The notes under the pieces: generated by a model | Database searches by the model: none | Told to the model about the DNA's origin: nothing | What the model saw: the letters and a program-made list of their open reading frames with translations, nothing else | Part shown: piece by piece, positions 1 to 64,000 of the stretch | How the letters are laid out: every line of letters begins with the position of its first letter | How positions within the stretch are numbered: position 1 is the first letter of the stretch | Position numbers and translations under genes: made by a program | NCBI RefSeq assembly: GCF_988242995.1 | Contig: NZ_OZ547043.1 | Strand: one strand, 5' to 3' | DNA length: 64,000 bases

Positions 1-866
1 AGGGTGTTAACGCGCAAATCAGCGTACCTGCGAGCAATGTTGAAACATTTCGCGCACAGCTCTATGCCTTCGACCCGGCTTTAGAGGGCTTACGCCTGAA
101 TATCGCGTTGGATGATGACGGGAAATCCTTCTGGGTTCTGCGCATGAAGGTACGCGATCGCATTGTTGCCGACGGTATTGACGATCCTCACTTTGATGCC
201 AGCAATGTGGGTGAGTATCTGCAAGCGGCGGAAGTGAACGCCATGCTTGACGATCCCGATGCATTGTTTATCGACATGCGTAACCACTATGAGTATGAAG
301 TGGGGCACTTTGAAAACGCGCTGGAAATTCCGGCAGATACCTTCCGTGAGCAGCTGCCAAAAGCAGTCGAGATGATGCAGGCACATAAAGATAAAAAAAT
401 CGTTATGTACTGCACCGGTGGCATTCGTTGTGAAAAGGCCAGTGCCTGGATGAAACATAACGGATTCAATAAAGTCTGGCATATCGAGGGCGGAATTATT
501 GAATACGCCCGCAAGGCGCGCGAGCAGGGTTTACCGGTACGTTTTATTGGCAAAAATTTTGTTTTTGACGAGCGGATGGGCGAACGTATATCTGATGAGA
601 TTATCGCGCATTGCCACCAGTGCGGTGCGCCGTGCGACAGCCATACCAACTGTAAAAATGATGGCTGCCACCTGCTGTTTATTCAGTGTCCAGTATGTGC
701 GGAAAAATACAAAGGTTGTTGTAGTGAGATTTGCTGCGAAGAAAGCGCGTTACCGCCTGAAGAACAGCGACGCCGTCGGGCAGGACGTGAAAATGGCAAT
801 AAGATCTTTAATAAGTCTCGTGGACGTCTGAATACAACACTGGGCATTCCTGATCCAACAGAATAA
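1..866 (+). CDS. trhO: tRNA uridine(34) hydroxylase / rhodanese-domain protein TrhO (YceA); N-terminus lies upstream of window
   Basis: Frame is open from the window edge (codons phased from nt 3) to TAA 864-866; track ORF 108..866 starts at an internal TTG; translation contains the rhodanese Cys loop ([10 protein letters not shown]) and matches recalled E. coli YceA. Confidence 0.85.
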
Positions 867-872
867 ATATCA

Positions 873-897
873 TTGCCGGATGCGTGTCATCCGGCAA
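873..897. terminator. hairpin between convergent trhO and yceI (GCCGGATG-n5-CATCCGGC)
   Basis: Inverted repeat 876-896 read directly; located between the two stop codons. Confidence 0.45.
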
Positions 898-907
898 CAT
901 TTCACTC

Positions 908-1483
908 TTACTTCTGCTGTACGCCTTCCACTGAAATAATCAGATCCACTTCCTGAGAAGCTGGACCTAAATCTGTTTTGATATTGAAGTCCTTGAGCTT
1001 AATTTTGCCTTCGGCCTCGAAGCCTGCACGTTTACCACCCCACGGGTCGTCGCCTTGACCAATTAATTTCGCTTCCAGCGTGACGGGTTTGGTTACGCCA
1101 TTCAGCGTCAGATCGCCGGTAATATCCAGTTCGTCACCGTCTTTCTTCACGCTGGTGGAGGTGAATGTTGCCTGTGGATATTTTGCGGTATTGAGGAAAT
1201 CTGCACTGCGAAGATGTTTATCGCGTTCGGCGTGATTAGTATCGACGCTGGTGGTGTTAATTGTCACATTCACTTTATCGGCAGCTGGATTTTTTTCATC
1301 AAAGGTAAAAGTACCGTCGAAATCTTTAAAGGTGCCATATAACCAGCTATAGCCAAGATGCTGGATGCGGAAGTTAACAAAGGCGTGCTGACCTTCTTTG
1401 TCAATTTTGTAATCGGCGGCAACCGCTGAACCGGCAGAGAACATCAGGGAAGCGAAGGTTAAACCAAGCAGGCTTTTTTTCAT
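908..1483 (-). CDS. yceI: YceI-family periplasmic protein
   Basis: Track ORF 191 aa with N-terminal signal peptide ([22 protein letters not shown]); matches recalled YceI. Confidence 0.9.
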
Positions 1484-1486
1484 TTT

Positions 1487-2053
1487 TTATACTCCATAGT
1501 CAGATGACGACTTTCCCAGCATGCGCTTCAGAGTGTCGTCTTTATCGATGAAATGATGCTTCAGGGCCATAAATCCATGCATAACGGACAGTACTACGAC
1601 GCTCCACGCGAGCCAAAAATGCAGGGCACCGGCAAAGTCAGCCTGTGCGCCAGCGTCGGCGAGGGTCGCGGGGACGTCAAACCAGCCAAAAACGCTGATC
1701 GGTTTACCATCGGCAGTTGAGATCAGATAGCCGCTGATGCCGATGGCGAACAGCAATAAGTACAATGCGAGATGTCCAGCCTTTGCGCCAAGACGAGTCA
1801 TGGGCGAATAACTCTGCAGCGGACCCGGCGGTGGAGATATGACGCGCCACAGAACGCGAATAACCAGCCCCATCATTAACAAAATGCCGATGCTTTTATG
1901 CACTTCGGGTGCTTTGTGATACCAGCCATCGTAATAACTGAGCGTGACCATCCACAGACCTAAAGCAAACATGCCGTAGACAATAATTGCGCTTAGCCAA
2001 TGGAAGGCCGCAGATATAACACCATAGCGTTCAGGGGTATTTGTGAATGACAT
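1487..2053 (-). CDS. yceJ: cytochrome b561-family membrane protein YceJ
   Basis: Track ORF 1487..2128; start moved to internal ATG (plus 2051-2053, MSFTNTPERYG) giving 188 aa as recalled for E. coli YceJ; multiple hydrophobic segments. Confidence 0.85.
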   Translation of the reverse strand: MSFTNTPERYGVISAAFHWLSAIIVYGMFALGLWMVTLSYYDGWYHKAPEVHKSIGILLMMGLVIRVLWRVISPPPGPLQSYSPMTRLGAKAGHLALYLLLFAIGISGYLISTADGKPISVFGWFDVPATLADAGAQADFAGALHFWLAWSVVVLSVMHGFMALKHHFIDKDDTLKRMLGKSSSDYGV

Positions 2054-2313
2054 AAGTGCATCCAAAACGAATTTGCGAGAGAAAGAAAATGGCGTGTCGG
2101 AGAATGAAATGCAACACAAAAATAACAAATTGAATGATATTTATTTTTATTTCAATAATTTTGAATTAATAATGAAAGAATCTTCATAAGTTTAGTGGAT
2201 TCAGCATTTGGAAGGTCTGGTGAGTGCTGTAGAGGCAGGAAGAATCTCATTCAATTTTTCACGCTAAATGAAAGGGAGATTAAATATTTGTCAGTTTATG
2301 TCAGTACGGAAAA

Positions 2314-2454
2314 CTAAAAATAAAACACATAGATCAGATCCATAATTGCCAACAATCCCCAGAGAAAAAGATAAAGCATCAGATGCTCGCGAATATTATT
2401 GATGAGATAGTGCAACAGCCGACGCATTAAATACTCCTGTAAAAACGGCCTCAT
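2314..2454 (-). CDS. yceO: small membrane protein YceO (46 aa)
   Basis: Hand translation of minus strand: ATG (plus 2452-2454) to TAG (plus 2314-2316) gives [46 protein letters not shown]; below the 60-aa track cutoff; position between yceJ and solA matches K-12 yceO. Confidence 0.55.
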
Positions 2455-2474
2455 TCTGGAGGCCGTAATGATGA

Positions 2475-3593
2475 TTATTGGAAGCGGGAAAGCCTGAATG
2501 GCGTCAAATCAAAATCGCTTTTTTTGTCTTGCGCAAAATCGGCAGCTATTTCCCCTAAAACTGACGCAAATTTAAAACCGTGCCCACTCAGGCCGGTAAT
2601 GAGCAGTGTATTATCGTGGCCGGGTAGGGTATCGATAATAAAATCTTCGTCAGGCGAATTATCATAGGTGCAGGCAGCGCCGTACAGGCAGCAACCGATA
2701 CCCGGCAATACATTGCGCAAGAACGGGAAGGCTTCCGAACCATCGCTGACCACTTCCGCAAACGGAACACGTTCATCCGCTGAATGGATAACCTGGCCTC
2801 CGTTATGTTTGCCAATCTTCAACGCGTCGTTTTCTGCCGGAAAACCATAATATTGATCGCCATTGGGCAGTTCACCGGTAAACGCCGGGAATTTATTCTT
2901 CACGCTATAGCGACCATCGGCCTGATACCAGGCAAATACTTTGCGTATGGGCTGGACAGGCAGCTCCGGGAGCAGGTCTTTTACCCATGTTCCCGCGCAG
3001 ACAATCGCTTTTTTCGCCTGATAATAACCGTCAGCCGTTTCAATAGTTACGCCATCATCGTCATGACGAATTGCGGTGACCGGGCAGTTGAACAGCTGCG
3101 CACAGCCCGCTTCCTTCGCCAGTTGGATCCAGGTTTTAATCGCCAGTTCGCTGCGCAAAAAACCGGAATCAGTCTCAAATAAGCCGATGTAGTTGTCCGG
3201 GACGCGTATTTCTGGCCAGCGGGCCATAATCCCTTGCGCATCGAGCTTTTCAACGTTGAGTTGCCATTGTTTGGCGCTGTGGGCGACGTTGGCGAGAAAT
3301 GTGGAATCAGCCGGGCCAAGGTTAATGACGCCAGAGCGTACAAAAATGGGATCTTCTTCGTTGTGGCGGGAGAGTTCATCCCACAGCGTTTGCGCGCGGA
3401 GAACCAGTGGGACATACTTTTCGCCTTCACCATAAGCATGGCGAATTAATCGCGTATCGCCGTGGTGGCTGCCGTGTTGATGCGGTGGCATATGGGCGTC
3501 GGTCATAAGCACGTTTAAACCGGCGCGGGTTGCATAATACCCGGCGGCAGCGCCTACGGAACCGCTGCCAATAATGATGAGATCGTATTTCAT
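2475..3593 (-). CDS. solA: N-methyl-L-tryptophan oxidase (FAD-dependent)
   Basis: Track ORF 372 aa, N-terminal FAD-binding motif [12 protein letters not shown]; matches recalled SolA. Confidence 0.95.
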
Positions 3594-3661
3594 TTTTTTC
3601 TCTCTGCTCTCATGGTTTAAGCAGAGTAATTAACTGAATGCAGATATACAACCCAGAAATG

Positions 3662-3690
3662 GTAAAGGCACCGGTGAGGTGCCTTTTGGG
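3662..3690. terminator. candidate hairpin downstream of bssS (GGCACC-n5-GGTGCC followed by TTTT on plus strand)
   Basis: Inverted repeat 3667-3683 read directly; weak U-tract on the bssS strand. Confidence 0.3.
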
Positions 3691-3707
3691 TGGATGGTCA
3701 TGTCATG

Positions 3708-3962
3708 TTAATGACGCCGATACTCGTTTACCGGGAAATCACCGGATTCAATTTTGGCGATTCCTGCTTCTAATATCGAAATAAATTGTCTGGCAACATC
3801 AGTGGTTAACCAGAGCGTCTGACCAACTTCAGTCCCTTCCTGCTCGGACTTATTTGGGGTCTGGTAGTGCAAACGCAACATCAGCGCATCATAGCTATCA
3901 ACGGTGCTGATGTCCCACCCTACGAGCGGATGAGTCTGAATGACTTCATTATTTTTTTCCAT
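3708..3962 (-). CDS. bssS: biofilm regulator BssS
   Basis: Track ORF 85 aa begins MM; second ATG (plus 3960-3962) gives the recalled 84-aa BssS (MEKNNEVIQTHPLVGW...). Confidence 0.9.
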   Translation of the reverse strand: MEKNNEVIQTHPLVGWDISTVDSYDALMLRLHYQTPNKSEQEGTEVGQTLWLTTDVARQFISILEAGIAKIESGDFPVNEYRRH

Positions 3963-4203
3963 CATGGCCCCCTAATTCGTGTTACTAGACAACGTTATTC
4001 GAGGTTCAATGCGTTTTTATCTGAAGCAACTTCAGTATACCAATAAGTAAGGGTATTCACCGAATTTTTAAAGGGGGGAACAGATAAATTTTTGCTTTTA
4101 AGATTTATATGAACAATAAAACAGCATGTCATTCATATTTTTTTAGCATATTGTGCAATTATTTTGAGGAAGTGTAGAAATTTTGTACTCGAAATTTGTA
4201 AGT

Positions 4204-4230
4204 AAAATAAAAAAGCCGGGGCGACCCGGC
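4204..4230 (-). terminator. intrinsic terminator of dinI
   Basis: GCCGGG-gcga-CCCGGC hairpin 4215-4230 followed on the minus strand by a U-run (plus A-run 4205-4214), 20 nt past the dinI stop. Confidence 0.55.
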
Positions 4231-4251
4231 AAAAACAAAAATCACTGCATA

Positions 4252-4497
4252 TTATTCGCTGACAAACCAGTCATCGGCGCTTTCCCACGTTTCCTGGAGA
4301 ATTTCGCTAATGCGCTGTTTATCTTCTTTTGTCGCGCCAATAACCGATAAATTATTCGCTGCGGCATAACGTACCGATACGTGGCCTTCATTATCAGGAA
4401 ACGCATACTGAATACGGCGGGAAAGTTCGCCAGCCAGGGCGTCAATAGCCCCAGCTGGCAATGGAGAAGTTTTCGCTATGGTGACTTCAATTCGCAT
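4252..4497 (-). CDS. dinI: DNA damage-inducible protein DinI
   Basis: Track ORF 4252..4629 trimmed to internal ATG (plus 4495-4497): MRIEVTIAKTSPLPAGAIDALAGELSRRIQYAFPDNEGHVSVRYAAANN..., 81 aa as recalled for DinI. Confidence 0.93.
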   Translation of the reverse strand: MRIEVTIAKTSPLPAGAIDALAGELSRRIQYAFPDNEGHVSVRYAAANNLSVIGATKEDKQRISEILQETWESADDWFVSE

Positions 4498-4518
4498 AAT
4501 AGCCCCCTGTTGAATATA

Positions 4519-4534
4519 CTGGTTATTTATACAG
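4519..4534 (-). promoter_or_regulatory. LexA operator (SOS box) of dinI
   Basis: Minus strand reads CTGTATAAATAACCAG, matching CTGT-N8-ACAG; 22 nt upstream of the dinI start. Confidence 0.75.
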
Positions 4535-4570
4535 GTAAAATAACCTAATGACAACAGGAAGCTACGATTT

Positions 4571-5617
4571 TTATTGTTTAACGGACCAGCGTACCGTTTC
4601 CCCAGCGAGGAATGGCACCAGGGTGTCATCAGTCAGTGCGATGCTTTCAGCAACCTGTTGCTCTTCACGTACCAGTTCGATGAATGTGTCGTTGACCGGC
4701 AACCCGTAGAACTGCGGGCCGTTTACAGAACAGAATGCTTCAAAGTGCGGCAGAGCATTCATCTCTTCAAAGACGGTAGCGTAACTGCCCAGCGCGGTTG
4801 GGGCGTTGAAGCAGCCCGCGCAGCCGCAGCTGCTCTCTTTGCGATGACGTGCATGCGGCGCAGAATCCGTACCGAGGAATACGCGATTAAAACCGCTGGC
4901 GACCAGTTCACGCAATGCCTGTTGGTGAATATTGCGTTTGAGGATGGGTAGACAATACAGATGTGGACGCACGCCACCAACCAGCATATGGTTGCGGTTA
5001 AACATCAGATGCTGCGGAGTGATGGTGGCAGCCAGCCGTTCATTTCCGTTACGGACATAGTCGGCAGCATCTTTGGTGGTGATGTGCTCAAAAACGACTT
5101 TCAGCGCAGTCAGGCGCTGGCGCAGCGGTTCCATCACGCTTTCAATAAAGCGCGCTTCACGATCAAAAATGTCGATATCTGCATGTGTCACTTCACCATG
5201 CACCAGTAACGGCATACCGATTTTTTCCATGCGCTCAAGTACCGGCATGATTGCGTCAACTGACGTCACGCCGTGACTGGAGTTAGTAGTTGCGTTTGCC
5301 GGGTAAAGTTTTGCAGCGGTGAACACGCCTTCGTTAAATCCACGCTCAAGCTCATTAGGGTCTAGTGAATCTGTCAAATAACAGGTCATCAGCGGGGTGA
5401 AATCGTGCCCGGCAGGTACGGCGTCAAGAATACGCTGGCGATACGCCACGGCAGCCTCAACGGTGGTCACGGGCGGAGCCAGATTGGGCATTACGATAGC
5501 CCGTCCATAAATTTCGCTGGTATACGGCACGACAGTTTTTAACATGTCGCCATCGCGGAGGTGAAGGTGCCAGTCGTCTGGGCGGCGGATCTTTAATACC
5601 TGGGATGGTGCAGTCAT
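4571..5617 (-). CDS. pyrC: dihydroorotase
   Basis: Track ORF 348 aa; N-terminal metal-binding HxH motif ([10 protein letters not shown]); matches recalled PyrC. Confidence 0.95.
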
Positions 5618-5667
5618 TAATCTCTATGCTCCGGCTGAAGGGATGTTTTTGCCGGACACAAAGGATA

Positions 5668-5684
5668 AGCGGAAACGTTTTCCT
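5668..5684 (-). promoter_or_regulatory. candidate PurR operator in the pyrC promoter
   Basis: Near-palindrome AGCGGAAACGTTTTCCT resembles the PurR box (core AAACGTTT); about 50 nt upstream of the pyrC start; pyrC is a known PurR target. Confidence 0.5.
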
Positions 5685-5689
5685 TTGCA

Positions 5690-5716
5690 CGAAAAATAAA
5701 GGGCGCGAATGCGCCC
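5690..5716 (-). terminator. intrinsic terminator of yceB
   Basis: GGGCGC-gaat-GCGCCC hairpin 5701-5716 followed on the minus strand by TTTATTTTT; immediately downstream of the yceB stop. Confidence 0.6.
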
Positions 5717-5722
5717 TCGTGA

Positions 5723-6283
5723 TTAATCAGTAAACGGAATGACAATTTCGCCTGGCTTCACTTCAATGCCTTTCGCCAGTTTCTTCGCCATTGCTTCGCC
5801 CTGGCTGCCATCTTCGCGCAGGACGTAAGCAGGTTGCTGGTTAAAGTAATTGCGTAATGCCTGGTTCAGATAGGGAAGCAACGTTTGCATCACCGTTTGC
5901 ATTTTTTCCGGTTGTACCGTCGCATCGACCACTTCCATCTCTTTCAGGAAGATCGCGCCTTTTTCTTTATCAAACACGGGCAGCGCTTTCAGCTTCAGTT
6001 TCATGGTCGCTTTCTGGCTACCGAACAGGGAGTTCATGTCCAGATTGGCGTCTCCGGTTAGGGTAACCTTATTCGGCTCTTCGCGACCAATTTGGCTGGT
6101 CAGGTTTGTCAGAACAATATGGGCATCAGCCACGCCGGGTAAACCGATATCTTTTGAGAAATTATTATGTTTCGCAAGCGACTGGTTAATTTCTTGTTCG
6201 GTGATGGTGTATTGGGTGAGTTGATTACAGCCAACGAGCAGGCCACTGACGATCAATGCAGCGGCAAATAAAAACTTGTTCAT
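5723..6283 (-). CDS. yceB: lipoprotein YceB (DUF1439)
   Basis: Track ORF 5723..6484 trimmed to internal ATG (plus 6281-6283) giving 186 aa with a lipoprotein signal peptide and lipobox (LLVGC). Confidence 0.85.
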   Translation of the reverse strand: MNKFLFAAALIVSGLLVGCNQLTQYTITEQEINQSLAKHNNFSKDIGLPGVADAHIVLTNLTSQIGREEPNKVTLTGDANLDMNSLFGSQKATMKLKLKALPVFDKEKGAIFLKEMEVVDATVQPEKMQTVMQTLLPYLNQALRNYFNQQPAYVLREDGSQGEAMAKKLAKGIEVKPGEIVIPFTD

Positions 6284-6416
6284 GGTAGTCCTCGACATGA
6301 AATCTGCGTCAATATCCTGACACAACGCAGCATGTGTCACCAGCGATAAACGCGCCAGCAGAAAAAACTGAAAACGGCGGCAACCCGCGAATACAGGCTG
6401 CCGCGGCGGGTCAGGA

Positions 6417-7064
6417 TTAAATCGCCATTGATGATAACAAATTGATTTGTGTCTGTTTCGCCATATTATCGCGGTAATCAGCAACGCGGCTTGGCCAGTT
6501 GATTCCGGCTACCAGCGTCAGATTACGCAGTAGCGGAAATAGCTGAATATCATCTTCCGAAAGTTCGCCATTCACGGCGTTCGGTTTGACGATCAGTTTG
6601 TCCAGCGCACGTAAATCATCGCTGATATTCTTAATCAGACCGTCAGAGTGGGCCAGCAGGTCGGCAAAATTACCCGCGCTGGCCTCTTTCTTGTCGACGA
6701 AATATTTGCGCGCGGCAGGAGTAGAAAACTCATCAAATGCCGATTTGGCAAAACGCGGCAACAGCAGTTTGTTGGCGTAGCCATTGACCTTGCGCAGCCA
6801 CTCTTCAATGGCAGGGGAACGTTTGCCGGTCAGTAACGGTTTGCCGTCGAGTTTATCGACATAGTGAACGATGTCCATGCTTTCTGGCATATAGCGGCTG
6901 TCATCTTTTTGCAGAATGGGAACCTGTTTTTGACCGACCATCCGGGTGGGTGTTTCTGCGTCGTCGTTGAGCAGAACATGTAATTCGACGGGGATATTTT
7001 TCAGGCCGAAAATCATGCGGGCTTTGAGGCAGTAAGGGCAGTGATCGTAAATGTATAGCTTCAC
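6417..7064 (-). CDS. grxB: glutaredoxin 2
   Basis: Track ORF 215 aa, CPYC active site near the N-terminus; GTG start codon read on the minus strand. Confidence 0.93.
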   Translation of the reverse strand: MKLYIYDHCPYCLKARMIFGLKNIPVELHVLLNDDAETPTRMVGQKQVPILQKDDSRYMPESMDIVHYVDKLDGKPLLTGKRSPAIEEWLRKVNGYANKLLLPRFAKSAFDEFSTPAARKYFVDKKEASAGNFADLLAHSDGLIKNISDDLRALDKLIVKPNAVNGELSEDDIQLFPLLRNLTLVAGINWPSRVADYRDNMAKQTQINLLSSMAI

Positions 7065-7127
7065 GTGACTCCTCCATTTGGCTGTCAGTTCACTTTCAGT
7101 ATGGAGGAGTCAGGGGGGAGTATCAAA

Positions 7128-8336
7128 TCAGGCGTCGCGTTCCAGCAAACGACGCGCGGCGCGTTTCTGGCTAAACTGCCAACCCAGCGCAAGGAAAGTG
7201 AAGATGCCAACAATACCCAGCATCATCCACGGAAGCTCTGGCTGGTGCGCCGATTTGCCCAGGTCAAACAGCCAGCCGCCACCGATATAACCAATAGCGC
7301 CGCCAATCGCCAGACCCAGACGGCTAAACCCCATATAGCTGCCGCGAGCTCTTGCGTCTGCCAGCGAAGCACTTAAGGTTTCACGCGCAGGCTCGGCAAT
7401 GATCGACCCGATATAAAACAGACAAATCAGGGTGAAAAGTTGTTGCAGACCGCTGACCATGCCCACCGGCATCATGCTTAATGACATTATCAACAGCCCA
7501 GCCATCAACCGGTGTTCCAGACGAAAATGCTTTTCACTCCAGCGGGCGATAGGATAGAGCAACGTTAACGACAGACACGCTTCAATGGCATACATCCATT
7601 TAACGGCAGAGGGCGCGCCAGCCACGTCGTTGACCATAATTGGCAGCATCAGCATCACTTGTACAGCCAGCATGTAGTAACCCGCCAGCGTCAGGACATA
7701 GGTGACAAAACGCTTGTCGCGCATCACGCGGGTCATGCCTTCGCGAACGGGCGTGCGTACAGTGGAGAGCTTCCATGCCGGTAACAACCACGCATTGAAC
7801 GCTGCACACAGCACAAACAAAACTGCCCCTGTGGCGCAGACCAGGCGAAAGTCGTATTGCAACAGCCAGCTCCCCAACAATGCGCCAATGACCGCACCGG
7901 CACTGTCCTGCATCATCAACAGCGAGAAAAAACGACCACGCTGCTGTGGACGGATTAATTTCACCACCAGCGCCGAACGCGGCGGATCAAACAACGTGCC
8001 GCCGAGTCCCGAAAGCAGGCATGAAAACCACAGTAGCCACGGTTCGTGGGCGATACCCATTGTGGCGAATCCGGCGGCACGCATCAGCATACCGGTAACA
8101 ATCATCGGTTTGGCACCAAAGCGGTCGGCAATTGCTCCGCCGAAAATACCCAGACCTTGCTGAATAAACTGGCGTAGGCCGAGGGCAATACCGACCATGA
8201 CGGCGGCCCAGCCCATTTGATCAACGAAGCGGATAGAGATCAGCGGGAAGACAACAAAGAACCCCAGCACGACCAGCATATTATCGATGAGCAGGAAATA
8301 TTTACCCAGGTTCCTGGCCTGCGACACGCGGGACAT
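7128..8336 (-). CDS. mdtH: MFS multidrug efflux transporter MdtH
   Basis: Track ORF 7128..8366 trimmed to ATG (plus 8334-8336, [27 protein letters not shown]), 402 aa as recalled for MdtH. Confidence 0.9.
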
Positions 8337-8571
8337 TTCCCCTCCCGGGAAATAAAAGATGAGCACTTTCTATTCTGCATTGCCGCTAAGACTTTTCCCA
8401 TCACTTCGGGGACAATATTTTTTTATCAAAACGTCGCTTTGATAGAGAGTTTTTATCAAATATGTGAATAATGCAGAAAATGGCATTCTGGACTTTTCAC
8501 AGGGTCTGGTTGCGCAGGTATAGTAATACTTACAGCGTATTAAAGACGTTACGGGAAGGAGTAGGTATAGA

Positions 8572-9814
<1,243 letters not shown>

Positions 9815-9815
9815 A

Positions 9816-10739
9816 GTGAAAAAATTACGTATCGGCGTAGTGGGATTAGGCGGCATTGCGCAAAAAGCGTGGTTACCGGTGCTGGCGGCAGCGTCTGACT
9901 GGATGTTACAAGGAGCCTGGTCGCCTACGCGCGCGAAAGCCCTGCCAATTTGTGAAAGCTGGCGCATTCCTTATGCCGATTCGTTATCCAGCCTTGCCGC
10001 CAGTTGCGATGCGGTTTTTGTGCATTCCAGCACCGCCAGCCACTTTGACGTGGTCAGTACGTTACTCAATGCGGGGGTACATGTCTGTGTCGATAAACCG
10101 CTGGCAGAAAATCTGCGCGATGCTGAACGGCTGGTGGAACTTGCGGCGCGGAAAAAACTGACGTTGATGGTCGGTTTTAACCGTCGTTTCGCACCACTCT
10201 ACGGTGAGTTAAAAACGCAACTCGCCACCGCAGCCTCGCTAAGAATGGATAAACATCGTAGCAATAGCGTCGGGCCACACGATCTTTATTTCACGTTGCT
10301 GGATGATTATCTGCATGTGGTGGATACCGCGCTGTGGTTGTCGGGCGGCAAAGCCTCTCTGGATGGCGGTACGCTACTGACTAACGACGCTGGCGAAATG
10401 CTGTTTGCCGAGCACCATTTTTCGGCCGGTCCTTTGCAGATCACCACCTGTATGCATCGCCGTGCCGGAAGCCAGCGTGAAACCGTGCAGGCCGTGACTG
10501 ACGGTGCGCTCATCGACATTACGGATATGCGCGAATGGCGTGAGGAGCGCGGGCAGGGCGTAGTGCATAAACCGATTCCTGGTTGGCAGAGTACGCTTGA
10601 GCAACGTGGATTTGTCGGCTGTGCGCGGCACTTCATTGAATGTGTGCAAAATCAGACAGTTCCGCAAACCGCCGGCGAACAGGCAGTGCTGGCGCAACGT
10701 ATCGTTGACAAGATCTGGCGCGATGCGATGAGTGAATAA
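9816..10739 (+). CDS. yceM: Gfo/Idh/MocA-family oxidoreductase YceM (MviM)
   Basis: Track ORF 9783..10739; start placed at GTG 9816 (VKKLRIGVVGLGGIAQKAWLPVL, Rossmann motif) giving the recalled 307 aa; starts 2 nt after the yceH stop. Confidence 0.85.
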   Translation: MKKLRIGVVGLGGIAQKAWLPVLAAASDWMLQGAWSPTRAKALPICESWRIPYADSLSSLAASCDAVFVHSSTASHFDVVSTLLNAGVHVCVDKPLAENLRDAERLVELAARKKLTLMVGFNRRFAPLYGELKTQLATAASLRMDKHRSNSVGPHDLYFTLLDDYLHVVDTALWLSGGKASLDGGTLLTNDAGEMLFAEHHFSAGPLQITTCMHRRAGSQRETVQAVTDGALIDITDMREWREERGQGVVHKPIPGWQSTLEQRGFVGCARHFIECVQNQTVPQTAGEQAVLAQRIVDKIWRDAMSE

Positions 10740-10761
10740 ACCCTGTAACATCTGGCGGTAG

Positions 10762-12384
<1,623 letters not shown>

Positions 12385-12393
12385 CAATGCATT

Positions 12394-12414
12394 CCGGCCT
12401 GCAGTGCAGGCCGG
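12394..12414. terminator. strong hairpin between convergent murJ and flgN
   Basis: CCGGCCTGCA-g-TGCAGGCCGG-type inverted repeat read directly; no clear U-tract. Confidence 0.45.
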
Positions 12415-12423
12415 AGATAATCT

Positions 12424-12840
12424 TCAGATCGAAATCTTTTTACTGCCGCGATGGGTTGTTGAGGTCTGACCGTTTGCCCCATATAGCGTCGGTTCCTGAT
12501 GCGGTTTCAACATTTCCAGTGCTTGTTGGTTGCGCTCAATCTGTCCTTCCAGTAACCAGCCGTTATGTTGATTCATTTGGCGTAGTTGCTGCGTTTTCAC
12601 AGTAATTTCCTGCCAGCGTTGACTAATATCAACGCTATTTGCTGCATTGGGTTCTTTCCTGCGTAACTGTTCGAGGTAATCCAGCGTCGCCAGCAGAGAG
12701 CTTTTTTGTTCTGTAATCCATTGCAACTGGCTGCCGTTGATCTGCCCCATAGAGAGATGTTGCTGCTCTTGATCCATTACCGTTTTGAGATCGTTAAGCA
12801 CAGCGGACATCTGGTCGAGGATCTCTGCAAGACGCGTCAT
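12424..12840 (-). CDS. flgN: flagellar export chaperone FlgN
   Basis: Track ORF 138 aa; matches recalled FlgN. Confidence 0.93.
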   Translation of the reverse strand: MTRLAEILDQMSAVLNDLKTVMDQEQQHLSMGQINGSQLQWITEQKSSLLATLDYLEQLRRKEPNAANSVDISQRWQEITVKTQQLRQMNQHNGWLLEGQIERNQQALEMLKPHQEPTLYGANGQTSTTHRGSKKISI

Positions 12841-12844
12841 ACGA

Positions 12845-13138
12845 TCAGTTACTCTGCAAGTCTTGCTGCGCTTCGTTGATCAGCGCATCGGCAATTTTGC
12901 CGGTGTCCATTTTTAGTTCACCGTTACGAATCGCCAGTTTTAACGCTTCGACACGTTCAAGATTGATATCACTGCTGCCGGGTTGCATCAGTTTTGCTTG
13001 CGCGTCGCTTAACGTCACACTGGTGCTGGTGGAGGCGGTTGTTTTTGCCGCCCGGGTGTTCGTTACGGGCGCGTCAATGGTTTCGCGCGGTTGAACGGTG
13101 CTTACGGGCTTCAGAGGCGAAGTGCGATCAATACTCAT
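12845..13138 (-). CDS. flgM: anti-sigma-28 factor FlgM
   Basis: Track ORF 97 aa; matches recalled FlgM. Confidence 0.93.
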
Positions 13139-13181
13139 GGTTTATTCCTCATTGAGGGCGCTTTTATCATGTGTTGCTTAT

Positions 13182-13208
13182 TTATCGGCAAGGGACGGGT
13201 AATCTTTA
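13182..13208 (-). promoter_or_regulatory. sigma-28 (FliA) class 3 promoter for flgMN
   Basis: Minus strand reads TAAA-N15-GCCGATAA (plus TTATCGGC 13182-13189 and TTTA 13205-13208), an exact match to the sigma-28 consensus, in the flgA-flgM gap. Confidence 0.7.
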
Positions 13209-13213
13209 ACAGC

Positions 13214-13873
13214 TTACAGGTTTATAAGAATATTCCCATCTGCATCAACAACGCCGCTGACCACCTGTCCCGATACCATGCGCACCCGCGCATTCTGTGC
13301 GACGGCTGCATTGTTCAGCGCCTGACCTTCTGCGTTGGCGCTAAACCCATCACCACTGGCGATCACGTTGACGCGTTGTCCCGCTTTTACCCGCCATGCC
13401 TGGCGAAACTGGGTTAACTGGATAGGTTGATCGGGTGATAGATCGCGCAGGCTAACGGCATCAACAAGTTGATTGATATCCAGCACCGTACGCGGTGGCA
13501 AGGTGTCCAGCCGTCCGCGTTTCAGTTTGACATTGCCAGCTTCCAGCTTTCCTCCCCGCACAATGGGCATTGCGGCAACCACATAATTTCCTGTGGCCTG
13601 CACATAAACCTGTAAATATCGTTTGTCGTTACCGCAGCGTGCCAACACATTCACATTGCCCCACAGGCGGGAATTATTGCTCATCGAAAGCAATGGCTGC
13701 TCGCACGGCGGTAGTAGATTGGGCGCTGTACGAATAGAAACACGAACCTCATCACTTACCCCCGCGAGCTGGGCGCTAAAAAAGGTGTGCAATTGCGATG
13801 TGAGATTGCTCGCCGCACTTAACGGACTGAACAGTATCGCGATGATCGCCACGCTACGTTTTATTGCCAGCAT
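13214..13873 (-). CDS. flgA: flagellar P-ring assembly chaperone FlgA
   Basis: Track ORF 219 aa with signal peptide; divergent from flgB. Confidence 0.92.
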   Translation of the reverse strand: MLAIKRSVAIIAILFSPLSAASNLTSQLHTFFSAQLAGVSDEVRVSIRTAPNLLPPCEQPLLSMSNNSRLWGNVNVLARCGNDKRYLQVYVQATGNYVVAAMPIVRGGKLEAGNVKLKRGRLDTLPPRTVLDINQLVDAVSLRDLSPDQPIQLTQFRQAWRVKAGQRVNVIASGDGFSANAEGQALNNAAVAQNARVRMVSGQVVSGVVDADGNILINL

Positions 13874-14027
13874 TTTCGCCCCCTGCCATTTCTACAACGT
13901 GAATTGTACCTGTCCGCAATGACCATCAACGGCATAAATAGCGACCCATTTTGCGTTTATTCCGCCGATAACGCGCGCGTAAAGGCATTTAAGCTGATGG
14001 CAGAATTTTGATACCTGCGGAGGAGAT
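13874..14027. promoter_or_regulatory. divergent flgA / flgB class 2 (FlhDC-dependent) promoter region
   Basis: 154-bp gap between divergently transcribed flgA and flgB; assignment from established flagellar regulon organisation, FlhDC boxes not delimited. Confidence 0.5.
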
Positions 14028-14444
14028 ATGCTCGATAAGCTCGACGCCGCCTTACGTTTTCAACAAGAGGCGCTCAATCTGCGCGCCCAGCGTCAGGAAG
14101 TGCTGGCAGCAAACATCGCCAATGCCGATACCCCTGGTTATCAGGCGCGCGATATCGATTTTGCCAGTGAACTTAAAAAAGTCATGCAACGTGGACGGGA
14201 TGCAACCAGTGTGGTTGCACTGACGATGACCTCAACGCAACACATTCCGGCGCAGGCGCTGACGCCTCCTACCGCAGAACTGCAATACCGTATTCCGGAC
14301 CAGCCTTCGCTTGACGGTAATACCGTCGATATGGATCGCGAACGCACCCAGTTTGCCGATAACAGCCTGCAATACCAGATGAGCCTTAGCGCGTTGAGCG
14401 GGCAAATCAAAGGCATGATGAACGTTTTACAGAGCGGAAATTAA
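14028..14444 (+). CDS. flgB: flagellar basal-body rod protein FlgB
   Basis: Track ORF 138 aa; matches recalled FlgB. Confidence 0.95.
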
Positions 14445-14447
14445 CGG

Positions 14448-14852
14448 ATGGCACTGCTGAATATTTTTGATATCGCCGGGTCGGCGTTAACTGCCCAGTC
14501 CCAGCGCCTGAACGTGGCGGCCAGTAATCTGGCGAATGCTGATAGCGTGACCGGTCCCGATGGACAGCCATATCGGGCAAAACAGGTGGTATTCCAGGTT
14601 AACGCTGCACCAGGTGCTGCGACAGGCGGCGTAAAGGTTGCCGATGTTATAGAAAGTCAGGCCCCGGACAAACTGGTTTATGAACCGGGTAATCCGCTGG
14701 CGGATGCAAAGGGCTACGTGAAAATGCCAAACGTTGATGTCGTCGGAGAGATGGTTAACACCATGTCGGCGTCACGCAGCTATCAGGCCAATGTTGAAGT
14801 GCTCAACACGGTGAAAAGCATGATGCTGAAAACCCTTACGCTCGGTCAATAA
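14448..14852 (+). CDS. flgC: flagellar basal-body rod protein FlgC
   Basis: Track ORF 134 aa; 3-nt gap after flgB. Confidence 0.95.
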
Positions 14853-14863
14853 AGGAGAAAGCT

Positions 14864-15559
14864 ATGTCCATTGCGGTAACCACCACCGATCCGACAAATA
14901 CCGGCGTCAGCACCACCAGTAGTAGTTCGCTCACGGGCAGCAACGCCGCAGATTTACAAAGCAGTTTTCTGACTTTGTTGGTGGCGCAGCTGAAAAACCA
15001 GGACCCGACCAATCCAATGGAAAATAACGAGCTGACGTCGCAACTGGCACAAATCAGCACGGTCAGCGGGATTGAAAAACTCAATACCACGCTCGGATCT
15101 ATTTCCGGACAGATTGATAACAGCCAGTCGTTACAGGCCAGTAACCTGATCGGTCACGGCGTGATGATCCCCGGCACCACTGTTCTTGCGGGAACCGGCA
15201 GTGAAGAAGGGGCTGTAACCACGACCACGCCGTTTGGTGTTGAGCTGCAACAGGCGGCAGACAAAGTTACGGCCACCATCACCGATAAAAACGGTGCGGT
15301 TGTCCGTACCATTGATATCGGTGAACTGACTGCCGGAGTCCACAGTTTCACCTGGGACGGTACGTTGACTGACGGCAGCACTGCGCCGAACGGTTCTTAC
15401 AATGTAGCGATTAGCGCCAGTAACGGTGGTACACAACTGGTTGCCCAGCCGCTGCAGTTTGCTCTGGTGCAGGGTGTGATCCGCGGCAACAACGGTAATA
15501 CGCTGGATCTCGGCACTTACGGCACCACCACCCTCGACGAAGTACGGCAGATAATTTAA
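14864..15559 (+). CDS. flgD: flagellar hook capping / assembly protein FlgD
   Basis: Track ORF 231 aa. Confidence 0.93.
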   Translation: MSIAVTTTDPTNTGVSTTSSSSLTGSNAADLQSSFLTLLVAQLKNQDPTNPMENNELTSQLAQISTVSGIEKLNTTLGSISGQIDNSQSLQASNLIGHGVMIPGTTVLAGTGSEEGAVTTTTPFGVELQQAADKVTATITDKNGAVVRTIDIGELTAGVHSFTWDGTLTDGSTAPNGSYNVAISASNGGTQLVAQPLQFALVQGVIRGNNGNTLDLGTYGTTTLDEVRQII

Positions 15560-15583
15560 GCCTTCACATTTCAGGAGTCAGTC

Positions 15584-16789
15584 ATGGCCTTTTCTCAAGC
15601 GGTTAGCGGATTAAACGCTGCCGCCACCAACCTCGATGTTATTGGCAACAATATCGCCAACTCCGCCACCTACGGCTTTAAATCAGGCACGGCCTCTTTT
15701 GCCGATATGTTTGCCGGTTCGAAAGTGGGACTGGGGGTAAAAGTTGCCGGTATCACTCAGGACTTTACCGATGGCACGACCACCAACACCGGGCGAGGTC
15801 TGGACGTTGCTATCAGCCAGAACGGTTTTTTCCGTCTGGTAGACAGCAACGGTTCGGTGTTCTACAGCCGTAACGGACAATTTAAGCTGGATGAAAACCG
15901 TAACCTGGTGAATATGCAAGGTTTACAGCTGACGGGTTACCCGGCAACCGGTACGCCGCCGACTATTCAGCAAGGGGCGAATCCGACCAATATTTCGATC
16001 CCGAATACCCTGATGGCAGCGAAAACTACCACCACGGCATCGATGCAGATCAACCTGAATTCCAGTGATCCGCTTCCCTCTGTTAACGCATTTGATGCCA
16101 GCAATGCGGATAGCTATAACAAAAAAGGTTCGGTGACTGTTTTCGATAGTCAGGGTAATGCTCATGACATGAGCGTCTACTTTGTGAAGACCGGGGATAA
16201 TAACTGGCAGGTCTACACCCAGGATAGTAGTGATCCAAACAGCATTGCGAAGACAGCGACAACACTGGTGTTTAATGCCAATGGCGTTCTGACCTCAGAG
16301 CCAACAGCGAATATTTCCACCGGCGCAATTAACGGCGCAGATCCCGCCACGTTTAGCCTGAGTTTCCTCAACTCCATGCAGCAAAATACCGGTGCTAACA
16401 ACATTGTGGCAACCACCCAGAACGGCTACAAACCGGGCGATCTGGTGAGTTATCAAATCAATGATGACGGTACGGTTGTCGGCAACTATTCCAACGAACA
16501 AACCCAACTGCTGGGGCAGATTGTACTGGCGAACTTTGCCAACAACGAAGGTCTGGCATCCGAAGGCGACAACGTCTGGTCTGCGACGCAATCTTCTGGC
16601 GTGGCGCTGTTGGGGACAGCCGGGACGGGCAACTTTGGCACCCTGACCAACGGTGCGCTGGAAGCGTCCAACGTCGATCTCAGTAAAGAACTGGTCAATA
16701 TGATCGTTGCCCAGCGTAACTATCAGTCTAACGCCCAGACCATCAAAACCCAGGACCAGATCCTCAACACGCTGGTTAACTTACGCTAA
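15584..16789 (+). CDS. flgE: flagellar hook protein FlgE
   Basis: Track ORF 401 aa; conserved rod/hook N- and C-terminal segments (MAFSQAVSGLNAA ... ILNTLVNLR). Confidence 0.95.
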   Translation: MAFSQAVSGLNAAATNLDVIGNNIANSATYGFKSGTASFADMFAGSKVGLGVKVAGITQDFTDGTTTNTGRGLDVAISQNGFFRLVDSNGSVFYSRNGQFKLDENRNLVNMQGLQLTGYPATGTPPTIQQGANPTNISIPNTLMAAKTTTTASMQINLNSSDPLPSVNAFDASNADSYNKKGSVTVFDSQGNAHDMSVYFVKTGDNNWQVYTQDSSDPNSIAKTATTLVFNANGVLTSEPTANISTGAINGADPATFSLSFLNSMQQNTGANNIVATTQNGYKPGDLVSYQINDDGTVVGNYSNEQTQLLGQIVLANFANNEGLASEGDNVWSATQSSGVALLGTAGTGNFGTLTNGALEASNVDLSKELVNMIVAQRNYQSNAQTIKTQDQILNTLVNLR

Positions 16790-16808
16790 TCGCTGACGGG
16801 ATAGCTCA

Positions 16809-17564
16809 ATGGATCACGCAATTTATACCGCGATGGGAGCAGCCAGCCAGACGCTGAATCAACAGGCGGTAACTGCCAGTAATCTGGCCAATGCCTCAAC
16901 GCCCGGTTTTCGCGCGCAGTTAAATGCCTTGCGCGCAGTGCCGGTGGAAGGGCTTTCACTGCCTACGCGCACGCTGGTAACGGCGTCAACGCCGGGTGCA
17001 GACATGACGCCCGGCAAGATGGATTACACCTCGCGCCCGCTGGACGTTGCGTTGCAGCAGGATGGCTGGCTGGCCGTGCAGACCGCTGACGGTAGCGAAG
17101 GGTATACGCGTAATGGCAGCATTCAGGTTGATCCCACCGGGCAACTGACAATTCAGGGACATCCGGTGATAGGCGAGGCTGGGCCAATTGCTGTGCCGGA
17201 AGGGGCGGAAATCACTATTGCTGCCGATGGCACAATCTCGGCGCTGAATCCGGGCGATCCGGCAAATACGGTTGCGCCAGTGGGGCGTCTGAAACTGGTG
17301 AAAGCCACGGGCAGCGAAGTGCAGCGCGGTGACGACGGCATTTTTCGTTTAAGCGCAGAAAGCCAGGCCACGCGTGGGCCTGTACTGCAGGCAGAGCCAA
17401 CCTTGCGTGTGATGTCGGGTGTTCTGGAAGGCAGTAACGTCAATGCCGTTGCGGCAATGAGCGACATGATTGCCAGCGCGCGGCGTTTTGAAATGCAGAT
17501 GAAGGTGATCAGCAGCGTCGATGATAACGCAGGCCGTGCCAACCAACTGCTGTCGATGAGTTAA
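16809..17564 (+). CDS. flgF: flagellar basal-body rod protein FlgF
   Basis: Track ORF 251 aa. Confidence 0.95.
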   Translation: MDHAIYTAMGAASQTLNQQAVTASNLANASTPGFRAQLNALRAVPVEGLSLPTRTLVTASTPGADMTPGKMDYTSRPLDVALQQDGWLAVQTADGSEGYTRNGSIQVDPTGQLTIQGHPVIGEAGPIAVPEGAEITIAADGTISALNPGDPANTVAPVGRLKLVKATGSEVQRGDDGIFRLSAESQATRGPVLQAEPTLRVMSGVLEGSNVNAVAAMSDMIASARRFEMQMKVISSVDDNAGRANQLLSMS

Positions 17565-17606
17565 TTAATCGATTGATGACATTGCAATAAAAGCGCGCGG
17601 ACTGTT

Positions 17607-17641
17607 CCCTCGCCCCTTTGGGGAGAGGTTAGGGTGAGGGG
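17607..17641. repeat. GC-rich imperfect palindromic intergenic repeat (boxC-like) between flgF and flgG
   Basis: CCCTCGCCCC-ttt-GGGGAGAGG inverted repeat followed by TTAGGGTGAGGGG; resembles a recalled E. coli intergenic repeat class, exact family not verified. Confidence 0.3.
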
Positions 17642-17682
17642 AAATGCGCACCGCCGCGTGCTTCTGCTCTGCTTGTCACTAA

Positions 17683-18483
<801 letters not shown>

Positions 18484-18535
18484 GGCATAACCGGTGGCAG
18501 ATTCACCGGTTTACTGATTTTTGAAGATGATAGCC

Positions 18536-19234
18536 ATGCAAAAAAACGCTGCGCATACTTATGCCATTTCCAGCTTGTTGGTGCTTTCACTAACCGGCTG
18601 CGCCTGGATACCCTCCACGCCGCTGGTACAGGGGGCGACCAGTGCACAACCGGTTCCCGGTCCGACGCCCGTCGCCAACGGTTCTATTTTCCAGTCTGCT
18701 CAGCCGATTAACTATGGCTATCAACCGTTGTTTGAAGATCGTCGACCACGCAATATTGGCGATACGCTGACCATCGTGTTGCAGGAGAACGTCAGCGCCA
18801 GCAAAAGCTCCTCTGCGAATGCCAGCCGTGACGGTAAAACTAATTTTGGCTTTGATACTGTGCCGCGCTATTTGCAGGGGCTGTTTGGTAACGCTCGTGC
18901 CGATGTCGAAGCCTCCGGTGGTAACACGTTCAACGGAAAGGGCGGGGCCAATGCCAGCAATACCTTTAGCGGCACGTTGACGGTGACGGTTGACCAGGTA
19001 CTGGTCAACGGCAACCTGCATGTGGTGGGTGAAAAACAGATCGCCATTAATCAGGGTACCGAATTTATTCGCTTCTCTGGTGTAGTTAATCCACGCACTA
19101 TCAGCGGCAGCAATACCGTACCGTCTACTCAGGTGGCGGATGCGCGCATTGAATACGTAGGCAATGGCTACATTAACGAAGCGCAAAATATGGGCTGGTT
19201 GCAGCGTTTCTTCCTCAACCTGTCACCAATGTAA
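18536..19234 (+). CDS. flgH: flagellar L-ring lipoprotein FlgH
   Basis: Track ORF 18521..19234 starts at TTG; ATG 18536 gives 232 aa with lipoprotein signal (LSLTGC). Confidence 0.93.
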
Positions 19235-19245
19235 GTGAGGCTGTG

Positions 19246-20343
19246 GTGATTAAATTTCTCTCTGCATTAATTCTTTTACTGGTTACCACGGCGGCTCAGG
19301 CTGAGCGTATTCGCGATCTCACCAGTGTTCAGGGGGTAAGGCAAAACTCACTGATTGGCTATGGCCTGGTGGTGGGGCTGGATGGAACTGGTGACCAGAC
19401 AACCCAGACGCCGTTTACCACACAAACGCTTAATAACATGCTCTCACAGCTGGGAATTACCGTTCCGACGGGCACCAATATGCAGCTAAAAAACGTCGCT
19501 GCGGTAATGGTGACGGCGTCACTTCCGCCGTTTGGACGCCAGGGGCAAACCATCGATGTGGTGGTATCTTCCATGGGTAATGCCAAAAGCTTGCGTGGCG
19601 GTACGTTGTTGATGACACCGCTTAAGGGCGTTGACAGTCAGGTGTATGCGCTGGCGCAGGGCAATATTCTGGTTGGCGGCGCAGGAGCCTCCGCTGGCGG
19701 TAGCAGTGTTCAGGTGAACCAACTGAACGGTGGACGGATCACCAATGGTGCGGTTATTGAACGTGAATTGCCCAGCCAGTTTGGCGTCGGGAATACCCTT
19801 AATTTGCAACTTAACGACGAAGATTTCAGCATGGCGCAGCAAATCGCTGACACCATCAACCGCGTGCGTGGATATGGCAGCGCCACCGCGTTAGATGCGC
19901 GGACTATTCAGGTGCGCGTACCAAGTGGCAACAGTTCCCAGGTCCGTTTCCTTGCCGATATCCAGAATATGCAGGTTAATGTTACCCCGCAGGACGCTAA
20001 AGTAGTGATTAACTCGCGCACCGGTTCGGTGGTGATGAATCGCGAAGTGACCCTCGACAGCTGCGCGGTAGCGCAGGGAAATCTTTCAGTAACAGTTAAT
20101 CGCCAGGCCAATGTCAGCCAGCCAGATACACCGTTTGGTGGTGGGCAGACTGTGGTTACTCCACAAACGCAGATCGATTTACGCCAGAGCGGCGGTTCGC
20201 TGCAAAGCGTACGTTCCAGCGCCAGCCTCAATAACGTGGTGCGTGCGCTCAATGCGCTGGGCGCTACGCCGATGGATCTGATGTCCATACTGCAATCAAT
20301 GCAAAGTGCGGGATGTCTGCGGGCAAAACTGGAAATCATCTGA
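19246..20343 (+). CDS. flgI: flagellar P-ring protein FlgI
   Basis: Track ORF 19243..20343; second GTG (19246) gives 365 aa starting [13 protein letters not shown] as recalled; start ambiguous by one codon. Confidence 0.92.
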
Positions 20344-21284
20344 TGATCAGCGACAGCAAACTACTGGCAAGTGCGGCCTGGGATGCACAATCGCTCAACG
20401 AACTTAAGGCGAAAGCGGGCGAAGATCCGGCGGCAAATATCCGTCCGGTGGCCCGCCAGGTGGAAGGGATGTTCGTGCAGATGATGTTGAAAAGCATGCG
20501 CGACGCTTTACCAAAAGATGGCCTGTTCAGCAGCGAGCACACTCGCCTGTATACCAGTATGTATGACCAGCAGATTGCCCAACAGATGACGGCGGGCAAA
20601 GGTCTGGGGCTGGCAGAGATGATGGTTAAACAGATGACGCCAGAACAACCATTGCCAGAGGAGTCCACGCCAGCAGCACCGATGAAATTCCCGCTCGAAA
20701 CCGTGGTGCGTTATCAAAATCAGACGCTTTCGCAGCTGGTGCAAAAGGCCGTACCACGTAACTACGATGATTCGCTGCCGGGTGACAGTAAAGCATTCCT
20801 CGCGCAACTCTCGTTGCCCGCCCAACTGGCAAGCCAGCAAAGCGGTGTGCCACATCATTTGATCCTCGCTCAGGCGGCGCTGGAATCTGGCTGGGGACAA
20901 CGGCAAATCCGCCGTGAAAACGGCGAGCCGAGCTATAACCTGTTTGGCGTCAAAGCCTCTGGCAACTGGAAAGGGCCAGTCACTGAAATCACCACGACTG
21001 AATATGAAAATGGCGAAGCGAAGAAAGTAAAAGCGAAGTTTCGGGTCTACAGCTCGTATCTGGAAGCATTGTCGGATTACGTTGGGCTGTTAACGCGTAA
21101 CCCGCGCTACGCCGCCGTGACGACCGCCGCGAGTGCGGAGCAGGGGGCGCAGGCCCTACAGGACGCGGGCTATGCCACCGATCCTCACTATGCCCGCAAA
21201 CTCACCAACATGATTCAGCAGATGAAATCGATAAGCGACAAGGTGAGCAAAACCTACAGCATGAACATTGATAATCTGTTCTGA
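20343..21284 (+). CDS. flgJ: flagellar rod assembly protein / peptidoglycan hydrolase FlgJ
   Basis: Track ORF 20313..21284 trimmed to ATG 20343 ([16 protein letters not shown]), 313 aa; ATG overlaps the flgI TGA by 1 nt. Confidence 0.93.
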   Translation: MISDSKLLASAAWDAQSLNELKAKAGEDPAANIRPVARQVEGMFVQMMLKSMRDALPKDGLFSSEHTRLYTSMYDQQIAQQMTAGKGLGLAEMMVKQMTPEQPLPEESTPAAPMKFPLETVVRYQNQTLSQLVQKAVPRNYDDSLPGDSKAFLAQLSLPAQLASQQSGVPHHLILAQAALESGWGQRQIRRENGEPSYNLFGVKASGNWKGPVTEITTTEYENGEAKKVKAKFRVYSSYLEALSDYVGLLTRNPRYAAVTTAASAEQGAQALQDAGYATDPHYARKLTNMIQQMKSISDKVSKTYSMNIDNLF

Positions 21285-21289
21285 ATAAC

Positions 21290-21316
21290 TCAAGTCCGGC
21301 GGGTCGCTGCCGATAA
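21290..21316 (+). promoter_or_regulatory. sigma-28 (FliA) class 3 promoter for flgKL
   Basis: TCAA-N15-GCCGATAA (21290-21316), -10 element is an exact match; 34 nt upstream of the flgK ATG. Confidence 0.65.
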
Positions 21317-21349
21317 TACTCTGTAATTGAAGGCTTATAAGGAACCTCC

Positions 21350-22993
21350 ATGTCCAGCTTGATCAATAACGCTATGAGCGGACTGAACGCGGCCCAGGCG
21401 GCGTTAAATACGGCAAGTAATAATATTTCCAGCTATAACGTTGCCGGATATACCCGCCAAACCACTATTATGGCGCAGGCCAATAGCACGTTGGGCGCTG
21501 GCGGCTGGGTTGGCAATGGCGTCTACGTTTCTGGTGTGCAGCGTGAGTATGATGCGTTTATTACCAACCAGTTACGTGCTGCGCAGACGCAAAGTAGCGG
21601 CCTGACTGCCCGCTATGAGCAGATGTCGAAAATCGACAATATGCTCTCCACCAGTACCTCTTCGCTGGCAACACAGATGCAGGATTTCTTCACCAGCCTG
21701 CAAACGCTGGTGAGTAACGCGGAAGATCCGGCAGCGCGCCAGGCGATGATTGGGAAATCAGAAGGGTTGGTGAATCAGTTTAAAACCACCGATCAATATC
21801 TGCGCGACCAGGACAAACAGGTCAATATCGCGATAGGTGCCAGCGTTGATCAGATCAACAATTACGCTAAACAAATCGCCAGCCTGAACGATCAGATCTC
21901 TCGCCTGACAGGCGTGGGGGCAGGGGCGTCACCTAACAATCTGCTGGATCAACGCGATCAACTGGTGAGCGAATTAAACCAGATTGTTGGCGTAGAAGTC
22001 AGCGTTCAGGATGGTGGCACTTATAACATCACGATGGCCAATGGCTACTCACTGGTTCAGGGAAGTACGGTGCGGCAACTTGCGGCAGTTCCTTCCAGCG
22101 CCGACCCTTCTCGTACGACTGTCGCTTATGTTGATGGGACGGCAGGCAATATTGAGATCCCGGAGAAATTACTGAATTCCGGGTCACTGGGCGGCATTCT
22201 GACATTCCGTTCTCAGGATCTTGACCAGACGCGTAATAAGCTTGGACAACTGGCGCTGGCATTTGCCGAGGCTTTCAACACCCAACACAAAGCCGGATTT
22301 GATGCTAACCGCGATGCTGGTGAAGATTTCTTTGCTATCGGTAAGCCCGCGGTTCTGCAAAACACGAAAAACAAAGGTGACGTTGCGATCGGTGCAACGG
22401 TAACTGATGCCTCCGCGGTACTGGCGACAGATTACAAAATCTCGTTCGATAATAATCAGTGGCAGGTCACCCGCCTTGCCAGTAATACCACTTTTACGGT
22501 GACGCCGGATGCCAACGGTAAAGTGGCATTTGATGGTCTGGAGTTGACGTTTACAGGAACGCCTGCCGTTAACGACAGCTTCACACTGAAACCGGTAAGT
22601 GACGCCATCGTCAACATGGATGTATTAATCACCGACGAAGCGAAAATCGCCATGGCGAGCGCAGAAGATGCGGGTGATAGCGACAACCGCAACGGTCAGG
22701 CCCTGCTCGATCTGCAAAGCAACAGTAAAACGGTGGGCGGTGCGAAATCCTTTAACGACGCTTATGCCTCGTTAGTGAGTGATATCGGTAATAAAACCGC
22801 GACGTTGAAAACCAGTAGCACCACGCAAGGTAATGTGGTGACGCAGCTTTCCAATCAGCAGCAGTCGATTTCCGGTGTCAATCTCGATGAGGAGTACGGA
22901 AATCTGCAACGTTTTCAGCAGTATTACCTCGCGAATGCGCAGGTTCTGCAGACGGCAAACGCGATTTTTGATGCGCTGATTAACATTCGCTAA
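21350..22993 (+). CDS. flgK: flagellar hook-filament junction protein 1 FlgK
   Basis: Track ORF 547 aa. Confidence 0.95.
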   Translation: MSSLINNAMSGLNAAQAALNTASNNISSYNVAGYTRQTTIMAQANSTLGAGGWVGNGVYVSGVQREYDAFITNQLRAAQTQSSGLTARYEQMSKIDNMLSTSTSSLATQMQDFFTSLQTLVSNAEDPAARQAMIGKSEGLVNQFKTTDQYLRDQDKQVNIAIGASVDQINNYAKQIASLNDQISRLTGVGAGASPNNLLDQRDQLVSELNQIVGVEVSVQDGGTYNITMANGYSLVQGSTVRQLAAVPSSADPSRTTVAYVDGTAGNIEIPEKLLNSGSLGGILTFRSQDLDQTRNKLGQLALAFAEAFNTQHKAGFDANRDAGEDFFAIGKPAVLQNTKNKGDVAIGATVTDASAVLATDYKISFDNNQWQVTRLASNTTFTVTPDANGKVAFDGLELTFTGTPAVNDSFTLKPVSDAIVNMDVLITDEAKIAMASAEDAGDSDNRNGQALLDLQSNSKTVGGAKSFNDAYASLVSDIGNKTATLKTSSTTQGNVVTQLSNQQQSISGVNLDEEYGNLQRFQQYYLANAQVLQTANAIFDALINIR

Positions 22994-23004
22994 GGGGAGA
23001 TAAA

Positions 23005-23958
23005 ATGCGTTTCAGTACCCAGATGATGTACCAGCAAAACATGCGCGGCATCACCAACTCTCAGGCAGAATGGATGAAGTACGGCGAACAGATGTCGACG
23101 GGTAAGCGAGTCGTTAACCCTTCAGATGATCCCATTGCTGCATCACAAGCTGTTGTTCTCTCCCAGGCACAGGCGCAAAACAGCCAGTACACGCTGGCGC
23201 GTACTTTCGCCACTCAAAAAGTGTCACTGGAAGAGAGTGTACTTAGCCAGGTCACCACTGCTATCCAGAATGCTCAGGAAAAAATTGTCTACGCCAGCAA
23301 TGGCACCTTGAGTGACGATGACCGGGCCTCGCTGGCTACGGATATTCAGGGGCTTCGTGACCAGTTGCTGAATCTGGCGAACACCACTGACGGTAACGGG
23401 CGCTACATTTTTGCCGGTTATAAAACAGAGACTGCGCCGTTTAGCGAAGAGAAAGGGAAATACGTCGGTGGAGCAGAAAGTATTAAACAACAGGTCGATG
23501 CTTCGCGTTCGATGGTGATAGGGCACACGGGTGACAAAATTTTCGACAGTATTACCAGCAACGCGGTAGCGGAACCAGACGGTAGCGCTTCTGAAACAAA
23601 TCTTTTTGCCATGCTGGATAGCGCCATCGCAGCCCTGAAAACGCCGGTCGCGGATAGCGAAGCGGATAAAGAAACCGCCGCTGCGGCACTGGATAAAACC
23701 AACCGCGGACTGAAAAACTCGCTGAACAATGTGCTGACTGTTCGCGCGGAATTAGGCACGCAGCTGAACGAACTGGAGTCGCTGGATTCATTAGGTAGCG
23801 ATCGCGCTTTAGGGCAAACGCAGCAGATGAGCGATCTGGTTGATGTGGACTGGAATGCAACTATTTCATCTTACATCATGCAGCAAACGGCATTGCAGGC
23901 ATCGTATAAAGCATTTACCGATATGCAGGGATTGTCGCTCTTCCAGCTCAACAAATAA
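23005..23958 (+). CDS. flgL: flagellar hook-filament junction protein 3 FlgL
   Basis: Track ORF 317 aa. Confidence 0.95.
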   Translation: MRFSTQMMYQQNMRGITNSQAEWMKYGEQMSTGKRVVNPSDDPIAASQAVVLSQAQAQNSQYTLARTFATQKVSLEESVLSQVTTAIQNAQEKIVYASNGTLSDDDRASLATDIQGLRDQLLNLANTTDGNGRYIFAGYKTETAPFSEEKGKYVGGAESIKQQVDASRSMVIGHTGDKIFDSITSNAVAEPDGSASETNLFAMLDSAIAALKTPVADSEADKETAAAALDKTNRGLKNSLNNVLTVRAELGTQLNELESLDSLGSDRALGQTQQMSDLVDVDWNATISSYIMQQTALQASYKAFTDMQGLSLFQLNK

Positions 23959-24000
23959 TTTCGCTTTAAAACATATCATGAAACTGGGTATGTTTTGTCT

Positions 24001-24035
24001 GCCCGCTCTGGGATCGCCGGGGCGGGCATTTTTTT
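24001..24035 (+). terminator. intrinsic terminator of flgKL
   Basis: GCCCGC...GCGGGC hairpin 24001-24027 followed by T7 run. Confidence 0.65.
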
Positions 24036-24102
24036 GCCTATTTTGTATTGTTGGTTAGCAAGGATGCCATTCGATGAATTTTAATATGTTGATTCAAAGA
24101 TG

Positions 24103-24132
24103 AAATAAAAAAGCCCTGGCAGTTACCAGGGC
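24103..24132 (-). terminator. intrinsic terminator of rne
   Basis: GCCCTGG-n6-CCAGGGC hairpin 24113-24132 followed on the minus strand by a U-run (plus A-run 24105-24112); 20 nt past the rne stop. Confidence 0.65.
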
Positions 24133-24152
24133 TTGATTGCTTGAGCTAATTA

Positions 24153-38105: not shown

Positions 38106-38736
38106 GTATATCGTCATTGAGGGGCTGGAAGGCGCAGGCAAAACTACCGCGCGTAACGTGGTGGTTGAGACGCTCGAGCAACTGGGTATCCGCGACATGG
38201 TTTTCACTCGGGAACCTGGCGGTACGCAACTTGCCGAAAAGTTAAGAAGCCTGGTGCTGGATATCAAATCGGTAGGCGATGAAGTCATTACCGATAAAGC
38301 CGAAGTTCTGATGTTTTATGCCGCGCGCGTTCAACTGGTAGAAACGGTCATCAAACCTGCGCTGGCTAACGGCACCTGGGTGATTGGCGATCGCCACGAT
38401 CTCTCCACTCAGGCGTATCAGGGCGGCGGACGTGGTATTGACCAACATATGCTGGCAACACTGCGTGATGCTGTTCTCGGGGATTTTCGCCCCGACTTAA
38501 CGCTCTATCTCGATGTTACCCCGGAGGTTGGCTTAAAACGCGCGCGTGCGCGCGGCGAGCTGGATCGTATTGAGCAAGAATCTTTCGATTTCTTTAATCG
38601 CACCCGCGCCCGCTATCTGGAACTGGCAGCACAAGATAAAAGCATTCATACCATTGATGCCACCCAGCCGCTGGAGGCCGTGATGGATGCAATCCGCACT
38701 ACCGTGACCAACTGGGTGAAGGAGTTGGACGCATGA
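38095..38736 (+). CDS. tmk: thymidylate kinase
   Basis: Track ORF 213 aa, P-loop GLEGAGKTT; overlaps the mltG 3' end by 11 nt. Confidence 0.95.
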
Positions 38737-39737
38737 GATGGTATCCATGGTTACGACCTGATTTCGAAAAACTGGTAGCCAGCTATCAGGCCGGAAGAGG
38801 TCACCATGCGCTACTCATTCAGGCGTTACCGGGCATGGGCGATGATGCTTTAATCTACGCCCTGAGCCGTTATTTACTCTGCCAACAACCGCAGGGCCAC
38901 AAAAGTTGCGGTCACTGTCGTGGATGTCAGTTGATGCAGGCTGGCACACATCCCGATTACTACACCCTGGCTCCCGAAAAAGGGAAAAATGCGCTGGGCA
39001 TTGATGCGGTACGTGAGGTCACCGAAAAGCTGAATGAGCACGCACGCTTAGGTGGTGCGAAAGTTGTCTGGGTAACCGATGCTGCCTTACTAACCGACGC
39101 CGCGGCTAACGCATTGCTGAAAACGCTTGAAGAGCCACCAGCAGAAACGTGGTTTTTCCTTGCTACCCGCGAGCCAGAACGTTTACTGGCAACATTACGT
39201 AGTCGTTGTCGGTTACATTACCTTGCGCCGCCGCCGGAACAGTACGCCGTGACCTGGCTTTCACGCGAAGTGACAATGTCACAGGATGCACTACTTGCCG
39301 CATTGCGCTTAAGCGCCGGTTCGCCTGGCGCGGCACTGGCGTTGTTTCAGGGAGATAACTGGCAGGCTCGTGAAACATTGTGTCAGGCGCTGGCATATAG
39401 CGTGCAATCGGGCGACTGGTATTCGCTGCTAGCGGCCCTTAATCATGAACAAGCTCCGGCGCGTTTACACTGGCTGGCAACGTTGCTGATGGATGCGCTA
39501 AAACGCCATTATGGCGCTGCGCAGGTGACCAATGTTGATGTGCCGGGGCTGGTCGTCGAACTGGCAAACCATCTTTCTCCCTCGCGCCTGCAGGCTATAC
39601 TGGGGGATGTTTGCCACATTCGTGAACAGTTAATGTCCGTCACAGGCATCAACCGCGAGCTTCTCATCACCGATCTTTTACTGCGTATTGAGCATTACCT
39701 GCAACCGGGCGTTGTGCTACCGGTTCCTCATCTTTAA
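38733..39737 (+). CDS. holB: DNA polymerase III delta-prime subunit
   Basis: Track ORF 334 aa; ATGA overlap with the tmk stop. Confidence 0.95.
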
Positions 39738-39747
39738 GAGAGACATC

Positions 39748-40545
39748 ATGTTTTTAGTCGACTCACACTGCCATCTCGATGGTCTGGATTATGAATCTTT
39801 GCATAAGGACGTGGATGACGTTCTGGCGAAAGCCGCCGCACGCGATGTGAAATTTTGTCTGGCAGTCGCCACAACATTACCGGGTTATTTACATATGCGG
39901 GATCTGGTAGGCGAACGTGACAACGTCGTATTTTCTTGTGGCGTGCATCCACTCAACCAGAATGATCCCTATGATGTAGAAGATTTACGCCGTCTGGCGG
40001 CAGAAGTGGGCGTTGTTGCGCTGGGTGAAACCGGGTTGGATTATTATTACACGCCGGAAACTAAAGTACGTCAGCAAGAGTCCTTCATTCATCATATCCA
40101 GATTGGTCGTGAACTGAACAAGCCGGTTATCGTCCATACCCGTGACGCCCGCGCCGATACGCTGGCAATTCTGCGCGAAGAAAAAGTGACGGATTGCGGT
40201 GGCGTACTACACTGTTTTACAGAGGACAGAGAAACGGCGGGTAAATTACTGGATCTCGGATTTTACATCTCCTTTTCCGGCATTGTGACCTTCCGTAATG
40301 CGGAGCAACTGCGCGATGCTGCGCGTTATGTCCCCCTGGATCGGTTACTGGTAGAAACTGACTCACCTTACCTTGCACCGGTTCCGCATCGAGGAAAAGA
40401 GAATCAACCTGCGATGGTTCGTGACGTTGCAGAATACATGGCTGTGTTGAAAGGTGTTGCCGTTGAAGAACTGGCGCAGGTAACCACCGATAACTTCGCC
40501 CGTCTGTTTCACATCGACGCTTCCCGCCTTCAATCCATCCGTTGA
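39748..40545 (+). CDS. ycfH: TatD-family metal-dependent nuclease YcfH
   Basis: Track ORF 39688..40545 trimmed to ATG 39748 ([11 protein letters not shown]), 265 aa. Confidence 0.9.
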
Positions 40546-40719
40546 ATGAGTTTTTTTAAAGCTCGTAATTAATGGCTAAAACGAGTAAAGTTCACCGCCG
40601 AAAATTGGGCGGTGAATAACCACGTTTGAAATATTGTGACATATGTTTTGTCAAAATGTGCAACTTCTCCAATGATCTGAAGTTGAAACGTGATAGCCGT
40701 CAAACAAATTGGCACTGAA

Positions 40720-40745
40720 TTATTTTACTCTGTGTAATAAATAAA
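40720..40745 (+). promoter_or_regulatory. candidate Mlc operator in the ptsG promoter
   Basis: AT-rich palindrome TTATTTTACTCTGTGTAATAAATAAA (TTATTT...AAATAA arms) about 100 nt upstream of ptsG; ptsG is the classical Mlc target. Confidence 0.5.
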
Positions 40746-40811
40746 GGGCGCTTAGATGCCCTGTACACGGCGAGGCTCTCCCCCCTTGCCACGCGTGAGA
40801 ACGTAAAAAAA

Positions 40812-40842
40812 GCACCCATACTCAGGAGCACTCTCAATTATG
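40812..40842 (+). promoter_or_regulatory. ptsG translation initiation region, expected SgrS sRNA pairing site
   Basis: Established knowledge that SgrS pairs around the ptsG SD/start; sequence CCCATACTCAGGAGCACTCTCAATTATG read directly. Confidence 0.4.
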
Positions 40843-42273
40843 TTTAAGAATGCATTTGCTAACCTGCAAAAGGTCGGTAAATCGCTGATGCTGCCGGTAT
40901 CCGTACTGCCTATCGCAGGTATTCTGCTGGGCGTCGGTTCCGCGAATTTCAGCTGGCTGCCCGCCGTTGTATCGCATGTTATGGCAGAAGCAGGCGGTTC
41001 CGTCTTTGCAAACATGCCACTGATTTTTGCGATCGGTGTCGCCCTCGGCTTTACCAATAACGATGGCGTATCCGCGCTGGCCGCAGTTGTTGCCTATGGC
41101 ATCATGGTTAAAACCATGGCCGTGGTTGCGCCACTGGTACTGCATTTACCTGCTGAAGAAATCGCCTCTAAACACCTGGCGGATACTGGCGTACTCGGAG
41201 GGATTATCTCCGGTGCGATTGCAGCGTATATGTTTAACCGTTTCTACCGTATTAAGCTGCCTGAGTATCTTGGCTTCTTTGCCGGTAAACGCTTTGTGCC
41301 GATCATTTCTGGCCTGGCTGCCATCTTTACTGGCGTTGTGCTGTCCTTCATTTGGCCGCCGATTGGTTCTGCAATCCAGACCTTCTCTCAGTGGGCTGCT
41401 TACCAGAACCCGGTAGTTGCGTTTGGCATTTACGGTTTCATCGAACGTTGCCTGGTACCGTTTGGTCTGCACCACATCTGGAACGTACCTTTCCAGATGC
41501 AAATTGGTGAATACACCAACGCAGCAGGTCAGGTTTTCCACGGCGACATTCCGCGTTATATGGCGGGTGACCCGACTGCGGGTAAACTGTCTGGTGGCTT
41601 CCTGTTCAAAATGTACGGTCTGCCAGCTGCCGCAATTGCTATCTGGCACTCTGCTAAACCAGAAAACCGCGCGAAAGTGGGCGGTATTATGATCTCCGCG
41701 GCGCTGACCTCGTTCCTGACCGGTATCACCGAGCCGATCGAGTTCTCCTTCATGTTCGTTGCGCCGATCCTGTACATCATCCACGCGATTCTGGCAGGCC
41801 TGGCATTCCCAATCTGTATTCTTCTGGGGATGCGTGACGGTACGTCGTTCTCGCACGGTCTGATCGACTTCATCGTTCTGTCTGGTAACAGCAGCAAACT
41901 GTGGCTGTTCCCGATCGTCGGTATCGGTTATGCGATTGTTTACTACACCATCTTCCGCGTGCTGATTAAAGCACTGGATCTGAAAACGCCGGGTCGTGAA
42001 GATGCGACTGAAGATGCAAAAGCGACAGGTACCAGCGAAATGGCACCGGCTCTGGTTGCTGCATTTGGTGGTAAAGAAAACATTACTAACCTCGACGCAT
42101 GTATTACCCGTCTGCGCGTCAGCGTTGCTGATGTGTCTAAAGTGGATCAGGCTGGCCTGAAGAAACTGGGCGCAGCGGGCGTAGTGGTTGCTGGTTCTGG
42201 TGTTCAGGCGATTTTCGGTACTAAATCCGATAACCTGAAAACCGAGATGGATGAGTACATCCGTAACCACTAA
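40840..42273 (+). CDS. ptsG: glucose-specific PTS enzyme IICB
   Basis: Track ORF 477 aa; matches recalled PtsG. Confidence 0.97.
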
Positions 42274-42295
42274 TCCGTAAGACGTTGGGGAGACT

Positions 42296-42321
42296 AAGGC
42301 AGCCGGATGGCTGCCTTTTTT
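42296..42321 (+). terminator. intrinsic terminator of ptsG (between convergent ptsG and fhuE)
   Basis: GGCAGCC-ggat-GGCTGCC hairpin 42298-42315 followed by T6. Confidence 0.7.
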
Positions 42322-42332
42322 ACAGGTGTTAT

Positions 42333-44522
42333 TCAGAATTGATACGTGCCGGTAATGCTGAAATTACGCGGTGCGCCGTAGACGATAGAACCTTCCACGT
42401 TGGTATCGTAGGTTTTGTCGAACAGGTTATTGACGTTCCCCTGTAACGAGAAGTTTTTCGTCACCTGGTAGCGGGTGAAGAGATCCACCAGCGCGTAGCT
42501 ACCTTGCTCGGCGCGGAAGGTGCCATACGGTGTCACGGTGTCGGTATACACGCGATTTTGCCAGTTAACACCACCGCCGACCGTCAACTCTGGCATGACA
42601 GGCAACCGGTAGCTGGTGAACATTTTAACCGTGGTGCGTGGCAGATTAGGATTAACGGCGTTTCCTTCGTTATCCTCTGCAATATAGCGCGTTGCGCCAA
42701 ACGTCAGCTGCCAGTTGTCGGTAATTGCGCCGTTGAGTTCAAATTCCACACCTTTACTGACTGTCCCATCCACCGCTTTATAGGCGGTTTCGCCGTTGCT
42801 GCCGGGGATAGGTGTACCGGTGGACTGAGCGACATTATCCTGCTCAATACGGAAGATGGCTAACGTGGTGGTCAGACGGCTATTCATCCAGTCCGATTTC
42901 AGACCCAGCTCGTAGTTGTTACCGGTGATTGGAGCCAGATATTTGCCTGAACTGTCACGATCATTTTGCGGCTGGAAAATAGAGGTATAGCTGGCGTAGG
43001 TCGACCAGTTGTCATTGATGTCAAACACCAGACCAGCGTAAGGCGTGGTGTGGTTTTTCTCCATGCTGTAAGTCAGCGTATCAACCCGCCAGTTGGTATA
43101 ACGTGCGCCGAGGATCAGATGCAGCGGATCGGCAAGGGTGACACGAGTGGCAGCATATAACGATTTCATATGTGTGGTATCGTCCTGCGCCAGGCTCTGT
43201 GGTGACCAGTCGGTTTGTGGGAAATTGCCATTAAAGTTGTAGAAACTGCCAATTTCATCCGGGAAGATGTTGGCCCATGAACTGAAGTAACGATTGTTTT
43301 GTTTGCTGTAACTGCCACCAAACATTAGATTGTGCTGACGACCAAACAATTCATAACTACCGTCAGCAAACAAATCCAGCGCATCAACTTTACGTTTGCC
43401 GCTGTTCCAACCGGTACCGCCGACATAATCAAAGCCAGGTCCATAATTACTGTATGGCCCAACCAGCATACCATCCGCTTTGTTTACATAGGCATCGACA
43501 TACATCATTTTGCTGTCAAATTCGACTTCGGAGTGGGTGGCATTCAGTGTCGCTTGCCAGGTATCAGCAAACCGCTGCTTCAGGGTCATAAAGACCTTGT
43601 TGATCTCTTTATCGTTGTACGCCCAGTCAGGTGCGGTACTGCGTGCGCGATCGTAACTGTTGCTGCTGCCATCAGTATTCCAGCGCGGTAAACCGCCCCA
43701 CGTTGGGCTATTAACATCAATGCGCTGATATTCGTAACCGGCTGAAAGCGTCGTAAGATCGCCTAAATCAGCATCAACAATGCCGGAGAAGAAGGTCTTT
43801 TCACTGTTGTAGCGGTCCAGCCATGAGTCGTTATTCTGGTAGCCGCCGACAATTCGCGCGCGGATTTTACCATCTTCGGTGAGTGGACTTTGTAAATCCG
43901 CCACATACCGTTCTTTGTTCCAGCTACCGTATTCCGCCGAGACATCGCCTTTAAATTCACGACTGGTCGCGTGTTTTCGAACCATATTAATTGCCGCAGA
44001 TGGATTACCCGTCCCGGTCATGAGTCCTGTCGCGCCACGCACTACTTCTACGCGTTCAAACAGTGCCATATCAGAAAGTGCGTCGCCCAGATTCCAGCGC
44101 GATTCAAAATAGGTGGGGATACCATCAACCATATAGTTATCAATCTGGAATCCGCGGGAATAATAAAGAGCACGATCGGAATCCGCCTGACTTTTGCTGA
44201 TCCCCAGCGTGTTTTCCATCACTTCGCCCAGCGTTTGTAACTGCTGATCTTCCATCCGCTGCTGACTAACAATAGTGACCGACTGAGGAATATCACGTTG
44301 AGTCATCTGCATTTTGGTACCCGCAGAGGTAGACGTTACGCTGTAATCATTTTCGTCATCAACTGGAGTAGTGGCTGAACCCTCAACAATCACCGTTTCT
44401 TCAGTGGCTGGTGCAGCAAAAGCGGCGGAAGGTAAGAGTGCCAGTGCTATGCAGGCGGCAAGCAGTGACGGTTTGGAGGTGGTTTGATGTTGATTATCCC
44501 TGTTAAATTGTGTTGAAAGCAT
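42333..44522 (-). CDS. fhuE: TonB-dependent outer-membrane receptor for coprogen/ferric rhodotorulic acid FhuE
   Basis: Track ORF 729 aa; signal peptide, TonB box region and C-terminal beta-barrel ending in F. Confidence 0.95.
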   Translation of the reverse strand: MLSTQFNRDNQHQTTSKPSLLAACIALALLPSAAFAAPATEETVIVEGSATTPVDDENDYSVTSTSAGTKMQMTQRDIPQSVTIVSQQRMEDQQLQTLGEVMENTLGISKSQADSDRALYYSRGFQIDNYMVDGIPTYFESRWNLGDALSDMALFERVEVVRGATGLMTGTGNPSAAINMVRKHATSREFKGDVSAEYGSWNKERYVADLQSPLTEDGKIRARIVGGYQNNDSWLDRYNSEKTFFSGIVDADLGDLTTLSAGYEYQRIDVNSPTWGGLPRWNTDGSSNSYDRARSTAPDWAYNDKEINKVFMTLKQRFADTWQATLNATHSEVEFDSKMMYVDAYVNKADGMLVGPYSNYGPGFDYVGGTGWNSGKRKVDALDLFADGSYELFGRQHNLMFGGSYSKQNNRYFSSWANIFPDEIGSFYNFNGNFPQTDWSPQSLAQDDTTHMKSLYAATRVTLADPLHLILGARYTNWRVDTLTYSMEKNHTTPYAGLVFDINDNWSTYASYTSIFQPQNDRDSSGKYLAPITGNNYELGLKSDWMNSRLTTTLAIFRIEQDNVAQSTGTPIPGSNGETAYKAVDGTVSKGVEFELNGAITDNWQLTFGATRYIAEDNEGNAVNPNLPRTTVKMFTSYRLPVMPELTVGGGVNWQNRVYTDTVTPYGTFRAEQGSYALVDLFTRYQVTKNFSLQGNVNNLFDKTYDTNVEGSIVYGAPRNFSITGTYQF

Positions 44523-44594
44523 TTGAAATCTCTTGGTTTATGTTGTCGTCAGGCTCATGCCGGAGCAGGGTGATGAGCGGTTATATTTAGTGTG

Positions 44595-44647
44595 CGAATA
44601 ATTTTGCATGTAAATGCAAATGAGAAATATACTCATTCATATTTATC
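44595..44647 (-). promoter_or_regulatory. candidate Fur operator region of fhuE
   Basis: AT-rich hexamer-like repeats and palindromes (TTTGCATGTAAATGCAAA; AATGAGAAATATACTCATT) 75-125 nt upstream of fhuE; only a loose match to the GATAATGATAATCATTATC consensus. Confidence 0.3.
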
Positions 44648-44855
44648 GTGTAAACCAAACAGAGAATGTCTTTTCAGCGCATTCGCAGGCAGAAATGGGA
44701 TTAATGGCGATATATACGGCAGCAAAACGATTTTTTGCTTAAGAAATCGTGAGTTAAGGTTGAAAGAGCAGGTTTAACTCGACCATACTCTATACTCGCA
44801 GTGTGGCGCGGCGTAGCATGGCGCAACGCATGGCTATTTGAAAAAGGAAAATGTC

Positions 44856-45215
44856 GTGGCAGAAGAAACTATATTCAGCAAAATTATTCGTCGTGAGATC
44901 CCCTCCGATATCGTTTACCAGGATGATCTGGTAACGGCGTTTCGCGATATTTCGCCGCAAGCGCCAACGCATATTCTGATCATTCCAAATATCCTCATTC
45001 CAACTGTGAACGACGTGTCTGCTGAGCATGAGCAGGCGCTGGGACGCATGATCACCGTAGCGGCAAAAATTGCTGAGCAAGAAGGTATTGCCGAAGATGG
45101 CTATCGTCTGATCATGAACACCAACCGCCACGGCGGACAAGAGGTTTACCACATCCATATGCACTTGTTGGGTGGCCGTCCGCTGGGACCAATGCTGGCG
45201 CATAAAGGTCTGTAA
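44856..45215 (+). CDS. hinT: HIT-family purine nucleoside phosphoramidase HinT
   Basis: Track ORF 44838..45215 (TTG); GTG 44856 gives 119 aa starting [16 protein letters not shown] with the HIT motif HIHMHLL. Confidence 0.9.
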
Positions 45216-45217
45216 CG

Positions 45218-45595
45218 ATGAGAAAAGGATGCTATGGGCTGGTGTCTCTGGCGTTGTTACTGCTGGTGGGCTGTCGTTCACATCCGGAAATTCCGGTGAA
45301 TGATGAGCAATCGCTGGTGATGGAGTCATCTTTATTGGCTGCGGGCATCAGTGCAGAAAAGCCCGTCCTTTCGACGTCTGATATTCAACCTTCAGCATCC
45401 TCAACGCTTTATAACGAAAGGCAAGAACCCGTTACCGTTCATTATCGTTTTTACTGGTATGACGCCAGAGGGCTGGAGATGCATCCTCTGGAAAGGCCAC
45501 GCAGCGTTACCATTCCCGCACATTCGGCGGTAACGCTGTACGGCAGCGCCAATTTTCTGGGGGCGCACAAAGTCAGACTTTATCTATATTTGTAA
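45218..45595 (+). CDS. ycfL: lipoprotein YcfL
   Basis: Track ORF 125 aa with lipobox LLVGC. Confidence 0.88.
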   Translation: MRKGCYGLVSLALLLLVGCRSHPEIPVNDEQSLVMESSLLAAGISAEKPVLSTSDIQPSASSTLYNERQEPVTVHYRFYWYDARGLEMHPLERPRSVTIPAHSAVTLYGSANFLGAHKVRLYLYL

Positions 45596-45608
45596 GGGGT
45601 GAATCTTG

Positions 45609-46230
45609 ATGACAAAAATGAGTCGCTACGCCTTGATTACCGCGCTGGCGATGTTTCTCGCCGGGTGTGTGGGGCAACGTGAACCTGCACCGGTAGAAGA
45701 AGTGAAACCAGCGCCGGAACAACCAGCCGAGCCGCAACAGCCTGTCCCCACAGTGCCCTCGGTGCCGACAATCCCGCAGCAGCCAGGCCCAATTGAGCAC
45801 GAAGATCAAACTGCACCGCCTGCGCCGCATATTCGCCATTATGACTGGAATGGCGCAATGCAGCCGATGGTCAGTAAGATGCTTGGGGCTGACGGGGTGA
45901 CTGCGGGTAGCGTCCTTCTGGTTGATAGCGTTAACAACCGTACTAACGGTTCGCTGAATGCCGCAGAAGCGACCGAAACGCTGCGAAATGCGCTGGCTAA
46001 TAACGGTAAATTTACCCTGGTTTCCGCCCAGCAGCTGTCGATGGCAAAGCAACAGTTAGGTTTGTCGCCGCAGGACAGTTTAGGCACCCGTAGTAAAGCC
46101 ATAGGTATTGCCCGTAATGTCGGCGCTCATTACGTGCTGTACTCCAGCGCCTCTGGCAACGTTAACGCTCCGACCCTACAAATGCAGCTGATGCTGGTGC
46201 AGACGGGCGAAATTATCTGGTCAGGTAAAG

Positions 46231-46250
<20 letters not shown>
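45609..46250 (+). CDS. lpoB: PBP1b activator outer-membrane lipoprotein LpoB
   Basis: Track ORF 45606..46250 (TTG); ATG 45609 gives 213 aa with lipobox LAGC and a Pro-rich linker. Confidence 0.9.
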
Positions 46251-48091
<1,841 letters not shown>

Positions 48092-48113
48092 CCCTGGCTT
48101 ATGTGAGGAAGCG

Positions 48114-48656
48114 ATGATTATCTATTTACACGGTTTTGACTCTAACAGTCCGGGTAACCACGAGAAAGTCTTACAATTGCAGTTTATTGACCCGGATGTA
48201 CGCTTGATAAGCTACAGTACGCGGCATCCGAAACATGATATGCAGCATCTGCTCAAAGAAGTGGACAAAATGTTGCAACTGAACGTCGACGAGCGTCCGC
48301 TGATTTGCGGCGTTGGTCTGGGCGGATACTGGGCGGAACGGATTGGTTTTCTTTGCGATATCCGCCAGGTGATCTTCAACCCTAATTTGTTCCCTTATGA
48401 GAACATGGAAGGCAAGATTGATCGCCCGGAAGAGTATGCCGATATTGCCACTAAGTGTGTGACCAACTTCCGTGAGAAGAATCGCGATCGTTGCCTGGTG
48501 ATTTTGTCGCGTAATGATGAAGCGCTTAACAGCCAGCGGACATCTGAAGAGCTGCATCATTATTACGAGATTGTCTGGGACGAAGAGCAGACGCACAAAT
48601 TCAAGAATATCTCCCCGCATTTGCAGCGCATTAAAGCGTTCAAAACCCTCGGGTAA
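48114..48656 (+). CDS. ycfP: UPF0227 alpha/beta-hydrolase-like protein YcfP
   Basis: Track ORF 48057..48656 trimmed to ATG 48114 ([18 protein letters not shown]), 180 aa. Confidence 0.9.
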
Positions 48657-48666
48657 ATGCCCTCGT

Positions 48667-48784
<118 letters not shown>

Positions 48785-48905
48785 CGAACGCCCTCCATAC
48801 ACACCTCACTCTATATCACTCTCACAAATTCGCTCAAATAATAAACAACAAACTCTGTTTTTTGATCTCACCCGGTAAAGTCGCCTATCTTTTCAGCAAC
48901 AAAAC

Positions 48906-48919
48906 TTGATTAACATCAA
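48906..48919 (+). promoter_or_regulatory. FNR-type binding site in the ndh promoter region
   Basis: TTGATTAACATCAA is a perfect TTGAT-N4-ATCAA palindrome about 140 nt upstream of the ndh start; ndh is a known FNR-repressed gene. Confidence 0.6.
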
Positions 48920-49055
48920 TTTTGGTATGACCAATGCACCATTCATGTTATTCTCATTAGCGAAGAACATTTTCATTGCTGTAACCTGTTGTTAATTAAG
49001 AGCTATGTTAATAACCATTAATTAACAATTGGTTAATAAATTTAAGGGGGTCACG

Positions 49056-50360
49056 TTGACTACGCCATTGAAAAAAATTGTGATTGTCGGCGGCGGTGCT
49101 GGTGGGCTGGAAATGGCAACACAGCTGGGGCATAAGCTGGGACGCAAGAAAAAAGCCAAAATTACGCTGGTCGATCGTAACCACAGCCACCTGTGGAAAC
49201 CGCTGCTGCACGAAGTAGCGACTGGCTCGCTTGATGAAGGCGTCGATGCGTTGAGCTATCTGGCCCATGCGCGCAATCATGGTTTCCAGTTCCAGCTGGG
49301 TTCCGTCATTGATATTGATCGTGAAGCGAAAACAATCACTATTGCAGAACTGCGCGACGAGAAAGGTGAACTGCTGGTTCCGGAACGTAAAATCGCCTAT
49401 GACACTCTGGTAATGGCGCTGGGTAGCACCTCTAACGATTTCAATACACCAGGTGTCAAAGAGAACTGCATTTTCCTCGATAACCCGCACCAGGCGCGTC
49501 GCTTCCACCAGGAGATGCTGAATCTGTTCCTGAAATACTCCGCCAACCTGGGCGCGAATGGCAAAGTGAACATTGCGATTGTCGGTGGCGGCGCGACGGG
49601 TGTAGAACTCTCCGCTGAATTGCACAACGCGGTCAAGCAACTGCACAGCTACGGCTATAAAGGTCTGACCAACGAAGCCCTGAACGTAACGCTGGTAGAA
49701 GCGGGTGAACGTATTTTGCCTGCATTACCGCCACGTATCTCTGCTGCGGCCCATAATGAGTTAACGAAACTTGGCGTTCGCGTGCTGACGCAAACCATGG
49801 TCACCAGTGCTGATGAAGGCGGCCTGCATACTAAAGATGGCGAATATATTGAGGCTGATCTGATGGTGTGGGCAGCCGGGATCAAAGCGCCAGACTTCCT
49901 GAAAGATATCGGTGGTCTTGAAACCAACCGTATCAACCAGCTGGTGGTGGAACCGACGCTGCAAACCACTCGCGATCCAGACATTTACGCTATTGGCGAT
50001 TGCGCGTCATGCCCGCGTCCGGAAGGGGGCTTTGTTCCGCCGCGCGCTCAGGCTGCACACCAGATGGCAACTTGCGCAATGAACAACATTCTGGCGCAGA
50101 TGAATGGTAAGCCGCTGAAAAATTATCAGTATAAAGATCACGGTTCTCTGGTATCGCTGTCGAACTTCTCCACCGTCGGTAGCCTGATGGGTAACCTGAC
50201 GCGCGGCTCAATGATGATTGAAGGACGAATTGCGCGCTTTGTATACATCTCGCTGTACAGAATGCATCAGATTGCGCTGCATGGTTACTTTAAAACCGGA
50301 TTAATGATGCTGGTGGGGAGTATTAACCGCGTTATCCGTCCACGTTTGAAGTTGCATTAA
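49056..50360 (+). CDS. ndh: NADH:quinone oxidoreductase II (NDH-2)
   Basis: Track ORF 49029..50360; TTG 49056 preceded by SD AAGGGGG gives 434 aa starting [17 protein letters not shown] (FAD Rossmann motif). Confidence 0.93.
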
Positions 50361-50423
50361 TCGGCTTGTACTGGCGGATGGGGCATAAACGCTTCATCCG
50401 CCCTGGACAAATGGTACGAGCGG

Positions 50424-50444
50424 TAGGCCTGATAAGACGCGTTA
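50424..50444. repeat. left half of a REP palindromic unit split by the IS insertion
   Basis: GCCTGATAAGACGCGTTA at 50427-50444 pairs with AGCGTCGCATCAGGC at 51880-51894 to reconstitute a canonical REP. Confidence 0.75.
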
Positions 50445-50452
50445 TGAACTGC

Positions 50453-51355
<903 letters not shown>

Positions 51356-52021
51356 AGGAGATGCTCCTGCATGGCTTTCAGATATGCATTTTCTGCGCGA
51401 AGATAACGCAGCTCATTCTTCATCTCTTCCGGCGTCATGTTTGCCTCGTTTTCATGGGTATCATCAGAACGGGTCATGCTTTTCTCCTTCCTGCGCCTGA
51501 TAAAGGCCTCATTACCAGATTTGCGGTAGCCTTTTATCCAGTTTTTAACCGTGTTGTGGCTGGGAATGTTAAACCGGGCAGCTACCCGGGGTAGAGACTC
51601 AGAATGCCCGAGAGCATAAAGAACCACGCAAAGTTTATCTTCAGGAGAATAGCTACGCTTGTGTCTGCAATCCAGTGCCCGAGGACCGTGAAGAAGAAAA
51701 AGATTAATCCAGTGTGAGAGGCTGGTGTGAGAAAGTTGAAAGAGTTTTGCCGTAGAAATGATGCCTGCATGACCAGCCAGGTAATGATTTACAGCGGCAA
51801 GTTTTACTTCAAATGAATGTTTCATAAACTGCACCTTCAGATGTCAGATTATGTCCAACATTTGGGGTGCAGTTCATTAAGCGTCGCATCAGGCATTCCT
51901 TCAGACTCCTCCGAATCCCTAAGTATTTCCAGCCATTCCCGCGCTTTTCATCTTCTGTCTGATAGCTGCTTTTCTCCTTCGCTTGCATGATTGGCATAAC
52001 AGCAAAGAAGGAGGTGTTCCC

Positions 52022-52561
52022 GTGAATAAATCAATGTTGGCGGGTATCGGGATTGGTGTCGCAGCTGCGTTGGGCGTAGCGGCAGTGGCCAGTCTGAACG
52101 TGTTTGAACGTGGCCCGCAATACGCTCAGGTTGTTTCTGCAACCCCAATCAAGGAAACGGTTAAAACACCGCGTCAGGAGTGTCGCAACGTCACAGTGAC
52201 CCATCGTCGACCGGTGCAGGATGAAAATCGCATTACCGGGTCGGTGCTCGGCGCTGTTGCTGGCGGCGTGATAGGGCATCAGTTTGGCGGTGGTCGCGGT
52301 AAAGATGTCGCCACTGTTGTGGGGGCGCTGGGAGGTGGCTATGCCGGTAACCAGATCCAGGGCTCTCTCCAGGAAAGCGATACTTACACGACTACGCAAC
52401 AGCGTTGTAAAACGGTGTATGACAAGTCAGAAAAAATGCTCGGTTATGATGTGACCTATAAGATTGGCGATCAGCAGGGCAAAATCCGCATGGACCGCGA
52501 TCCGGGTACGCAGATCCCGCTAGATAGCAACGGGCAACTGATTTTGAATAACAAAGTATAA
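52022..52561 (+). CDS. ycfJ: Gly-rich membrane/lipoprotein-like protein YcfJ
   Basis: Track ORF 51983..52561; GTG 52022 preceded by SD AAGGAGG gives 179 aa (MNKSMLAGIGIGVAAALG). Confidence 0.88.
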   Translation: MNKSMLAGIGIGVAAALGVAAVASLNVFERGPQYAQVVSATPIKETVKTPRQECRNVTVTHRRPVQDENRITGSVLGAVAGGVIGHQFGGGRGKDVATVVGALGGGYAGNQIQGSLQESDTYTTTQQRCKTVYDKSEKMLGYDVTYKIGDQQGKIRMDRDPGTQIPLDSNGQLILNNKV

Positions 52562-52583
52562 CAAGGCTGTACTCTGCAATTTA

Positions 52584-52617
52584 GCCCCTCATTCGCTCAG
52601 GCTGAGGGGCTTTTTTT
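52584..52617. terminator. bidirectional intrinsic terminator between convergent ycfJ and comR
   Basis: GCCCCTCA-n11-TGAGGGGC hairpin followed by T7 on the plus strand. Confidence 0.65.
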
Positions 52618-52622
52618 GCGCC

Positions 52623-53255
52623 TTATTTCACCAGTTCGGGCCATAAACGCAAAGTCGTTCGGACAATCTGCATCAGTTTTTCCAGCGATGCACCTTCGCG
52701 TGCGCTGATCGACATCCCCTGAATAATACAATTAAGGAATTCAGCCAGATGCGTCACGTCACAGTGGGTCGGGATTTCACCGCGCGCTTGTCGTTGACAT
52801 AAAAACTGCTGCAAAGTGCGCTCTTGCATCGCATGGCGTGATTTCAGCGTATTGCCGATATCTCCGGAATCTGGGGAGAGGGTGGTGCAGTTGTTGATCA
52901 TGAAGCAGCCTGCCGGGGTGTCTTTGCTGGTAAAGCAGTTGGCGATGGCAGCAAAATAGTCAGCCAGCGCAGACTCCACGCTTTTCTCTTCACAAAACAG
53001 CTGTGCTTCATGCTTAGCGGCAAAACGATCGATATAGCGGTCGAGAACGGCGCGAAATAACCCCTCTTTGTTGGTAAATTCCGCGTATAGCGTGGGCGCT
53101 TTGGCTCCGGTCGCTTCGACGAGGTCCGCAAGAGAAGTCGCTTCATAACCGTGTTGCCAGAACAATTTCATGGCCTTATCAAGCGCTGCATCCCTGTCGA
53201 ACACTTTTGGGCGGCCACGGCTTTTTTTTACACATTGTGTTGAGTCAGTTGCCAT
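52623..53255 (-). CDS. comR: TetR-family copper-responsive repressor ComR (YcfQ)
   Basis: Track ORF 52623..53333 trimmed to ATG (plus 53253-53255, MATDSTQCVKKSRGRPKVFDRD) giving 210 aa with an N-terminal TetR HTH. Confidence 0.88.
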   Translation of the reverse strand: MATDSTQCVKKSRGRPKVFDRDAALDKAMKLFWQHGYEATSLADLVEATGAKAPTLYAEFTNKEGLFRAVLDRYIDRFAAKHEAQLFCEEKSVESALADYFAAIANCFTSKDTPAGCFMINNCTTLSPDSGDIGNTLKSRHAMQERTLQQFLCQRQARGEIPTHCDVTHLAEFLNCIIQGMSISAREGASLEKLMQIVRTTLRLWPELVK

Positions 53256-53410
53256 GATGCCGTTGTACCTGGTGACTGTGAATGAAAGGTTATTATAAAA
53301 ATAATCACCTCCGTTCACCAGTCCAGATCCCATAAAAATAATTGCTTTCTATTTAACTGAAATTTAAAGATTTTTAAATTAATTAATGATTGTTATAAAA
53401 AATATCTTGT

Positions 53411-53428
53411 ATGTGATCCAGATCACAT
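53411..53428. promoter_or_regulatory. perfect 8-2-8 palindrome ATGTGATC-CA-GATCACAT upstream of bhsA (candidate TetR-type/ComR operator)
   Basis: Inverted repeat read directly in the AT-rich comR-bhsA gap, about 70 nt upstream of the bhsA start. Confidence 0.4.
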
Positions 53429-53495
53429 CTATCATTTAGTTATCGATCGTTAAGTAATTGCTTGCGACGTCATTCATCTGCATAAGGCCACTATT

Positions 53496-53753
53496 ATGAA
53501 AAACGTAAAAACCCTCATCGCTGCGGCGATTTTAAGCTCCATGTCATTTGCCAGCTTTGCTGCTGTCGAAGTTCAGTCAACGCCAGAAGGCCAACAAAAA
53601 GTCGGTACTATCAGTGCTAACGCGGGGACAAATCTGGGATCGCTGGAAGAGCAGCTGGCGCAAAAAGCGGATGAGATGGGCGCAAAATCATTCCGTATTA
53701 CTTCTGTAACCGGTCCAAATACCCTCCATGGAACAGCAGTAATTTATAAATAA
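53496..53753 (+). CDS. bhsA: multiple stress resistance protein BhsA (YcfR, DUF1471)
   Basis: Track ORF 85 aa with signal peptide; matches recalled BhsA. Confidence 0.93.
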   Translation: MKNVKTLIAAAILSSMSFASFAAVEVQSTPEGQQKVGTISANAGTNLGSLEEQLAQKADEMGAKSFRITSVTGPNTLHGTAVIYK

Positions 53754-53779
53754 GCATTAACCCTCATTAATGCCTGCTA

Positions 53780-54500
53780 CTGCTGATTTTTTCCCCGCGA
53801 CATGCCGTGTCGCGGGGATTTTTGTGCACAGAAAACCCCCAGCTAGGCTGGGGGTTCCGGAAAGCTTTCAGCTTTGAGCCAGTTATTAAAACCCCTTTTG
53901 ATTTGTTAAAACACTTTGCGGTCTGGCAACTGCAAGTGTCAAACAAGAAATCAAAAGGGGGTCCCAATGGGGAACGAAAAGAGCTTAGCGCACACCCGAT
54001 GGAACTGTAAATATCACATAGTTTTTGCGCCAAAATACCGAAGACAGGTGTTCTACAGAGAGAAGCGTAGAGCAATAGGCAGTATTTTGAGAAAGCTGTG
54101 TGAGTGGAAAAGCGTACGGATTCTGGAAGCTGAATGCTGTGCAGATTATATCCATATGCTTGTGGAGATCCCGCCCAAAATGAGCGTATCCGGCTTTATG
54201 GGATATCTGAAAGGGAAAAGCAGTCTGATGCTTTACGAGCAGTTTGGTGATTTGAAATTCAAATACAGGAACAGGGAGTTCTGGTGCAGAGGGTACTACG
54301 TCGATACAGTGGGTAAGAACACGGCGAAGATACAGGATTACATAAAGCACCAGCTTGAAGAGGATAAAATGGGAGAGCAGTTATCGATTCCCTATCCGGG
54401 CAGCCCGTTTACGGGCCGTAAGTAACGAAGTTGGATGCAAATGTCAGATCGTGTGCGCCTGTTAGGGCGCGGCTGGTAAGAGAGCCTTATAGGCGCATTT
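53780..54500 (+). mobile_element. IS200-type insertion sequence (IS200/IS605 family); ends approximate (about +/-25 bp)
   Basis: Contains an IS200 TnpA ORF, a 5' hairpin with flanking T-runs (53793-53817) and an RBS-sequestering stem-loop (53893-53959); the bhsA-ldtC gap is about 790 bp against a much shorter gap recalled for K-12. Confidence 0.8.
53967..54425 (+). CDS. tnpA: IS200 transposase TnpA (HUH/Y1 single-strand transposase)
   Basis: Track ORF 53916..54425 trimmed to ATG 53967: MGNEKSLAHTRWNCKYHIVFAPKYRR... 152 aa, near-identical to recalled IS200 TnpA. Confidence 0.92.
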   Translation: MGNEKSLAHTRWNCKYHIVFAPKYRRQVFYREKRRAIGSILRKLCEWKSVRILEAECCADYIHMLVEIPPKMSVSGFMGYLKGKSSLMLYEQFGDLKFKYRNREFWCRGYYVDTVGKNTAKIQDYIKHQLEEDKMGEQLSIPYPGSPFTGRK

Positions 54501-54506
54501 GAAAAA

Positions 54507-54540
54507 CCTCCGGCTATGCCGGAGGATATTTATTTTTATC
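54507..54540. terminator. bidirectional hairpin terminator next to the ldtC 3' end (probably the native bhsA/ldtC terminator)
   Basis: CCTCCGGC-tat-GCCGGAGG hairpin 54507-54525 with an A-run before and ATATTTATTTTTA after. Confidence 0.55.
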
Positions 54541-54546
54541 CAGGAT

Positions 54547-55509
54547 TTACAGAGTTTGTGGGCTCACTTGATGACGGCGGACATCCACCGGCATCCCGGA
54601 ACGGACATCCATCACATGTTGCATCACTTCAGCGTCAGTTTGTGCTGCATCTTTAAATGATTGCATTGCGCTATTCAGCGTAATTGGCAGCAGCTGCGGA
54701 TCGTCATCAATCTTCTCTGACAGCGGCTGATGTACTTCAACCAGACGCGCACCGTTTGGTTCGGCAGAGACTTTTATCGGAGTGTTGATGATATTCACTT
54801 TGGTGCCTGGGGTGACCTGGCTAAAGAGTGTTTTGATATCGTCATCACGCAGACGAATACAGCCAGAACTTACCCGCATGCCAATGCCGAAATCGGCGTT
54901 CGTACCGTGAAGCAAATAAACACCGCCATAGGCCGCCAGACGAATCGCATGATGGCCCATTGGGTTATCCGGTCCAGCCGGAACTACCGCAGGCAACTCA
55001 ATTCCCTGTGCTTTATAACGGGCGCGGATGTTTGCCGTTGGCGTCCAGGTTGGGTTTGCACGTTTGTCTGAAACGGTGGTCACCATTGTCGGTGTCAGCG
55101 TGTCACCACCCAACTGACCAATGCCGATGGGATACACGGTTACCGAATTTTTACCCGGCGGGTAGTAATAGAGACGCAGCTCCGCAATGTTGATCACAAT
55201 GCCTTCGCGCGGCGCGTCTGGAAGTAGGGTTTGCAACGGGATCGTTAACACGCTACCCGCGCGCGGTACGTAAGGATCAACACCGGGGTTAGCCTGTAAC
55301 AGAGCGAGAAAGCCGACGTTATATTTTTTGGCGATGGCTTCCAGAGAACCACCGTCATTTTCCACCACATGAAATTTGTTTTCGCCAACCAGACGACTGC
55401 CCGCTGGCGGCAGCGGCCAGGTGTTGGCTTTTGCCGGTAGCGCCAGCGCCACGGCAGCGGCGAACGTAAAAAACGTTAGCCAGCGAGAAAAACGCGTTTT
55501 GATCATCAC
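54547..55509 (-). CDS. ldtC: L,D-transpeptidase LdtC (YcfS)
   Basis: Track ORF 54547..55512 (TTG); GTG at plus 55507-55509 gives 320 aa starting MMIKTRFSRW; start ambiguous among TTG/GTG/ATG within 3 codons. Confidence 0.9.
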   Translation of the reverse strand: MMIKTRFSRWLTFFTFAAAVALALPAKANTWPLPPAGSRLVGENKFHVVENDGGSLEAIAKKYNVGFLALLQANPGVDPYVPRAGSVLTIPLQTLLPDAPREGIVINIAELRLYYYPPGKNSVTVYPIGIGQLGGDTLTPTMVTTVSDKRANPTWTPTANIRARYKAQGIELPAVVPAGPDNPMGHHAIRLAAYGGVYLLHGTNADFGIGMRVSSGCIRLRDDDIKTLFSQVTPGTKVNIINTPIKVSAEPNGARLVEVHQPLSEKIDDDPQLLPITLNSAMQSFKDAAQTDAEVMQHVMDVRSGMPVDVRRHQVSPQTL

Positions 55510-55653
55510 CAAAAATCCATAATAAATATAAGGTTATTGTAATAAACAGATAAGCCTGAATTATGGATGGTGACAGTGTCGGATAGTGCAGGGAAGTGCA
55601 AAGAATTTGTAAATGTTGCAGATGGGGGCGCAGAAACGCCCCCAATCTAACCA

Positions 55654-58600
55654 TCAAGCGATGGCGTTCTCTTCCAGTTCACGCATAAACTGGCGTACCC
55701 ATTCGATACGCGTTTTCCGCTCACTCAAATCCTGAATAAACTTCAGGCGCGTCGGACCATCAAGGCGGTAATGCTGCGGCTGTTTTTGCAGCAAACCAAT
55801 CAGCCATGCCGGATTAACGTGATTCTTCTCGGCAAATTCGATCACGCCGCCTTTCTCATTACCTTCCAGCTTCCTGATCCCCAGTTTCTGCGCTTGCTGG
55901 CGCAGACGGGCAATATCCAGCAGGGTACGCGCCGGATCCGGCAGCAGGCCGAAGCGATCGATAAGCTCAACTTTGATCTCTTCCAGTTCGTTTTCCGTTT
56001 TGGCGCTGGCAATACGTTTATAGAACGACAAACGCGTATTCACGTCAGGAATGAAATCATCCGGCAACAGCGACGGCATCCGCAGCTCGACTTCTGTTTG
56101 CTGACTGGTGAGATCTTCCAGCGACGGCTCGCGTCCGGCTTTCAGCGCATCGACGGCGTTTTCCAGCAACTCCATATACAGCGAGAAACCGATAGTTTCC
56201 ATTGAGCCACTTTGTTCTTCGCCAAGCAGTTCACCCGCGCCGCGAATCTCCAGATCGTGCGTTGCCAGCGCAAAACCTGCCCCGAGATCTTCCAGCGAGG
56301 CAATCGCTTCAAGACGTTTTTGCGCATCGGTAGTCATCGCTTTTGGATGCGGCGTCAGCAGCCATGCATATGCCTGATGATGCGAACGTCCGACGCGACC
56401 GCGCAACTGGTGCAGCTGCGCCAGACCGAAGTGATCCGCGCGTTCAATGATAATGGTGTTGGCTGTCGGGATGTCGATCCCGGTTTCGATAATGGTGGTA
56501 CAAACCAGCACGTTGAAACGTTGATGATGGAAATCATTCATCACCCGTTCCAGTTCGCGCTCACGCATCTGCCCGTGACCGATGGCAATCCGCGCTTCTG
56601 GCACCAGTTCCGCCAGCCGTTCGGCGGCTTTCTGGATGTTTTCCACATCATTGTAAAGATAATAAACCTGCCCCCCGCGCAAAATTTCACGCAGGATCGC
56701 CTCCCTGACCACCAGACTGTCATACTCGCGGACAAACGTTTTGACCGCCAGACGACGGGCGGGCGGCGTGGCAATAATCGACAGATCGCGCATTCCGCTC
56801 ATCGCCATATTCAGCGTACGTGGGATCGGCGTAGCGGTAAGCGTCAGAATATCCACGTTCGCGCGCATCGCTTTAATGCGCTCTTTATGACGCACCCCGA
56901 AGCGGTGTTCTTCATCGACAATCAGCAGGCCTAAATCTTTAAACTTGACGTCACTTTGCAGCAGTTTGTGCGTACCGATCAGAATATCGATTTTCCCTTC
57001 CGCCACTTCCGCAAGGATTTGCGTCTGCTCTTTGGCGCTGCGGAAACGGGAGATCATTTCGATACGTACCGGCCAGTTGGCGAAACGGTCGCGGAAGTTG
57101 TCGTAATGCTGCTGCGCGAGAAGGGTGGTAGGCACCAGCACCGCCACCTGCTTGTGGTTATCTACTGCCAGGAAAGCGGCGCGCATCGCCACTTCTGTTT
57201 TACCAAAGCCAACATCGCCGCACACCAGACGATCCATTGCCAGCGGCTGACACATGTCGCTAAGTACCGCATTAATGGCCTGTGCCTGATCCGGCGTGGT
57301 TTCAAACGGGAAGCTGTCGCAGAACAACTGATACTGCTCACGATCGTGTTTAAACGCGTAGCCCTCTTTGGCGGCGCGTTGCGCGTAGATATCCAGCAAT
57401 TCTGCCGCCACATCACGCACTTTTTCCGCCGCTTTCTGCCGCGCGCGTGACCACGCATCGCCGCCAAGTTTATGCAGCGGGGCGTTTTCTTCCGCGCCAC
57501 CGGCGTAACGGCTAATCAGATGCAGTGACGACACCGGAACATACAGTTTGGCGTCGTTGGCATAGGTGAGCATCAAATACTCGCCAGTAATGCCGCCCGC
57601 TTCCAGCGTGGTCATTCCGGCATAGCGACCGACGCCGTGCTCCAGATGGACCACCGGCTGGCCAATATGCAGCTCCGCGAGGTTGCGGATCAGTGTATCG
57701 GGGTTGATGGTGCGGCGAGAATCCTGACGACGGCGGGCAACACGTTCACCGAGCAGATCGCTTTCGCAAATCAGCGCCAGGTTACGCACCTTATCGACAA
57801 AACCATGTTCGGCAGCGCCAATCATCAGATAACGCCCACGGTCGCTGGCTTCATCAAGACGCATAATGCGTTGCGGAGCAATTTTAATTCGTGCGAGCAG
57901 TTCACCCAGCGCTTCACGGCGACCTTCACTTTCTACCGAGAACACCACCGGACCGTCGAAAGTCTCGAGGAACTTACGTAGCGCATCCAGCGGCGCTTTT
58001 TGTTGTGCCTGAACGGCCAGGTCTGGCAGTTTCTGGAAACCTAAATTGGCATTCGCGGCTTTTGTCGGTAAATGTTCAGTTTTTAGCTGCACACGCGGCC
58101 AGTTTTTCAGCTCTGAAAAGAGCTCGTCTACCCGCAGCCAGAGCGATTGTGGTGGCAACAGTGGACGCATCGGATCGACGCCGCGATTCTCAAAACGCGC
58201 CAGCGTGTCAGCCTGGAAACGTTCGGCACTGTTTTCCAGATCGCCAGTATTCACCAGCAAGGTATTGGCAGGGAAATAACTGAACAGCGGCGGCAGTGGT
58301 TCGCTGAAGAACAATGGCTGCCAGTACTCGATCCCGGCAGGTAATGTGCCTTTACTCACTTGCTGATAAATATGTTCCGGGTCGCGCTTCACTTCGAAGG
58401 TATCACGCCACTGGCTGCGGAACAGTTCAATTGCCGCTTTATCGGTCGGAAATTCGTGCGCGGGCAGCAGATTGATCTCTTCTACTTCCTCCAGCGTGCG
58501 CTGGCTATCGACGTCAAACACCCGCAGGCTGTCGATTTCATCATCAAAGAAATCAAGACGATAAGGCAGCTCACTCCCCATCGGGAAGAGATCCAGCAAC

Positions 58601-59100
58601 GCGCCGCGCGTGGCGTATTCGCCGTGCTCCATCACCTGGTCAACATGGCGATAACCGGCGCTGTCCAGTTGGGTTCGTAATGCATCTCGTGACAGGCGCT
58701 GACCTTTTTTCATCACCAGCGCATGACCGTGGAGAAAACTGTGCGGGCAAACGCGCTGCATAAGCGTATTCACCGGAACAATCAGTACGCCACGCTGCAT
58801 CGTCGGTAGCTGGTAAAGGGTGGAAAGGCGCGAGGAGATAATGTCCTGATGAGGCGAAAAACTGTCGTAGGGAAGAGTTTCCCAGTCCGCCAGATTCATC
58901 ACCATTTGATCGGTAAACTGGCTGATTTCATCATGCAAACGCAGAGCATTTTGCATATCTGGTGCAATGAGTACCACCGGACCGGCGTGACGTTCGGCAA
59001 TTTCCGCTACCAGCGTCGCGCAGGCAGCGCCGGTTAACTCGCCCAGCAGACGCTGCTCACCCGCTTTGACGGGCAGCGTATAACGATATTGTTCAGGCAT
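55654..59100 (-). CDS. mfd: transcription-repair coupling factor Mfd
   Basis: Track ORF 55654..59163 trimmed to ATG (plus 59098-59100, MPEQYRYTLPVKAGEQR), 1148 aa; superfamily 2 helicase motifs. Confidence 0.95.
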   Translation of the reverse strand: MPEQYRYTLPVKAGEQRLLGELTGAACATLVAEIAERHAGPVVLIAPDMQNALRLHDEISQFTDQMVMNLADWETLPYDSFSPHQDIISSRLSTLYQLPTMQRGVLIVPVNTLMQRVCPHSFLHGHALVMKKGQRLSRDALRTQLDSAGYRHVDQVMEHGEYATRGALLDLFPMGSELPYRLDFFDDEIDSLRVFDVDSQRTLEEVEEINLLPAHEFPTDKAAIELFRSQWRDTFEVKRDPEHIYQQVSKGTLPAGIEYWQPLFFSEPLPPLFSYFPANTLLVNTGDLENSAERFQADTLARFENRGVDPMRPLLPPQSLWLRVDELFSELKNWPRVQLKTEHLPTKAANANLGFQKLPDLAVQAQQKAPLDALRKFLETFDGPVVFSVESEGRREALGELLARIKIAPQRIMRLDEASDRGRYLMIGAAEHGFVDKVRNLALICESDLLGERVARRRQDSRRTINPDTLIRNLAELHIGQPVVHLEHGVGRYAGMTTLEAGGITGEYLMLTYANDAKLYVPVSSLHLISRYAGGAEENAPLHKLGGDAWSRARQKAAEKVRDVAAELLDIYAQRAAKEGYAFKHDREQYQLFCDSFPFETTPDQAQAINAVLSDMCQPLAMDRLVCGDVGFGKTEVAMRAAFLAVDNHKQVAVLVPTTLLAQQHYDNFRDRFANWPVRIEMISRFRSAKEQTQILAEVAEGKIDILIGTHKLLQSDVKFKDLGLLIVDEEHRFGVRHKERIKAMRANVDILTLTATPIPRTLNMAMSGMRDLSIIATPPARRLAVKTFVREYDSLVVREAILREILRGGQVYYLYNDVENIQKAAERLAELVPEARIAIGHGQMRERELERVMNDFHHQRFNVLVCTTIIETGIDIPTANTIIIERADHFGLAQLHQLRGRVGRSHHQAYAWLLTPHPKAMTTDAQKRLEAIASLEDLGAGFALATHDLEIRGAGELLGEEQSGSMETIGFSLYMELLENAVDALKAGREPSLEDLTSQQTEVELRMPSLLPDDFIPDVNTRLSFYKRIASAKTENELEEIKVELIDRFGLLPDPARTLLDIARLRQQAQKLGIRKLEGNEKGGVIEFAEKNHVNPAWLIGLLQKQPQHYRLDGPTRLKFIQDLSERKTRIEWVRQFMRELEENAIA

Positions 59101-59227
59101 AACGGTTGTCAGATTCTCGTTAGGATATGCCTCAACATATGGGGGCATATCTCTGATAAGCAATGCTGTTCATTATCCGTAATCGACATGGTTTAGCAAA
59201 TTGAATCGCCCCGGCTGGGGCGATGGC

Positions 59228-60301
59228 TTAGCGGGAGTAACTGACGGCAGCGGGCAGTGAAGGCGGGGAGAACAACAGATCGCTGAATGCACGCTGTGAA
59301 AGTTTTCTTACCAGCAAGCCCGCAACAGTACAGATGAACAAACTGACAAAGGGATAAACCAGCAGGAGTGTCAGTTCGACTTGCGGCGACCAGTGTGCCG
59401 CGTTCATTTGCGGAATCAGGCTTAAGCTGAATATTTCTACCAGAATGCGATGGGTGGTGTAGATAGCAATGGTGTTGGAGCCAATCACATTCAGCAGGCT
59501 GGTGGAGCGCATACCGAAACGTTGCTCGTACTGATAAAACAGTTTCATGATCACCACAATCGATACCAGCGACAACAGCAGCGAGATAGTAAACAACCAG
59601 GCACCGACCGCCAGAACGGTCAGCAAAGAAGCCATCAGCAGATGGCGGCGCAACGGCACCTCTTTAACGTAGGTCATTAATGTTGCGCCAAACCATGCGC
59701 CAAGGCTGTAATAAGGCAAATTGCGGATCACACTGTTCATTCCCCACCACGGCGTGGGAACGAAATTAACCGCCACACTCATCAGTACAAACAAGGCGAA
59801 TAGTGGCAGCGCCAGACGGCTAAAAATTTTACATACCACGAAATAAACAATTAACGCATACAGATACCACAAACTGGTGCTGGCGGTGATCATCCCGTGC
59901 AGGAACTCACCGGTGGAATCGGCATACGCGGCATTGGAGGCATTGCTTAAATCGCGCTCAGGTGCCAGCCACTGGTTCAGCGCACTTAACGCCAGCCACT
60001 GCACCACGCCCCAAAGCGCCAGCACCCAGAAGATGTTCCAGATGCGTTTATCGAGACAATTTCCCCACGGTACGCTGTCGATATAGCGGCGAATCAAATA
60101 GCCGGAAATAAAGAAAAAAACCGGCATACGAAAGGGGGCAAGGTAAAGATTGAAATAGATCCAGCATTTGCTCAGGACTTCCGATAACGGATGCTGAAAA
60201 GTGCTCAGATGCGGATAAAAGGTAATCACCGAGTGATAAATCACCACCAGACAAATACATAACCCTTTGATCTGGTTAATCCATAGCTCTTTTTGTTTCA
60301 T
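59228..60301 (-). CDS. ycfT: acyltransferase-3 family inner-membrane protein YcfT
   Basis: Track ORF 357 aa, polytopic membrane protein. Confidence 0.88.
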   Translation of the reverse strand: MKQKELWINQIKGLCICLVVIYHSVITFYPHLSTFQHPLSEVLSKCWIYFNLYLAPFRMPVFFFISGYLIRRYIDSVPWGNCLDKRIWNIFWVLALWGVVQWLALSALNQWLAPERDLSNASNAAYADSTGEFLHGMITASTSLWYLYALIVYFVVCKIFSRLALPLFALFVLMSVAVNFVPTPWWGMNSVIRNLPYYSLGAWFGATLMTYVKEVPLRRHLLMASLLTVLAVGAWLFTISLLLSLVSIVVIMKLFYQYEQRFGMRSTSLLNVIGSNTIAIYTTHRILVEIFSLSLIPQMNAAHWSPQVELTLLLVYPFVSLFICTVAGLLVRKLSQRAFSDLLFSPPSLPAAVSYSR

Positions 60302-60450
60302 CAGGACAACACGCTCTTTTTATTTAATATGCTGTTGATCCTGAGGGGCCAGTCGCGTGGTGTAATGCGTATCTGTCTGTATTTGGTTATTTTTCAGATA
60401 AAGATCAGGCCACAAGGCCAATGAGAAAATGAGGCCCTTTAGTCGATTGA

Positions 60451-63699
<3,249 letters not shown>

Positions 63700-63727
63700 A
63701 GGCAGTACATTAAAACAAGGAGCGGCA

Positions 63728-64000
63728 ATGTATTACGGGTTTGATATTGGTGGAACAAAAATTGCGCTTGGCGTGTTTGATAGCGGTCGGCAGTTGCAGT
63801 GGGAAAAGCGGGTGCCGACACCGCGTGACAGCTATGACGCATTTTTAGATGCAGTGTGCGAGCTGGTGGCTGAAGCCGATAAGCGTTTTGGCTGTAAAGG
63901 TTCTGTCGGCATCGGTATTCCGGGAATGCCGGAAACAGAAGATGGTACGCTGTATGCCGCCAATGTCCCCGCTGCCAGCGGTAAACCGCTGCGTGCCGAC
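63728..64000 (+). CDS. nagK: N-acetyl-D-glucosamine kinase NagK, 3'-truncated by window edge
   Basis: ATG 63728 preceded by SD AAGGAG; hand translation [34 protein letters not shown] (ROK-family N-terminus); runs off the window end so absent from the track. Confidence 0.88.

Follow-up and report, generated by a model that had tools for sequence, protein, structure and literature searches.

The gene yceO, read from the minus strand of the window (the whole 64,000-nucleotide, or 64-kb, stretch of DNA analyzed here), is an already-known, ordinary gene that has been annotated, tagged, and detected. As judged by comparison with related loci, its start in the K-12 annotation was probably miscalled by nine codons, and the conserved gene comprises 37 codons. 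The explanation that best fits the material as a whole, and in which we place considerable confidence, is that of the known yceO as a 37-codon unit that encodes an N-in, partner-binding helix and is expressed by leaky cotranscription with solA. Under this explanation, the unit at 2427 to 2314 would be read from an ATG with AGGAG 6 nt upstream and would be transcribed together with solA, and a hairpin between the two genes would pass only a fraction of the transcripts, giving a very low YceO level. The product would be a single helix of ∼35 residues with its basic N terminus in the cytoplasm, and a conserved face of that helix would bind a larger protein.

The ORF listing of the window contains an uninterrupted frame of 46 codons plus a TAG stop, with an ATG start, at 2314 to 2454 on the minus strand, as a first-pass annotation had read it by hand between yceJ and solA. 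That annotation had also equated the frame with K-12 yceO, and it was right to do so: the DNA across the coding sequence is identical to MG1655 b1058 (YCEO_ECOLI), with no sequence difference, and the gene encodes the same protein and is flanked in both cases by yceJ and solA. The window protein is also identical to the yceO sequence given in PMC10746267 (supplementary file 7). At 46 aa, the frame does fall below the 60-aa threshold that had been said to hide it.

The 471 bases around the ORF were present in 5,414 of 5,426 complete Escherichia coli genomes at 95 to 100% identity, and the order trhO, yceI, yceJ, solA, bssS, dinI, pyrC is the E. coli gene order. The features discussed below are collected in Table 1. 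Some variation was seen around them. In the window and in K-12, dinI lies between bssS and pyrC (∼4252 to 4497); ST2747, which is 100% identical to the window over the 471-nt query, lacks dinI and has only 93 nt at that place, so dinI is variably present. The longest ORF at yceJ (1487 to 2128) runs to a TTG at 2128 and would encode 213 aa, whereas the annotated start is the ATG at 2053; thus, the longest ORF need not be the gene. The spacer from the yceO stop to the yceJ start (2054 to 2313) is AT-rich and has no terminator-like hairpin after yceO.

Table 1. Features at and around yceO (positions in the 64-kb window)
Feature	Position	Strand	Remarks
yceJ (cytochrome b561 family)	1487..2053	minus	Downstream neighbor; 260-nt AT-rich gap; 188 aa annotated
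yceO core CDS	2314..2427	minus	37 codons plus TAG; ATG 2427-2425, stop 2316-2314
Legacy N-terminal extension of b1058 (MRPFLQEYL)	2428..2454	minus	9 codons; not conserved as coding
Shine-Dalgarno AGGAG	2434..2438	minus	6 nt upstream of core ATG
GC-rich hairpin ACGGCCUC-CAGAAU-GAGGCCGU plus U-run	2441..2466	minus	-14.5 kcal/mol; terminator-like
AATAAT, -10-like hexamer	2474..2479	minus	Spans solA stop; speculative yceO promoter element
solA (N-methyl-L-tryptophan oxidase)	2475..3593	minus	Conserved upstream neighbor; stop TAA 2477-2475

Conservation of the 37-codon core

The length of the ORF is by itself no sign of a gene: counted over six frames, ORFs of 46 codons or more number 377 in the window and 369 ± 19 in shuffled copies. 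It is conservation that identifies yceO as a gene, and this conservation covers the last 37 codons only. With the 37-aa core as the query, scanning a single genome for each species yielded 40 loci, belonging to Escherichia, Enterobacter, Lelliottia, Leclercia, Atlantibacter, Huaxiibacter, Buttiauxella, Silvania, Entomohabitans, and Pseudenterobacter. The core Met was encoded by ATG in all 40, and the core was 37 aa long in 38 of them, 36 aa in one, and cut to 14 aa in one, the last being from a genome in which solA is degraded too (Enterobacter sp. EA-1). Citrobacter, Kosakonia, Kluyvera, and Klebsiella, with cores of 37 to 38 aa, were reached by way of SolA orthologues, and the most divergent members (Dryocola, Cedecea, and Edaphovirga) ranged from 36 to 41 aa. 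Downstream of solA, an ATG-started ORF of 36 to 38 codons was found in 52 of 54 loci representing ∼20 Enterobacteriaceae genera. A reading of 46 aa is atypical in length for the YceO/DUF2770 family. An intact 37-aa orthologue is also encoded in Salmonella enterica (HMM E = 1.5e-22; ∼1993 to 2106 of locus L049); it is uncalled in the assembly, where the site appears as a 415-nt gap without a gene call.

Purifying selection marks the core as a protein-coding gene. Across 39 orthologues, pooled pN/pS was 0.25 in the core frame versus 0.48 to 3.1 in the other five frames, and the Jukes-Cantor dN/dS of the core was ∼0.10. For the first, second, and third codon positions of the core, column entropy was 0.64, 0.23, and 1.19, respectively.

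yceO belongs to YceO/DUF2770, a small family confined to Enterobacteriaceae. Pfam model PF10968 (DUF2770) matched with 79.1 bits (gathering score, 25; E = 2.4e-22), and the match aligned all 36 model positions (1 to 36) with residues 10 to 45 of the 46-aa reading only, leaving the first nine residues outside the family. The core product is identical to WP_001253418.1, which is named "YceO family protein." We regard the family as small because HMMER, run exhaustively against 1.84 billion representative proteins, matched only 57 clusters; all named members are from Enterobacteriaceae (Klebsiella, Cedecea, Citrobacter, Dryocola, Edaphovirga, and Enterobacter). Sequence searches of NCBIfam, PHROGs, PADLOC, and PDB with yceO returned no match, and a literature search on "DUF2770" found no papers.

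Within E. coli, intact yceO was found in at least 1,000 contigs each for the 37-aa and the 46-aa calls, and frameshifted C-terminal variants (P0085, P0086, P0091, P0097, and P0098) were found in 1 to 11 contigs each. The CFT073-type allele (P0198/P0199), present in at least 1,000 contigs, has a one-codon deletion that turns LINNIREH into LINIREH and yields 36 aa. This in-frame loss of an Asn from the most conserved motif may reflect relaxed constraint in that lineage. In-frame indels of −2, +2, and +4 codons (P0010, P0036, and P0052) were observed at an L-Y-L-F repeat in the membrane helix (∼2355 to 2372; CTTTATCTTTTTCTC). Separately, an IS1 between solA and yceO in E. coli S9 has eliminated the start of yceO together with the 3′ end of solA, and PGAP marks yceO of this strain as a pseudogene.

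The hairpin after solA and the start of yceO

On the coding strand, the solA stop is followed by 8 nt, the hairpin (2466 to 2445), UUUU (U-run, 2445 to 2441), ACAGGAG, UAUUUA, and the core AUG at 2427. The stem has 8 bp, six of them G-C pairs. In its GC-rich 8-bp stem and U-run straight after the solA stop, the predicted hairpin resembles intrinsic terminators that lie between co-oriented genes and set their expression ratio; it differs from them in that the U-run is short (only 4 to 5 U) and in that it was missed by our consensus scan. That scan for promoters and terminators returned nothing on the minus strand, the hairpin narrowly missing the U-tract rule. The supplementary files of PMC7815308, which are perhaps incomplete, list no RNA 3′ end at the hairpin, and their sole solA entry is internal (1120419). 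An Rfam scan of 1900 to 2800 gave no real match; at E ≤ 1, the one hit was a chance lncRNA hit far below threshold.

In 40 of 46 loci, the 75 nt that precede the core ATG contain a GC stem of 6 bp or more, and its sequence varies by genus (GGCCUC, GGCUCCG, GGCUUCGG, and GGCCCCG). In the two Buttiauxella loci (L038 and L039), the hairpin is absent, the yceO ATG lies 7 nt from the solA stop, and yceJ and yceI are missing downstream; so short a gap suggests tight coupling of yceO to solA. We infer that the hairpin would act as a leaky terminator and that yceO would be cotranscribed with solA.

A possible but doubtful alternative is that yceO has a weak promoter of its own, in which a −10-like [A/G]ATAAT over the solA stop would direct transcripts that start at the hairpin base. 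The hairpin would then, with the same doubt, be a 5′-terminal stabilizing stem-loop too, beyond its role as a leaky solA terminator. The hexamer occurs in 34 of 48 loci, a count inflated by closely related loci, and at 8 of the window's 81 long-ORF stops; it is found even though the last SolA residue varies (Q, K, R, or G), and the hairpin starts 4 to 9 nt downstream of it. However, TAAT is the favored stop context anyway, and 14 yceO-bearing lineages do not have the motif. Moreover, the hexamer has no −35 element, the promoter scan of the minus strand was negative, and the 7-nt gap in Buttiauxella implies coupling to solA. We prefer leaky cotranscription with solA as the probable source of yceO transcripts.

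The published annotations of yceO disagree. The MG1655 record gives 141 nt and 46 aa, as does UniProt, whereas PGAP calls a 114-nt CDS of 37 aa from M10 (WP_001253418.1) in all six of the PGAP-annotated RefSeq E. coli genomes that we sampled, one of them an O157:H7 strain. Comparison of the frames favors 37 aa. It upheld codons 10 to 46 of the 46-aa extent assigned in the first pass, which are kept in close relatives, and spoke against codons 1 to 9, over which the frame is disrupted in those relatives; Pfam and PGAP both begin at M10 and leave the extension out. In Escherichia marmotae and the P0047 lineage (five assemblies), an extra T in the spacer places the upstream ATG 28 nt away and out of frame, and translation from it would run through 19 unrelated codons before a stop. 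Three sister lineages (Escherichia whittamii, Escherichia sp. E1V33, and strain SCPM-O-B-8794) have TTG at codon −9, and Salmonella has an in-frame TAA two codons before the core ATG. The core is intact in all of these. Outside Escherichia, a conserved in-frame upstream start is absent, and stop codons lie 4 to 30 codons upstream.

It is nevertheless conceivable, although we judge it unlikely, that the K-12 annotation is right and that translation starts at the ATG at 2454, the 46-aa form being either the main product or an additional isoform that only E. coli and Escherichia albertii would make. Besides the MG1655 and UniProt records, this reading has in its favor that codon −9 is an in-frame ATG, with no stop codon following, in E. 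coli, E. albertii, MOD1-EC7003, and E69; nine open codons, however, are expected by chance ∼65% of the time [(61/64)^9]. RNA accessibility may also weakly favor the legacy start, since in a predicted 208-nt fold the probability of being unpaired was 0.66 for the legacy AUG, most of which lies in the hairpin loop, versus 0.24 for the core AUG, and we counted this against the 37-aa reading. On the other hand, the legacy ATG has no Shine-Dalgarno sequence and its upstream region is paired: the anti-Shine-Dalgarno duplex is −1.7 kcal/mol for the legacy ATG and −6.9 kcal/mol for the core ATG, whose Shine-Dalgarno sequence is kept across Escherichia as AGGAG, AGGAA, or AAGGG. The hairpin also accounts for the bases of the legacy ATG. 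Two of the bases of this AUG (2454 to 2452) are the final ones of the loop and the third opens the hairpin 3′ arm, and its position at the loop/stem junction explains its conservation in E. coli. The segment from 2428 to 2454 is most likely 5′ untranslated, made up of the hairpin 3′ arm, the U-run, the Shine-Dalgarno sequence, and the spacer. A minor longer isoform could still occur in E. coli proper, where the upstream ATG is kept in frame.

The native start of the 37-codon unit is placed here by comparative evidence only; the available supplementary data of Stringer 2021, PIRT-seq, and Adams 2021 do not list yceO. In a 2025 targeted mass spectrometry (MS) study (PMC12529367), an N-terminal 11-residue peptide, one of the two YceO reporters used, was seen by MS only from a plasmid carrying the 46-aa ORF and a vector ribosome-binding site. 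This shows the plasmid-borne 46-aa ORF to be translatable but says nothing about the native start, because the plasmid carries the annotated 46-aa ORF. If the start is M10, native YceO would not contain that reporter peptide. The same study describes chromosomal YceO-SPA as visible by Western blotting in LB, at a level at least 10,000-fold below that from pBAD, and includes YceO among top-down MS detections (PMC12529367).

A 37-aa yceO holds little new biology, since PGAP and Pfam already use these boundaries; the practical value lies in a correction of the reference K-12 and UniProt gene model, which experiments follow. Deletions designed on the 46-aa ORF also take the 3′ arm of the solA hairpin. 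If the speculative solA-yceO module described below holds, the acid stress and biofilm phenotypes of published yceO deletions may in part be effects on the solA transcript. yceO has been labeled an "acid stress small protein" (PMC12997748, PMC8765455); it showed no significant change under acid stress in RNA-seq, Ribo-seq, or translation efficiency (PMC10746267, supplementary file 7).

Predicted structure and conserved face of YceO

The single-pass hydrophobic peptide that had been predicted from hand translation was supported here. AlphaFold2, run with a 36-sequence alignment, predicted one helix spanning residues 2 to 36 (mean pLDDT, 94.6), and the best 19-residue Kyte-Doolittle window (residues 16 to 34) had a mean of 2.15, within a hydrophobic span of 19 to 22 residues. 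The N-terminal segment (MRR) has a net charge of +2, and the C terminus has a charge of 0. By the positive-inside rule applied to this +2 segment, YceO is probably oriented N-in, C-out.

Across 36 diverse members, N11, R13, and D30 are invariant, and conservation reaches 90% or more at N10, E14, H15, Y19, L22, L26, and Y33. These residues include a juxtamembrane N-x-R-E-H motif (N-N-[IV]-R-E-H) and Asp30 in the membrane segment, all present in the window protein. L8, H15, Y19, L22, L26, D30, and Y33 form one conserved helical face (permutation P = 0.01 for the hydrophobic part). By analogy with other small membrane proteins, this face probably docks onto a larger protein; the pattern is consistent with an interface and does not prove one.

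Gene neighborhood, candidate partners, and known small membrane proteins

In every yceO locus examined, solA lies upstream on the same strand, directly adjacent except in Edaphovirga, where one regulator gene separates the two. In most genera, yceJ and yceI follow yceO on the same strand. Adjacency to solA is kept where yceJ and yceI have been lost from the site, as in Klebsiella, Kluyvera, Buttiauxella, locus L048, and Edaphovirga, and the stable linkage of yceO is thus to solA and not to yceJ. We infer from this that what yceO does would be tied to solA or to the solA transcript and not to yceJ. Kept so strictly across Enterobacteriaceae, the adjacency of solA and yceO offers a lead to the function of both genes.

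In Enterobacter sp. EA-1, solA is partial (55% identity), yceO has 14 codons, and yceJ is 52% identical; the three genes appear to be decaying together. E. albertii NBRC 107761 gave no tblastn match to YceJ or YceI in the 1.4 kb downstream, and other Escherichia loci differ from it in this respect. In Cronobacter dublinensis, a 60-aa ORF (3622 to 3804 of locus L051) occupies the yceO site, sharing 4 nt with the end of solA at its stop; it matched no Pfam family and is not similar to YceO.

A speculative proposal, to which we give little credence, is that solA and yceO form a fixed module in which the leaky hairpin sets a high SolA-to-YceO ratio and YceO would tether or regulate SolA, or a SolA-dependent process, at the inner membrane through its cytoplasmic N-x-R-E-H motif and membrane-embedded Asp. 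If true, this would provide a physiological context for N-methyltryptophan oxidase. We also judge it unlikely that YceO is a small accessory subunit of the cytochrome b561 homologue YceJ, as CydX is for cytochrome bd. Genes for small subunits often lie next to those of the complex that they serve, and the same-strand yceJ-yceI pair that follows yceO in most genera would fit such a role. Against it, yceO occurs without yceJ and yceI at the locus in the five lineages named above, yceO is absent from Cronobacter although solA, yceJ, and yceI are kept, and an AT-rich gap of 260 nt separates yceO from yceJ in E. coli. A function linked to solA or its transcript remains the reading that we prefer.

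We rejected as very improbable the reading of YceO as a hydrophobic peptide akin to type I toxins whose expression an antisense RNA would repress: YceO is a small, hydrophobic, single-helix peptide whose native level is very low (PMC12529367), but it is single copy, with synteny fixed over ∼20 genera and purifying selection, no Rfam antitoxin RNA or other RNA family was found at the locus, there was no PADLOC or PHROG match, and toxicity goes unmentioned in the passages of PMC12529367 consulted, in which cells were harvested 2 h after pBAD induction. A chance noncoding ORF, which we regard as practically refuted even though ORFs of such length are equally common in the window and in shuffled sequence, is contradicted by purifying selection, by a length and an ATG fixed across genera, by the Pfam family match, and by detection of the chromosomally tagged protein (PMC12529367).

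YceO has no sequence relationship to the small proteins of the known pairs AcrZ-AcrB, MgtS-MgtA, MgrB-PhoQ, CydX-CydAB, and KdpF-KdpABC, and we know of no partner for it. The likeness is one of form: AcrZ, MgtS, MgrB, CydX, and KdpF, like YceO, have fewer than 50 aa, a single transmembrane helix, a conserved helical face, and low abundance. What sets yceO apart is its fixed adjacency to solA, a gene for a soluble flavoenzyme, which is unusual among small inner membrane regulators.

Follow-up and report, generated by a model that had tools for sequence, protein, structure and literature searches.

What controls dinI in this strain, and does the short palindrome upstream of the gene serve as its LexA operator? 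The stretch of DNA analysed here (the window, 64,000 nt at its full length) is a segment of E. coli chromosome that runs from trhO to nagK, in which dinI is flanked by pyrC and bssS. An earlier note had placed an SOS box with an AT-rich core on the minus strand at 4519-4534, ending 22 nt before the dinI ATG. Direct reading confirmed the sequence, strand and coordinates of this site: the plus strand reads CTGGTTATTTATACAG, the reverse complement of which is CTGTATAAATAACCAG, and 21 nt separate the 16-mer from the ATG (4497), with its final base at -22. A gap of 73 nt separates the pyrC stop codon (4571-4573) from the dinI ATG and contains the box, whose N8 core, ATAAATAA, is indeed 100% A+T. 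The note had also matched the site to CTGT-N8-ACAG, and this needed correction, as the right half-site is CCAG, not ACAG, leaving one mismatch to that pattern. The site does fit CTG-N10-CAG, with CTG at 4534-4532 and CAG at 4521-4519 of the minus strand as inverted half-sites 10 bp apart, and nine of the ten spacer positions are A+T. As a 20-mer, it agrees with the consensus TACTG(TA)5CAGTA at 15/20 positions and departs from it at the other five.

The K-12 dinI operator TTACCTGTATAAATAACCAGTATAT (PMC3009722 Table 4) is identical to the window at all 25 nt. The distance to the ATG and the flanking pyrC and bssS genes are also the same as in K-12, and operator and promoter show no difference. 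The strain is itself not K-12; the window most resembles genomes such as Ecol_316, though without being collinear with them. The K-12 dinI SOS box is reportedly included in the list of Fernandez de Henestrosa et al. (2000). The gene downstream of the box is dinI: its protein matched Pfam PF06183 with 102.1 bits (cutoff 24.2) over all 63 profile positions, and E24, E69 and D76, the residues that matter for RecA-filament stabilisation (PMC9926225), are all present in the 81-aa translation. DinI binds in the groove of the RecA filament (PMC9926225). The features of the locus are collected below.

Features of the dinI locus, in coordinates of the window
Feature	Position	Strand	Basis
16-mer core CTGTATAAATAACCAG with CTG-N10-CAG half-sites	4519..4534	-	read directly
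LexA operator (SOS box), 20-mer ACCTGTATAAATAACCAGTA	4517..4536	-	PWM score, K-12 identity, conservation
-35 hexamer TTGTCA of the dinI promoter (predicted)	4549..4554	-	best hexamer pair in gap
-10 hexamer TATAAA, wholly within the LexA box (predicted)	4526..4531	-	best hexamer pair in gap
Shine-Dalgarno AGGGGG, 5 nt before the ATG	4503..4508	-	read directly
dinI coding sequence, 81 aa + stop, the regulated gene	4252..4497	-	ORF; RefSeq dinI, WP_001217754.1
dinI intrinsic terminator, GCCGGG-UCGC-CCCGGC then U-tract	4205..4230	-	terminator scan

Simple patterns gave little help in deciding whether this palindrome stands out. Exact CTGT-N8-ACAG was absent from the window, and with one mismatch allowed the pattern occurred 17 times against 19 expected, which is not significant on its own. 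CTG-N10-CAG was found 25 times against an expectation of 14.7 from dinucleotide shuffles, a count that 0/100 shuffles attained; this excess is probably a side effect of the abundance of CTG and CAG trinucleotides (codons). By inspection, dinI alone among the 25 matches has an A+T-rich spacer, the others having at most about 6/10 A+T. Since bare consensus patterns cannot separate the site from chance, we used a weighted matrix instead. We took the 18 E. coli LexA boxes of PMC3009722 Table 4, removed dinI to leave 17 for training, built from these a symmetrised weight matrix and a Berg-von Hippel heterology index (HI), and scanned all 64 kb. With this matrix, trained without dinI, the dinI 20-mer scored 21.65 bits with an HI of 6.81. 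The published heterology index of the dinI box is reportedly approximately 6.2. The 17 training operators span 13.7-29.0 bits, and the dinI box falls inside this range, ranking 11th of the 18 known sites. The exact tail probability of its score is P = 3.4e-8, with 0.002 such sites expected per window, and none of 200 windows simulated with a first-order Markov model attained it (mean of the maxima 11.5 bits, top 18.3 bits).

The earlier note had further described this as the only clear LexA box it found in the window, to be checked by a position weight matrix scan of the whole. That scan returned no additional or better box, and the dinI site led all others by 12 bits. The runner-up, at 38255-38274 inside tmk, scored just 9.6 bits (HI 13.8), below the weakest training site and at a level attained by 148/200 random windows. 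When the scan was confined to intergenic DNA (6.4 kb), the next best site was one of 6.4 bits in the rne-rluC gap, with neither CTG nor CAG. No site above -7 bits was found upstream of mfd, and none above 0.2 bits upstream of bssS. The ndh gene is a putative SOS gene in a study of Salmonella, with a box at 157 bp and an HI of 12.0; nothing comparable to that box was found in this E. coli window. We rejected a candidate at 49001-49020, 35 nt upstream of ndh, which scored 6.3 bits and lacks both CTG and CAG; nothing better was found upstream of ndh. The dinI box is the only recognisable LexA operator in the 64-kb window, and none was seen at any other gene, the DNA-metabolism genes mfd, holB and tmk among them.

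We then enumerated all pairs of -35 and -10 hexamers on the minus strand of the pyrC-dinI gap. TTGTCA-17 nt-TATAAA was clearly the best pair, matching at 10/12 positions, and is predicted to be the only good sigma-70 promoter in the gap. An automatic promoter scan called no minus-strand promoter there; it missed this one because it required a T at position 6 of the hexamer, and the dinI -10 ends in A. The predicted transcription start, approximately 7 nt past the -10 hexamer, would fall at the 3' edge of the box. At the other end of the gene, the 3' UTR is only 37 nt long to the end of the terminator stem. An Rfam search found no match at the dinI promoter or 3' UTR.

This arrangement suggests how the site would work. 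In an undamaged cell, a LexA dimer would occupy the CTG-N10-CAG palindrome at 4517-4536 and cover the -10 hexamer and the predicted start. Because the palindrome contains both of these elements, bound LexA would block RNA polymerase from the promoter. After DNA damage, RecA-ssDNA filaments would stimulate LexA self-cleavage and free the operator. The resulting dinI mRNA of approximately 300 nt would consist of a leader of about 21 nt, the 81-codon ORF, the 37-nt 3' UTR and the intrinsic terminator, and the DinI made from it would feed back on RecA filaments. For this strain, we infer both the precise start of transcription and repression by occlusion. On this arrangement and the further evidence given below, we consider the site to be almost certainly the operator at which LexA controls the chromosomal dinI gene of E. 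coli, acting by promoter occlusion. The sequence of the box, its significance, its overlap with the promoter hexamer and its conservation come from the present analysis, and LexA binding, induction and DinI function from the literature.

Electrophoretic mobility shift (Fig 3D of PMC5999292) and dissociation assays showed that the 20-bp E. coli dinI operator is bound by LexA in vitro (PMC5999292). The gene is listed as LexA-regulated with a known SOS box (PMC6590174) and is one of those that UV induces most prominently (PMC3009722). Ciprofloxacin increased the dinI transcript (log2 1.9 at 10 min, log2 3.6 at 50 min) and DinI protein as well (PMC11002266). The Salmonella dinI box lies 19 bp from the ATG with an HI of 4.0, and the gene was induced 22.8-fold by nalidixic acid (PMC8072944). 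In Klebsiella, the box of the orthologue overlaps the mapped transcription start site, and the LexA ChIP signal there falls after mitomycin C (PMC10907235).

Within E. coli, the box is kept almost without exception. An 86-nt query covering the promoter region was found in 5,425/5,426 complete genomes, 3,736 of them identical, and a shorter 36-nt query (the box with 8-nt flanks) was matched in 5,420/5,426, with 4,721 identical, 669 showing one difference and 30 showing two or three. The change that recurred in the variants sampled replaces A with G at the outermost base of the 20-mer, position 1, which the matrix weights only weakly. One strain carried A to G in the spacer, and an alignment of six E. 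coli alleles showed no change in CTG or CAG. In the 86-nt search, five of the 5,425 matching genomes had less than 80% coverage, among them ST2747, which has neither box nor dinI (L004 2496-2600). The deletion in ST2747, of approximately 516 bp, extends from the first base of the LexA box to 55 nt upstream of bssS, and leaves the bssS leader fused to the -35 region of dinI. The pyrC-dinI promoter region was also present in five records labelled as plasmids, which may be mis-assigned replicons or chromosomal fragments.

Conservation extends well beyond the species. One scan of species-representative genomes covered 80 loci drawn from approximately 25 Enterobacteriaceae genera, the DinI proteins being 73-99% identical. 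Upstream of dinI, a box scoring 19.8 bits or more was found in 80/80 of these species, and the best site has both CTG and CAG in every one; in 78 of the 80 a box of 19.8-30.4 bits lies within 150 nt upstream of the gene. The distance from box to ATG is 18-21 nt in 76/80 species and exactly 19 nt in 65. Over the remainder of each dinI locus of approximately 3 kb, the best score had a median of 5.3 bits. When the 65 species with 19-nt spacing, a set chosen for CTG and CAG at these positions, were anchored on the ATG, information per column was 1.73 bits in the box and 1.48 bits in the -35 hexamer, against 0.42 bits in the spacer between them and 0.40 bits further upstream; T-34 to A-31 and A-29 were also invariant in this set. 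The box is an island of conservation beside an unconserved spacer. The TTG positions of the -35 hexamer are kept in 100%, 91% and 100% of loci, five of the six -10 positions are invariant across species and the sixth is kept in 95%, and the GGGGG of the Shine-Dalgarno is 98-100% kept. The orthologues of Salmonella, Citrobacter, Enterobacter and Klebsiella share the whole architecture with the window: a -35 hexamer, a 17-nt spacer, a box with the -10 hexamer inside it, and 19 nt to the ATG.

Some species depart from this spacing. In Trabulsiella (L042 1440-1500, and L043), an insert of approximately 42 nt separates box and ATG, placing the box 60-62 nt upstream. In Buttiauxella gaviniae (L071 1358-1485), the box is present and an insert of approximately 125 nt between it and the Shine-Dalgarno lengthens the leader; B. 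brennerae (L089) gave an identical scan result. The Buttiauxella insert is a dispersed repeat; E. coli genomes contain a median of seven copies at approximately 80-85% identity, which is consistent with an ERIC-like element.

The earlier note had called the site a canonical, intact SOS box. Intact it is; canonical is slightly generous for a box with 15/20 consensus positions that stands 11th of the 18 known E. coli operators and is the weakest among the 80 species. The Escherichia operators (L011-L013 and L030) scored 19.8-21.7 bits, against a family median of 27 (other species L014-L090). They are the weakest because they have C at both positions 2 and 15, a pair that occurs together only in Escherichia among the sampled species, other genera having at most one of the two; the version of the box in Citrobacter or Salmonella is AACTGTATAAATAAACAGTA. 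The operators of sulA, umuDC and sbmC share with dinI a CTG-N10-CAG palindrome lying over the core promoter, but at 23-29 bits they are nearer to the consensus, whereas dinI is of middling strength. With five of its 20 bases off the consensus and no weaker version in the family, the dinI box may, to judge from the sequence, give less tight repression than those of sulA or umuDC.

Homologues of DinI were also detected in 162 phage records. We sampled six phage dinI homologues, 33-50% identical in sequence, and found boxes of 23-30 bits upstream of 6/6. The spacing of the window is repeated in two of the six, SPN3UB and a Klebsiella phage, each with just one box at 19 nt from its ATG. An equal distance, 19 bp between box and ATG, is seen in the Gifsy-1/2/3 dinI copies of Salmonella (PMC8072944). 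Prophage dinI genes (Gifsy, lambdoid, Stx and P2-like) resemble the window in having a strong LexA box before a DinI-family gene. Unlike dinI in the window, the lambdoid and Stx phages have two boxes: mEp460 (L093 340-387) and an Stx1 phage (L094 340-387) carry tandem boxes at 13 and 41 nt, each of 20-25 bits. The P2-like phages (L095 and L096) also differ, with one box of 28-30 bits ahead of a small upstream ORF that stands between the box and dinI. In L095, this small ORF is annotated 'UV induction of prophage'.

The immediate surroundings of the box raise the question of whether dinI is its main target. The pyrC stop codon is just 16 nt from the dinI -35 hexamer (4549-4573), and the terminator scan found no intrinsic terminator from pyrC to dinI. 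Transcripts of pyrC probably extend into the LexA operator and dinI, and because no intrinsic terminator divides the two genes, part of dinI transcription could come from upstream of its own promoter and be independent of it. It could accordingly be proposed that the box mainly controls a neighbour, as a roadblock to read-through from pyrC or as a distal operator of bssS, instead of dinI. We judge this very improbable. Bound LexA could impede the pyrC transcripts that must cross the operator, but the box lies downstream of the whole of pyrC, and the pyrC promoter and the PyrC leader (Rfam, 5618-5667) are 1.1 kb away, so that pyrC expression itself is not regulated by the box. Control of bssS, which is downstream on the same strand, is unlikely given the strong dinI terminator and the 289 nt of its own upstream DNA that stand between. 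Furthermore, the 19-nt distance to the dinI ATG is fixed across genera, and in phages, where pyrC and bssS are both absent, the box still accompanies dinI. Less probable still, and scarcely credible, is a chance match in which an AT-rich -10 region has CTG and CAG on either side by accident and LexA plays no role: the one-mismatch pattern does occur at chance frequency, CTG-N10-CAG is common in the window and the central TATAAA would stay conserved anyway as a -10 hexamer, but the weighted score is far outside chance (P = 3.4e-8, 0/200 simulated windows), the CAG half-site lies outside the -10 hexamer, CTG and CAG are both kept at the best upstream site in 80/80 species, phage dinI homologues with unrelated flanks retain the full palindrome, and LexA binds this 20-mer in vitro (PMC5999292).

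The claim that the box is a LexA operator controlling dinI is thus supported by K-12 identity, by score, by overlap with the -10 hexamer and by the conserved spacing in the survey of species, where the box was present in 80/80. Two additions to this role seem to us unlikely: that LexA at this operator also acts as a roadblock to pyrC read-through, and that the double substitution in Escherichia adaptively tunes DinI expression to be earlier or leakier. If the roadblock were real, SOS induction would free both promoter-initiated and read-through transcription of dinI.

The dinI LexA operator is an already known, ordinary textbook site. Its presence here means that the strain keeps dinI under normal SOS control, and its value is a correct annotation and little beyond. 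The survey adds that the 19-nt spacing between box and ATG is nearly invariant in Enterobacteriaceae and in some phage copies, and that the Escherichia box is the weakest. Klebsiella has an sRNA derived from the dinI 3' UTR, DinR, the seed of which lies in a Klebsiella-specific stretch (PMC10907235). We rejected a DinR-type sRNA at dinI in the window on the grounds of this location of the seed and of a 3' UTR of only 37 nt.

Elsewhere in the window, the RNase E 5' UTR element and the SraB sRNA (Rfam; 27363-27699 and 29560-29728) are intact, as is the PyrC leader. Genes were placed by projecting each one onto the window. Gene order diverges from that of Ecol_316 beyond 24 kb through indels and an inversion, and no genome in the collection was collinear with 40000-64000 of the window. 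At 24037-24101, between flgL and rne, the window is without a GNAT-toxin / DUF1778-antitoxin pair of approximately 880 bp that is present in Ecol_316. An IS200-type insertion lies between bhsA and ldtC (53823-54533) and is absent from Ecol_316, the closest reference used; it contains an Rfam STnc490 RNA (53834-53957, 145 bits) and a Y1-transposase ORF (53916-54425). A copy of IS1397 (IS3 family) occupies the ndh-ycfJ gap at 50427-51894, in the orientation opposite to that of the Ecol_316 copy in the same gap, which suggests either independent insertion at the same site or inversion.

What the first reader, a model, noticed from the sequence alone, without database searches (positions are those of the whole stretch)
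8419..8460. Direct and inverted repeats in the mdtH-rimJ divergent promoter region
The motif TTTTTATCAAA occurs twice, at 8419-8430 and 8450-8460. Between the two copies lies the inverted repeat TATCAAA-n7-TTTGATA (8424-8444). This arrangement suggests a dimeric regulator site shared by the divergently transcribed mdtH and rimJ. I do not recognise it as a known operator.
Basis: seen in the sequence. Interest (0 to 1): 0.2.

Follow-up and report, generated by a model that had tools for sequence, protein, structure and literature searches.

The report
Conserved upstream element of mdtH promoter
The repeats are real and sit on a short A/T-rich stretch that has stayed almost unchanged across enteric bacteria, just upstream of the weak promoter of the drug-efflux gene mdtH; it most likely helps and restrains that promoter, but the protein that reads it is not identified.

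Summary
TTTTTATCAAA occurs at 8420-8430 and 8450-8460, and TATCAAA-N7-TTTGATA at 8424-8444, in the E. coli mdtH-rimJ intergenic region.

Published start-site mapping puts the mdtH start at 8364 and the rimJ start at 8532. The repeats are therefore untranscribed DNA, at -56 to -96 of mdtH and -72 to -112 of rimJ.

In 75 distinct Enterobacteriaceae intergenic regions, the block GACAATATTTTTTTATCAAAA (8411-8431) is nearly invariant and lies 40 or 41 nt from the mdtH -10 block in the 71 sequences where that block could be scored. The ATC...GAT core of the inverted repeat is kept in at least 69/75, with a variable spacer of fixed length. The exact 11-nt direct repeat is confined to Escherichia and one Citrobacter.

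On the mdtH strand the block matches the distal half of the UP-element consensus in 10 of 11 positions, at -58 to -48, upstream of a poor core promoter (TGGGAA / CAGAAT). A published screen reports that hns knock-down raises mdtH promoter activity, with binding evidence.

Best reading: an A/T-rich upstream module of the mdtH promoter, UP-like and a target of H-NS. An operator for an unassigned regulator remains a serious rival. No known operator matches. Interest is modest.

The parts
8420..8430 (+). Direct repeat copy 1, TTTTTATCAAA. It lies inside conserved block 1, at -56 to -66 of the mdtH start site and -112 to -102 of the rimJ start site.
8450..8460 (+). Direct repeat copy 2, TTTTTATCAAA, at -86 to -96 of mdtH and -82 to -72 of rimJ. 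It is exact only in Escherichia and C. sedlakii. Elsewhere it reads TTTTCATC(G)AAA, but ATC and AAA are kept in at least 72 of 75.
8424..8444 (.). Inverted repeat TATCAAA-N7-TTTGATA, centred on 8434 (-70 of mdtH, -98 of rimJ). It is perfect in Escherichia and Enterobacter (16 of 80 loci). The core ATC-N13-GAT is kept in at least 69 of 75. The spacer 8432-8438 varies in sequence but not in length.
8409..8431 (.). Conserved block 1, G.GACAATATTTTTTTATCAAAA. A8412, A8415-T8423, T8426 and C8427 are invariant in 75 of 75. On the minus strand, AAAAATATTGT (8412-8422, -58 to -48 of mdtH) matches the distal UP consensus AAAWWTWTTTT in 10 of 11 positions.
8411..8427 (.). Dyad A, GACAA-N7-TTATC. It is a perfect palindrome, GATAATATTTTTTTATC, in locus L086, whose MdtH is 80% identical.
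8441..8457 (.). Dyad B, GATAG-N7-TTATC, 30 bp from dyad A. GAT and ATC are kept in at least 69 of 75. It is absent in Intestinirhabdus, Kluyvera and L086.
8364..8364 (-). mdtH transcription start site (a G on the minus strand; 28-nt 5' UTR).
   Evidence: Kim et al. 2012, PMC3415461, supplementary file 2; mapped onto the window
8372..8377 (-). Inferred mdtH -10 hexamer CAGAAT, inside the conserved block TATTCTGC.
   Evidence: the hexamer assignment is my inference from the start site
8395..8400 (-). Inferred mdtH -35 hexamer TGGGAA (3 of 6 to TTGACA, 17-bp spacer), inside the conserved block TTTTCCCA.
   Evidence: inference
8496..8524 (+). rimJ sigma-70 promoter, TTCACA-17-TATAGT. Both hexamers lie in invariant blocks.
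8532..8532 (+). rimJ transcription start site (40-nt 5' UTR).
   Evidence: PMC3415461 supplementary file 2

Best explanation
The repeats are the E. coli form of a conserved, untranscribed, A/T-rich region of about 50 bp (8409-8460) that belongs mainly to the mdtH promoter.

Shown. mdtH starts at 8364 from a core promoter with poor hexamers. The block GACAATATTTTTTTATCAAAA sits at -47 to -67 of that start. It is nearly invariant across Enterobacteriaceae and keeps a fixed distance to the mdtH -10.

Inferred. On the mdtH strand the A7 run plus TATTGT acts as a distal UP-element subsite, docking the C-terminal domain of an RNA polymerase alpha subunit and compensating for the weak -35 and -10.

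Reported by others at promoter resolution, placed on this stretch by me. The same A/T-rich stretch, with four GATA-like half-sites in alternating orientation, is where H-NS binds to hold mdtH expression low.

On this reading the perfect 11-nt direct repeat and the perfect 7-nt inverted repeat are by-products of these reiterated T-run + ATC + A-run units. They are not the two arms of one dedicated dimer site.
For: Start sites. mdtH at 1124577(-) with a 28-nt UTR, and rimJ at 1124745(+) with a 40-nt UTR (Kim et al. 2012), map to 8364 and 8532. The repeats are therefore upstream DNA for both genes.

Conservation. In 75 distinct intergenic regions, 8412-8429 is invariant or nearly so, while flanking columns are close to random (mean column identity is 54% in the 34-species alignment).

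Spacing. Block 1 to the mdtH -10 block is 40 nt (58 sequences) or 41 nt (13 sequences); in the other 4 the -10 pattern was not matched. It is 41 nt in L086. The distance to the rimJ -10 is 51, 66 and 122 nt in L065, L076 and L086.

UP match. AAAAATATTGT at 8412-8422 on the minus strand matches AAAWWTWTTTT with 1 mismatch. Only 15 such matches exist in 128 kb of strand. The consensus and subsite positions are taken from PMC2412878.

Weak core promoter. CAGAAT and TGGGAA, with low mdtH expression (baseMean about 45, against 326 for rimJ).

H-NS. hns knock-down raises mdtH promoter activity (FC 1.93, -logP 10), with genomic SELEX and ChIP-seq binding evidence (PMC10505187 Data 6).

Composition. 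8411-8461 is 74.5% A+T, in the top 0.5% of 51-nt windows.

Natural loss of mdtH. In Kluyvera, which lacks mdtH, the AATATT of block 1 and the -35 block become variable.
Against: An UP element does not explain invariance beyond about -60 (TTTTGATA, -60 to -67). It also does not explain the discrete conserved GAT/ATC triplets with a variable spacer of fixed length, which look like a sequence-specific operator.

The proximal UP subsite is absent: -46 to -38 is G/C-rich and variable.

The match of the repeats to the H-NS motif tCGATAAATT is only 7 of 10, and matches of that quality occur 7.5 times per kb in the window. H-NS binding is known only at promoter resolution.

Kluyvera has no mdtH, yet TTTTTTATCACAATGC is conserved among its five species, so part of the element may serve rimJ or the new neighbour gene.

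Only one start-site data set could be read. The hexamer assignments are my inference.
Confidence: 0.45

Rival explanations
1. The element is the operator of a sequence-specific transcription factor not yet assigned to this locus. Four half-sites of the type GAYA/TATC (8411-14 forward, 8424-27 reverse, 8441-44 forward, 8454-57 reverse) form two 17-bp dyads 30 bp apart. A dimer of dimers or a tetramer (LysR-like or other) would bind them and control mdtH from about -55 and -85.
For: GAC, ATC, GAT and ATC are each kept in at least 69 of 75 sequences. The spacers 8432-8438 and 8448-8449 vary in sequence, but their lengths are fixed.

Dyad A is a perfect palindrome, GATAATATTTTTTTATC, in L086.

Both dyads fit the loose T-N11-A frame of LysR-type sites. 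That frame is quoted from my own knowledge.

In five distant lineages mdtH orthologues are divergently paired with one conserved LysR-type regulator, so dedicated control of mdtH by a regulator has precedent.
Against: No cognate factor is known. The LysR-type regulator of the distant loci has no NCBIfam equivalog (best score 84.8 bits against a cut-off of 303.8), and their short intergenic regions show no copy of block 1.

The centre of dyad A is as invariant as its arms, which is unusual for a helix-turn-helix dimer site.

Dyad B is dispensable in Intestinirhabdus, Kluyvera and L086.

No specific factor other than H-NS appears for mdtH in the held part of the perturbation table.

The 63-bp region has no second copy in E. 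coli genomes.
Confidence: 0.3
2. This is the first reader's version: one dimeric regulator binds TATCAAA-N7-TTTGATA and coordinately controls both mdtH and rimJ.
For: The dyad lies between the two start sites, 168 bp apart, at -70 and -98.

The total distance from block 1 to the rimJ -10 is 106-109 nt in 73 of 75 sequences.

A T-run + ATCA unit survives upstream of rimJ in Kluyvera, which lacks mdtH.
Against: The rimJ core promoter is strong (10 of 12 to consensus). It persists with the right arm deleted (Kluyvera, Intestinirhabdus) or at altered distance (L076, L086).

The arms are unequally conserved: A8444 is kept in only 47 of 75 and T8438 in 46 of 75.

The only rimJ responses listed are to ulaR (weak DAP-seq signal; a single-target regulator by genomic SELEX) and to argR (no binding evidence).
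Confidence: 0.1
3. The element is the binding site of LsrR, the AI-2 quorum-sensing repressor, which was reported to repress mdtH by binding its promoter.
For: A gel shift of an mdtH promoter fragment by LsrR, with a rise in mdtH mRNA in an lsrR mutant (PMC7597812).

The short motifs given for LsrR are AACAAT and AAAACT. The intergenic region has GACAAT at 8411-8416 and an exact AAAACT on the minus strand at 8448-8453.
Against: The shift needed 1-8 micromolar protein, and the site was not mapped. In a sister paper from work with the same methods, the probe primers span the whole intergenic region.

The 6-bp motifs carry almost no information, and LsrR is said to prefer any AT-rich DNA.

The lsr system is not present in all the genera that keep the block invariant. 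This last point is from my own knowledge and was not tested here.
Confidence: 0.07
4. The repeats are chance products of low-complexity A/T-rich intergenic DNA and have no function of their own.
For: The perfect 11-mer duplication exists only in Escherichia and C. sedlakii. It arose from one C-to-T change and loss of one base.

Inverted repeat arms of 7 nt or more occur in 13% of shuffles.

Two strains carry an insertion sequence inside the element without obvious harm: IS1 near 8445 and ISApl1 near 8425.
Against: Near-invariance of 18-21 bp in 75 sequences, while neighbouring columns are saturated with change. Fixed spacing.
Confidence: 0.05

Closest known systems
UP element (alpha C-terminal domain docking site upstream of the -35, as at rrnB P1; consensus AAAWWTWTTTTNNNAAA)
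   Same: A/T-rich with an A-run on the non-template strand. It matches the distal subsite in 10 of 11 positions at -58 to -48, one base off the canonical -57 to -47. It lies upstream of a promoter with weak hexamers and keeps a fixed distance to the core promoter.
   Different: There is no proximal subsite. Conservation extends to -67 and recurs at about -75 to -96. The effect on transcription is untested.
H-NS high-affinity or nucleation sites (tCGATAAATT; proU, bgl)
   Same: A/T-rich with central T-A steps and a reiterated GATAA core. hns knock-down raises mdtH promoter activity, with genomic SELEX and ChIP-seq evidence.
   Different: Each copy matches the motif in only 7 of 10 positions, which is common by chance. 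Invariance of this degree across genera is not typical of H-NS targets. The H-NS site has not been mapped within the region.
LysR-type regulator binding sites (interrupted dyads in a T-N11-A frame, usually next to a divergent regulator gene)
   Same: Two interrupted dyads, GAY-N11-ATC, upstream of the regulated promoter. mdtH orthologues in five distant lineages have a divergent LysR-type regulator.
   Different: E. coli has rimJ, not a regulator gene, on the other side. No orthologue of that regulator is evident. No sequence is shared with those intergenic regions. The T-N11-A frame is too loose to be diagnostic.
FNR/CRP-family sites (TTGAT-N4-ATCAA) and IHF sites (WATCAANNNNTTR)
   Same: They share the words TTGAT, ATCAA and TATCAA.
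   Different: Here the arms face the other way (ATCAA-N9-TTGAT) or are 11 nt apart. The IHF TTR element is TCG in E. coli and is not conserved in other genera.

Membership tests
UP element | Lies between about -38 and -60, directly upstream of the -35 of a mapped promoter | tested here: met
   The A7 run plus TATTGT spans -60 to -48 of the mdtH start site at 8364.
UP element | Matches the consensus AAAWWTWTTTTNNNAAA (distal and proximal subsites) | tested here: inconclusive
   The distal part matches in 10 of 11 positions. The proximal part (-46 to -38: CCCGAAGTG) does not match and is not conserved.
UP element | Stimulates transcription through the alpha C-terminal domain | not testable with these tools
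   Needs reporter or in vitro transcription assays.
H-NS target | H-NS binds in vivo or in vitro, and the promoter is derepressed without H-NS | tested here: met
   From the literature only, at promoter resolution: PMC10505187 Data 6 lists hns to mdtH with FC 1.93, genomic SELEX 6.8% and a ChIP-seq peak.
H-NS target | Contains a close match to tCGATAAATT | tested here: inconclusive
   TTGATAAAAA occurs twice on the minus strand, matching in 7 of 10 positions. Matches of that quality occur 7.5 times per kb in the window.
Operator of a dimeric transcription factor | Dyad symmetry, with conserved arms and a spacer of fixed length | tested here: met
   ATC (8425-27) and GAT (8441-43) are kept in at least 69 of 75 sequences. 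The spacer varies in sequence, with no indels.
Operator of a dimeric transcription factor | An identified cognate protein, or further sites forming a regulon | not tested
FNR/CRP-family site | TTGAT-N4-ATCAA (or TGTGA-N6-TCACA) in that orientation and spacing | tested here: not met
   The arrangement here is ATCAA-N9-TTGAT and TTGAT-N11-ATCAA.
IHF site | WATCAANNNNTTR, with the TTR element conserved | tested here: not met
   E. coli has TATCAAAACGTCG. The TTR position is variable in other genera.
LysR-type regulator site | A divergently encoded LysR-type regulator next to the target gene | tested here: not met
   In E. coli and 75 relatives the neighbour is rimJ. The feature is met only in distant mdtH loci L084, L085, L088, L089 and L090.
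LsrR operator | LsrR protects a defined site that contains its box sequences | not testable with these tools
   Only an unmapped gel shift at 1-8 micromolar protein is available. The boxes are 6-9 bp A/T words.
Structured RNA | Is transcribed and matches an RNA family | tested here: not met
   The element lies upstream of both start sites. There is no Rfam match at E-value up to 1 in 8200-8700.

The most novel reading that the evidence does not exclude
The four alternating GAYA/TATC half-sites (two 17-bp dyads 30 bp apart, 8411-8457) are the operator of a so far unassigned sequence-specific regulator. That regulator switches the otherwise nearly silent MdtH efflux pump on or off in Enterobacteriaceae. 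It would replace the dedicated divergent LysR-type regulator that accompanies mdtH in other proteobacteria.
Probability: 0.25. Interest if true: 0.45.

Novelty: new member of a known kind. Interest (0 to 1): 0.3.

Why it matters
MdtH is a little-studied efflux pump that confers quinolone resistance when overexpressed, and little is established about how it is controlled. This work gives a mapped promoter, a nearly invariant 21-bp upstream block at a fixed distance, and a short list of candidate readers: the RNA polymerase alpha subunit, H-NS, LsrR, or an unknown factor. Together these provide a concrete and cheap target for deletion and pull-down experiments. If a specific regulator binds here, it would explain when the pump is expressed. 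If not, the locus is a clean example of a deeply conserved UP-like element on a weak promoter. In either case the finding is local, not a new principle.

Tried and rejected
Literature.
- No paper holds both mdtH and rimJ in its text.
- QseB does not bind the fragment.
- The ChIP-exo studies of uncharacterized factors and of LysR-type factors gave no binding entry for either gene, and IPOD-HR gave none.
- The differential RNA-seq paper is not held.
- The Cappable-seq supplement did not contain the coordinates, so only one start-site data set supports the promoter map.
- K. pneumoniae start sites were not in the held part of the Kim et al. files.

Known motifs, compared by eye or script and rejected:
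- FNR/CRP, IHF, Fis (no G-N13-C frame), Fur (arm spacing off by 2), DnaA box (7 of 9), and AraC half-site (no TAGC).
- OxyR (dyad period 30, not 22), NrdR box (10 of 16), ARG box, marbox, and LacI-family palindrome (3 extra bases, centre not conserved).
- HipB (spacing 13, not 10) and sigma-28, sigma-32, sigma-E and sigma-54 promoters.
- Most of these consensus sequences were recalled from memory. Those comparisons are leads, not tests.
- Lrp consensus: 12 of 15 at 8411-8425, but 84 matches of that quality occur in the window.
- UlaR at rimJ: a weak DAP-seq signal, and a single-target regulator by genomic SELEX.

Other readings.
- A promoter inside the repeats: the scan found only a weak plus-strand candidate, TAGAGA-18-AATAAT, which is not conserved.
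- RNA element: no Rfam match.
- Paralogous copies in E. coli: none.

Limits of the searches.
- Deeper orthologues through the first protein search were all at least 81% identical. The representative search was needed to reach distant loci.
- A genome-wide scan for the degenerate motif was not feasible.

Full report
**What is there.** The window is E. coli. The stretch 8300-8620 is present in 5425 of 5426 complete genomes and is annotated there as mdtH and rimJ. Window coordinate plus 1,116,990 gives the coordinate in K-12 NC_000913.3. The 235-bp intergenic region differs from K-12 at one base, 8488. mdtH is on the minus strand with its ATG at 8336; rimJ is on the plus strand with its ATG at 8572.

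The sequence holds TTTTTATCAAA at 8420-8430 and at 8450-8460. It also holds the perfect inverted repeat TATCAAA-ACGTCGC-TTTGATA at 8424-8444, and a further pairing of TTTGATA (8438-8444) with TATCAAA (8454-8460).

In 2000 dinucleotide-preserving shuffles of the intergenic region, an 11-nt direct repeat within 60 nt appears in 0.25%. Arms of 7 nt or more appear in 13%. Three copies of one 7-mer within 40 bp appear in 0.1%. The direct repeat is unusual; the inverted repeat taken alone is not.

**Where it lies relative to transcription.**
- Kim et al. 2012 (PMC3415461, supplementary file 2) mapped one mdtH start site with a 28-nt leader and one rimJ start site with a 40-nt leader.
- Their flanking sequences place these at 8364 (minus strand) and 8532 (plus strand).
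- The rimJ start fits the promoter found by the scan, TTCACA (8496-8501), 17 bp, TATAGT (8519-8524), 10 of 12 to consensus.
- For mdtH, I infer the hexamers from the start site as CAGAAT (8372-8377) and TGGGAA (8395-8400). This is a weak core promoter, in line with low mdtH read counts in an unrelated RNA-seq table (baseMean about 45, against 326 for rimJ).
- The repeats are therefore not transcribed. Copy 1 is at -56 to -66 of mdtH and -112 to -102 of rimJ. The inverted repeat centre is at -70 and -98. Copy 2 is at -86 to -96 and -82 to -72.
- There is no Rfam match in 8200-8700.

**Conservation.** One scan of reference genomes with RimJ returned 80 Enterobacteriaceae loci. mdtH is the divergent neighbour in all but the five Kluyvera species. 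I aligned 34 species and then 75 distinct intergenic regions. The conserved blocks are:
- the mdtH ribosome-binding region;
- TATTCTGC, the mdtH -10;
- TTTTCCCA, the mdtH -35;
- G.GACAATATTTTTTTATCAAAA (8409-8431), here called block 1;
- T.GAT.GAG (8439-8447);
- TTTT.ATC(G)AAA (8450-8460);
- AAAATGG;
- TTTTCACAG, the rimJ -35;
- AGGTATAGTAA, the rimJ -10.

Within block 1, A8412, A8415-T8423, T8426 and C8427 are identical in 75 of 75 sequences. In the right arm of the inverted repeat, G8441, A8442 and T8443 are kept in 69, 74 and 74 sequences, whereas A8444 is kept in 47 and T8438 in 46. The spacer 8432-8438 is close to random in sequence but has no length change. In copy 2, T8454 is kept in only 10 sequences (C in 57), and 69 sequences carry an extra G or A after 8457.

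So the perfect 11-nt repeat is confined to Escherichia and C. sedlakii. The perfect inverted repeat occurs in Escherichia and Enterobacter (16 of 80 loci). Underneath both lies a conserved frame of four triplets in alternating orientation: GAC 8411-13, ATC 8425-27, GAT 8441-43 and ATC 8455-57. These make two 17-bp dyads, GAYAN-N7-TNATC, 30 bp apart.

**Which gene it serves.**
- Block 1 lies 40 nt (58 sequences) or 41 nt (13 sequences) from the mdtH -10 block. In the other 4 sequences my pattern did not find that block.
- Its distance to the rimJ -10 is 106-109 nt in 73 of 75 sequences.
- That distance is 51 nt in Intestinirhabdus, where the right arm and copy 2 are deleted, and 66 nt in Escherichia sp. 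ESNIH1.
- A locus whose MdtH is 80% identical (L086) keeps only block 1, as the perfect palindrome GATAATATTTTTTTATC.
- In L086 the block is 41 nt from the column aligned with the mdtH -10 and 122 nt from the rimJ -10. The right arm and the second copy are absent.
- Kluyvera has lost mdtH and grxB; a TatA/E-like ORF and yceB lie upstream instead.
- In Kluyvera the AATATT of block 1 and the -35 block vary among the five species, and about 44 bp containing the right arm and copy 2 are missing. TTTTTTATCACAATGC is still conserved, and the rimJ core promoter is intact.

Together this ties block 1 to the mdtH side. It shows that the right arm and the second copy are dispensable in several lineages, and that rimJ does not need them. 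A residual role of the T-run + ATCA unit for rimJ, or for the new neighbour gene, is not excluded.

**How it most likely works.** On the mdtH strand, the block reads TTTTGATAAAAAAATATTGTC. AAAAATATTGT at -58 to -48 matches the distal part of the UP-element consensus AAAWWTWTTTTNNNAAA in 10 of 11 positions. The consensus and the subsite centres near -52 and -42 come from PMC2412878. Only 15 matches of that quality occur in the 128 kb of both strands of the window. One falling within two bases of the canonical position of a given promoter therefore has a chance of roughly 6 in 10,000 (my estimate, made after seeing the match). The proximal subsite is absent.

Separately, the perturbation screen of PMC10505187 lists hns knock-down as raising mdtH promoter activity (FC 1.93, -logP 10). 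It adds genomic SELEX and ChIP-seq binding evidence and marks this as not a previously known interaction. The stretch 8411-8461 is 74.5% A+T, in the top 0.5% of 51-nt windows. Both repeat copies read TTGATAAAAA on the minus strand, 7 of 10 to the H-NS motif tCGATAAATT (PMC2094087). Matches of that quality are too common to count as evidence (7.5 per kb).

I therefore read the region as an A/T-rich upstream module of a weak promoter. An UP-like docking site would raise its activity, and the same A/T-rich DNA would let H-NS keep it low. The location, spacing, conservation and start sites are shown. The alpha-subunit contact, and the placing of H-NS on this particular stretch, are inferred.

**The main rival.** The pattern of discrete conserved triplets, a variable spacer of fixed length, a palindromic form in L086, and invariance beyond -60 is what an operator of a sequence-specific factor looks like. 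An UP element does not explain it. No tested consensus fits (FNR/CRP, IHF, Fis, Fur, LacI family, OxyR and others; see tried and rejected). Most of those consensus sequences came from memory.

LsrR shifts the mdtH promoter fragment at 1-8 micromolar and represses mdtH in an avian pathogenic strain (PMC7597812). The site is unmapped and the LsrR boxes are 6-9 bp A/T words. QseB does not bind.

One lead came from distant relatives. In five GC-rich loci, mdtH orthologues are divergently paired with one conserved LysR-type regulator (MdtH 53-66% identical; one passes the NCBIfam MdtH cut-off, 473.9 against 469). Their intergenic regions are 83-91 bp. That regulator has no NCBIfam equivalog, so no E. 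coli orthologue is evident. Those intergenic regions show no copy of block 1. The Enterobacteriaceae arrangement thus lacks the dedicated regulator gene. Whether another factor has taken over is open.

**Comparison with what is known, and verdict.** The element works most like an UP element combined with an H-NS target. It meets the positional and distal-consensus features of the former and the published-response feature of the latter. The functional features could not be tested here.

It is not an FNR/CRP, IHF or RNA element. RefSeq annotates no feature under it, and it has no second copy in E. coli. I found no description of it in the searchable literature.

It is a new, specific instance of a familiar kind of promoter-upstream element. 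It is of modest interest, and it is a well-defined target for anyone studying how mdtH is controlled.

Noticed in passing
L084 525-1409, L090 526-1410, L085 531-1412, L088 784-1417, L089 upstream of 761: In five GC-rich (58-68% G+C) loci, mdtH orthologues (53-66% identical to E. coli MdtH) are divergently paired with one conserved LysR-type regulator. The regulators are 54-84% identical to one another in the N-terminal domain, and the intergenic regions are only 83-91 bp. The regulator has no NCBIfam equivalog. Enterobacteriaceae have rimJ in that position instead.
   Followed up: partly
L034, L044, L045, L061, L070 (Kluyvera), about 970-1500: Kluyvera species lack mdtH and grxB upstream of rimJ. 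A 69-aa TatA/E-like ORF and yceB lie there. A decayed remnant of the mdtH promoter region remains, with TTTTTTATCACAATGC still conserved.
   Followed up: partly
window about 8445 (L082, strain WCHEC000837) and about 8425 (L083, NZ_OX442407.1): Two E. coli strains carry an insertion sequence inside the element. IS1 lies between the inverted repeat and copy 2, and ISApl1 lies at the T-run/ATC junction. Each separates mdtH from part of its upstream region.
   Followed up: partly
window 8390-8400 and 8491-8501: GACTTTTCCCA and GACTTTTCACA form a 10-of-11 direct repeat 101 bp apart. Each covers the -35 region of one of the two divergent promoters, though on the same strand, and both cores (TTTTCCCA, TTTTCACA) are invariant across genera.
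   Followed up: no
window 8334-8353, minus strand (mdtH leader): The highly conserved mdtH leader can form the hairpin AUUUCCCG-GGAGG-GGAAAU, which holds the Shine-Dalgarno sequence in its loop and pairs the first two bases of the AUG. The energy is -9.7 kcal/mol, but the z-score against shuffles is 0.09, so it is not supported by energy alone.
   Followed up: partly
window 8463-8478 / 8486-8501 and 8373-8381 / 8470-8478: Two further inverted repeats. TGTGAATAATGCAGAA / TTCTGGACTTTTCACA has 16-nt arms, 81% complementary, and overlaps the rimJ -35. TTCTGCATT / AATGCAGAA has 9-nt arms and links the mdtH -10 region with a site 88 nt away. The left arm of the first is poorly conserved.
   Followed up: no
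window 8516-8523 and 8563-8570: AGGTATAG occurs twice: once over the rimJ -10 and once immediately before the rimJ start codon.
   Followed up: no
L065 (Intestinirhabdus alba) and L076 (Escherichia sp. ESNIH1), upstream of rimJ: Independent deletions of about 56 bp and 41 bp lie between block 1 and the rimJ -10. In L076 the deletion removes the rimJ -35 block and brings the third ATC unit to the -35 position.
   Followed up: partly
window about 8635 (K-12 1124848 in NC_000913.2 coordinates): Kim et al. list a weak plus-strand start site (3 reads) inside rimJ, which they assign to yceH.
   Followed up: no

Follow-up and report, generated by a model that had tools for sequence, protein, structure and literature searches.

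Positions 44610-44646 of the window (the whole stretch of 64,000 nucleotides analysed here) very probably make up the Fur operator of fhuE. Six GnAAAT-like hexamers form an imperfect dyad about 44628; it would have the second of two neighbouring palindromes as its core and would lie directly over the sigma-70 promoter of the gene. Fur control of fhuE is textbook knowledge, and the operator is likewise already known, a site having been predicted at this position in 2007. Our reading draws on the anatomy of the sequence, on motif scores, on conservation and on where published data fall in the window, all of which are direct observations; Fur occupancy and repression at the window site would follow by analogy with the strains covered in the literature, with the window strain presumed to behave like K-12.

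The gene regulated by this operator encodes the ferric coprogen/rhodotorulic acid outer-membrane receptor (729 aa) and occupies 42333-44522 on the minus strand, as judged from the list of open reading frames and the RefSeq annotation of matching E. coli records. Its divergent neighbour, hinT, bounds the gap on the other side (44856-45215, plus strand), and because hinT begins with a GTG at 44856 the gap comprises 44523-44855, the limits given in the original prediction. A stretch of 551 nt around the operator finds a match, 90-99% identical, in 5,425 of the 5,426 complete E. coli genomes, lying there between genes annotated as fhuE and hinT. With the fhuE ATG at 44522, the span first singled out for attention, 44595-44647, is 73-125 nt upstream. 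It had been described as palindromic and AT-rich, and it is both: G+C content is 24.5%, as against 41% for the whole gap, and the two palindromes are found 81-115 nt upstream of the ATG. Palindrome 1, TTTGCATGTAAATGCAAA (44603-44620; TTTGCAT-N4-ATGCAAA), has perfect 7-bp arms around a 4-nt spacer, and palindrome 2, AATGAGAAATATACTCATT (44619-44637; AATGAG-N7-CTCATT), has perfect 6-bp arms around a 7-nt spacer. A repeat-finding tool additionally reports a longer, imperfect dyad with 14-nt arms (44611-24 and 44632-45, 79% matched).

Inverted repeats are enriched in the gap beyond chance. Seven have perfect 6-bp arms where dinucleotide shuffles lead us to expect 1.2 (1% of shuffles reach seven), and three have 7-bp arms where 0.3 are expected (2%); when the 53-nt core is shuffled alone, the observed pair of palindromes is matched in 2.5% of shuffles. 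Other inverted repeats lie outside the operator. One of them, GCTCAT-N14-ATGAGC, in the fhuE 5' UTR (44553-44578, minus strand), hardly varies within E. coli and forms the sole stable hairpin predicted for the 5' UTR, in the window and in K-12 alike. Two overlapping inverted repeats at 44721-44750 (AGCAAAA/TTTTGCT and ACGATTTTTT/AAGAAATCGT), identical in K-12, adjoin the upstream side of a predicted hinT promoter (TTGAAA at 44760 ... CATACT at 44789).

A consensus scan of the fhuE strand predicts a sigma-70-like promoter with 10 of 12 consensus matches and a 17-nt spacer, made up of a -35 hexamer TTTACA (44649-44654, minus strand) and a -10 hexamer TATATT (44626-44631, minus strand). Going by promoter geometry, transcription would start 5-9 nt downstream of the -10, at 44617-44621 on the minus strand. 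A start near 44619 would fall on the junction of the two palindromes and leave ~97 nt of 5' UTR (44523 to ~44619), with palindrome 1 covering approximately +1 to +17 of the transcript. Palindrome 2 spans both the -10 hexamer and the core Fur box, TGAGAAATATACTCA, a 7-1-7 type sequence at 44621-44635 centred on 44628. The extended operator is an imperfect 37-bp dyad, supported by the hexamer model, by the MG1655 ChIP-exo footprint and by the 14-nt imperfect arms. On the plus strand it reads as three hexamers (GTAAAT, GCAAAT and GAGAAA), a single T, and three inverted hexamers (ATACTC, ATTCAT and ATTTAT), arranged about 44628, and in these six hexamers together 20 of the 24 informative places (G1, A4, A5 and T6) show the expected base. 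The -10 hexamer thus lies inside the Fur core and the -35 sits 3 nt beyond the hexamer array, the kind of overlap between operator and promoter that marks a Fur box, with the promoter here predicted and conserved.

To score Fur sites we used a symmetric 19-bp matrix built from the best site in each of 15 Fur-bound K-12 promoter regions, fhuE being excluded (fhuA, fepA-fes, fepD-entS, fepB-entC, fiu, sufA, cirA, mntH, nrdH, exbB, nfeF-nfeR, feoA, fhuF, tonB and yncE). Note that fecI/fecA, ryhB and yncD were left out because the regions fetched were coding sequence, the published peak table being imprecise there. The matrix converged on GATAATGATAATCATTATC, with information mostly at hexamer positions 1, 4, 5 and 6. 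Scanning the gap, 44523-44855, puts the top score at the palindromes (44616-44634, 7.0 bits), followed by 44622-44640 (4.3 bits) and 44610-44628 (0.1 bits). These three top sites are 6 bp apart, the step expected for overlapping Fur sites. Outside 44595-44647 the best score in the gap is -0.7 bits, and no better matrix site was found in 44300-44960.

Other models agree on the location, the fhuE site being the best in the gap under every model tried. The 15-mer consensus TGAnAATnATTcTCA, derived from ChIP-exo (Gao 2023, PMC10164565), is matched with two mismatches at 44621-44635, where about 0.015 such matches would be expected by chance in a sequence the size of the gap. The same core has two mismatches to TGANAATNATTNTCA and matches TGATAATnATTATCA at 10 of 14 positions, again the best in the gap. 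A 37-nt model of three hexamers, one base and three hexamers scores 22 of 37 at 44610-44646, a value that 4 of the 63,964 positions in the 64-kb window reach and none surpasses; secondary matches are phased at 6 bp. The site had been said to diverge from the canonical Fur box, and so it does: it matches the 19-bp consensus at only 12 of 19 positions. Its 7.0 bits are weak as well, the training sites averaging 13 in leave-one-out scoring and 17 positions in the 64-kb window scoring at least 7.0. Its non-canonical look comes chiefly from mismatches to GATAAT, most of them at hexamer positions 2-3, where real sites hold little information.

Published data can be mapped onto the same nucleotides. 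A 12.4-bit Fur site was predicted for fhuE at position 1160880 of NC_000913.2 (Chen 2007, PMC2189734), which corresponds to 44628 in the window, 106 nt upstream of the ATG; the offset between NC_000913.2 and NC_000913.3 is +777, checked on the fiu, tonB and exbB sites. Fur ChIP-exo peaks are found upstream of fhuE in eight of nine E. coli strains (Gao 2023, Dataset 2, PMC10164565), and three of these we placed by sequence: the MG1655 peak, TAAATGCAAATGAGAAATATACGCATTCATATT, at 44611-44643, the W3110 peak at 44615-44627 and the CFT073 peak at 44611-44623. At other genes, ryhB for example, the listed peaks sometimes miss the motif by tens of nucleotides, so that the close agreement at fhuE partly rests on three strains concurring. 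In the MG1655 sheet, gene labels are off by one row from P37 (tonB) on; the fhuE row comes earlier and is confirmed by W3110 and CFT073. Binding at the fhuE site was reportedly also seen by ChIP-exo in a 2014 study.

That fhuE is Fur-regulated in E. coli, as the original prediction presupposed, is borne out by fur deletion mutants of eight strains, in which fhuE rises by a log2 fold change of 3.0 to 8.4 (8- to 330-fold; 32-fold in K-12) and the neighbours ptsG and hinT are barely altered (PMC10164565, Datasets 3, 4). fhuE has also been grouped with the regulons controlled by Fur only (PMC6143558). Another Fur peak, under the label hinT, is entered in the ChIP-exo table for MG1655 at 1161165-1161198 (NC_000913.2), for both iron conditions (PMC10164565); missing from the earlier study, it maps to 44913-44946, within the hinT coding sequence, where our Fur matrix finds nothing.

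A weak Fur-like sequence, GATGTTGATTATCCCTGTT, is present within fhuE codons 7-13 (44486-44504). It scores 1.9 bits where the sequence is GATGTT (the window and CFT073) and 8.4 bits where it is GATATT (K-12 and Sakai); judging by its score, it is probably not functional in the window strain. The K-12/Sakai form, GATATTGATTATCCCTGTT, outscores the promoter site of those strains (5.3 bits), and the ChIP-exo peaks of MG1655 and W3110 do not lie there. The Sakai peak, given in the coordinates of NC_002695.1, would land on this intragenic sequence if read in the coordinates of NC_002695.2. If the offset were instead near the 128-nt difference in length between the two versions, the Sakai peak would fall on the GCAAAT repeats described below.

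The fhuE operator of K-12 (NC_000913.3, ~1161640-1161672) is the orthologous locus, with a gap of 333 nt in both genomes. Comparison with the K-12 promoter gives a gapless alignment in which the -35, the -10 and the central hexamers GTAAAT, GCAAAT and GAGAAA are shared, and eight substitutions separate the two gaps, five of them within 44607-44648. Where K-12 has AATGCG the window has AATGAG; with this change palindrome 2 becomes perfect and the matrix score, 5.3 bits in K-12, reaches 7.0 bits. The window further reads GATAAAT for GACAAAT. On the minus strand it also has ACATGC for ACAAAC, the change that creates palindrome 1, an element that K-12 lacks.

Set beside canonical Fur boxes (GATAATGATAATCATTATC; fhuF, fepB-entC, sufA, yncE), the fhuE site has the same hexamer-array architecture and dyad symmetry, and both kinds of site sit over the -10 and start of an iron-uptake gene. 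It differs in quality of match (12/19 and 7 bits versus 15-21 bits for fhuF, fepB-entC, sufA and yncE), and its low score therefore places it with weak-scoring sites such as tonB, which reaches 10.4 bits, or 6.2 when left out of training. With sites of the GCAAAT type (fepA-fes, GCAAATGCAAAT..., tonB, nfeF and cirA) it shares the tandem GCAAAT/GTAAAT variant of GATAAT; unlike them, fhuE carries tandem hexamers downstream of the start, in a number that varies among strains.

A scan for the FhuE protein with one genome per species returned 54 loci, from which 51 upstream regions could be anchored and aligned together with the window and K-12 (53 sequences). A sole block is conserved among them, tgTTTACA-N17-TATATT with AATG[C/A]GTATATTTC[T/G]CATTTGCATT, and it ranges from Escherichia, Citrobacter, Klebsiella, Kluyvera, Enterobacter, Leclercia and Buttiauxella to Pantoea and Rahnella, with the ATG some 95-120 nt downstream of it in most of the aligned sequences. 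The combination of TTTACA-N17-TATATT and AATGNGTATATTTCNCATTTGCATT is kept in about 50 enterobacterial species, with the -35 at the same spacing and the -10 nearly invariant across the 53 upstream regions. The core AATGNGTATATTTCNCATTTGCATT is found some 100 nt upstream of the ATG in the 53 sequences, from more than 15 genera, while its flanks are not conserved and the remaining gap sequence cannot be aligned between genera.

Palindrome 2 belongs to this conserved core. Its dyad pairs at six of six positions in 26 of the 53 sequences and at five of six in another 25. There are two symmetric states, AATGCG/CGCATT (Citrobacter, Leclercia, Enterobacter and others) and AATGAG/CTCATT (the window, Buttiauxella and Pantoea ananatis); most Escherichia and Klebsiella have an asymmetric one, AATGCG/CTCATT, and none of the 53 sequences shows the remaining combination, AATGAG/CGCATT. 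Both variable bases correspond to hexamer position 2, where real Fur sites alternate between A and C (GATAAT or GCAAAT).

The left half of palindrome 1 (44614-44620) is part of the conserved CATTTGCATT block and of the hexamer array, whereas its right half (44603-44609) is variable and allele-specific, and nothing else in the region varies as much within E. coli as this right arm. The palindromic allele, traced by a 43-mer, occurs in 423 of 5,426 complete E. coli genomes (~8%), compared with 2,596 for the K-12 version, and among the 53 sequences only three show the full 7/7 pairing. Since CATGC is present in other Escherichia lineages and in many Citrobacter, the palindromic state is probably ancestral and that of K-12 derived. 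Because fhuE is strongly repressed in K-12, which has no palindrome 1, this element is dispensable for Fur control. The simplest reading is that palindrome 1 is not a separate element and represents the variable downstream end of a 6-bp periodic array of hexamers (TCTCAT, TTGCAT and TTACAT on the minus strand).

Palindrome 1 might nevertheless act in the transcript. On this reading, which we regard as improbable, fhuE mRNA would begin with a 7-bp hairpin of the stabilising, ompA-like kind, which would protect it from 5'-end-dependent decay and so alter the expression level of the allele. The window allele is indeed predicted to fold as UUUGCAU-UUAC-AUGCAAA, beginning one base after the putative +1, although this placement at the very end of the mRNA itself depends on the start deduced from promoter geometry, and the 5' UTR as a whole folds no better than shuffled sequence (z = -1.0 for the window, z = -0.6 for K-12). 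Arm changes in other Escherichia lineages leave 7/7 pairs if G-U is allowed (five to six of them Watson-Crick), but half of all transitions in a stem yield G-U pairs regardless. Pairing in the hairpin register averages 4.0 of 7 across the 53 sequences, against 1.1-1.9 in shifted registers; even so, it is lost in many genera, falling to 0-4 pairs in Klebsiella, Kluyvera and Raoultella, and within E. coli the hairpin is missing from the K-12 and B2 alleles, the palindromic allele being confined to the 423 genomes noted above. A search of 44300-45000 with the covariance models of Rfam 15 returned no match at E <= 1.

We give still less weight to the idea that palindrome 1 is the operator of a second dimeric regulator that would block just downstream of the start, independently of Fur. 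In its favour, palindrome 1 is a perfect 7-4-7 dyad, and the partial dyad GCAT-N4-ATGC does recur in Citrobacter, Leclercia, Enterobacter and Lelliottia. The same bases, however, also fit the 6-bp periodic nnnCAT/GCAAAT array of Fur, hexamers of GCAAAT form occur in the fepA, tonB, cirA and nfeF sites used for training, and the MG1655 Fur footprint already spans half of the palindrome. The variability of the right arm within E. coli and the Fur-only classification of fhuE (PMC6143558) argue in the same direction. That both palindromes are chance features of an AT-rich promoter, with the real Fur operator elsewhere, seems to us barely credible: the matrix score is modest and 14.5% of shuffles of the 53-nt core contain an inverted repeat with 7-bp arms, yet no position in 44523-44855 outside the site exceeds 0.1 bits, the ChIP-exo peaks of three strains and an independent prediction converge on the site, and the core is conserved across genera where the rest of the gap is not. 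The original prediction had posed an either/or, a degenerate Fur site here or the real operator elsewhere in the gap, and this can now be closed. The degenerate site stands, with the best matrix score and the ChIP-exo peaks of three strains at 44611-44643; an operator elsewhere in the gap is contradicted by the matrix scan, the ChIP-exo mapping and the conservation of the core.

With 44610-44646 as the Fur operator, regulation of fhuE is best explained by classical promoter occlusion. When iron is sufficient, Fe2+-Fur dimers would occupy approximately -24 to +9 relative to the putative start (we infer their stoichiometry on the array), and bound Fur would cover the -10 hexamer and the start site, thereby excluding RNA polymerase. 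When iron is scarce, Fur would be released and fhuE transcribed with its ~97-nt 5' UTR.

How variable is this operator within E. coli? We compared three K-12 99-mers with the 5,426 complete genomes, and the operator tile, with its core at 44603-44650, is much more polymorphic than its neighbours. For the operator tile (44581-44679), 1,321 genomes are at least 99% identical to K-12, 3,169 fall at 95-99%, 849 at 90-95% and 85 at 80-90%; the corresponding counts are 4,363, 1,061, 1 and 0 for the upstream tile (44680-44778) and 3,616, 1,563, 217 and 0 for the tile covering the 5' UTR and first codons (44482-44580). Identity below 95% is therefore seen in 934 genomes for the operator, compared with 1 upstream and 217 in the 5' UTR. 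The window's own 99-mer is found unchanged in only four of the 5,426 genomes, PCN033 among them. A sample of alleles includes substitutions just after the -35 hexamer (CGAT, TGAC, CGTC, CTCC), variant -10 hexamers (TGTATT in TUM13773, CATATT in O157 strain 2159) and, in the B2 strains 536 and TUM13773, one inserted nucleotide.

Two alleles involve larger changes. In O157:H7 (strain 2159 and Sakai) four tandem GCAAAT hexamers, a 12-nt expansion, lie just downstream of the fhuE -10 at the equivalent of window positions 44603-44621, most strains having a two-like copy number. Of the strains assayed, Sakai derepresses fhuE most when fur is deleted (log2 8.4), and in no other strain was Fur bound at fhuE under both iron-replete and iron-starved conditions (PMC10164565); a link between the GCAAAT expansion and this strong derepression and constant binding is speculative. 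In MSB1_4I a 57-nt deletion bounded by CAC microhomology, equivalent to 44594-44650, leaves fhuE without its -10, Fur operator and start region (to about +20) and with an incomplete -35; fhuE is probably silent or differently expressed in that strain. In O157:H7 strain 2159, RefSeq annotates a hypothetical protein of 60 aa (WP_001509522.1) across the fhuE promoter and operator, probably a spurious gene call over regulatory DNA.

A literature search on polymorphism of the fhuE promoter found nothing relevant. We tentatively raise the possibility that regulatory micro-evolution in E. coli has a hot spot in the fhuE promoter/operator, set in non-coding DNA that is otherwise nearly invariant. Selection could be tuning or silencing a xenosiderophore receptor, for instance where iron piracy is traded against exposing an outer-membrane target; instead of selection, neutral drift, a slippage-prone sequence or recombination may lie behind the variability. 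For the Fur operator itself, the fhuE case illustrates that strong repression can go with a Fur box that looks poor, its deviations falling at low-information positions and its extended array of six hexamers lying on the -10 and start, and that one of the two palindromes by which the region catches the eye is merely allele-specific. The variability of the operator, the changes in hexamer copy number and the promoter deletion could be of interest to students of regulatory-site evolution.

Follow-up and report, generated by a model that had tools for sequence, protein, structure and literature searches.

The ndh gene encodes the respiratory NADH dehydrogenase II (NADH:quinone oxidoreductase II), and its promoter in E. 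coli K-12 (Pndh, studied by Green & Guest 1994 and in later work, with an entry in RegulonDB/EcoCyc), which is the same locus as the one described here, is a textbook example of multi-repressor control. Comparative genomics predicted conserved Fnr and ArcA control of ndh across gamma-proteobacterial families (Ravcheev et al. 2007). Among the targets of FNR, Myers et al. (2013) placed in their 'category 2' those that are repressed from sites outside the activating positions, namely fnr (-0.5), can (-11.5), hisL (-11.5), fbaB (-59.5) and yccA (-71.5). These have in common with ndh a TTGAT-N4-ATCAA site that is occupied anaerobically and a reduction of both sigma-70 occupancy and expression. Unlike in category 2, the FNR site of ndh does not overlap the core promoter, and repression from -50.5 must work otherwise than by simple occlusion.

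The PdhR boxes of pdhR-aceEF-lpd and cyoABCDE share with ndh a GGTnnnACC core within AATTGGTnnnACCAATT and repression that is relieved by pyruvate. The box of pdhR agreed with the consensus at 14/14 positions, that of cyoA at 13/14 and that of ndh at 11/14, and the ndh box, unlike the other two, is contiguous with an FNR site. The multi-direct-repeat ArcA-P sites of Park et al. 2013 (icdA, rutA, lon, sdhC and others) are organised like that of ndh, with an 18-bp box, an 11-bp repeat spacing and, at the distance of one helical turn, a third repeat. Where ArcA represses, it mostly does so from sites that overlap the promoter; the site at ndh, in contrast, is found well beyond the start (+46/+77), and it differs from the other Park 2013 sites in having an inverted consensus repeat at +28/+37 as its mirror image, which gives a 54-bp palindrome.

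The DNA analysed here is a stretch of 64,000 nucleotides (the window), and the segment under study very probably comprises the E. coli ndh promoter, subject to simultaneous repression by several regulators, with its leader; none of the observations contradicts this. The region between 48657 and 49120 was found, in every case under or adjoining ndh, in 5,413 of the 5,426 complete E. coli genomes. An alignment of the 414 bp that span the ycfP-ndh intergenic region revealed 99% identity to K-12 MG1655, and the named elements were identical base for base. All differences lay upstream of 48850 (a few substitutions, located in the REP region or well away from the gene) except for one at 48957, a position (-6, between the -10 hexamer and +1) that is T here and A in K-12 and varies across species. 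This near-identity allowed the published K-12 coordinates to be transferred directly, the window position being x - 1,117,029 for U00096.3 and x - 1,116,252 for U00096.2; the latter offset was checked with three independent published motifs. The analysis itself shows the identity to K-12, the agreement of coordinates with published ChIP-seq, gSELEX and start-site data, and the phylogenetic footprints. Occupancy and the direction of regulation come from the K-12 literature, the occupancy data not being from this strain, and how each protein represses once it is bound we infer.

For K-12, the literature already gives the sites of FNR, PdhR and ArcA at ndh as well as its start site and TTG start codon, and the value of this analysis is one of annotation. 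An earlier note, made from the letters alone, had called the FNR site accurately to the base; added to it here are the elements that it lacked (the PdhR box, the extended -10, the start site and the -94.5 FNR half-site) and the transcribed status of its repeats (Table 1). Conservation was assessed in a footprint set of 88 sequences, made up of the ndh loci of 80 Enterobacteriaceae species and of eight more distant genera, which include Erwinia, Pantoea, Mixta, Winslowiella, Shimwellia and Buttiauxella.

Table 1. Features of the ndh control region and leader in window coordinates
Feature	Position	Strand	Remarks
Upstream FNR half-site TTGATctcaCCCGG	48862-48875	+	weak; centre 44 bp before that of FNR site I (= -94.5)
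FNR site I TTGATTAACATCAA (TTGAT-TAAC-ATCAA)	48906-48919	palindrome	centred at -50.5
PdhR box ttTTGGTatgACCAATg (GntR-type operator)	48920-48936	palindromic	centred at -35; abuts the last A of the FNR site
Extended -10, TG-t-TATTCT, of the sigma-70 promoter Pndh	48946-48954	+	
ndh transcription start site	48963	+	ROSE 1,165,992 (U00096.3), PMC10301672
ndh 5' untranslated leader, 93 nt	48963-49055	+	start site to annotated start codon
54-nt leader palindrome	48982-49035	+	arms 48982-49006 and 49011-49035; 4-nt centre
TGTTAATTAA	48990-48999	+	perfect ArcA repeat consensus; +28 to +37; left arm of the leader palindrome
ArcA-P site, three direct repeats, 11-bp spacing	49008-49039	-	+46 to +77
Shine-Dalgarno-like AAGGGGG	49044-49050	+	5 nt before TTG; conserved
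ndh coding sequence	49056-50360	+	TTG start; 434-codon frame

The order of genes on the ycfP side, thiK-nagZ-ycfP-ndh, is common to K-12 and this strain. Downstream of ndh this strain, unlike K-12, carries an insertion of IS1397 (IS3 family; 50370-51897) between ndh and ycfJ, with ORFs at 50477-51199 and 51304-51834 on the minus strand. This arrangement was matched (at least 80% of the query) in one of the 5,426 complete E. coli genomes, NZ_CP148423.1, which is from chicken; in most complete E. coli genomes ycfJ directly follows ndh. Additionally, REP/BIME palindromic units are clustered at 48660-48790, between the ycfP stop codon and the ndh promoter. This cluster contained a sub-threshold match to naRNA4 (RF02564) at 48713-48781 on both strands (56.6 bits, the gathering score being 59.5), and it explains a terminator-like match at 48750-48766.

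An in-vitro transcription study by ROSE gave the hexamers of Pndh as TTGGTA-21-TATTCT (PMC10301672). An extended -10 promoter is expected to have a TGn directly before the -10 hexamer and a start 7-9 nt downstream of it; here TG-t precedes TATTCT, with the start at 48963, and the TG and the TATTCT were conserved across species with a variable base between them. The same +1 followed independently from the placing of FNR at -50.5 and of ArcA at +46/+77, so that three data sets agreed on it. The aerobic sigma-70 ChIP peak of Myers et al. (2013), at 1165207, corresponds to window position 48955. A generic -35/-10 scan of 48600-49150 found no promoter; its blank result is due to Pndh having no usable -35, and the absence of a promoter was rejected since an extended -10 with a 21-bp 'spacer' fails the canonical rule that such a scan applies. 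Sigma-70 RNA polymerase uses the extended -10 without a real -35.

Because transcription starts at 48963, the repeats between 48990 and 49045 are transcribed. The earlier note had counted this run of TTAAT/TTAAC repeats as part of the ndh control region; it does hold a mapped ArcA-P site, but it is leader (+28 to +83) and not upstream DNA. The run itself is real. The G+C content of 48990-49049 was 23%, a local minimum that makes it the most A+T-rich stretch of the region, and four of the seven matches to GTTAATWA in the window fell within 48991-49039, about three being expected in the window as a whole. The near-palindrome TTAACAATTGGTTAA that had been reported within the run was found at 49023-49037, with 6/7 pairs. 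Most positions of 48981-49055 were at least 90% identical to the window across the 80 species, whereas +1 to about +18 was poorly conserved.

The TTAAT repeats of the earlier note are the published ArcA-P site. Park et al. 2013 (PMC3798270, supplements) list 1165260-1165291 as TTATTAACCAATTGTTAATTAATGGTTATTAA, annotated +46/+77, and the reverse complement of window positions 49008-49039 was this sequence, base for base. The same source gives an 18-bp ArcA box, ttgttaattaatggttat, on the minus strand with 18.7 bits, scores of 3.6, 12.5 and 8 bits for the three repeats, and, in ChIP-seq, an 11-12 fold enrichment that peaks at 1165227/1165239. An ArcA site is expected to have at least two direct repeats with a TGTTA core at a centre-to-centre spacing of 11 bp, and the window carries all three of the published ones. 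The core of the box, GTTAA-N6-GTTA on the minus strand, occurred once in the 64-kb window, at 49026, and was kept, around a variable N6, in 86/88 sequences. TGTTAATTAA, on the left arm of the palindrome, was nearly invariant in 74 aligned sequences; its orientation is opposite to that of the three published repeats and it is not in the three-repeat list of Park 2013 (PMC3798270). Under reducing, low-oxygen conditions phosphorylated ArcA would be expected to bind the three direct repeats within the leader. The sign of its effect on ndh is disputed, being '+' in one study and '-' in another, and no change was detected under the conditions of Park 2013 themselves (PMC3798270). The simplest account of the leader is one at the level of DNA, with ArcA and overlapping Fis and IHF sites.

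Another account, which is possible and to our minds somewhat doubtful, takes the TTAAT-rich repeats to be chiefly sites for nucleoid proteins (Fis at about +51, IHF at about +26, HU and possibly H-NS) with ArcA in a minor part. We take the Fis sites at ndh to be centred at -123, -72 and +51, and those of IHF presumably at +26, -17 and -58. The IHF site at +26, which adjoins TGTTAATTAA, is reportedly from work by Green in 1997. The low G+C content of the repeats, the lowest of the region, agrees with such an account, as do IHF-like cores (TAACAA-N4-TTA, one mismatch each) that were found one per palindrome arm, at 48982-48994 on the minus strand and at 49023-49035 on the plus strand. Binding of nucleoid proteins to the ndh promoter, which the earlier note had anticipated, is indeed documented for Fis, IHF and HU. 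Two Fis sites, ndhI and ndhII, go back to Green et al. 1996 and have been measured biophysically; IHF, HU and an unidentified factor Arr are reported at the promoter from Green et al. 1997, and Jackson et al. 2004 again address Fis. A study of in vivo protein occupancy (IPOD-HR) counted six transcription-factor sites that overlap at ndh, those of IHF, PdhR, NsrR and ArcA among them, and assigned much of the occupancy to IHF in both rich and minimal medium.

Against ArcA being minor, the repeats themselves, which had been put down to nucleoid proteins, map at base resolution to ArcA-P, a response regulator. GTTAA and GTTA are fixed at an 11-bp spacing with variable bases between them, which is the signature of an ArcA box and is unique in the window, and the enrichment of ArcA in ChIP-seq (PMC3798270) is strong. 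IHF-like matches at one mismatch, in contrast, were not enriched window-wide, with 66 found against 53 expected, which is at the level of chance, and the two cores were for this reason given no weight as evidence. The two accounts are compatible, overlapping sites being the published picture. Fis, IHF and HU, all reported on the same AT-rich DNA, most likely modulate ndh with growth phase.

The leader palindrome also raised the possibility of a function in the transcript. Its 25-nt arms were 80% complementary, and the palindrome was conserved across Enterobacteriaceae with a degraded form in Erwiniaceae. It can be described as a pair of ArcA-box-like elements, inverted with respect to each other, on either side of a variable 4-nt centre. 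We regard it as unlikely, though worth stating, that the palindrome is an RNA hairpin which tunes the stability of ndh mRNA or its UUG-dependent translation, or else that both arms hold a symmetric higher-order ArcA-P complex. The plus strand also carried GTTAA-N6-GTTA in 35/88 sequences, Enterobacter among them, and there the palindrome reads as two inverted ArcA boxes. In the literature found, neither a hairpin nor a two-box ArcA complex was clearly covered, the description being limited to the three minus-strand repeats. The broader proposal that the repeats act mainly as RNA, by way of a long A/U-rich hairpin with the ArcA, Fis and IHF sites secondary, is improbable to much the same degree, and so is its more specific form, in which the hairpin, whose end is 10 nt short of the Shine-Dalgarno sequence, would govern how stable the mRNA is or how efficiently the weak UUG start is used.

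Folding of the leader gave -23.9 kcal/mol, which was more stable than shuffled sequences (z = -2.4). The 24-pair hairpin was kept in 94.5% of cells (24 pairs x 73 distinct sequences), its freely varying 4-nt loop being the most variable part. However, both arms were near-totally conserved in sequence, beyond what a helix requires; 13/24 pairs were invariant and hence uninformative, and on 4/5 measures covariation could not be told from that of shuffles. Of the 24 pairs in those sequences, one alone showed a compensatory change: at 48996/49021 five species had C-G in place of U-A, and seven had the intermediate U.G. Shimwellia contributed one more in the apical stem, where an A-U pair had become G-C. 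The arm changes of Erwinia, Pantoea and Mixta, on the other hand, were mostly non-compensatory and opened an internal loop of 3-4 nt, and the ArcA-box core remained intact in spite of them.

About 10% of cells were G.U, which count as pairs only in the RNA of the sense strand. The sense strand also folded better than the antisense strand in 71/88 sequences (-19.0 vs -15.8 kcal/mol), although in E. coli itself the antisense strand folded better. The spacer between the arms was 18 nt in 81/88 sequences and 15-17 nt in a few Erwiniaceae (partly a manual reading), and such a change in length would be better tolerated by a loop than by phased protein binding. An Rfam scan of 48600-49200 (E <= 1) gave no match in the leader, its sole match being the REP-derived naRNA4. 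Taken from alignments and folding, the support for an RNA role of the leader is suggestive but weak. If the palindrome did work as RNA, a post-transcriptional layer would be added to a model multi-repressor promoter. We retain the account at the level of DNA, with ArcA on its three repeats.

The TTG start codon of the earlier note was borne out: the TTG at 49056-49058, directly after 49055, is the ndh start annotated by RefSeq, and the RefSeq start maps to 49056 both in K-12 (b1109, 1166085) and in the closest strain, CFSAN018748. Most Enterobacteriaceae and Erwiniaceae species had TTG as the start codon; GTG was used by Raoultella, Yokenella and a few more, and ATG was restricted to Kluyvera and its neighbours. 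This conservation of a non-ATG start suggests selection for a weak initiation codon, and translation of ndh begins at the conserved TTG behind a G-rich Shine-Dalgarno sequence. A longer ORF in the list of open reading frames, starting from the TTG at 49029, was rejected in favour of the annotated TTG, which has a Shine-Dalgarno sequence. A six-codon upstream ORF, from the ATG at 49005 to the TAA at 49025 (ATG TTA ATA ACC ATT AAT TAA), lies at the apex of the palindrome. It was likewise rejected because its ATG is not conserved, being found only in Escherichia, Citrobacter and Salmonella, and it is probably fortuitous.

Upstream of the -10 hexamer, ttTTGGTatgACCAATg was found to be a palindrome of the form AATTGGTnnnACCAATT with the GGTnnnACC core, as in a PdhR operator. 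Its core, TTGGTATGACCAA, was kept in 73/80 species, its offset of 16 bp from the FNR site being constant. Table 1 of Anzai et al. 2020 (PMC7660256) puts the PdhR box of ndh at 1165180, which is window position 48928 and the centre of 48920-48936, and the same paper backs the box with gSELEX and gel-shift data and with the findings that a pdhR mutant is derepressed and that pyruvate induces. Bound over the -35 region, PdhR would occlude polymerase until pyruvate releases it.

The perfect FNR palindrome that the earlier note had placed at 48906-48919 was borne out in sequence and in position. All 10/10 consensus positions agreed, and it was the sole zero-mismatch TTGAT-N4-ATCAA on either strand of the 64 kb. 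Shuffles of the window contained a mean of 0.11 such matches. The statistics of the window alone are therefore no more than mildly significant for the palindrome, and its real support is position and conservation. Both half-sites were kept in 77/80 species while the central N4 was variable, with at least 10 different values; fixed half-sites around a variable centre are the signature expected of recognition by FNR. In Erwiniaceae the site persisted as TTGAT or TTGAC variants. The motif site of Myers et al. 2013, TTGATTAACATCAA at 1165158 (U00096.2) with 15.88 bits, falls on window position 48906, so that comparison with the mapped K-12 site did not refute the palindrome. Their ChIP-seq peaks, at 1165151/1165156, lie 2-7 bp off the motif, the peak at 1165156 being window position 48904. 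The anaerobic repression of ndh by FNR that had been assumed for this palindrome is what Myers et al. 2013 report, ndh being classed as directly FNR-repressed with lower sigma-70 occupancy anaerobically. That the palindrome is a functionless chance match in AT-rich intergenic DNA is next to inconceivable, since, although 11/100 shuffles of the window held at least one perfect match, it is refuted by published ChIP-seq occupancy on exactly this sequence and by the conservation of its half-sites around a variable centre, at a distance to the -10 hexamer and to the PdhR box that was fixed across species.

In the absence of oxygen, dimers of [4Fe-4S]-FNR would bind the palindrome at -50.5, together with the weak half-site at -94.5 in Escherichia, and the promoter would be shut. 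Bound at -50.5, FNR would most likely block productive upstream contacts of RNA polymerase, in line with the Guest/Green work, because this is neither of the activating positions (-41.5 and -61.5). A second FNR site at -94.5, paired with that at -50.5, is presumably required for repression of ndh in the E. coli model. The -94.5/-50.5 pair of FNR sites at ndh was reportedly described by Meng, Green & Guest in 1997. The 44-bp offset of TTGATctcaCCCGG is consistent with this pair. The half-site was present only in four Escherichia sequences (E. coli twice, E. whittamii and E. albertii); in the species alignment there was no conservation of it beyond Escherichia, and no offset near -44 stood out. 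Its restriction to Escherichia suggests that the two-site model of repression may be lineage-specific.

The position of the half-site is taken in other genera by the ycfP terminator. This GC-rich hairpin with a T-run (e.g. cgggctggttttttt) abuts the ndh control region in most non-Escherichia genera at about 75-95 bp from the FNR site, on its upstream side. The conserved control region of these genera measures only about 190 bp and has neither the REP cluster nor the -94.5 half-site. Additionally, Myers 2013 record at 1164183, window position 47931, another FNR ChIP-seq peak, which they label ycfP. The nearest FNR-like sequence to this peak was the weak cTGtcACCGATCAA (7/10 positions) at 47939-47952, which lies upstream of ycfP and inside the 3' end of nagZ.

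Follow-up and report, generated by a model that had tools for sequence, protein, structure and literature searches.

GTG and TTG start codons in a 64-kb Escherichia coli chromosome segment agree with the curated K-12 annotation

Initiator tRNA reads GUG and UUG as well, with a mismatch at the first codon position. Among the described cases of near-cognate initiation, the GTG of lacI (PMC11445065) and the TTG of cdsA (PMC11448367) are starts read by the initiator tRNA that yield lower output than ATG, and in reporter constructs GTG and TTG cut expression 8- to 12-fold (PMC11445065). Both genes use their start codon as an expression tuner that is conserved in some lineages, a role that we can only infer for the genes analyzed here. 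The closest precedent is ndh itself: the report by Young, Rogers, Campbell, Jaworowski and Shaw (1981, Eur J Biochem 116:165, as listed in the references of PMC3237581) names its 'UUG initiation codon' in the title, and, as far as that title goes, the gene and its codon are identical to those described below. For the gene set as a whole, the system most similar to the one analyzed here is the curated annotation of E. coli K-12 MG1655 (NC_000913.3).

The DNA under study (hereafter the window) is a stretch of 64 kb that alignment to K-12 identifies as an E. coli chromosome segment, with the 3′ part of trhO at one end and the 5′ part of nagK at the other. The window pairs with positions 1,116,994-1,178,866 of K-12 MG1655 in four blocks of 97.4-98.5% identity (overall ~98.4%), and its ndh region is 99.8% identical to that of some swine isolates. 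The source strain is not K-12; all K-12 genes of the region are nonetheless found in it, and 64 K-12 CDS starts map inside the window. Start codons were read at the positions where these curated starts project onto the window. Non-ATG codons occur at the starts of twelve genes (Table 1). The window strain is ~1.6% diverged from K-12 and carries two insertion sequences that are absent there in K-12, but the twelve genes share their protein lengths and the codons at homologous start positions with K-12, with zero start codons differing between the two strains. In strain K_EC180, a closer strain with an NCBI annotation, the start codons of the eight genes covered are likewise identical. The initial annotation of this DNA, made from the sequence alone, had proposed TTG starts for ndh and plsX and GTG starts for grxB, yceM, flgI, fabF, hinT, thiK, nagZ, ycfJ and ldtC. 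The two TTG starts are borne out at the K-12 positions and with the K-12 ORF lengths, the nine GTG codons match curated K-12, and alignment to curated K-12, which had been suggested as a check, thus returns agreement for all 11 named start codons; the list stood in full, with yceQ (GTG) as the one gene overlooked.

Table 1 Start codons and associated features of the window, with coordinates counted from its first position
Feature	Coordinates	Strand	Remarks
grxB start codon GTG	7062..7064	-	215 aa; sole candidate
yceM start codon GTG	9816..9818	+	307 aa; 1 nt past yceH stop
flgI start codon GTG	19246..19248	+	365 aa; second GTG directly 5′ at 19243
yceQ start codon GTG	27473..27475	+	106 aa; poorly supported gene; K-12 annotation
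plsX start codon TTG	30592..30594	+	356 aa; single ATG/GTG/TTG from upstream in-frame stop to PlsX domain
fabF start codon GTG	34910..34912	+	413 aa; sole candidate 5′ of conserved N-terminus
hinT start codon GTG	44856..44858	+	119 aa
thiK start codon GTG	46231..46233	+	274 aa; within last 20 nt of lpoB
nagZ start codon GTG	47066..47068	+	341 aa
Upstream in-frame TTG opening ndh longest ORF	49029..49031	+	not a start codon
ndh Shine-Dalgarno TAAGGGGGT	49043..49051	+	4 nt 5′ of TTG; predicted pairing -11.6 kcal/mol
ndh start codon TTG	49056..49058	+	K-12 start position; 434 aa
Insertion between ndh and ycfJ	50405-51880		~1.48 kb; absent from K-12
ycfJ start codon GTG	52022..52024	+	179 aa
Insertion between bhsA and ldtC	53823-54533		~710 bp; IS200C-type transposase; absent from K-12
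ldtC start region: TTG (55512), annotated GTG (55509), ATG (55506)	55504..55512	-	consecutive codons

Candidate starts were compared through their ribosome-binding site (RBS), scored as the pairing energy with the 3′ end of 16S rRNA for each in-frame ATG, GTG and TTG located between the preceding stop and +40 codons. In ten of the twelve genes the annotated codon has the strongest or the best-spaced RBS, the exceptions being plsX, where the site is weak, and ldtC, where the candidates cannot be told apart by this score. N-termini were further aligned to NCBIfam family models, which begin at residue 2 in GrxB, 3-4 in YceM, 4 in FabF, 1 in NagZ, 6-7 in Ndh and 6 in PlsX (model position 3). A non-ATG start is forced in eight genes (grxB, plsX, fabF, flgI, ndh, yceM, hinT and thiK), whose frames contain no ATG from the preceding stop up to the conserved N-terminus. 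Downstream ATGs exist nearby in nagZ (+4 codons), ycfJ (+4) and ldtC (+1). For comparison across species, a DNA-pattern scan for an Ndh motif, with one genome per species, yielded 120 loci; these ndh loci of other species stop short of grxB, yceM, flgI and plsX. At the annotated position, a start codon is found in all loci for ndh (87/87), ycfJ (72/72), hinT (35/35) and fabF (27/27) and in 50 of 56 for nagZ; at the ldtC position, two species have CTA or ACG instead. Among published start-site data, the TRAINSPOTTER N-terminomics supplement contains hinT alone of this gene set, the supplement of a tetracycline-inhibited ribosome profiling study, which lists changed starts only, does not include ndh, plsX, fabF, grxB or ldtC, and a search of an mBio 2024 supplement for start-site data on the gene set returned zero matches.

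The GTG of grxB is preceded by an RBS of -9.3 kcal/mol, family model TIGR02182 aligns from residue 2, and the CPYC active-site motif comes before the next ATG, which is at +16 codons. In yceM, the predicted pairing of the GTG (-7.3 kcal/mol) is stronger than that of the TTG found upstream at 9783 (-2.6). The candidates for flgI are two adjacent GTG codons and nothing else, so that a GTG start is forced in both cases; the spacing of a GAGG motif favours the downstream codon over the one at 19243. yceQ has a moderate RBS. Elsewhere in the flagellar genes, the flgF-flgG intergenic region (17581-17673) spans ~92 nt in the window vs ~126 nt in K-12 and accounts for one of the alignment breaks.

The annotated TTG of ndh has the best RBS among the in-frame candidates, all three of which are TTG codons. 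The analysis of other species was based on the 87 loci with a start codon and an RBS at the E. coli position, in which the codon is TTG in 78, GTG in six and ATG in three, and in which the G run of the Shine-Dalgarno sequence is kept at 80-98% per position. Four-fold degenerate sites near the ndh start show major-allele frequencies of 0.32-0.48, close to saturation. The ndh TTG stands out in this respect, since it has been kept in ~90% of the loci though GTG and ATG work elsewhere and the neighbouring four-fold sites are near saturation. This cross-species view is what the present analysis adds to the UUG codon announced in the title of Young et al. (1981). In Dickeya and Lonsdalea the TTG sits one codon further upstream. 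A possible concealment of the ndh start by RNA structure received no support from folding, the predicted fold being no stabler than that of shuffled sequence (z-score 0.03).

The longest ORF of ndh opens nine codons upstream of its annotated start, and the same kind of overshoot is seen in yceM (+11 codons), flgI (+1), hinT (+6), ycfJ (+13) and ldtC (+1). The region 49029-49058, to which the initial annotation had attached its observation, is exact in this regard, running from the TTG that opens the longest ndh ORF to the annotated TTG. Its remark that several longest ORFs begin at an upstream in-frame TTG or GTG applies to these six of the eleven genes it named, and its warning against assigning starts by the longest ORF is well founded: this ORF is too long at the 5′ end in 23 of the 64 genes, opening with TTG or GTG in 17 of the 23. 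The presence of upstream in-frame TTG or GTG codons in yceM, flgI, hinT, ndh, ycfJ and ldtC admits the alternative that the longer ORFs are translated into N-terminally extended proteins, and minor upstream starts are known in some E. coli genes (17 cases; PMC13245402). We find this alternative hardly credible for the window. The upstream codons have a predicted pairing energy of 0 in ndh and ycfJ and weak values in hinT (-1.5 kcal/mol) and yceM (-2.6 kcal/mol), and in 32 of 45 species the upstream ndh TTG does not share the reading frame of the gene.

That TTG, which has no predicted RBS, lies within a conserved AT-rich non-coding block. It is separated from the ndh start by 24, 25, 26 or 27 nt depending on the species and is in frame in 13 of 45; given this varying distance, the block resembles non-coding DNA. 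As an observation in its own right, the AT-rich block (TTAATTAACAATTGGTTAATA, 49000-49042) lies just 5′ of the ndh RBS and is kept from Escherichia to Pantoea and Serratia; a regulatory role for this DNA is probable.

An experimental N-terminus, the other type of check that had been proposed for this DNA, is available for hinT. Its N-terminal peptide has been observed at the annotated GTG, with additional support from Ribo-RET (PMC13245402 supplement, TRAINSPOTTER), and hence not at the start of the longer ORF, which again argues against extended proteins and for the annotated starts. The same position is occupied by ATG in 35 of 35 other species and by GTG in the window strain, K-12 and K_EC180. 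With ATG in all other species, the hinT GTG looks like a recent ATG-to-GTG change, one so far found only in E. coli.

Downstream of hinT, the thiK GTG is kept in Enterobacteriaceae, where the overlapping coding end of lpoB also constrains the codon; its one rival candidate, a TTG at +13, lacks an RBS. For nagZ and ycfJ the nearby ATG codons bring in a further alternative, namely that some annotated non-ATG starts are errors and that the real start is an ATG at +1 codons in ldtC, +4 in nagZ, +4 in ycfJ or +10 in plsX. We consider it quite possible, if on balance doubtful, that at least some of these starts are misplaced in this manner. In nagZ and ycfJ, the strong RBS is spaced 5 nt from the GTG and 17 nt from the ATG, and the annotated position holds a start codon in nearly all nagZ loci and in every ycfJ locus, both of which speak against the ATG. 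The nagZ RBS (AAGGAG) has a predicted energy of -9.3 kcal/mol, and among the 56 species the position reads GTG in 43, ATG in five and TTG in two. The ycfJ RBS (AAGGAGGTG) reaches -12.6 kcal/mol, with GTG in 65 and ATG in seven of the 72 species.

By eye, the ycfJ RBS region (52005-52024) is visibly weaker in six of the seven species that start with ATG, its forms there being GGGAGA, AGAGGGA, AGAAGGA and CAGGAGA vs AGGAGG. In this small set of seven species, start codon and RBS strength could be compensating for each other.

The one doubtful assignment is that of ldtC. The ATG directly adjoins the annotated GTG, and the TTG, GTG and ATG candidates share a single weak GGAT motif as their RBS. 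Most aligned species retain an ATG as codon 2, and codon 1 varies among GTG, ATG, CTA and ACG; with CTA or ACG as codon 1, Enterobacter sp. ENT03 and Escherichia sp. ESNIH1 can begin translation at the ATG alone. Tetracycline-inhibited ribosome profiling, moreover, could not resolve starts one codon apart (PMC4909307). Because the conserved codon is the ATG and not codon 1, the annotated GTG appears doubtful and the true start may be the ATG, giving a protein of 319 aa. The LdtC N-terminus looks like a signal peptide.

The two insertions of the window lie close to these genes. The insertion between ndh and ycfJ contains two minus-strand ORFs (51304-51834 and 50477-51199). IS150 was entertained as its identity and rejected in favour of IS1397 (IS3 family), the RefSeq designation of the matching element. 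Positions 50000-55000 of the window are covered at 80% or more in one of 5426 complete E. coli genomes, which has IS1397 at the site. The second insertion occurs at its site in some genomes, and both insertions together in none of the 5426 complete E. coli genomes. The start of its IS200C-type transposase is likely the ATG at 53967 (MGNEKSLAHTRW...) and not the TTG at 53916 that opens the longest ORF.

In plsX the RBS motif is weak (-5.8 kcal/mol), and here the conjecture of a downstream ATG start meets two objections: the ATG at +10 would cut residues aligned to the first positions of TIGR00182, and the TTG recurs at its position in unrelated lineages. The latter was seen when metagenomes were scanned for the motif DVMGGDFGP; of the 119 loci returned, 112 have a single candidate start. 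Among these 112, TTG is the commonest codon (69 loci), followed by GTG (22) and ATG (21), and the TTG recurs in many unrelated lineages. After dereplication into 42 clusters, TTG is used in 22 of 29 clusters with rpmF directly upstream vs one of 13 without it, an association with a Fisher P of ~9e-5 when phylogeny is ignored. Many lineages have 2-3 nt separating the rpmF stop from the plsX TTG. This arrangement suggests that, on the mRNA shared by the two genes, the TTG may limit PlsX synthesis to a level far under that of ribosomal protein L32. A search of the literature collection used here found zero papers joining plsX, rpmF and start codons, which is no proof of novelty.

The GTG of fabF is preceded by a GGAGG RBS (-9.3 kcal/mol), and in 27 loci of other lineages its position holds GTG in 17, including Proteus, ATG in six and TTG in four. 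A CCCTCC motif adjoins the RBS (34886-34903), and both are kept as far as Proteus; the motif could pair with the RBS. An RNA structure hiding the fabF start was considered and dropped, the predicted fold being no stabler than shuffled sequence (z -0.77).

Taken together, non-ATG codons start 12 of the 64 genes in the window (19%). A base rate of ~17% non-ATG starts, which the 1997 annotation reportedly gave, was set aside, since current annotation gives ~11%. The K-12 annotation comprises 3747 ATG, 386 GTG and 71 TTG starts, or 10.9% non-ATG (PMC5714196, Table 1), with 81 as an alternative count of annotated UUG starts (PMC4909307). The density in the window is therefore ~1.7 times the genome rate, with a nominal binomial probability of 0.046 for at least 12 of 65 genes and of 0.083 for the 11 of 64 genes originally listed; taken alone, GTG gives P = 0.07 and TTG P = 0.30. 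In a simulation of 4000 genomes with 4204 genes each, 12 or more non-ATG starts fell within some stretch of 65 genes in every genome. As chance alone is expected to produce such dense stretches in some part of the genome, 'cluster' is a description and not a signal, and the initial annotation's use of the word does not hold as a claim of more than chance. Non-ATG genes come to lie near one another because about one in nine E. coli genes has such a start.

The densest local run extends from hinT to ycfJ, where five of eight consecutive genes have a non-ATG start (four of five from thiK to ycfJ). Weak start codons could gather there beyond chance expectation if the hinT-ycfL-lpoB-thiK-nagZ-ycfP operon, ndh and ycfJ shared selection for low translation, amounting to an enrichment at the level of the region or operon. 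The run of five in eight has P = 0.02 inside one window, which would be compatible with a weak operon-level effect, and thiK and nagZ follow their upstream genes in tight coupling. Such an enrichment is nevertheless distinctly unlikely in our estimation. A run as dense is expected somewhere in a genome of 4204 genes (P = 0.73), and the test was chosen after the region had drawn attention. Nor are ndh and ycfJ contiguous with that block: intergenic stretches of ~400 and ~200 nt, respectively, intervene. The codons also differ in age, the hinT GTG having been found in E. coli alone and the ndh TTG and ycfJ GTG extending across Enterobacterales. With start codons that differ in age and context, no region-level mechanism is needed.

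We therefore hold, with strong confidence, that these are ordinary genes with near-cognate GUG and UUG starts, a property of each gene in turn and not of the region. At each start, the initiator tRNA would read the GUG or UUG codon, positioned by the gene's own Shine-Dalgarno sequence or, inside operons, by its closeness to the stop codon at which the preceding gene ends. Four of the twelve genes (yceM, flgI, thiK and nagZ) start at most 11 nt past the stop of the upstream gene or overlap it, and re-initiation at these coupled starts may tolerate a weak codon. By analogy with published reporter data, less protein is probably made from these weaker start codons.

The observation made on this DNA is thus confirmed and its interpretation supported, and the finding is already known: it restates the curated K-12 annotation, with the ndh UUG on record since 1981. 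For annotation, a longest-ORF rule would misplace the starts of 23 of the 64 genes in the window, and 11 genuine proteins would be cut short if GTG and TTG were disregarded, two lessons long established for E. coli. Three points go slightly beyond the textbook: the possible ATG start of ldtC, the association of the plsX TTG with an upstream rpmF, and the conservation of the weak starts of ndh, ycfJ, nagZ, fabF and plsX far outside E. coli. From their recurrence across species, the ndh TTG, plsX TTG, ycfJ GTG, nagZ GTG and fabF GTG are old, conserved starts. Tentatively, and with confidence a shade short of even, we propose that the identity of the start codon is for some genes a selected and conserved setting of expression, with ndh and plsX as the cases that stand out.

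Follow-up and report, generated by a model that had tools for sequence, protein, structure and literature searches.

An IS200C copy with a substituted HUH motif, inserted in the T-run of the bhsA terminator between bhsA and ldtC

The genes bhsA and ldtC lie 81 bp apart in the chromosome of K-12 MG1655, without any insertion sequence (IS) between them, and 793 bp separate their stop codons in the DNA analysed here, a stretch of 64,000 nucleotides from contig NZ_OZ547043.1 (the window). This raises the question of what the additional DNA is, where it begins and ends, and whether it is able to move by itself. A preliminary description of the window, which estimated the spacer at about 790 bp, had already seen in its 152-aa ORF the transposase (TnpA) of an IS200 element that K-12 lacks at this position, and both the estimate and the comparison with K-12 stand. 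Elsewhere in the window, the other Rfam matches at gathering level, a PyrC leader (5618-5667, minus strand), the rne 5'UTR element (27363-27699, minus strand) and SraB (29560-29728, plus strand), are ordinary K-12-type features, which place the window in the pyrC-rne-ndh-mfd-lolCDE region of the chromosome.

The inserted DNA is one copy of IS200C, the E. coli member of the IS200 group within the IS200/IS605 family, and carries tnpA alone. Its identity, ends, target, anatomy and a single amino acid substitution in its transposase could be read directly from comparisons, and we hold the explanation as a whole, including the probable non-autonomy of the copy, with high confidence. The 152-aa ORF matches the model PF01797 (Y1_Tnp; E 5.2e-37, 127.1 bits, cutoff 23) and the NCBIfam equivalog model NF033573 (transpos_IS200; E 9.9e-42, 142.1 bits, cutoff 55), in agreement with the initial assignment, and homologues of the protein have structures in the PDB (2EC2, 2F4F, 2A6M and 2VHG). 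No tnpB was found in the ORF list, which gives at this place the 152-aa tnpA and overlapping mechanical ORFs only, and the 64-kb window holds no second IS200 copy, the left-end hairpin motif occurring once and Rfam returning a single STnc490 match. A 169-aa ORF with a TTG start (53916-54425) was rejected as the gene: the start that agrees with PGAP and all the family models is the ATG at 53967, and the extra upstream part of the longer frame falls within the stem of the 5'UTR.

The spread of the element was followed with a query of 1,501 bp across the region, compared with 5,426 complete E. coli genomes. Full-length matches to the locus were obtained in 95 of them (~2%), where PGAP names an 'IS200/IS605-like element IS200C family transposase' (WP_000526135.1) between bhsA and ldtC; the site is thus occupied in a small part of the strains, in agreement with the strain-specific DNA originally proposed. 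The DNA identity to these same-locus copies reaches 99.6-99.7%, a value that excludes chance. The exact allele of the window at bhsA-ldtC was not found among the 5,426 complete genomes, in which the best match shows 99.7% identity with 4 mismatches. No spacer of the same 790 bp free of IS200 homology was found either, the empty sites being of about 80 bp. When any genomic position is considered, near-full-length IS200C occurs in ~1,950 of the 5,426 complete genomes, in at most 35 places per genome. The element, its insertion site and the protein described below are all already in public records, and we are dealing with an ordinary, real insertion.

The limits of the element follow from empty sites and from other copies. 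When positions 53824-54534 are taken out of the window, the remaining sequence is identical at every base to the empty site of strain 1943 (L027; GGGGA-T8-ATCCAGGATTTACAGAG), and the empty sites of K-12 and STEC388 show a T7 run in place of this T8. The alignment with K-12, a comparison already suggested in the preliminary description, breaks inside the T-run, 3' of the bhsA terminator hairpin. Moreover, 16 independent copies of IS200C have in common the stretch that starts with GTGCACAG and finishes with GGAGGATATTTATT, beyond which they diverge; other copies in complete genomes align from about 53819 to 54534-54536. The range first given for the insertion, 53780-54500, pointed to the right element but started 44 bp too early, taking in the bhsA terminator, and finished 34 bp short, cutting off the right-end hairpin. 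Since a TT stands before the left end in each of the 16 loci and the last two bases of the element are TT as well, an insertion of 711 bp with no duplication and one of 709 bp with a duplicated TT are inseparable by sequence, the former reading being the one that fits the mechanism of the family. In this regard, the early statement that terminal inverted repeats are lacking was correct, as the GTGCACAG... of one end is not repeated in inverted form by the ...ATATTTATT of the other, and the companion statement on target duplications holds in the sense that none is unambiguous, given the TT at both ends. Two of the copies carry variants of the right cleavage region: in an ENA metagenome scaffold (L011) the divergence comes directly after the right-end hairpin (CCGGAGGTTTTGATTTATCGG) and the 9-nt tail is absent, and another copy (L007) ends in ATATTTTTT in place of ATATTTATT. 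The coordinates of all the features are collected in the Table.

Table. Features of the bhsA-ldtC region of the window, with positions, strands and the data on which each one is based.
Feature	Position	Strand	Basis or remark
bhsA	53496-53753	+	PF07338; stop codon ends at 53753
bhsA intrinsic terminator, 3' end of the sRNA BhsB	53792-53823	+	hairpin 53792-53818, T5 53819-53823
IS200C insertion	53824-54534	+	711 bp added; equivalently 53822-54532, or 709 bp plus a TT duplication
Left-end subterminal hairpin	53834-53856	+	DNA fold of 10 pairs, -11.7 kcal/mol; motif once in the window
Rfam STnc490 (RF01405)	53834-53957	+	144.6 bits, gathering score 56, E 6.7e-31, full-length model
Putative art200 antisense region	53886-53975	-	placed solely by homology, following PMC4513863
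5'UTR stem burying the Shine-Dalgarno	53892-53960	+	RNA fold -40.4 kcal/mol, z -4.1
tnpA, 152-aa Y1/HUH transposase	53967-54425	+	PF01797, NF033573
Codon 61, TAT (Tyr) for CAT (His), first His of the HUH motif	54147-54149	+	alignment to the same-locus copy of EC556
Right end	54507-54534	+	hairpin 54507-54525 plus 9-nt tail ATATTTATT
Leftover TTT of the target T8 run	54535-54537	+	empty-site reconstruction
ldtC	54547-55512	-	YkuD, Ldt_C and LysM domains; stop codon 54547-54549

With nt 1 of the IS200 numbering placed at 53823/53824, the layout of the element is that of the Salmonella IS200 (707 bp; Ellis, Trussler and Haniford 2015, PMC4513863), the left-end hairpin, the Shine-Dalgarno stem and the right-end hairpin falling within 1-2 nt of the published positions. 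Nucleotides 12-34 of IS200 form a terminator that works in both directions and stops transcription entering the element (PMC4513863, Figure 1), and the position of the left-end hairpin of the window agrees with them. The stem that sequesters the Shine-Dalgarno in IS200 comprises nucleotides 69-138 (PMC4513863), a description matched by the stem of the window, in which CCCCUUUUGAUUU pairs with AAAUCAAAAGGGG. At the other extreme, the right-end hairpin was detected on both strands in a terminator scan, has a DNA fold with a z of -4.95, and belongs to an end that is conserved across copies. Both ends and the published brakes on expression (the left-end terminator hairpin, the stem hiding the Shine-Dalgarno and the art200 region) are, judged from their sequence, intact in the window copy. 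The match to STnc490 spans the left end together with the tnpA 5'UTR; RF01405 matches the tnpA-sense strand and PMC4513863 puts STnc490/art200 antisense to the tnpA 5'UTR, so that the two strands appear to disagree. The activity and regulation described for IS200 were measured on the Salmonella element and not on IS200C, and the Salmonella TnpA (IS200F type, P0005) differs from that of the window at several residues and keeps HIH.

It is in this last motif where the window copy departs from its relatives. Three SNPs inside the IS separate it from the same-locus copy of EC556, at 53915, 54147 and 54194. At 53915, where most copies have C, the T replaces a C-G pair of the 5'UTR stem by U-G, and the C at 54194 is synonymous with respect to the EC556 copy. 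The remaining change affects the only residue at which TnpA differs from the common IS200C protein, H61Y. As a result the HUH motif is not intact and reads Y61-I62-H63, with a His at its first position in the common protein and in three solved homologues; position 61 aligns without gaps with H64 of the IS608 TnpA and with the His of the Sulfolobus structures. The residues Y125 and Q129 of the class 1 Y---Q signature (described in PMC6006769) are intact and align with Y127 and Q131 of IS608. The two His of the motif are what defines the HUH superfamily and, together with Q131, bind the catalytic metal (PMC6006769), and the TnpA of IS608 is inactivated by mutation of H64, H66 or Y127 (PMC3597680), although the published inactivating mutant is H64A and not H64Y. 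Because H61 aligns with the H64 of IS608, whose mutation inactivates, the window copy probably cannot make an active transposase and would be non-autonomous, with ends that should still be usable by TnpA supplied in trans. This substitution had been missed in the preliminary description, which was also imprecise about the exact ends and the insertion point in the T-run. Compared with the common form of IS200C, the window copy has the same 711 bp with 99.6% identity, the same site as in 95 genomes, tnpA alone and subterminal hairpins without inverted repeats, and differs in the H61Y of the HUH motif and the SNPs at 53915 and 54194. By descent, size, genes, ends and RNA elements it is IS200C, a mutated copy and not a different thing.

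Elements of the IS200/IS605 family transpose as single strands by a 'peel and paste' mechanism, in which the Y1/HUH transposase binds as a dimer to the subterminal hairpins and cuts the top strand, and the single-stranded circle released in this way is then inserted 3' of a short target sequence. In the window, IS200C landed in the T-run 3' of the bhsA terminator hairpin, after TT and in the same direction as bhsA, and a further move of this copy would depend on TnpA provided in trans by an active copy at another place in the cell. The GC skew is positive on the plus strand across the whole window, which puts the top strand of the element on the lagging-strand template, the orientation preferred by the family (PMC5027513). 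The Helicobacter pylori element IS608 and ISDra2 belong to the same Y1/HUH fold family (E 2.6e-18 to 1e-15; PDB 2A6M, 2VJU, 2XM3), with alignable HUH and Y---Q motifs and subterminal hairpins, and their insertion takes place 3' of a short sequence that is not duplicated. However, both carry tnpB and have defined targets (TTAC and TTGAT), whereas for IS200C only an NNTT requirement and a nearby hairpin are seen, and the window copy has YIH instead of HIH.

The target of IS200C was analysed at 16 independent loci from public assemblies, seven chromosomal and one intron-adjacent found with the Y61 protein, and eight with the common protein. In all 16 the left end lies 6-10 nt past a GC-rich hairpin resembling an intrinsic terminator, after a T-rich stretch and always as TT|GTGCAC, and the 50 nt upstream of the left end fold with -10.9 to -26.7 kcal/mol. 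Among the loci with gene calls, a gene in the same orientation ends 40-70 bp upstream in 12 of 14, and the downstream gene is convergent in 12 of 14. An intergenic location could simply reflect which insertions do no harm and survive, but this does not account for the fixed orientation and spacing. A preprint has reported an excess of terminator-like sequences directly upstream of IS elements, with IS200/IS605 showing the strongest effect (10.1101/2025.07.22.666184), and therefore the terminator-adjacent pattern is not new. In the literature we found no explicit target rule for IS200, only these upstream-terminator statistics and an anecdotal case, the Yersinia IS1541 (an IS200 orthologue) inserted between pheL and pheA at the attenuator terminator (PMC3082878), whose position fits the pattern of IS200C. 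The target, a hairpin followed by a T-rich stretch, resembles the right end of the element, made of a hairpin and a T-rich tail of 9 nt, and directly 5' of both IS hairpins there are A-runs, which could pair with T-rich cleavage sites. Likeness and A-runs would agree with the pairing between guide and cleavage site known for IS608 (PMC3597680). A more ambitious proposal combines structure-guided targeting, where terminator hairpin plus TT mimics the right end and the A-runs act as guides, with a dead YIH haplotype that hitchhikes by trans-mobilisation or gene conversion; taken jointly, we consider it a tentative idea that is rather unlikely to hold in both its parts. If it were true, the novelty would be confined to the mechanism of targeting and to the Y61 sub-lineage.

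The place of insertion also touches the 3' ends of the two neighbouring transcripts. The bhsA terminator, with 12 pairs followed by a TTTTTGTGCA tail in the terminator scan and a DNA fold of -14.9 kcal/mol (z -5.9), coincides with the end of the K-12 ncRNA bhsB (b4832), which starts within bhsA, reaches the final T of the terminator run and corresponds to BhsB, a 3'UTR-derived sRNA confirmed by northern blot (PMC8175672). In the window, the body of the BhsB region (53726-53823, plus strand) is unchanged and its T-run is reduced to T5 from the T8 of the empty site and leads into GTGCAC, from which we infer a somewhat weaker termination of bhsA/BhsB and a shorter U-tail. Read-through from bhsA would next meet the left-end terminator of the IS, 11 nt on. 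On the minus strand, ldtC runs into the right-end hairpin 22 nt past its stop codon, and TTTTTCAAAT comes after this hairpin; together they have the canonical shape of a predicted intrinsic terminator that strains with the empty site would lack, since there ldtC runs into the bhsA hairpin and then A residues. Effects of the insertion on the termination of bhsA/BhsB or ldtC, and on the binding of BhsB to Hfq, are possible on these grounds. Two Rfam candidates at 53714-53825, anti-hemB (25 bits, gathering 49.5) and NsiR1 (21.5 bits, gathering 39), were rejected, the matched DNA being the bhsA hairpin and its T-run.

The exact Y61 protein is public (e.g., ELM1167536.1 and UniRef A0A376MVS5) and was found on 25 contigs, versus more than 1,000 for H61. 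It is encoded at seven or more distinct places in the chromosome: between rplT and pheM, downstream of a copper amine oxidase gene, between pmrD and ymgL, downstream of fadR, upstream of ldr toxin genes and at other sites on short contigs. The haplotype backgrounds of the IS that carry it are at least three. This multiplicity of loci and haplotypes could mean that the allele is still mobile. Copies identical to that of the window over the 711 bp were found at rplT-pheM (L003) and pmrD-ymgL (L005 and L008). A 55-mer centred on the Y61 SNP, unable to seed a megablast match on H61 copies, matched 141 complete E. coli genomes, in 134 cases on a plasmid and in seven at chromosomal places, and all but one of the 141 matches carry the same single mismatch. 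The three that were fetched, two plasmids and one chromosome (NZ_CP033251.1, NZ_AP026938.1 and NZ_CP050040.1; L013-L015), hold a decayed IS200 relic (~1200-1830 in locus coordinates) flanked on one side by the ltrA gene of a group II intron and on the other by a bcsZ fragment with bcsC; besides the Y61 codon, it shows W12C, A21V, D95Y and E104A and a frameshifted C-terminus. A metagenome contig (L012) shows the left flank of this relic, yet with an intact 152-aa Y61 protein. The allele of the window at bhsA-ldtC was absent among the 141 matches in complete genomes. Copies with H61, in turn, occupy rplT-pheM in 16 complete genomes and ymgL in 254, and both the ymgL and bhsA-ldtC sites are occupied in CP033884, CP027134, CP086334 and CP127316. 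These shared occupied sites point to inherited insertions, whose IS alleles differ between lineages.

The identity of the window copy to Y61 copies elsewhere, together with its three SNPs with respect to EC556, implies that the history of this site is more than one insertion plus one mutation, and the existence of H61 copies at the same sites leads either to the arrival of the Y61 haplotype by gene conversion or to a fresh insertion with help in trans. Conversion between resident IS200C copies, on a site that already held an inherited H61 copy, is a serious contender to which we give somewhat less than an even chance. It would account for the H61 copies at the same three sites (95 genomes at bhsA-ldtC besides those given above for ymgL and rplT-pheM), for the several genomes in which both bhsA-ldtC and ymgL are occupied, and for a copy that has three differences over 280 bp from that of EC556 and yet shows no difference from Y61 copies at the two remaining sites; moreover, the IS200 paralogues of one genome are as a rule identical to each other though the element is dormant (PMC5435999). 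Its weak point is the target itself, so specific that separate insertions may also have hit the same nucleotide more than once. Another rival would be a fully autonomous IS200C, in which Tyr61 is tolerated, its hydroxyl or another residue coordinating the metal, and Y61 has spread by its own transposition. The presence of the exact protein at seven or more loci and on several haplotype backgrounds, a 711-bp sequence identical to that of the window at three loci, and the integrity of both ends, Y125 and Q129 speak for such an element, but it runs against the two histidines that define HUH (PMC6006769) and the loss of IS608 TnpA activity on mutation of H64 or H66 (PMC3597680). The rarity of Y61 among contigs, the decayed relic in the complete-genome matches fetched (n=3) and the near dormancy of IS200 even with wild-type TnpA (PMC4513863, PMC5435999) add to this, and we find autonomy improbable.

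Transposition would be irrelevant if the copy were kept by a benefit to the host, through sRNAs derived from the tnpA 5'UTR, the art200 sRNA and an intrinsic terminator for ldtC. The full conservation of the 5'UTR/STnc490 region, the processing of the Salmonella tnpA 5'UTR into regulatory RNAs (PMC5435999) and the minus-strand hairpin behind ldtC, where empty sites have a hairpin and then A residues, are in line with this idea. Nevertheless, an insertion present in only 95 of 5,426 genomes is not needed at bhsA-ldtC, and the regulatory roles of IS200 RNAs were shown in Salmonella and not in E. coli, all of which leaves host benefit with little probability as the reason for its maintenance.

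For annotation purposes, the DNA between bhsA and ldtC is a routine strain-specific IS insertion, which could subtly alter the 3' ends of bhsA, with its Hfq-associated sRNA BhsB, and of ldtC. As a natural mutant of the HUH motif, the window copy offers a ready test of mobilisation in trans versus homogenisation by gene conversion. In the same line, the uniform context of hairpin plus TT found around IS200C is a clean dataset for the target rule of IS200, which is less defined than those of IS608 and ISDra2.

Follow-up and report, generated by a model that had tools for sequence, protein, structure and literature searches.

The interval 53793-53969 of the window (the whole stretch of 64,000 nucleotides analysed here) very probably runs across the left boundary of an IS200C element, which has inserted 3' of the bhsA terminator's T-tract. 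Two structures upstream of the transposase gene tnpA had been put forward in the original prediction as conserved parts of IS200. The second, a long inverted repeat, is the published IS200 stem-loop masking the ribosome-binding site, and is already well known. The first, a 25-nt hairpin (hereafter hairpin 1), is the intrinsic terminator of bhsA itself; it lies outside IS200, and the element is joined to the last T of its tail. What the interval holds is known IS200 biology, with one of the two structures rightly identified and the other mis-assigned. The features discussed below are collected in Table 1.

The ORFs and BLAST comparisons place the window in the E. coli chromosome, with the gene order comR-bhsA-(IS200C)-ldtC-mfd, the 152-aa transposase ORF occupying the gap that separates the convergent bhsA and ldtC. 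The unoccupied site of K-12 reads ...CCCCGCGACATGCCGTGTCGCGGGGATTTTTTTATCC... and keeps hairpin 1 followed by T7, while the occupied site in the window reads ...GTCGCGGGGATTTTT, then the element from GTGCACAGAAAACCCCC to GGAGGATATTTATTT, then TTATCC.... There is no target duplication: T7 in K-12 stands against T5, the element and TT in the window. Four further copies, three on E. coli plasmids and one being IS1541A of Y. pestis, consist of the same segment of 712 bp or about 710 bp with unrelated flanks on both sides; the independent plasmid copies align across positions 1-712 of the query, and the right junction is set by the four independent copies. Since the K-12 empty site and the independent copies agree on the segment, the element is delimited as given in Table 1.

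Its size of about 700 bp, the lack of terminal inverted repeats and of a target duplication, and the presence of a subterminal hairpin at each end are all characteristic of the IS200 group, and, judged from the sequence, the boundaries are as expected for the IS200/IS605 family. The earlier assignment of the element to IS200 is thus upheld, by the Pfam family PF01797, by the Rfam family RF01405 and by the label that PGAP gives the copy at the same site in strain EC556, "IS200/IS605-like element IS200C family transposase". The insertion is missing from K-12 and from most E. coli genomes. Among 5426 complete E. coli genomes, 95 have an occupied site with at least 80% of the query covered; the remaining matches listed at this locus, K-12 among them, show an alignment gap of about 711-712 bp.

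Table 1. Positions, strands and supporting evidence of the features at the IS200C insertion site
Feature	Position	Strand	Basis or remark
bhsA	53496-53753	+	stop codon 53751-53753
bhsA intrinsic terminator	53793-53823	+	host; hairpin 53793-53817, A + T5 tail 53818-53823
IS200C element, 712 bp, GTGCACAG...GATATTTATTT	53824-54535	+	K-12 empty-site comparison, independent copies
IS200 left-end perfect palindrome AACCCCCAGCTAGGCTGGGGGTT = AACCCCCAGC-TAG-GCTGGGGGTT	53834-53856	+	nts 11-33 of this copy
Small hairpin AAAGCU-UUC-AGCUUU	53861-53875	+	folds; second helix of RF01405
Inferred art200 (STnc490) antisense RNA gene, ~90 nt	53887-53977	-	homology; start nt 153/154 = 53976/53977
tnpA 5'UTR stem-loop hiding the Shine-Dalgarno sequence	53892-53960	+	nts 69-137; folds, Rfam, covariation
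Shine-Dalgarno sequence AAGGGGGU of tnpA	53955-53962	+	same sequence quoted in PMC4513863
tnpA, 152-aa Y1 (HUH) transposase	53967-54425	+	ORF table, Pfam PF01797 Y1_Tnp
Right-end hairpin CCTCCGGC-TAT-GCCGGAGG and terminal tail ATATTTATTT	54507-54535	+	hairpin 54507-54525
ldtC	54547-55512	-	convergent with bhsA

Hairpin 1 is real and strong, as had been claimed. Its sequence, CCCCGCGACATGCCGTGTCGCGGGG, grows in RNAfold to 12 bp (53792-53818) at -23.0 kcal/mol (z = -6.2), and none of 200 shuffled sequences folds equally well. It begins 40 nt after the bhsA stop codon, with T6 before it (53787-53792) and A and T5 after it, and its 12-bp stem with eight G-C pairs followed by T5 (T7 at the empty site) is that of an intrinsic terminator. 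At the K-12 empty site it is found base for base (...GTCGCGGGGATTTTTTTATCC). Because it lies outside the element and is unchanged at a site from which the element is absent, hairpin 1 is host DNA, the very outcome that the original prediction had named as telling against itself. A bidirectional terminator requires, on one strand, an A-tract 5' of the hairpin and a T-tract 3' of it. Hairpin 1 has T6 on its 5' side, its minus strand reads hairpin and then A6, and the terminator scan called it on the plus strand and gave no call on the minus strand; the earlier reading of the T-runs on both sides as a sign of bidirectional termination was wrong.

The position of the second structure agrees with experimental work on the Salmonella element. 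According to Ellis 2015 (PMC4513863), the 707 bp of IS200 hold a bidirectional terminator, formed by an inverted repeat at nts 12-34, a start of tnpA transcription at about nt 40 and a repeat at nts 69-138 that sequesters the Shine-Dalgarno (SD) sequence; the antisense RNA art200 (STnc490) begins at nts 153/154 on the opposite strand (PMC4513863). With nt 1 set at 53824, these features map, respectively, to 53834-53856, about 53863, 53892-53960 and 53976/77. The comparison with the published left-end structures that had been proposed as a check therefore bears out the stem-loop at nts 69-138, whereas the terminator at nts 12-34 is another palindrome than hairpin 1.

The folds of this copy give the same picture. 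Taken as a whole, the 201-nt interval forms four hairpins at -87.4 kcal/mol (z = -6.5); hairpin 1 lies outside the element, and all four appear in both the minimum free energy (MFE) and the centroid structures. The 87-nt fold of the stem-loop reaches -34.8 kcal/mol (z = -5.2), with none of 200 shuffles as good, and places the SD inside a stable stem, as the original prediction had expected of a folding check. The lower stem of 13 bp, CCCCUUUUGAUUU (53892-53904) with AAAUCAAAAGGGG (53948-53960), is the same in the MFE and centroid structures and takes in SD bases 53955-53960, covering GGGG; the tnpA ATG follows at 53967. Above it are UU/AA pairs (53906-07 with 53945-46) and two upper stems, one joining 53911-16 to 53934-39 and the other 53918-22 to 53929-33, that close on the loop CUGGCA (53923-28). 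A fold begun at the approximate start of tnpA transcription gives -43.9 kcal/mol with the SD pairing unchanged. The long repeat described earlier thus exists, though its arms, placed then at 53893-53908 and 53940-53959, were off by 1-2 nt and are CCCCTTTTGATTTGTT (53892-53907) and AACAAGAAATCAAAAGGGGG (53942-53961). The Rfam model RF01405 matches positions 53834-53957 of the plus strand over its full length (model positions 1-124 of 124) and scores 144.6 bits, the gathering score being 56; its helices are the very ones described for the published leader. These results and the covariation described below agree that the repeat buries the tnpA SD.

Comparative data extend the structure far beyond this copy. 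Relatives of TnpA with 66-92% identity were taken from 80 loci in Enterobacterales, Vibrio, Desulfovibrionaceae, Sutterella, many Firmicutes and Saccharibacteria. A covariance model trained on 13 proteobacterial leaders found the stem-loop directly 5' of tnpA in about 65 further loci, those of Firmicutes and Saccharibacteria included, with E-values from 1e-10 to 1e-3. In the resulting structure-fitted alignment of 67 distinct rows, in which the fitting biases the counts toward the structure, 91% of cells are standard pairs versus 43-57% with slid partners, and every pair of the lower stem shows double changes (U-A to C-G, G-C to A-U); alignment columns 8 and 122, for example, hold UA in 41 rows, CG in 16 and AU in 3. 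A MAFFT alignment not fitted to the structure gives 88.7% of cells pairing against 40-58% when slid, with seven pairs that change on both sides and an observed value reached by none of 500 shuffles.

The anti-SD follows the SD in these leaders, CCCC facing GGGG in Enterobacteria and CUCC facing GGAG elsewhere, and the likeliest partner of the SD lies 48-76 nt 5' of the start codon in 68 of the 68 loci scored. The paired probability of the SD is in modest excess, 0.84 versus 0.63 in a shuffled-upstream control. This measure discriminates poorly, since G-rich SDs pair with almost anything, and for that reason the position of the partner and the covariation were used instead. The G.U pair 53920:53931 is conserved in 60 of 67 rows, which fits folding of the sense RNA, as the antisense strand would have an A.C mismatch at this place. 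Finally, from Proteobacteria to Firmicutes the leaders keep an almost unchanged apical hairpin, UGCGGUCUG(G/C)CAACUGCA.

This last feature is an argument for another purpose of the conservation, namely that the leader helix is kept mainly for pairing with art200, for a stable trans-acting sRNA (5'tnpA or tnpA-90) or for the single-stranded DNA of transposition, with SD occlusion as a by-product. The constancy of the apical hairpin exceeds what base pairing needs and is not explained by SD occlusion; the apical loop is the nucleation site for art200 pairing (PMC4513863), the Salmonella leader is processed to stable sRNAs of 110 and 90 nt that regulate invF and other genes (PMC12594629, PMC5435999), and the reverse strand folds equally well. 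We nevertheless consider it unlikely that such a role is the main one. The SD is always in the 3' arm, whether it reads GGGGG, GGAGG or GGGAG, with matching changes in the 5' arm; the conserved G.U pair speaks for the sense RNA rather than for DNA or antisense RNA; and mutations in the lower stem, beyond the region of interaction with art200, raise the 30S toeprint 20-fold and tnpA-lacZ expression 50-fold, independently of art200 and Hfq (PMC4513863). Because of the co-variation of anti-SD and SD and of these published mutants, SD sequestration is the primary supported role of the leader helix. It is compatible with the other leader roles as additional functions, and the published work shows that they act independently.

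The element has left-end structures of its own that the original prediction missed, the hairpins at 53834-53856 and 53861-53875; of the two IS200 structures it had placed upstream of tnpA, the stem-loop stands and the first belongs to the host. The palindrome at 53834-53856 starts 17 bases past hairpin 1. A repeat search gives it 10-bp arms with 100% complementarity, it folds to -18.7 kcal/mol and it forms the first helix of RF01405. The left-end hairpins of 63 relatives fall into 25 different sequences. Perfect palindromes make up 24 of these, and compensatory changes occur at positions 5, 7, 8 and 10 of the stem. The palindrome of this copy, at the place of nts 12-34, is the counterpart of the published bidirectional terminator. 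On the plus strand it is followed 3' by only UU and then CCGG, and because this is no canonical U-tract, its activity as a terminator is taken from published experiments on Salmonella IS200. If IS608 is a guide, the palindrome probably serves in addition as the subterminal hairpin that TnpA handles. The tnpA transcription start, as placed approximately by the literature, falls within the small hairpin at 53861-53875.

At the other end of the element, the right-end hairpin gives terminator scan matches on both strands (-15.9 kcal/mol, z = -4.4), and from its sequence looks like a two-way terminator. It was also observed that ldtC, transcribed from the minus strand, after the insertion meets the IS right-end hairpin and then UUUUU on that strand, and the IS200C insertion may supply the terminator of ldtC.

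The transposase itself is a single ORF of about 150 aa, as in the Y1 transposases of this group, and matches PF01797 with 127.1 bits against a cutoff of 23, over profile positions 2-121 of 121. At residue 61, where the HUH motif has its first His, it carries Tyr (TAT for CAT, 54147-54149), so that the motif at residues 61-63 reads Y-I-H and is not intact. Histidine is found there, as H-[IV]-H, in 76 of 80 relatives and in the same-site copy of EC556. The catalytic tyrosine is named Y125 in Ellis 2015 (PMC4513863). By this substitution, H61Y, the TnpA of the window copy is probably inactive or catalytically impaired, and the copy is therefore likely to be a non-autonomous one with an intact regulatory leader. 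The substitution concerns whether this copy is active and leaves its homology untouched.

The position of art200 in Table 1 was assigned by homology to the starts mapped in Salmonella and on an E. coli plasmid (PMC4513863). The RNA would be complementary to the SD, the first three codons and the stem-loop, and its strand folds to -35.5 kcal/mol (z = -5.4). The promoter scan gave no sigma-70-like site for tnpA or for art200; upstream of the latter, the minus strand has TTTACA-18 nt-TAAGCT, which is below the threshold of the scanner. The absent sigma-70 site is consistent with the "weak, undefined promoter" of the publications, and adds no positive support to it. As to the name of the Rfam family, STnc490 is antisense to tnpA (Sittka 2008, PMC2515195; Ellis 2015, PMC4513863), yet RF01405, which is named for it, scores far better on the sense strand than on the antisense strand, where it reaches 26.8 bits. 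The RF01405 model also takes in the left-end hairpin, a region outside art200.

Host hairpins of the kind found here abut the left ends of IS200-group elements generally, and differ in sequence between copies. At the junction the consensus reads T(-5)T(-4)N(-3)T(-2)T(-1) followed by G(+1)T(+2), and one tandem copy was inserted exactly after the right-end hairpin of another copy. It is true that one locus cannot tell chance from preference and that terminators are common in the gaps of convergent genes; that the neighbouring hairpin is a coincidence of this locus, with no bearing on IS200 biology, is nevertheless highly improbable. A strong hairpin (-12 kcal/mol or lower within 50 nt) with TTNTT at the junction is present at 83 of 87 independent left junctions from many species, and the mean MFE over 45 nt is -20.4 kcal/mol at the left flanks, compared with -7.4 kcal/mol for randomly chosen positions (p about 5e-29). 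A strong hairpin together with a T-run occurs in 36 of 52 flanks and in 1 of 1040 controls, and of the background T-run ends in those loci, only 1.8% come after such a hairpin. For these counts MFE and T-count replaced a strict motif terminator caller that had found 27 of the 52 flanks; it under-called, allowing no bulges and having a T-window that extended into the IS. Moreover, a preprint (10.1101/2025.07.22.666184) reports that terminator-like sequences are enriched upstream of insertion sequences, most of all in IS200/IS605, and reads this as limiting expression.

Thus terminators look like the insertion target of the IS200 group. That TnpA of this group actively chooses them, by recognition of a terminator's single-stranded hairpin and T-tract (hairpin-TTNTT/GT, the slash marking the junction), is a tentative proposal that we would put forward rather than defend. 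The hairpin and T-tract of the target perhaps mimic the right end of the element, where a hairpin is followed by its terminal tail. Were the targeting true, the supposed left-end hairpin of the original prediction would be a footprint of target selection and not a part of the element. The near-universal association fits targeting and the survival of harmless, transcriptionally shielded insertions alike. When, on the model of the guide/target rule of IS608, the 4 nt 5' of the left-end hairpin were compared with the final 4 nt of the flank, only the invariant AA/TT corresponded, and the variable positions differ even between copies of one element. Insertion next to terminators may already be present in the older literature on IS200/IS1541 insertion sites.

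The reading of the 25-nt hairpin and the long repeat as two conserved IS200 structures, the first being the bidirectional left-end terminator, has in its favour that hairpin 1 is strong, stands directly 5' of the element with a T-run after it, and that such a terminator is published for IS200 (PMC4513863), but it is refuted by the unchanged hairpin in element-free K-12, and has against it the wholly different sequence at this place in four other IS200C/IS1541 copies and likewise at the 87 independent flanks, the mapping of the published nts 12-34 to 53834-53856, and a minus strand on which the hairpin is followed by A6 and by no T-rich tract. Hairpin 1 as an overlooked part of a longer insertion sequence was also considered, and rejected: the flank hairpins differ from copy to copy, and the K-12 empty site keeps its own.

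Together with the Salmonella IS200 work, drawn here from Ellis 2015 and 2017 and from Beuzon 1999 as cited there, these structures suggest a layered regulation of tnpA. Transcripts of bhsA would be stopped by the host terminator, for which the structural basis is given above. Most of the read-through that leaks past it would then be stopped by the palindrome of the element, whose structure is likewise seen in this copy and whose efficiency is known from Salmonella, where it stops about 85% of transcripts coming from upstream (PMC5435999). According to the Salmonella literature, a weak tnpA promoter would yield few transcripts, starting at about nt 40. Those transcripts are predicted from the structure to fold so that the SD AAGGGGGU is out of reach of the 30S subunit. 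Finally, antisense art200 and Hfq would, on the Salmonella data, provide independent further blocks. For the E. coli copy, the values of about 85% termination and 20- to 50-fold translational repression, as well as the art200 starts and the action of Hfq, are carried over from Salmonella IS200 by analogy.

A close known counterpart is IS200 of Salmonella enterica, which belongs to the same family and shares the leader layout, the SD, the ATG at nt 144 and the antisense region; RF01405, built from Salmonella sequences, matches the E. coli copy in full length. The palindrome occupies nts 12-34 in Salmonella and 11-33 here, and the stem-loop 69-138 and 69-137, respectively. E. coli IS200C differs by its length of 712 instead of 707 bp, by a few substitutions in the upper stem and, in the window copy, by H61Y in TnpA; unlike Salmonella IS200, it has a T at 53915 that makes the 6-bp upper helix perfect. 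IS1541 of Yersinia pestis and Y. enterocolitica is about 88% identical in DNA over the whole element, has the same left palindrome and right hairpin, and is likewise joined to a host hairpin and T-run. It differs in species, in copy number, slightly in the first 10 nt (GTGCCCAGAA) and in a right end that is one T shorter.

IS608 and ISDra2 belong to the IS200/IS605 family and use the "peel and paste" mechanism of Y1 transposases (Barabas 2008, as cited in PMC5027513). They resemble the IS200 group in the Y1 HUH transposase, in subterminal hairpins in place of inverted repeats, and in insertion 3' of a short target, which abuts the left end, without duplication. Their targets are TTAC for IS608 and TTGAT for ISDra2, compared with the consensus TTNTT and a preceding hairpin in the IS200 group; IS200 differs further in that its left-end hairpin is a perfect palindrome and that it lacks tnpB. 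Class C bacterial group II introns reportedly insert after intrinsic terminators as well, an observation attributed to Robart, Seo and Zimmerly in 2007. They are likewise mobile and stand directly 3' of Rho-independent terminator hairpins, but are retroelements with an RNA-based mechanism, and the likeness is one of niche choice only.

These findings bear on both the annotation and the biology of the IS200 group. The left boundary of IS200 belongs after the T-tract of the host terminator, and the adjoining hairpin is not to be counted with the element; matches to RF01405 are to be read as the sense-strand leader of tnpA. The stem-loop that hides the SD is a textbook case of what keeps IS200 nearly immobile, and the compensatory changes that have kept it, from Enterobacteria to Firmicutes, show the design to be ancient. 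If the siting beside terminators is mechanistic, it would explain how these elements spread without harm to genes and without being transcribed from outside.

Terminator-like hairpins of the host are a recurrent feature at the left ends of the IS200-group elements. In 83 of the 87 independent junctions, drawn from many phyla, the left end adjoins a GC-rich hairpin of the host with a T-run behind it; the hairpin sequence differs from copy to copy, and the junction consensus is TTNTT|GT. This sample comprises the left junction in the window (53793-53824) and those of the IS200-group copies at loci L003, L006-L083, and L084-L137. In contrast, only 1.8% of background T-run ends have such a GC-rich hairpin on their 5' side. 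This pattern suggests that intrinsic terminators serve as the insertion niche or target of IS200-group elements.

The apical hairpin of the tnpA leader (53918-53933), UGCGGUCUG(G/C)CAACUGCA, shows almost no sequence variation in the leader alignment A6, all the way from Enterobacteria to Firmicutes and Saccharibacteria; as judged from this alignment, its conservation is far beyond what base pairing would need. Antisense complementarity is by itself insufficient to require such invariance. The apical loop CUGG matches the YUNR U-turn motif.

The Rfam model RF01405, named STnc490, scores 144.6 bits on the sense strand, that of the tnpA leader (53834-53957, +), and only 26.8 bits on the antisense strand (53794-53856, -). 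In the literature, however, STnc490/art200 is antisense to tnpA, and the left-end hairpin lies outside its span (Ellis 2015, PMC4513863; Sittka 2008, PMC2515195). What RF01405 models thus seems to be the leader of tnpA and not art200. Other Rfam matches in the window are usual E. coli features, confirming its chromosomal context.

Other Rfam matches in the window
Feature	Position	Strand	Basis
rne 5'UTR element	27363-27699	-	Rfam match at gathering score
SraB sRNA	29560-29728	+	Rfam match at gathering score
PyrC leader	5618-5667	-	Rfam match at gathering score

Codon 61 of tnpA in the window (54147-54149) is TAT, so that the HUH catalytic motif reads Y-I-H, one C-to-T change. The motif is H-[IV]-H in 76/80 TnpA relatives, as well as in the copy at the same site in E. 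coli strain EC556 and in plasmid copies. This change probably inactivated the transposase. Degenerate copies were observed at other loci: the one in Vibrio plantisponsor (L012, about 960-1001) is devoid of the entire SD stem-loop, its left-end hairpin being fused near a mutated start codon (ATC), and the left-end palindromes of L005 and L010 are truncated.

On the other side of the insertion, the right end of IS200C and the stop codon of ldtC (54547-54549) are 11 nt apart, and on the minus strand (54507-54549) the right-end hairpin of the element is followed by TTTTT. This right-end hairpin is the first predicted terminator-like structure 3' of ldtC after the insertion; the inverted bhsA hairpin, which it displaced downstream of ldtC, has no U-tract in the ldtC direction. 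An IS200 pair in tandem was found in the viral contig IMGVR_UViG_2814123192_000002 (L132, 6163-6899), where the second element starts directly 3' of the right-end hairpin of the first copy and ATATTTATT. By this arrangement, the right end of IS200 can itself act as an insertion site.
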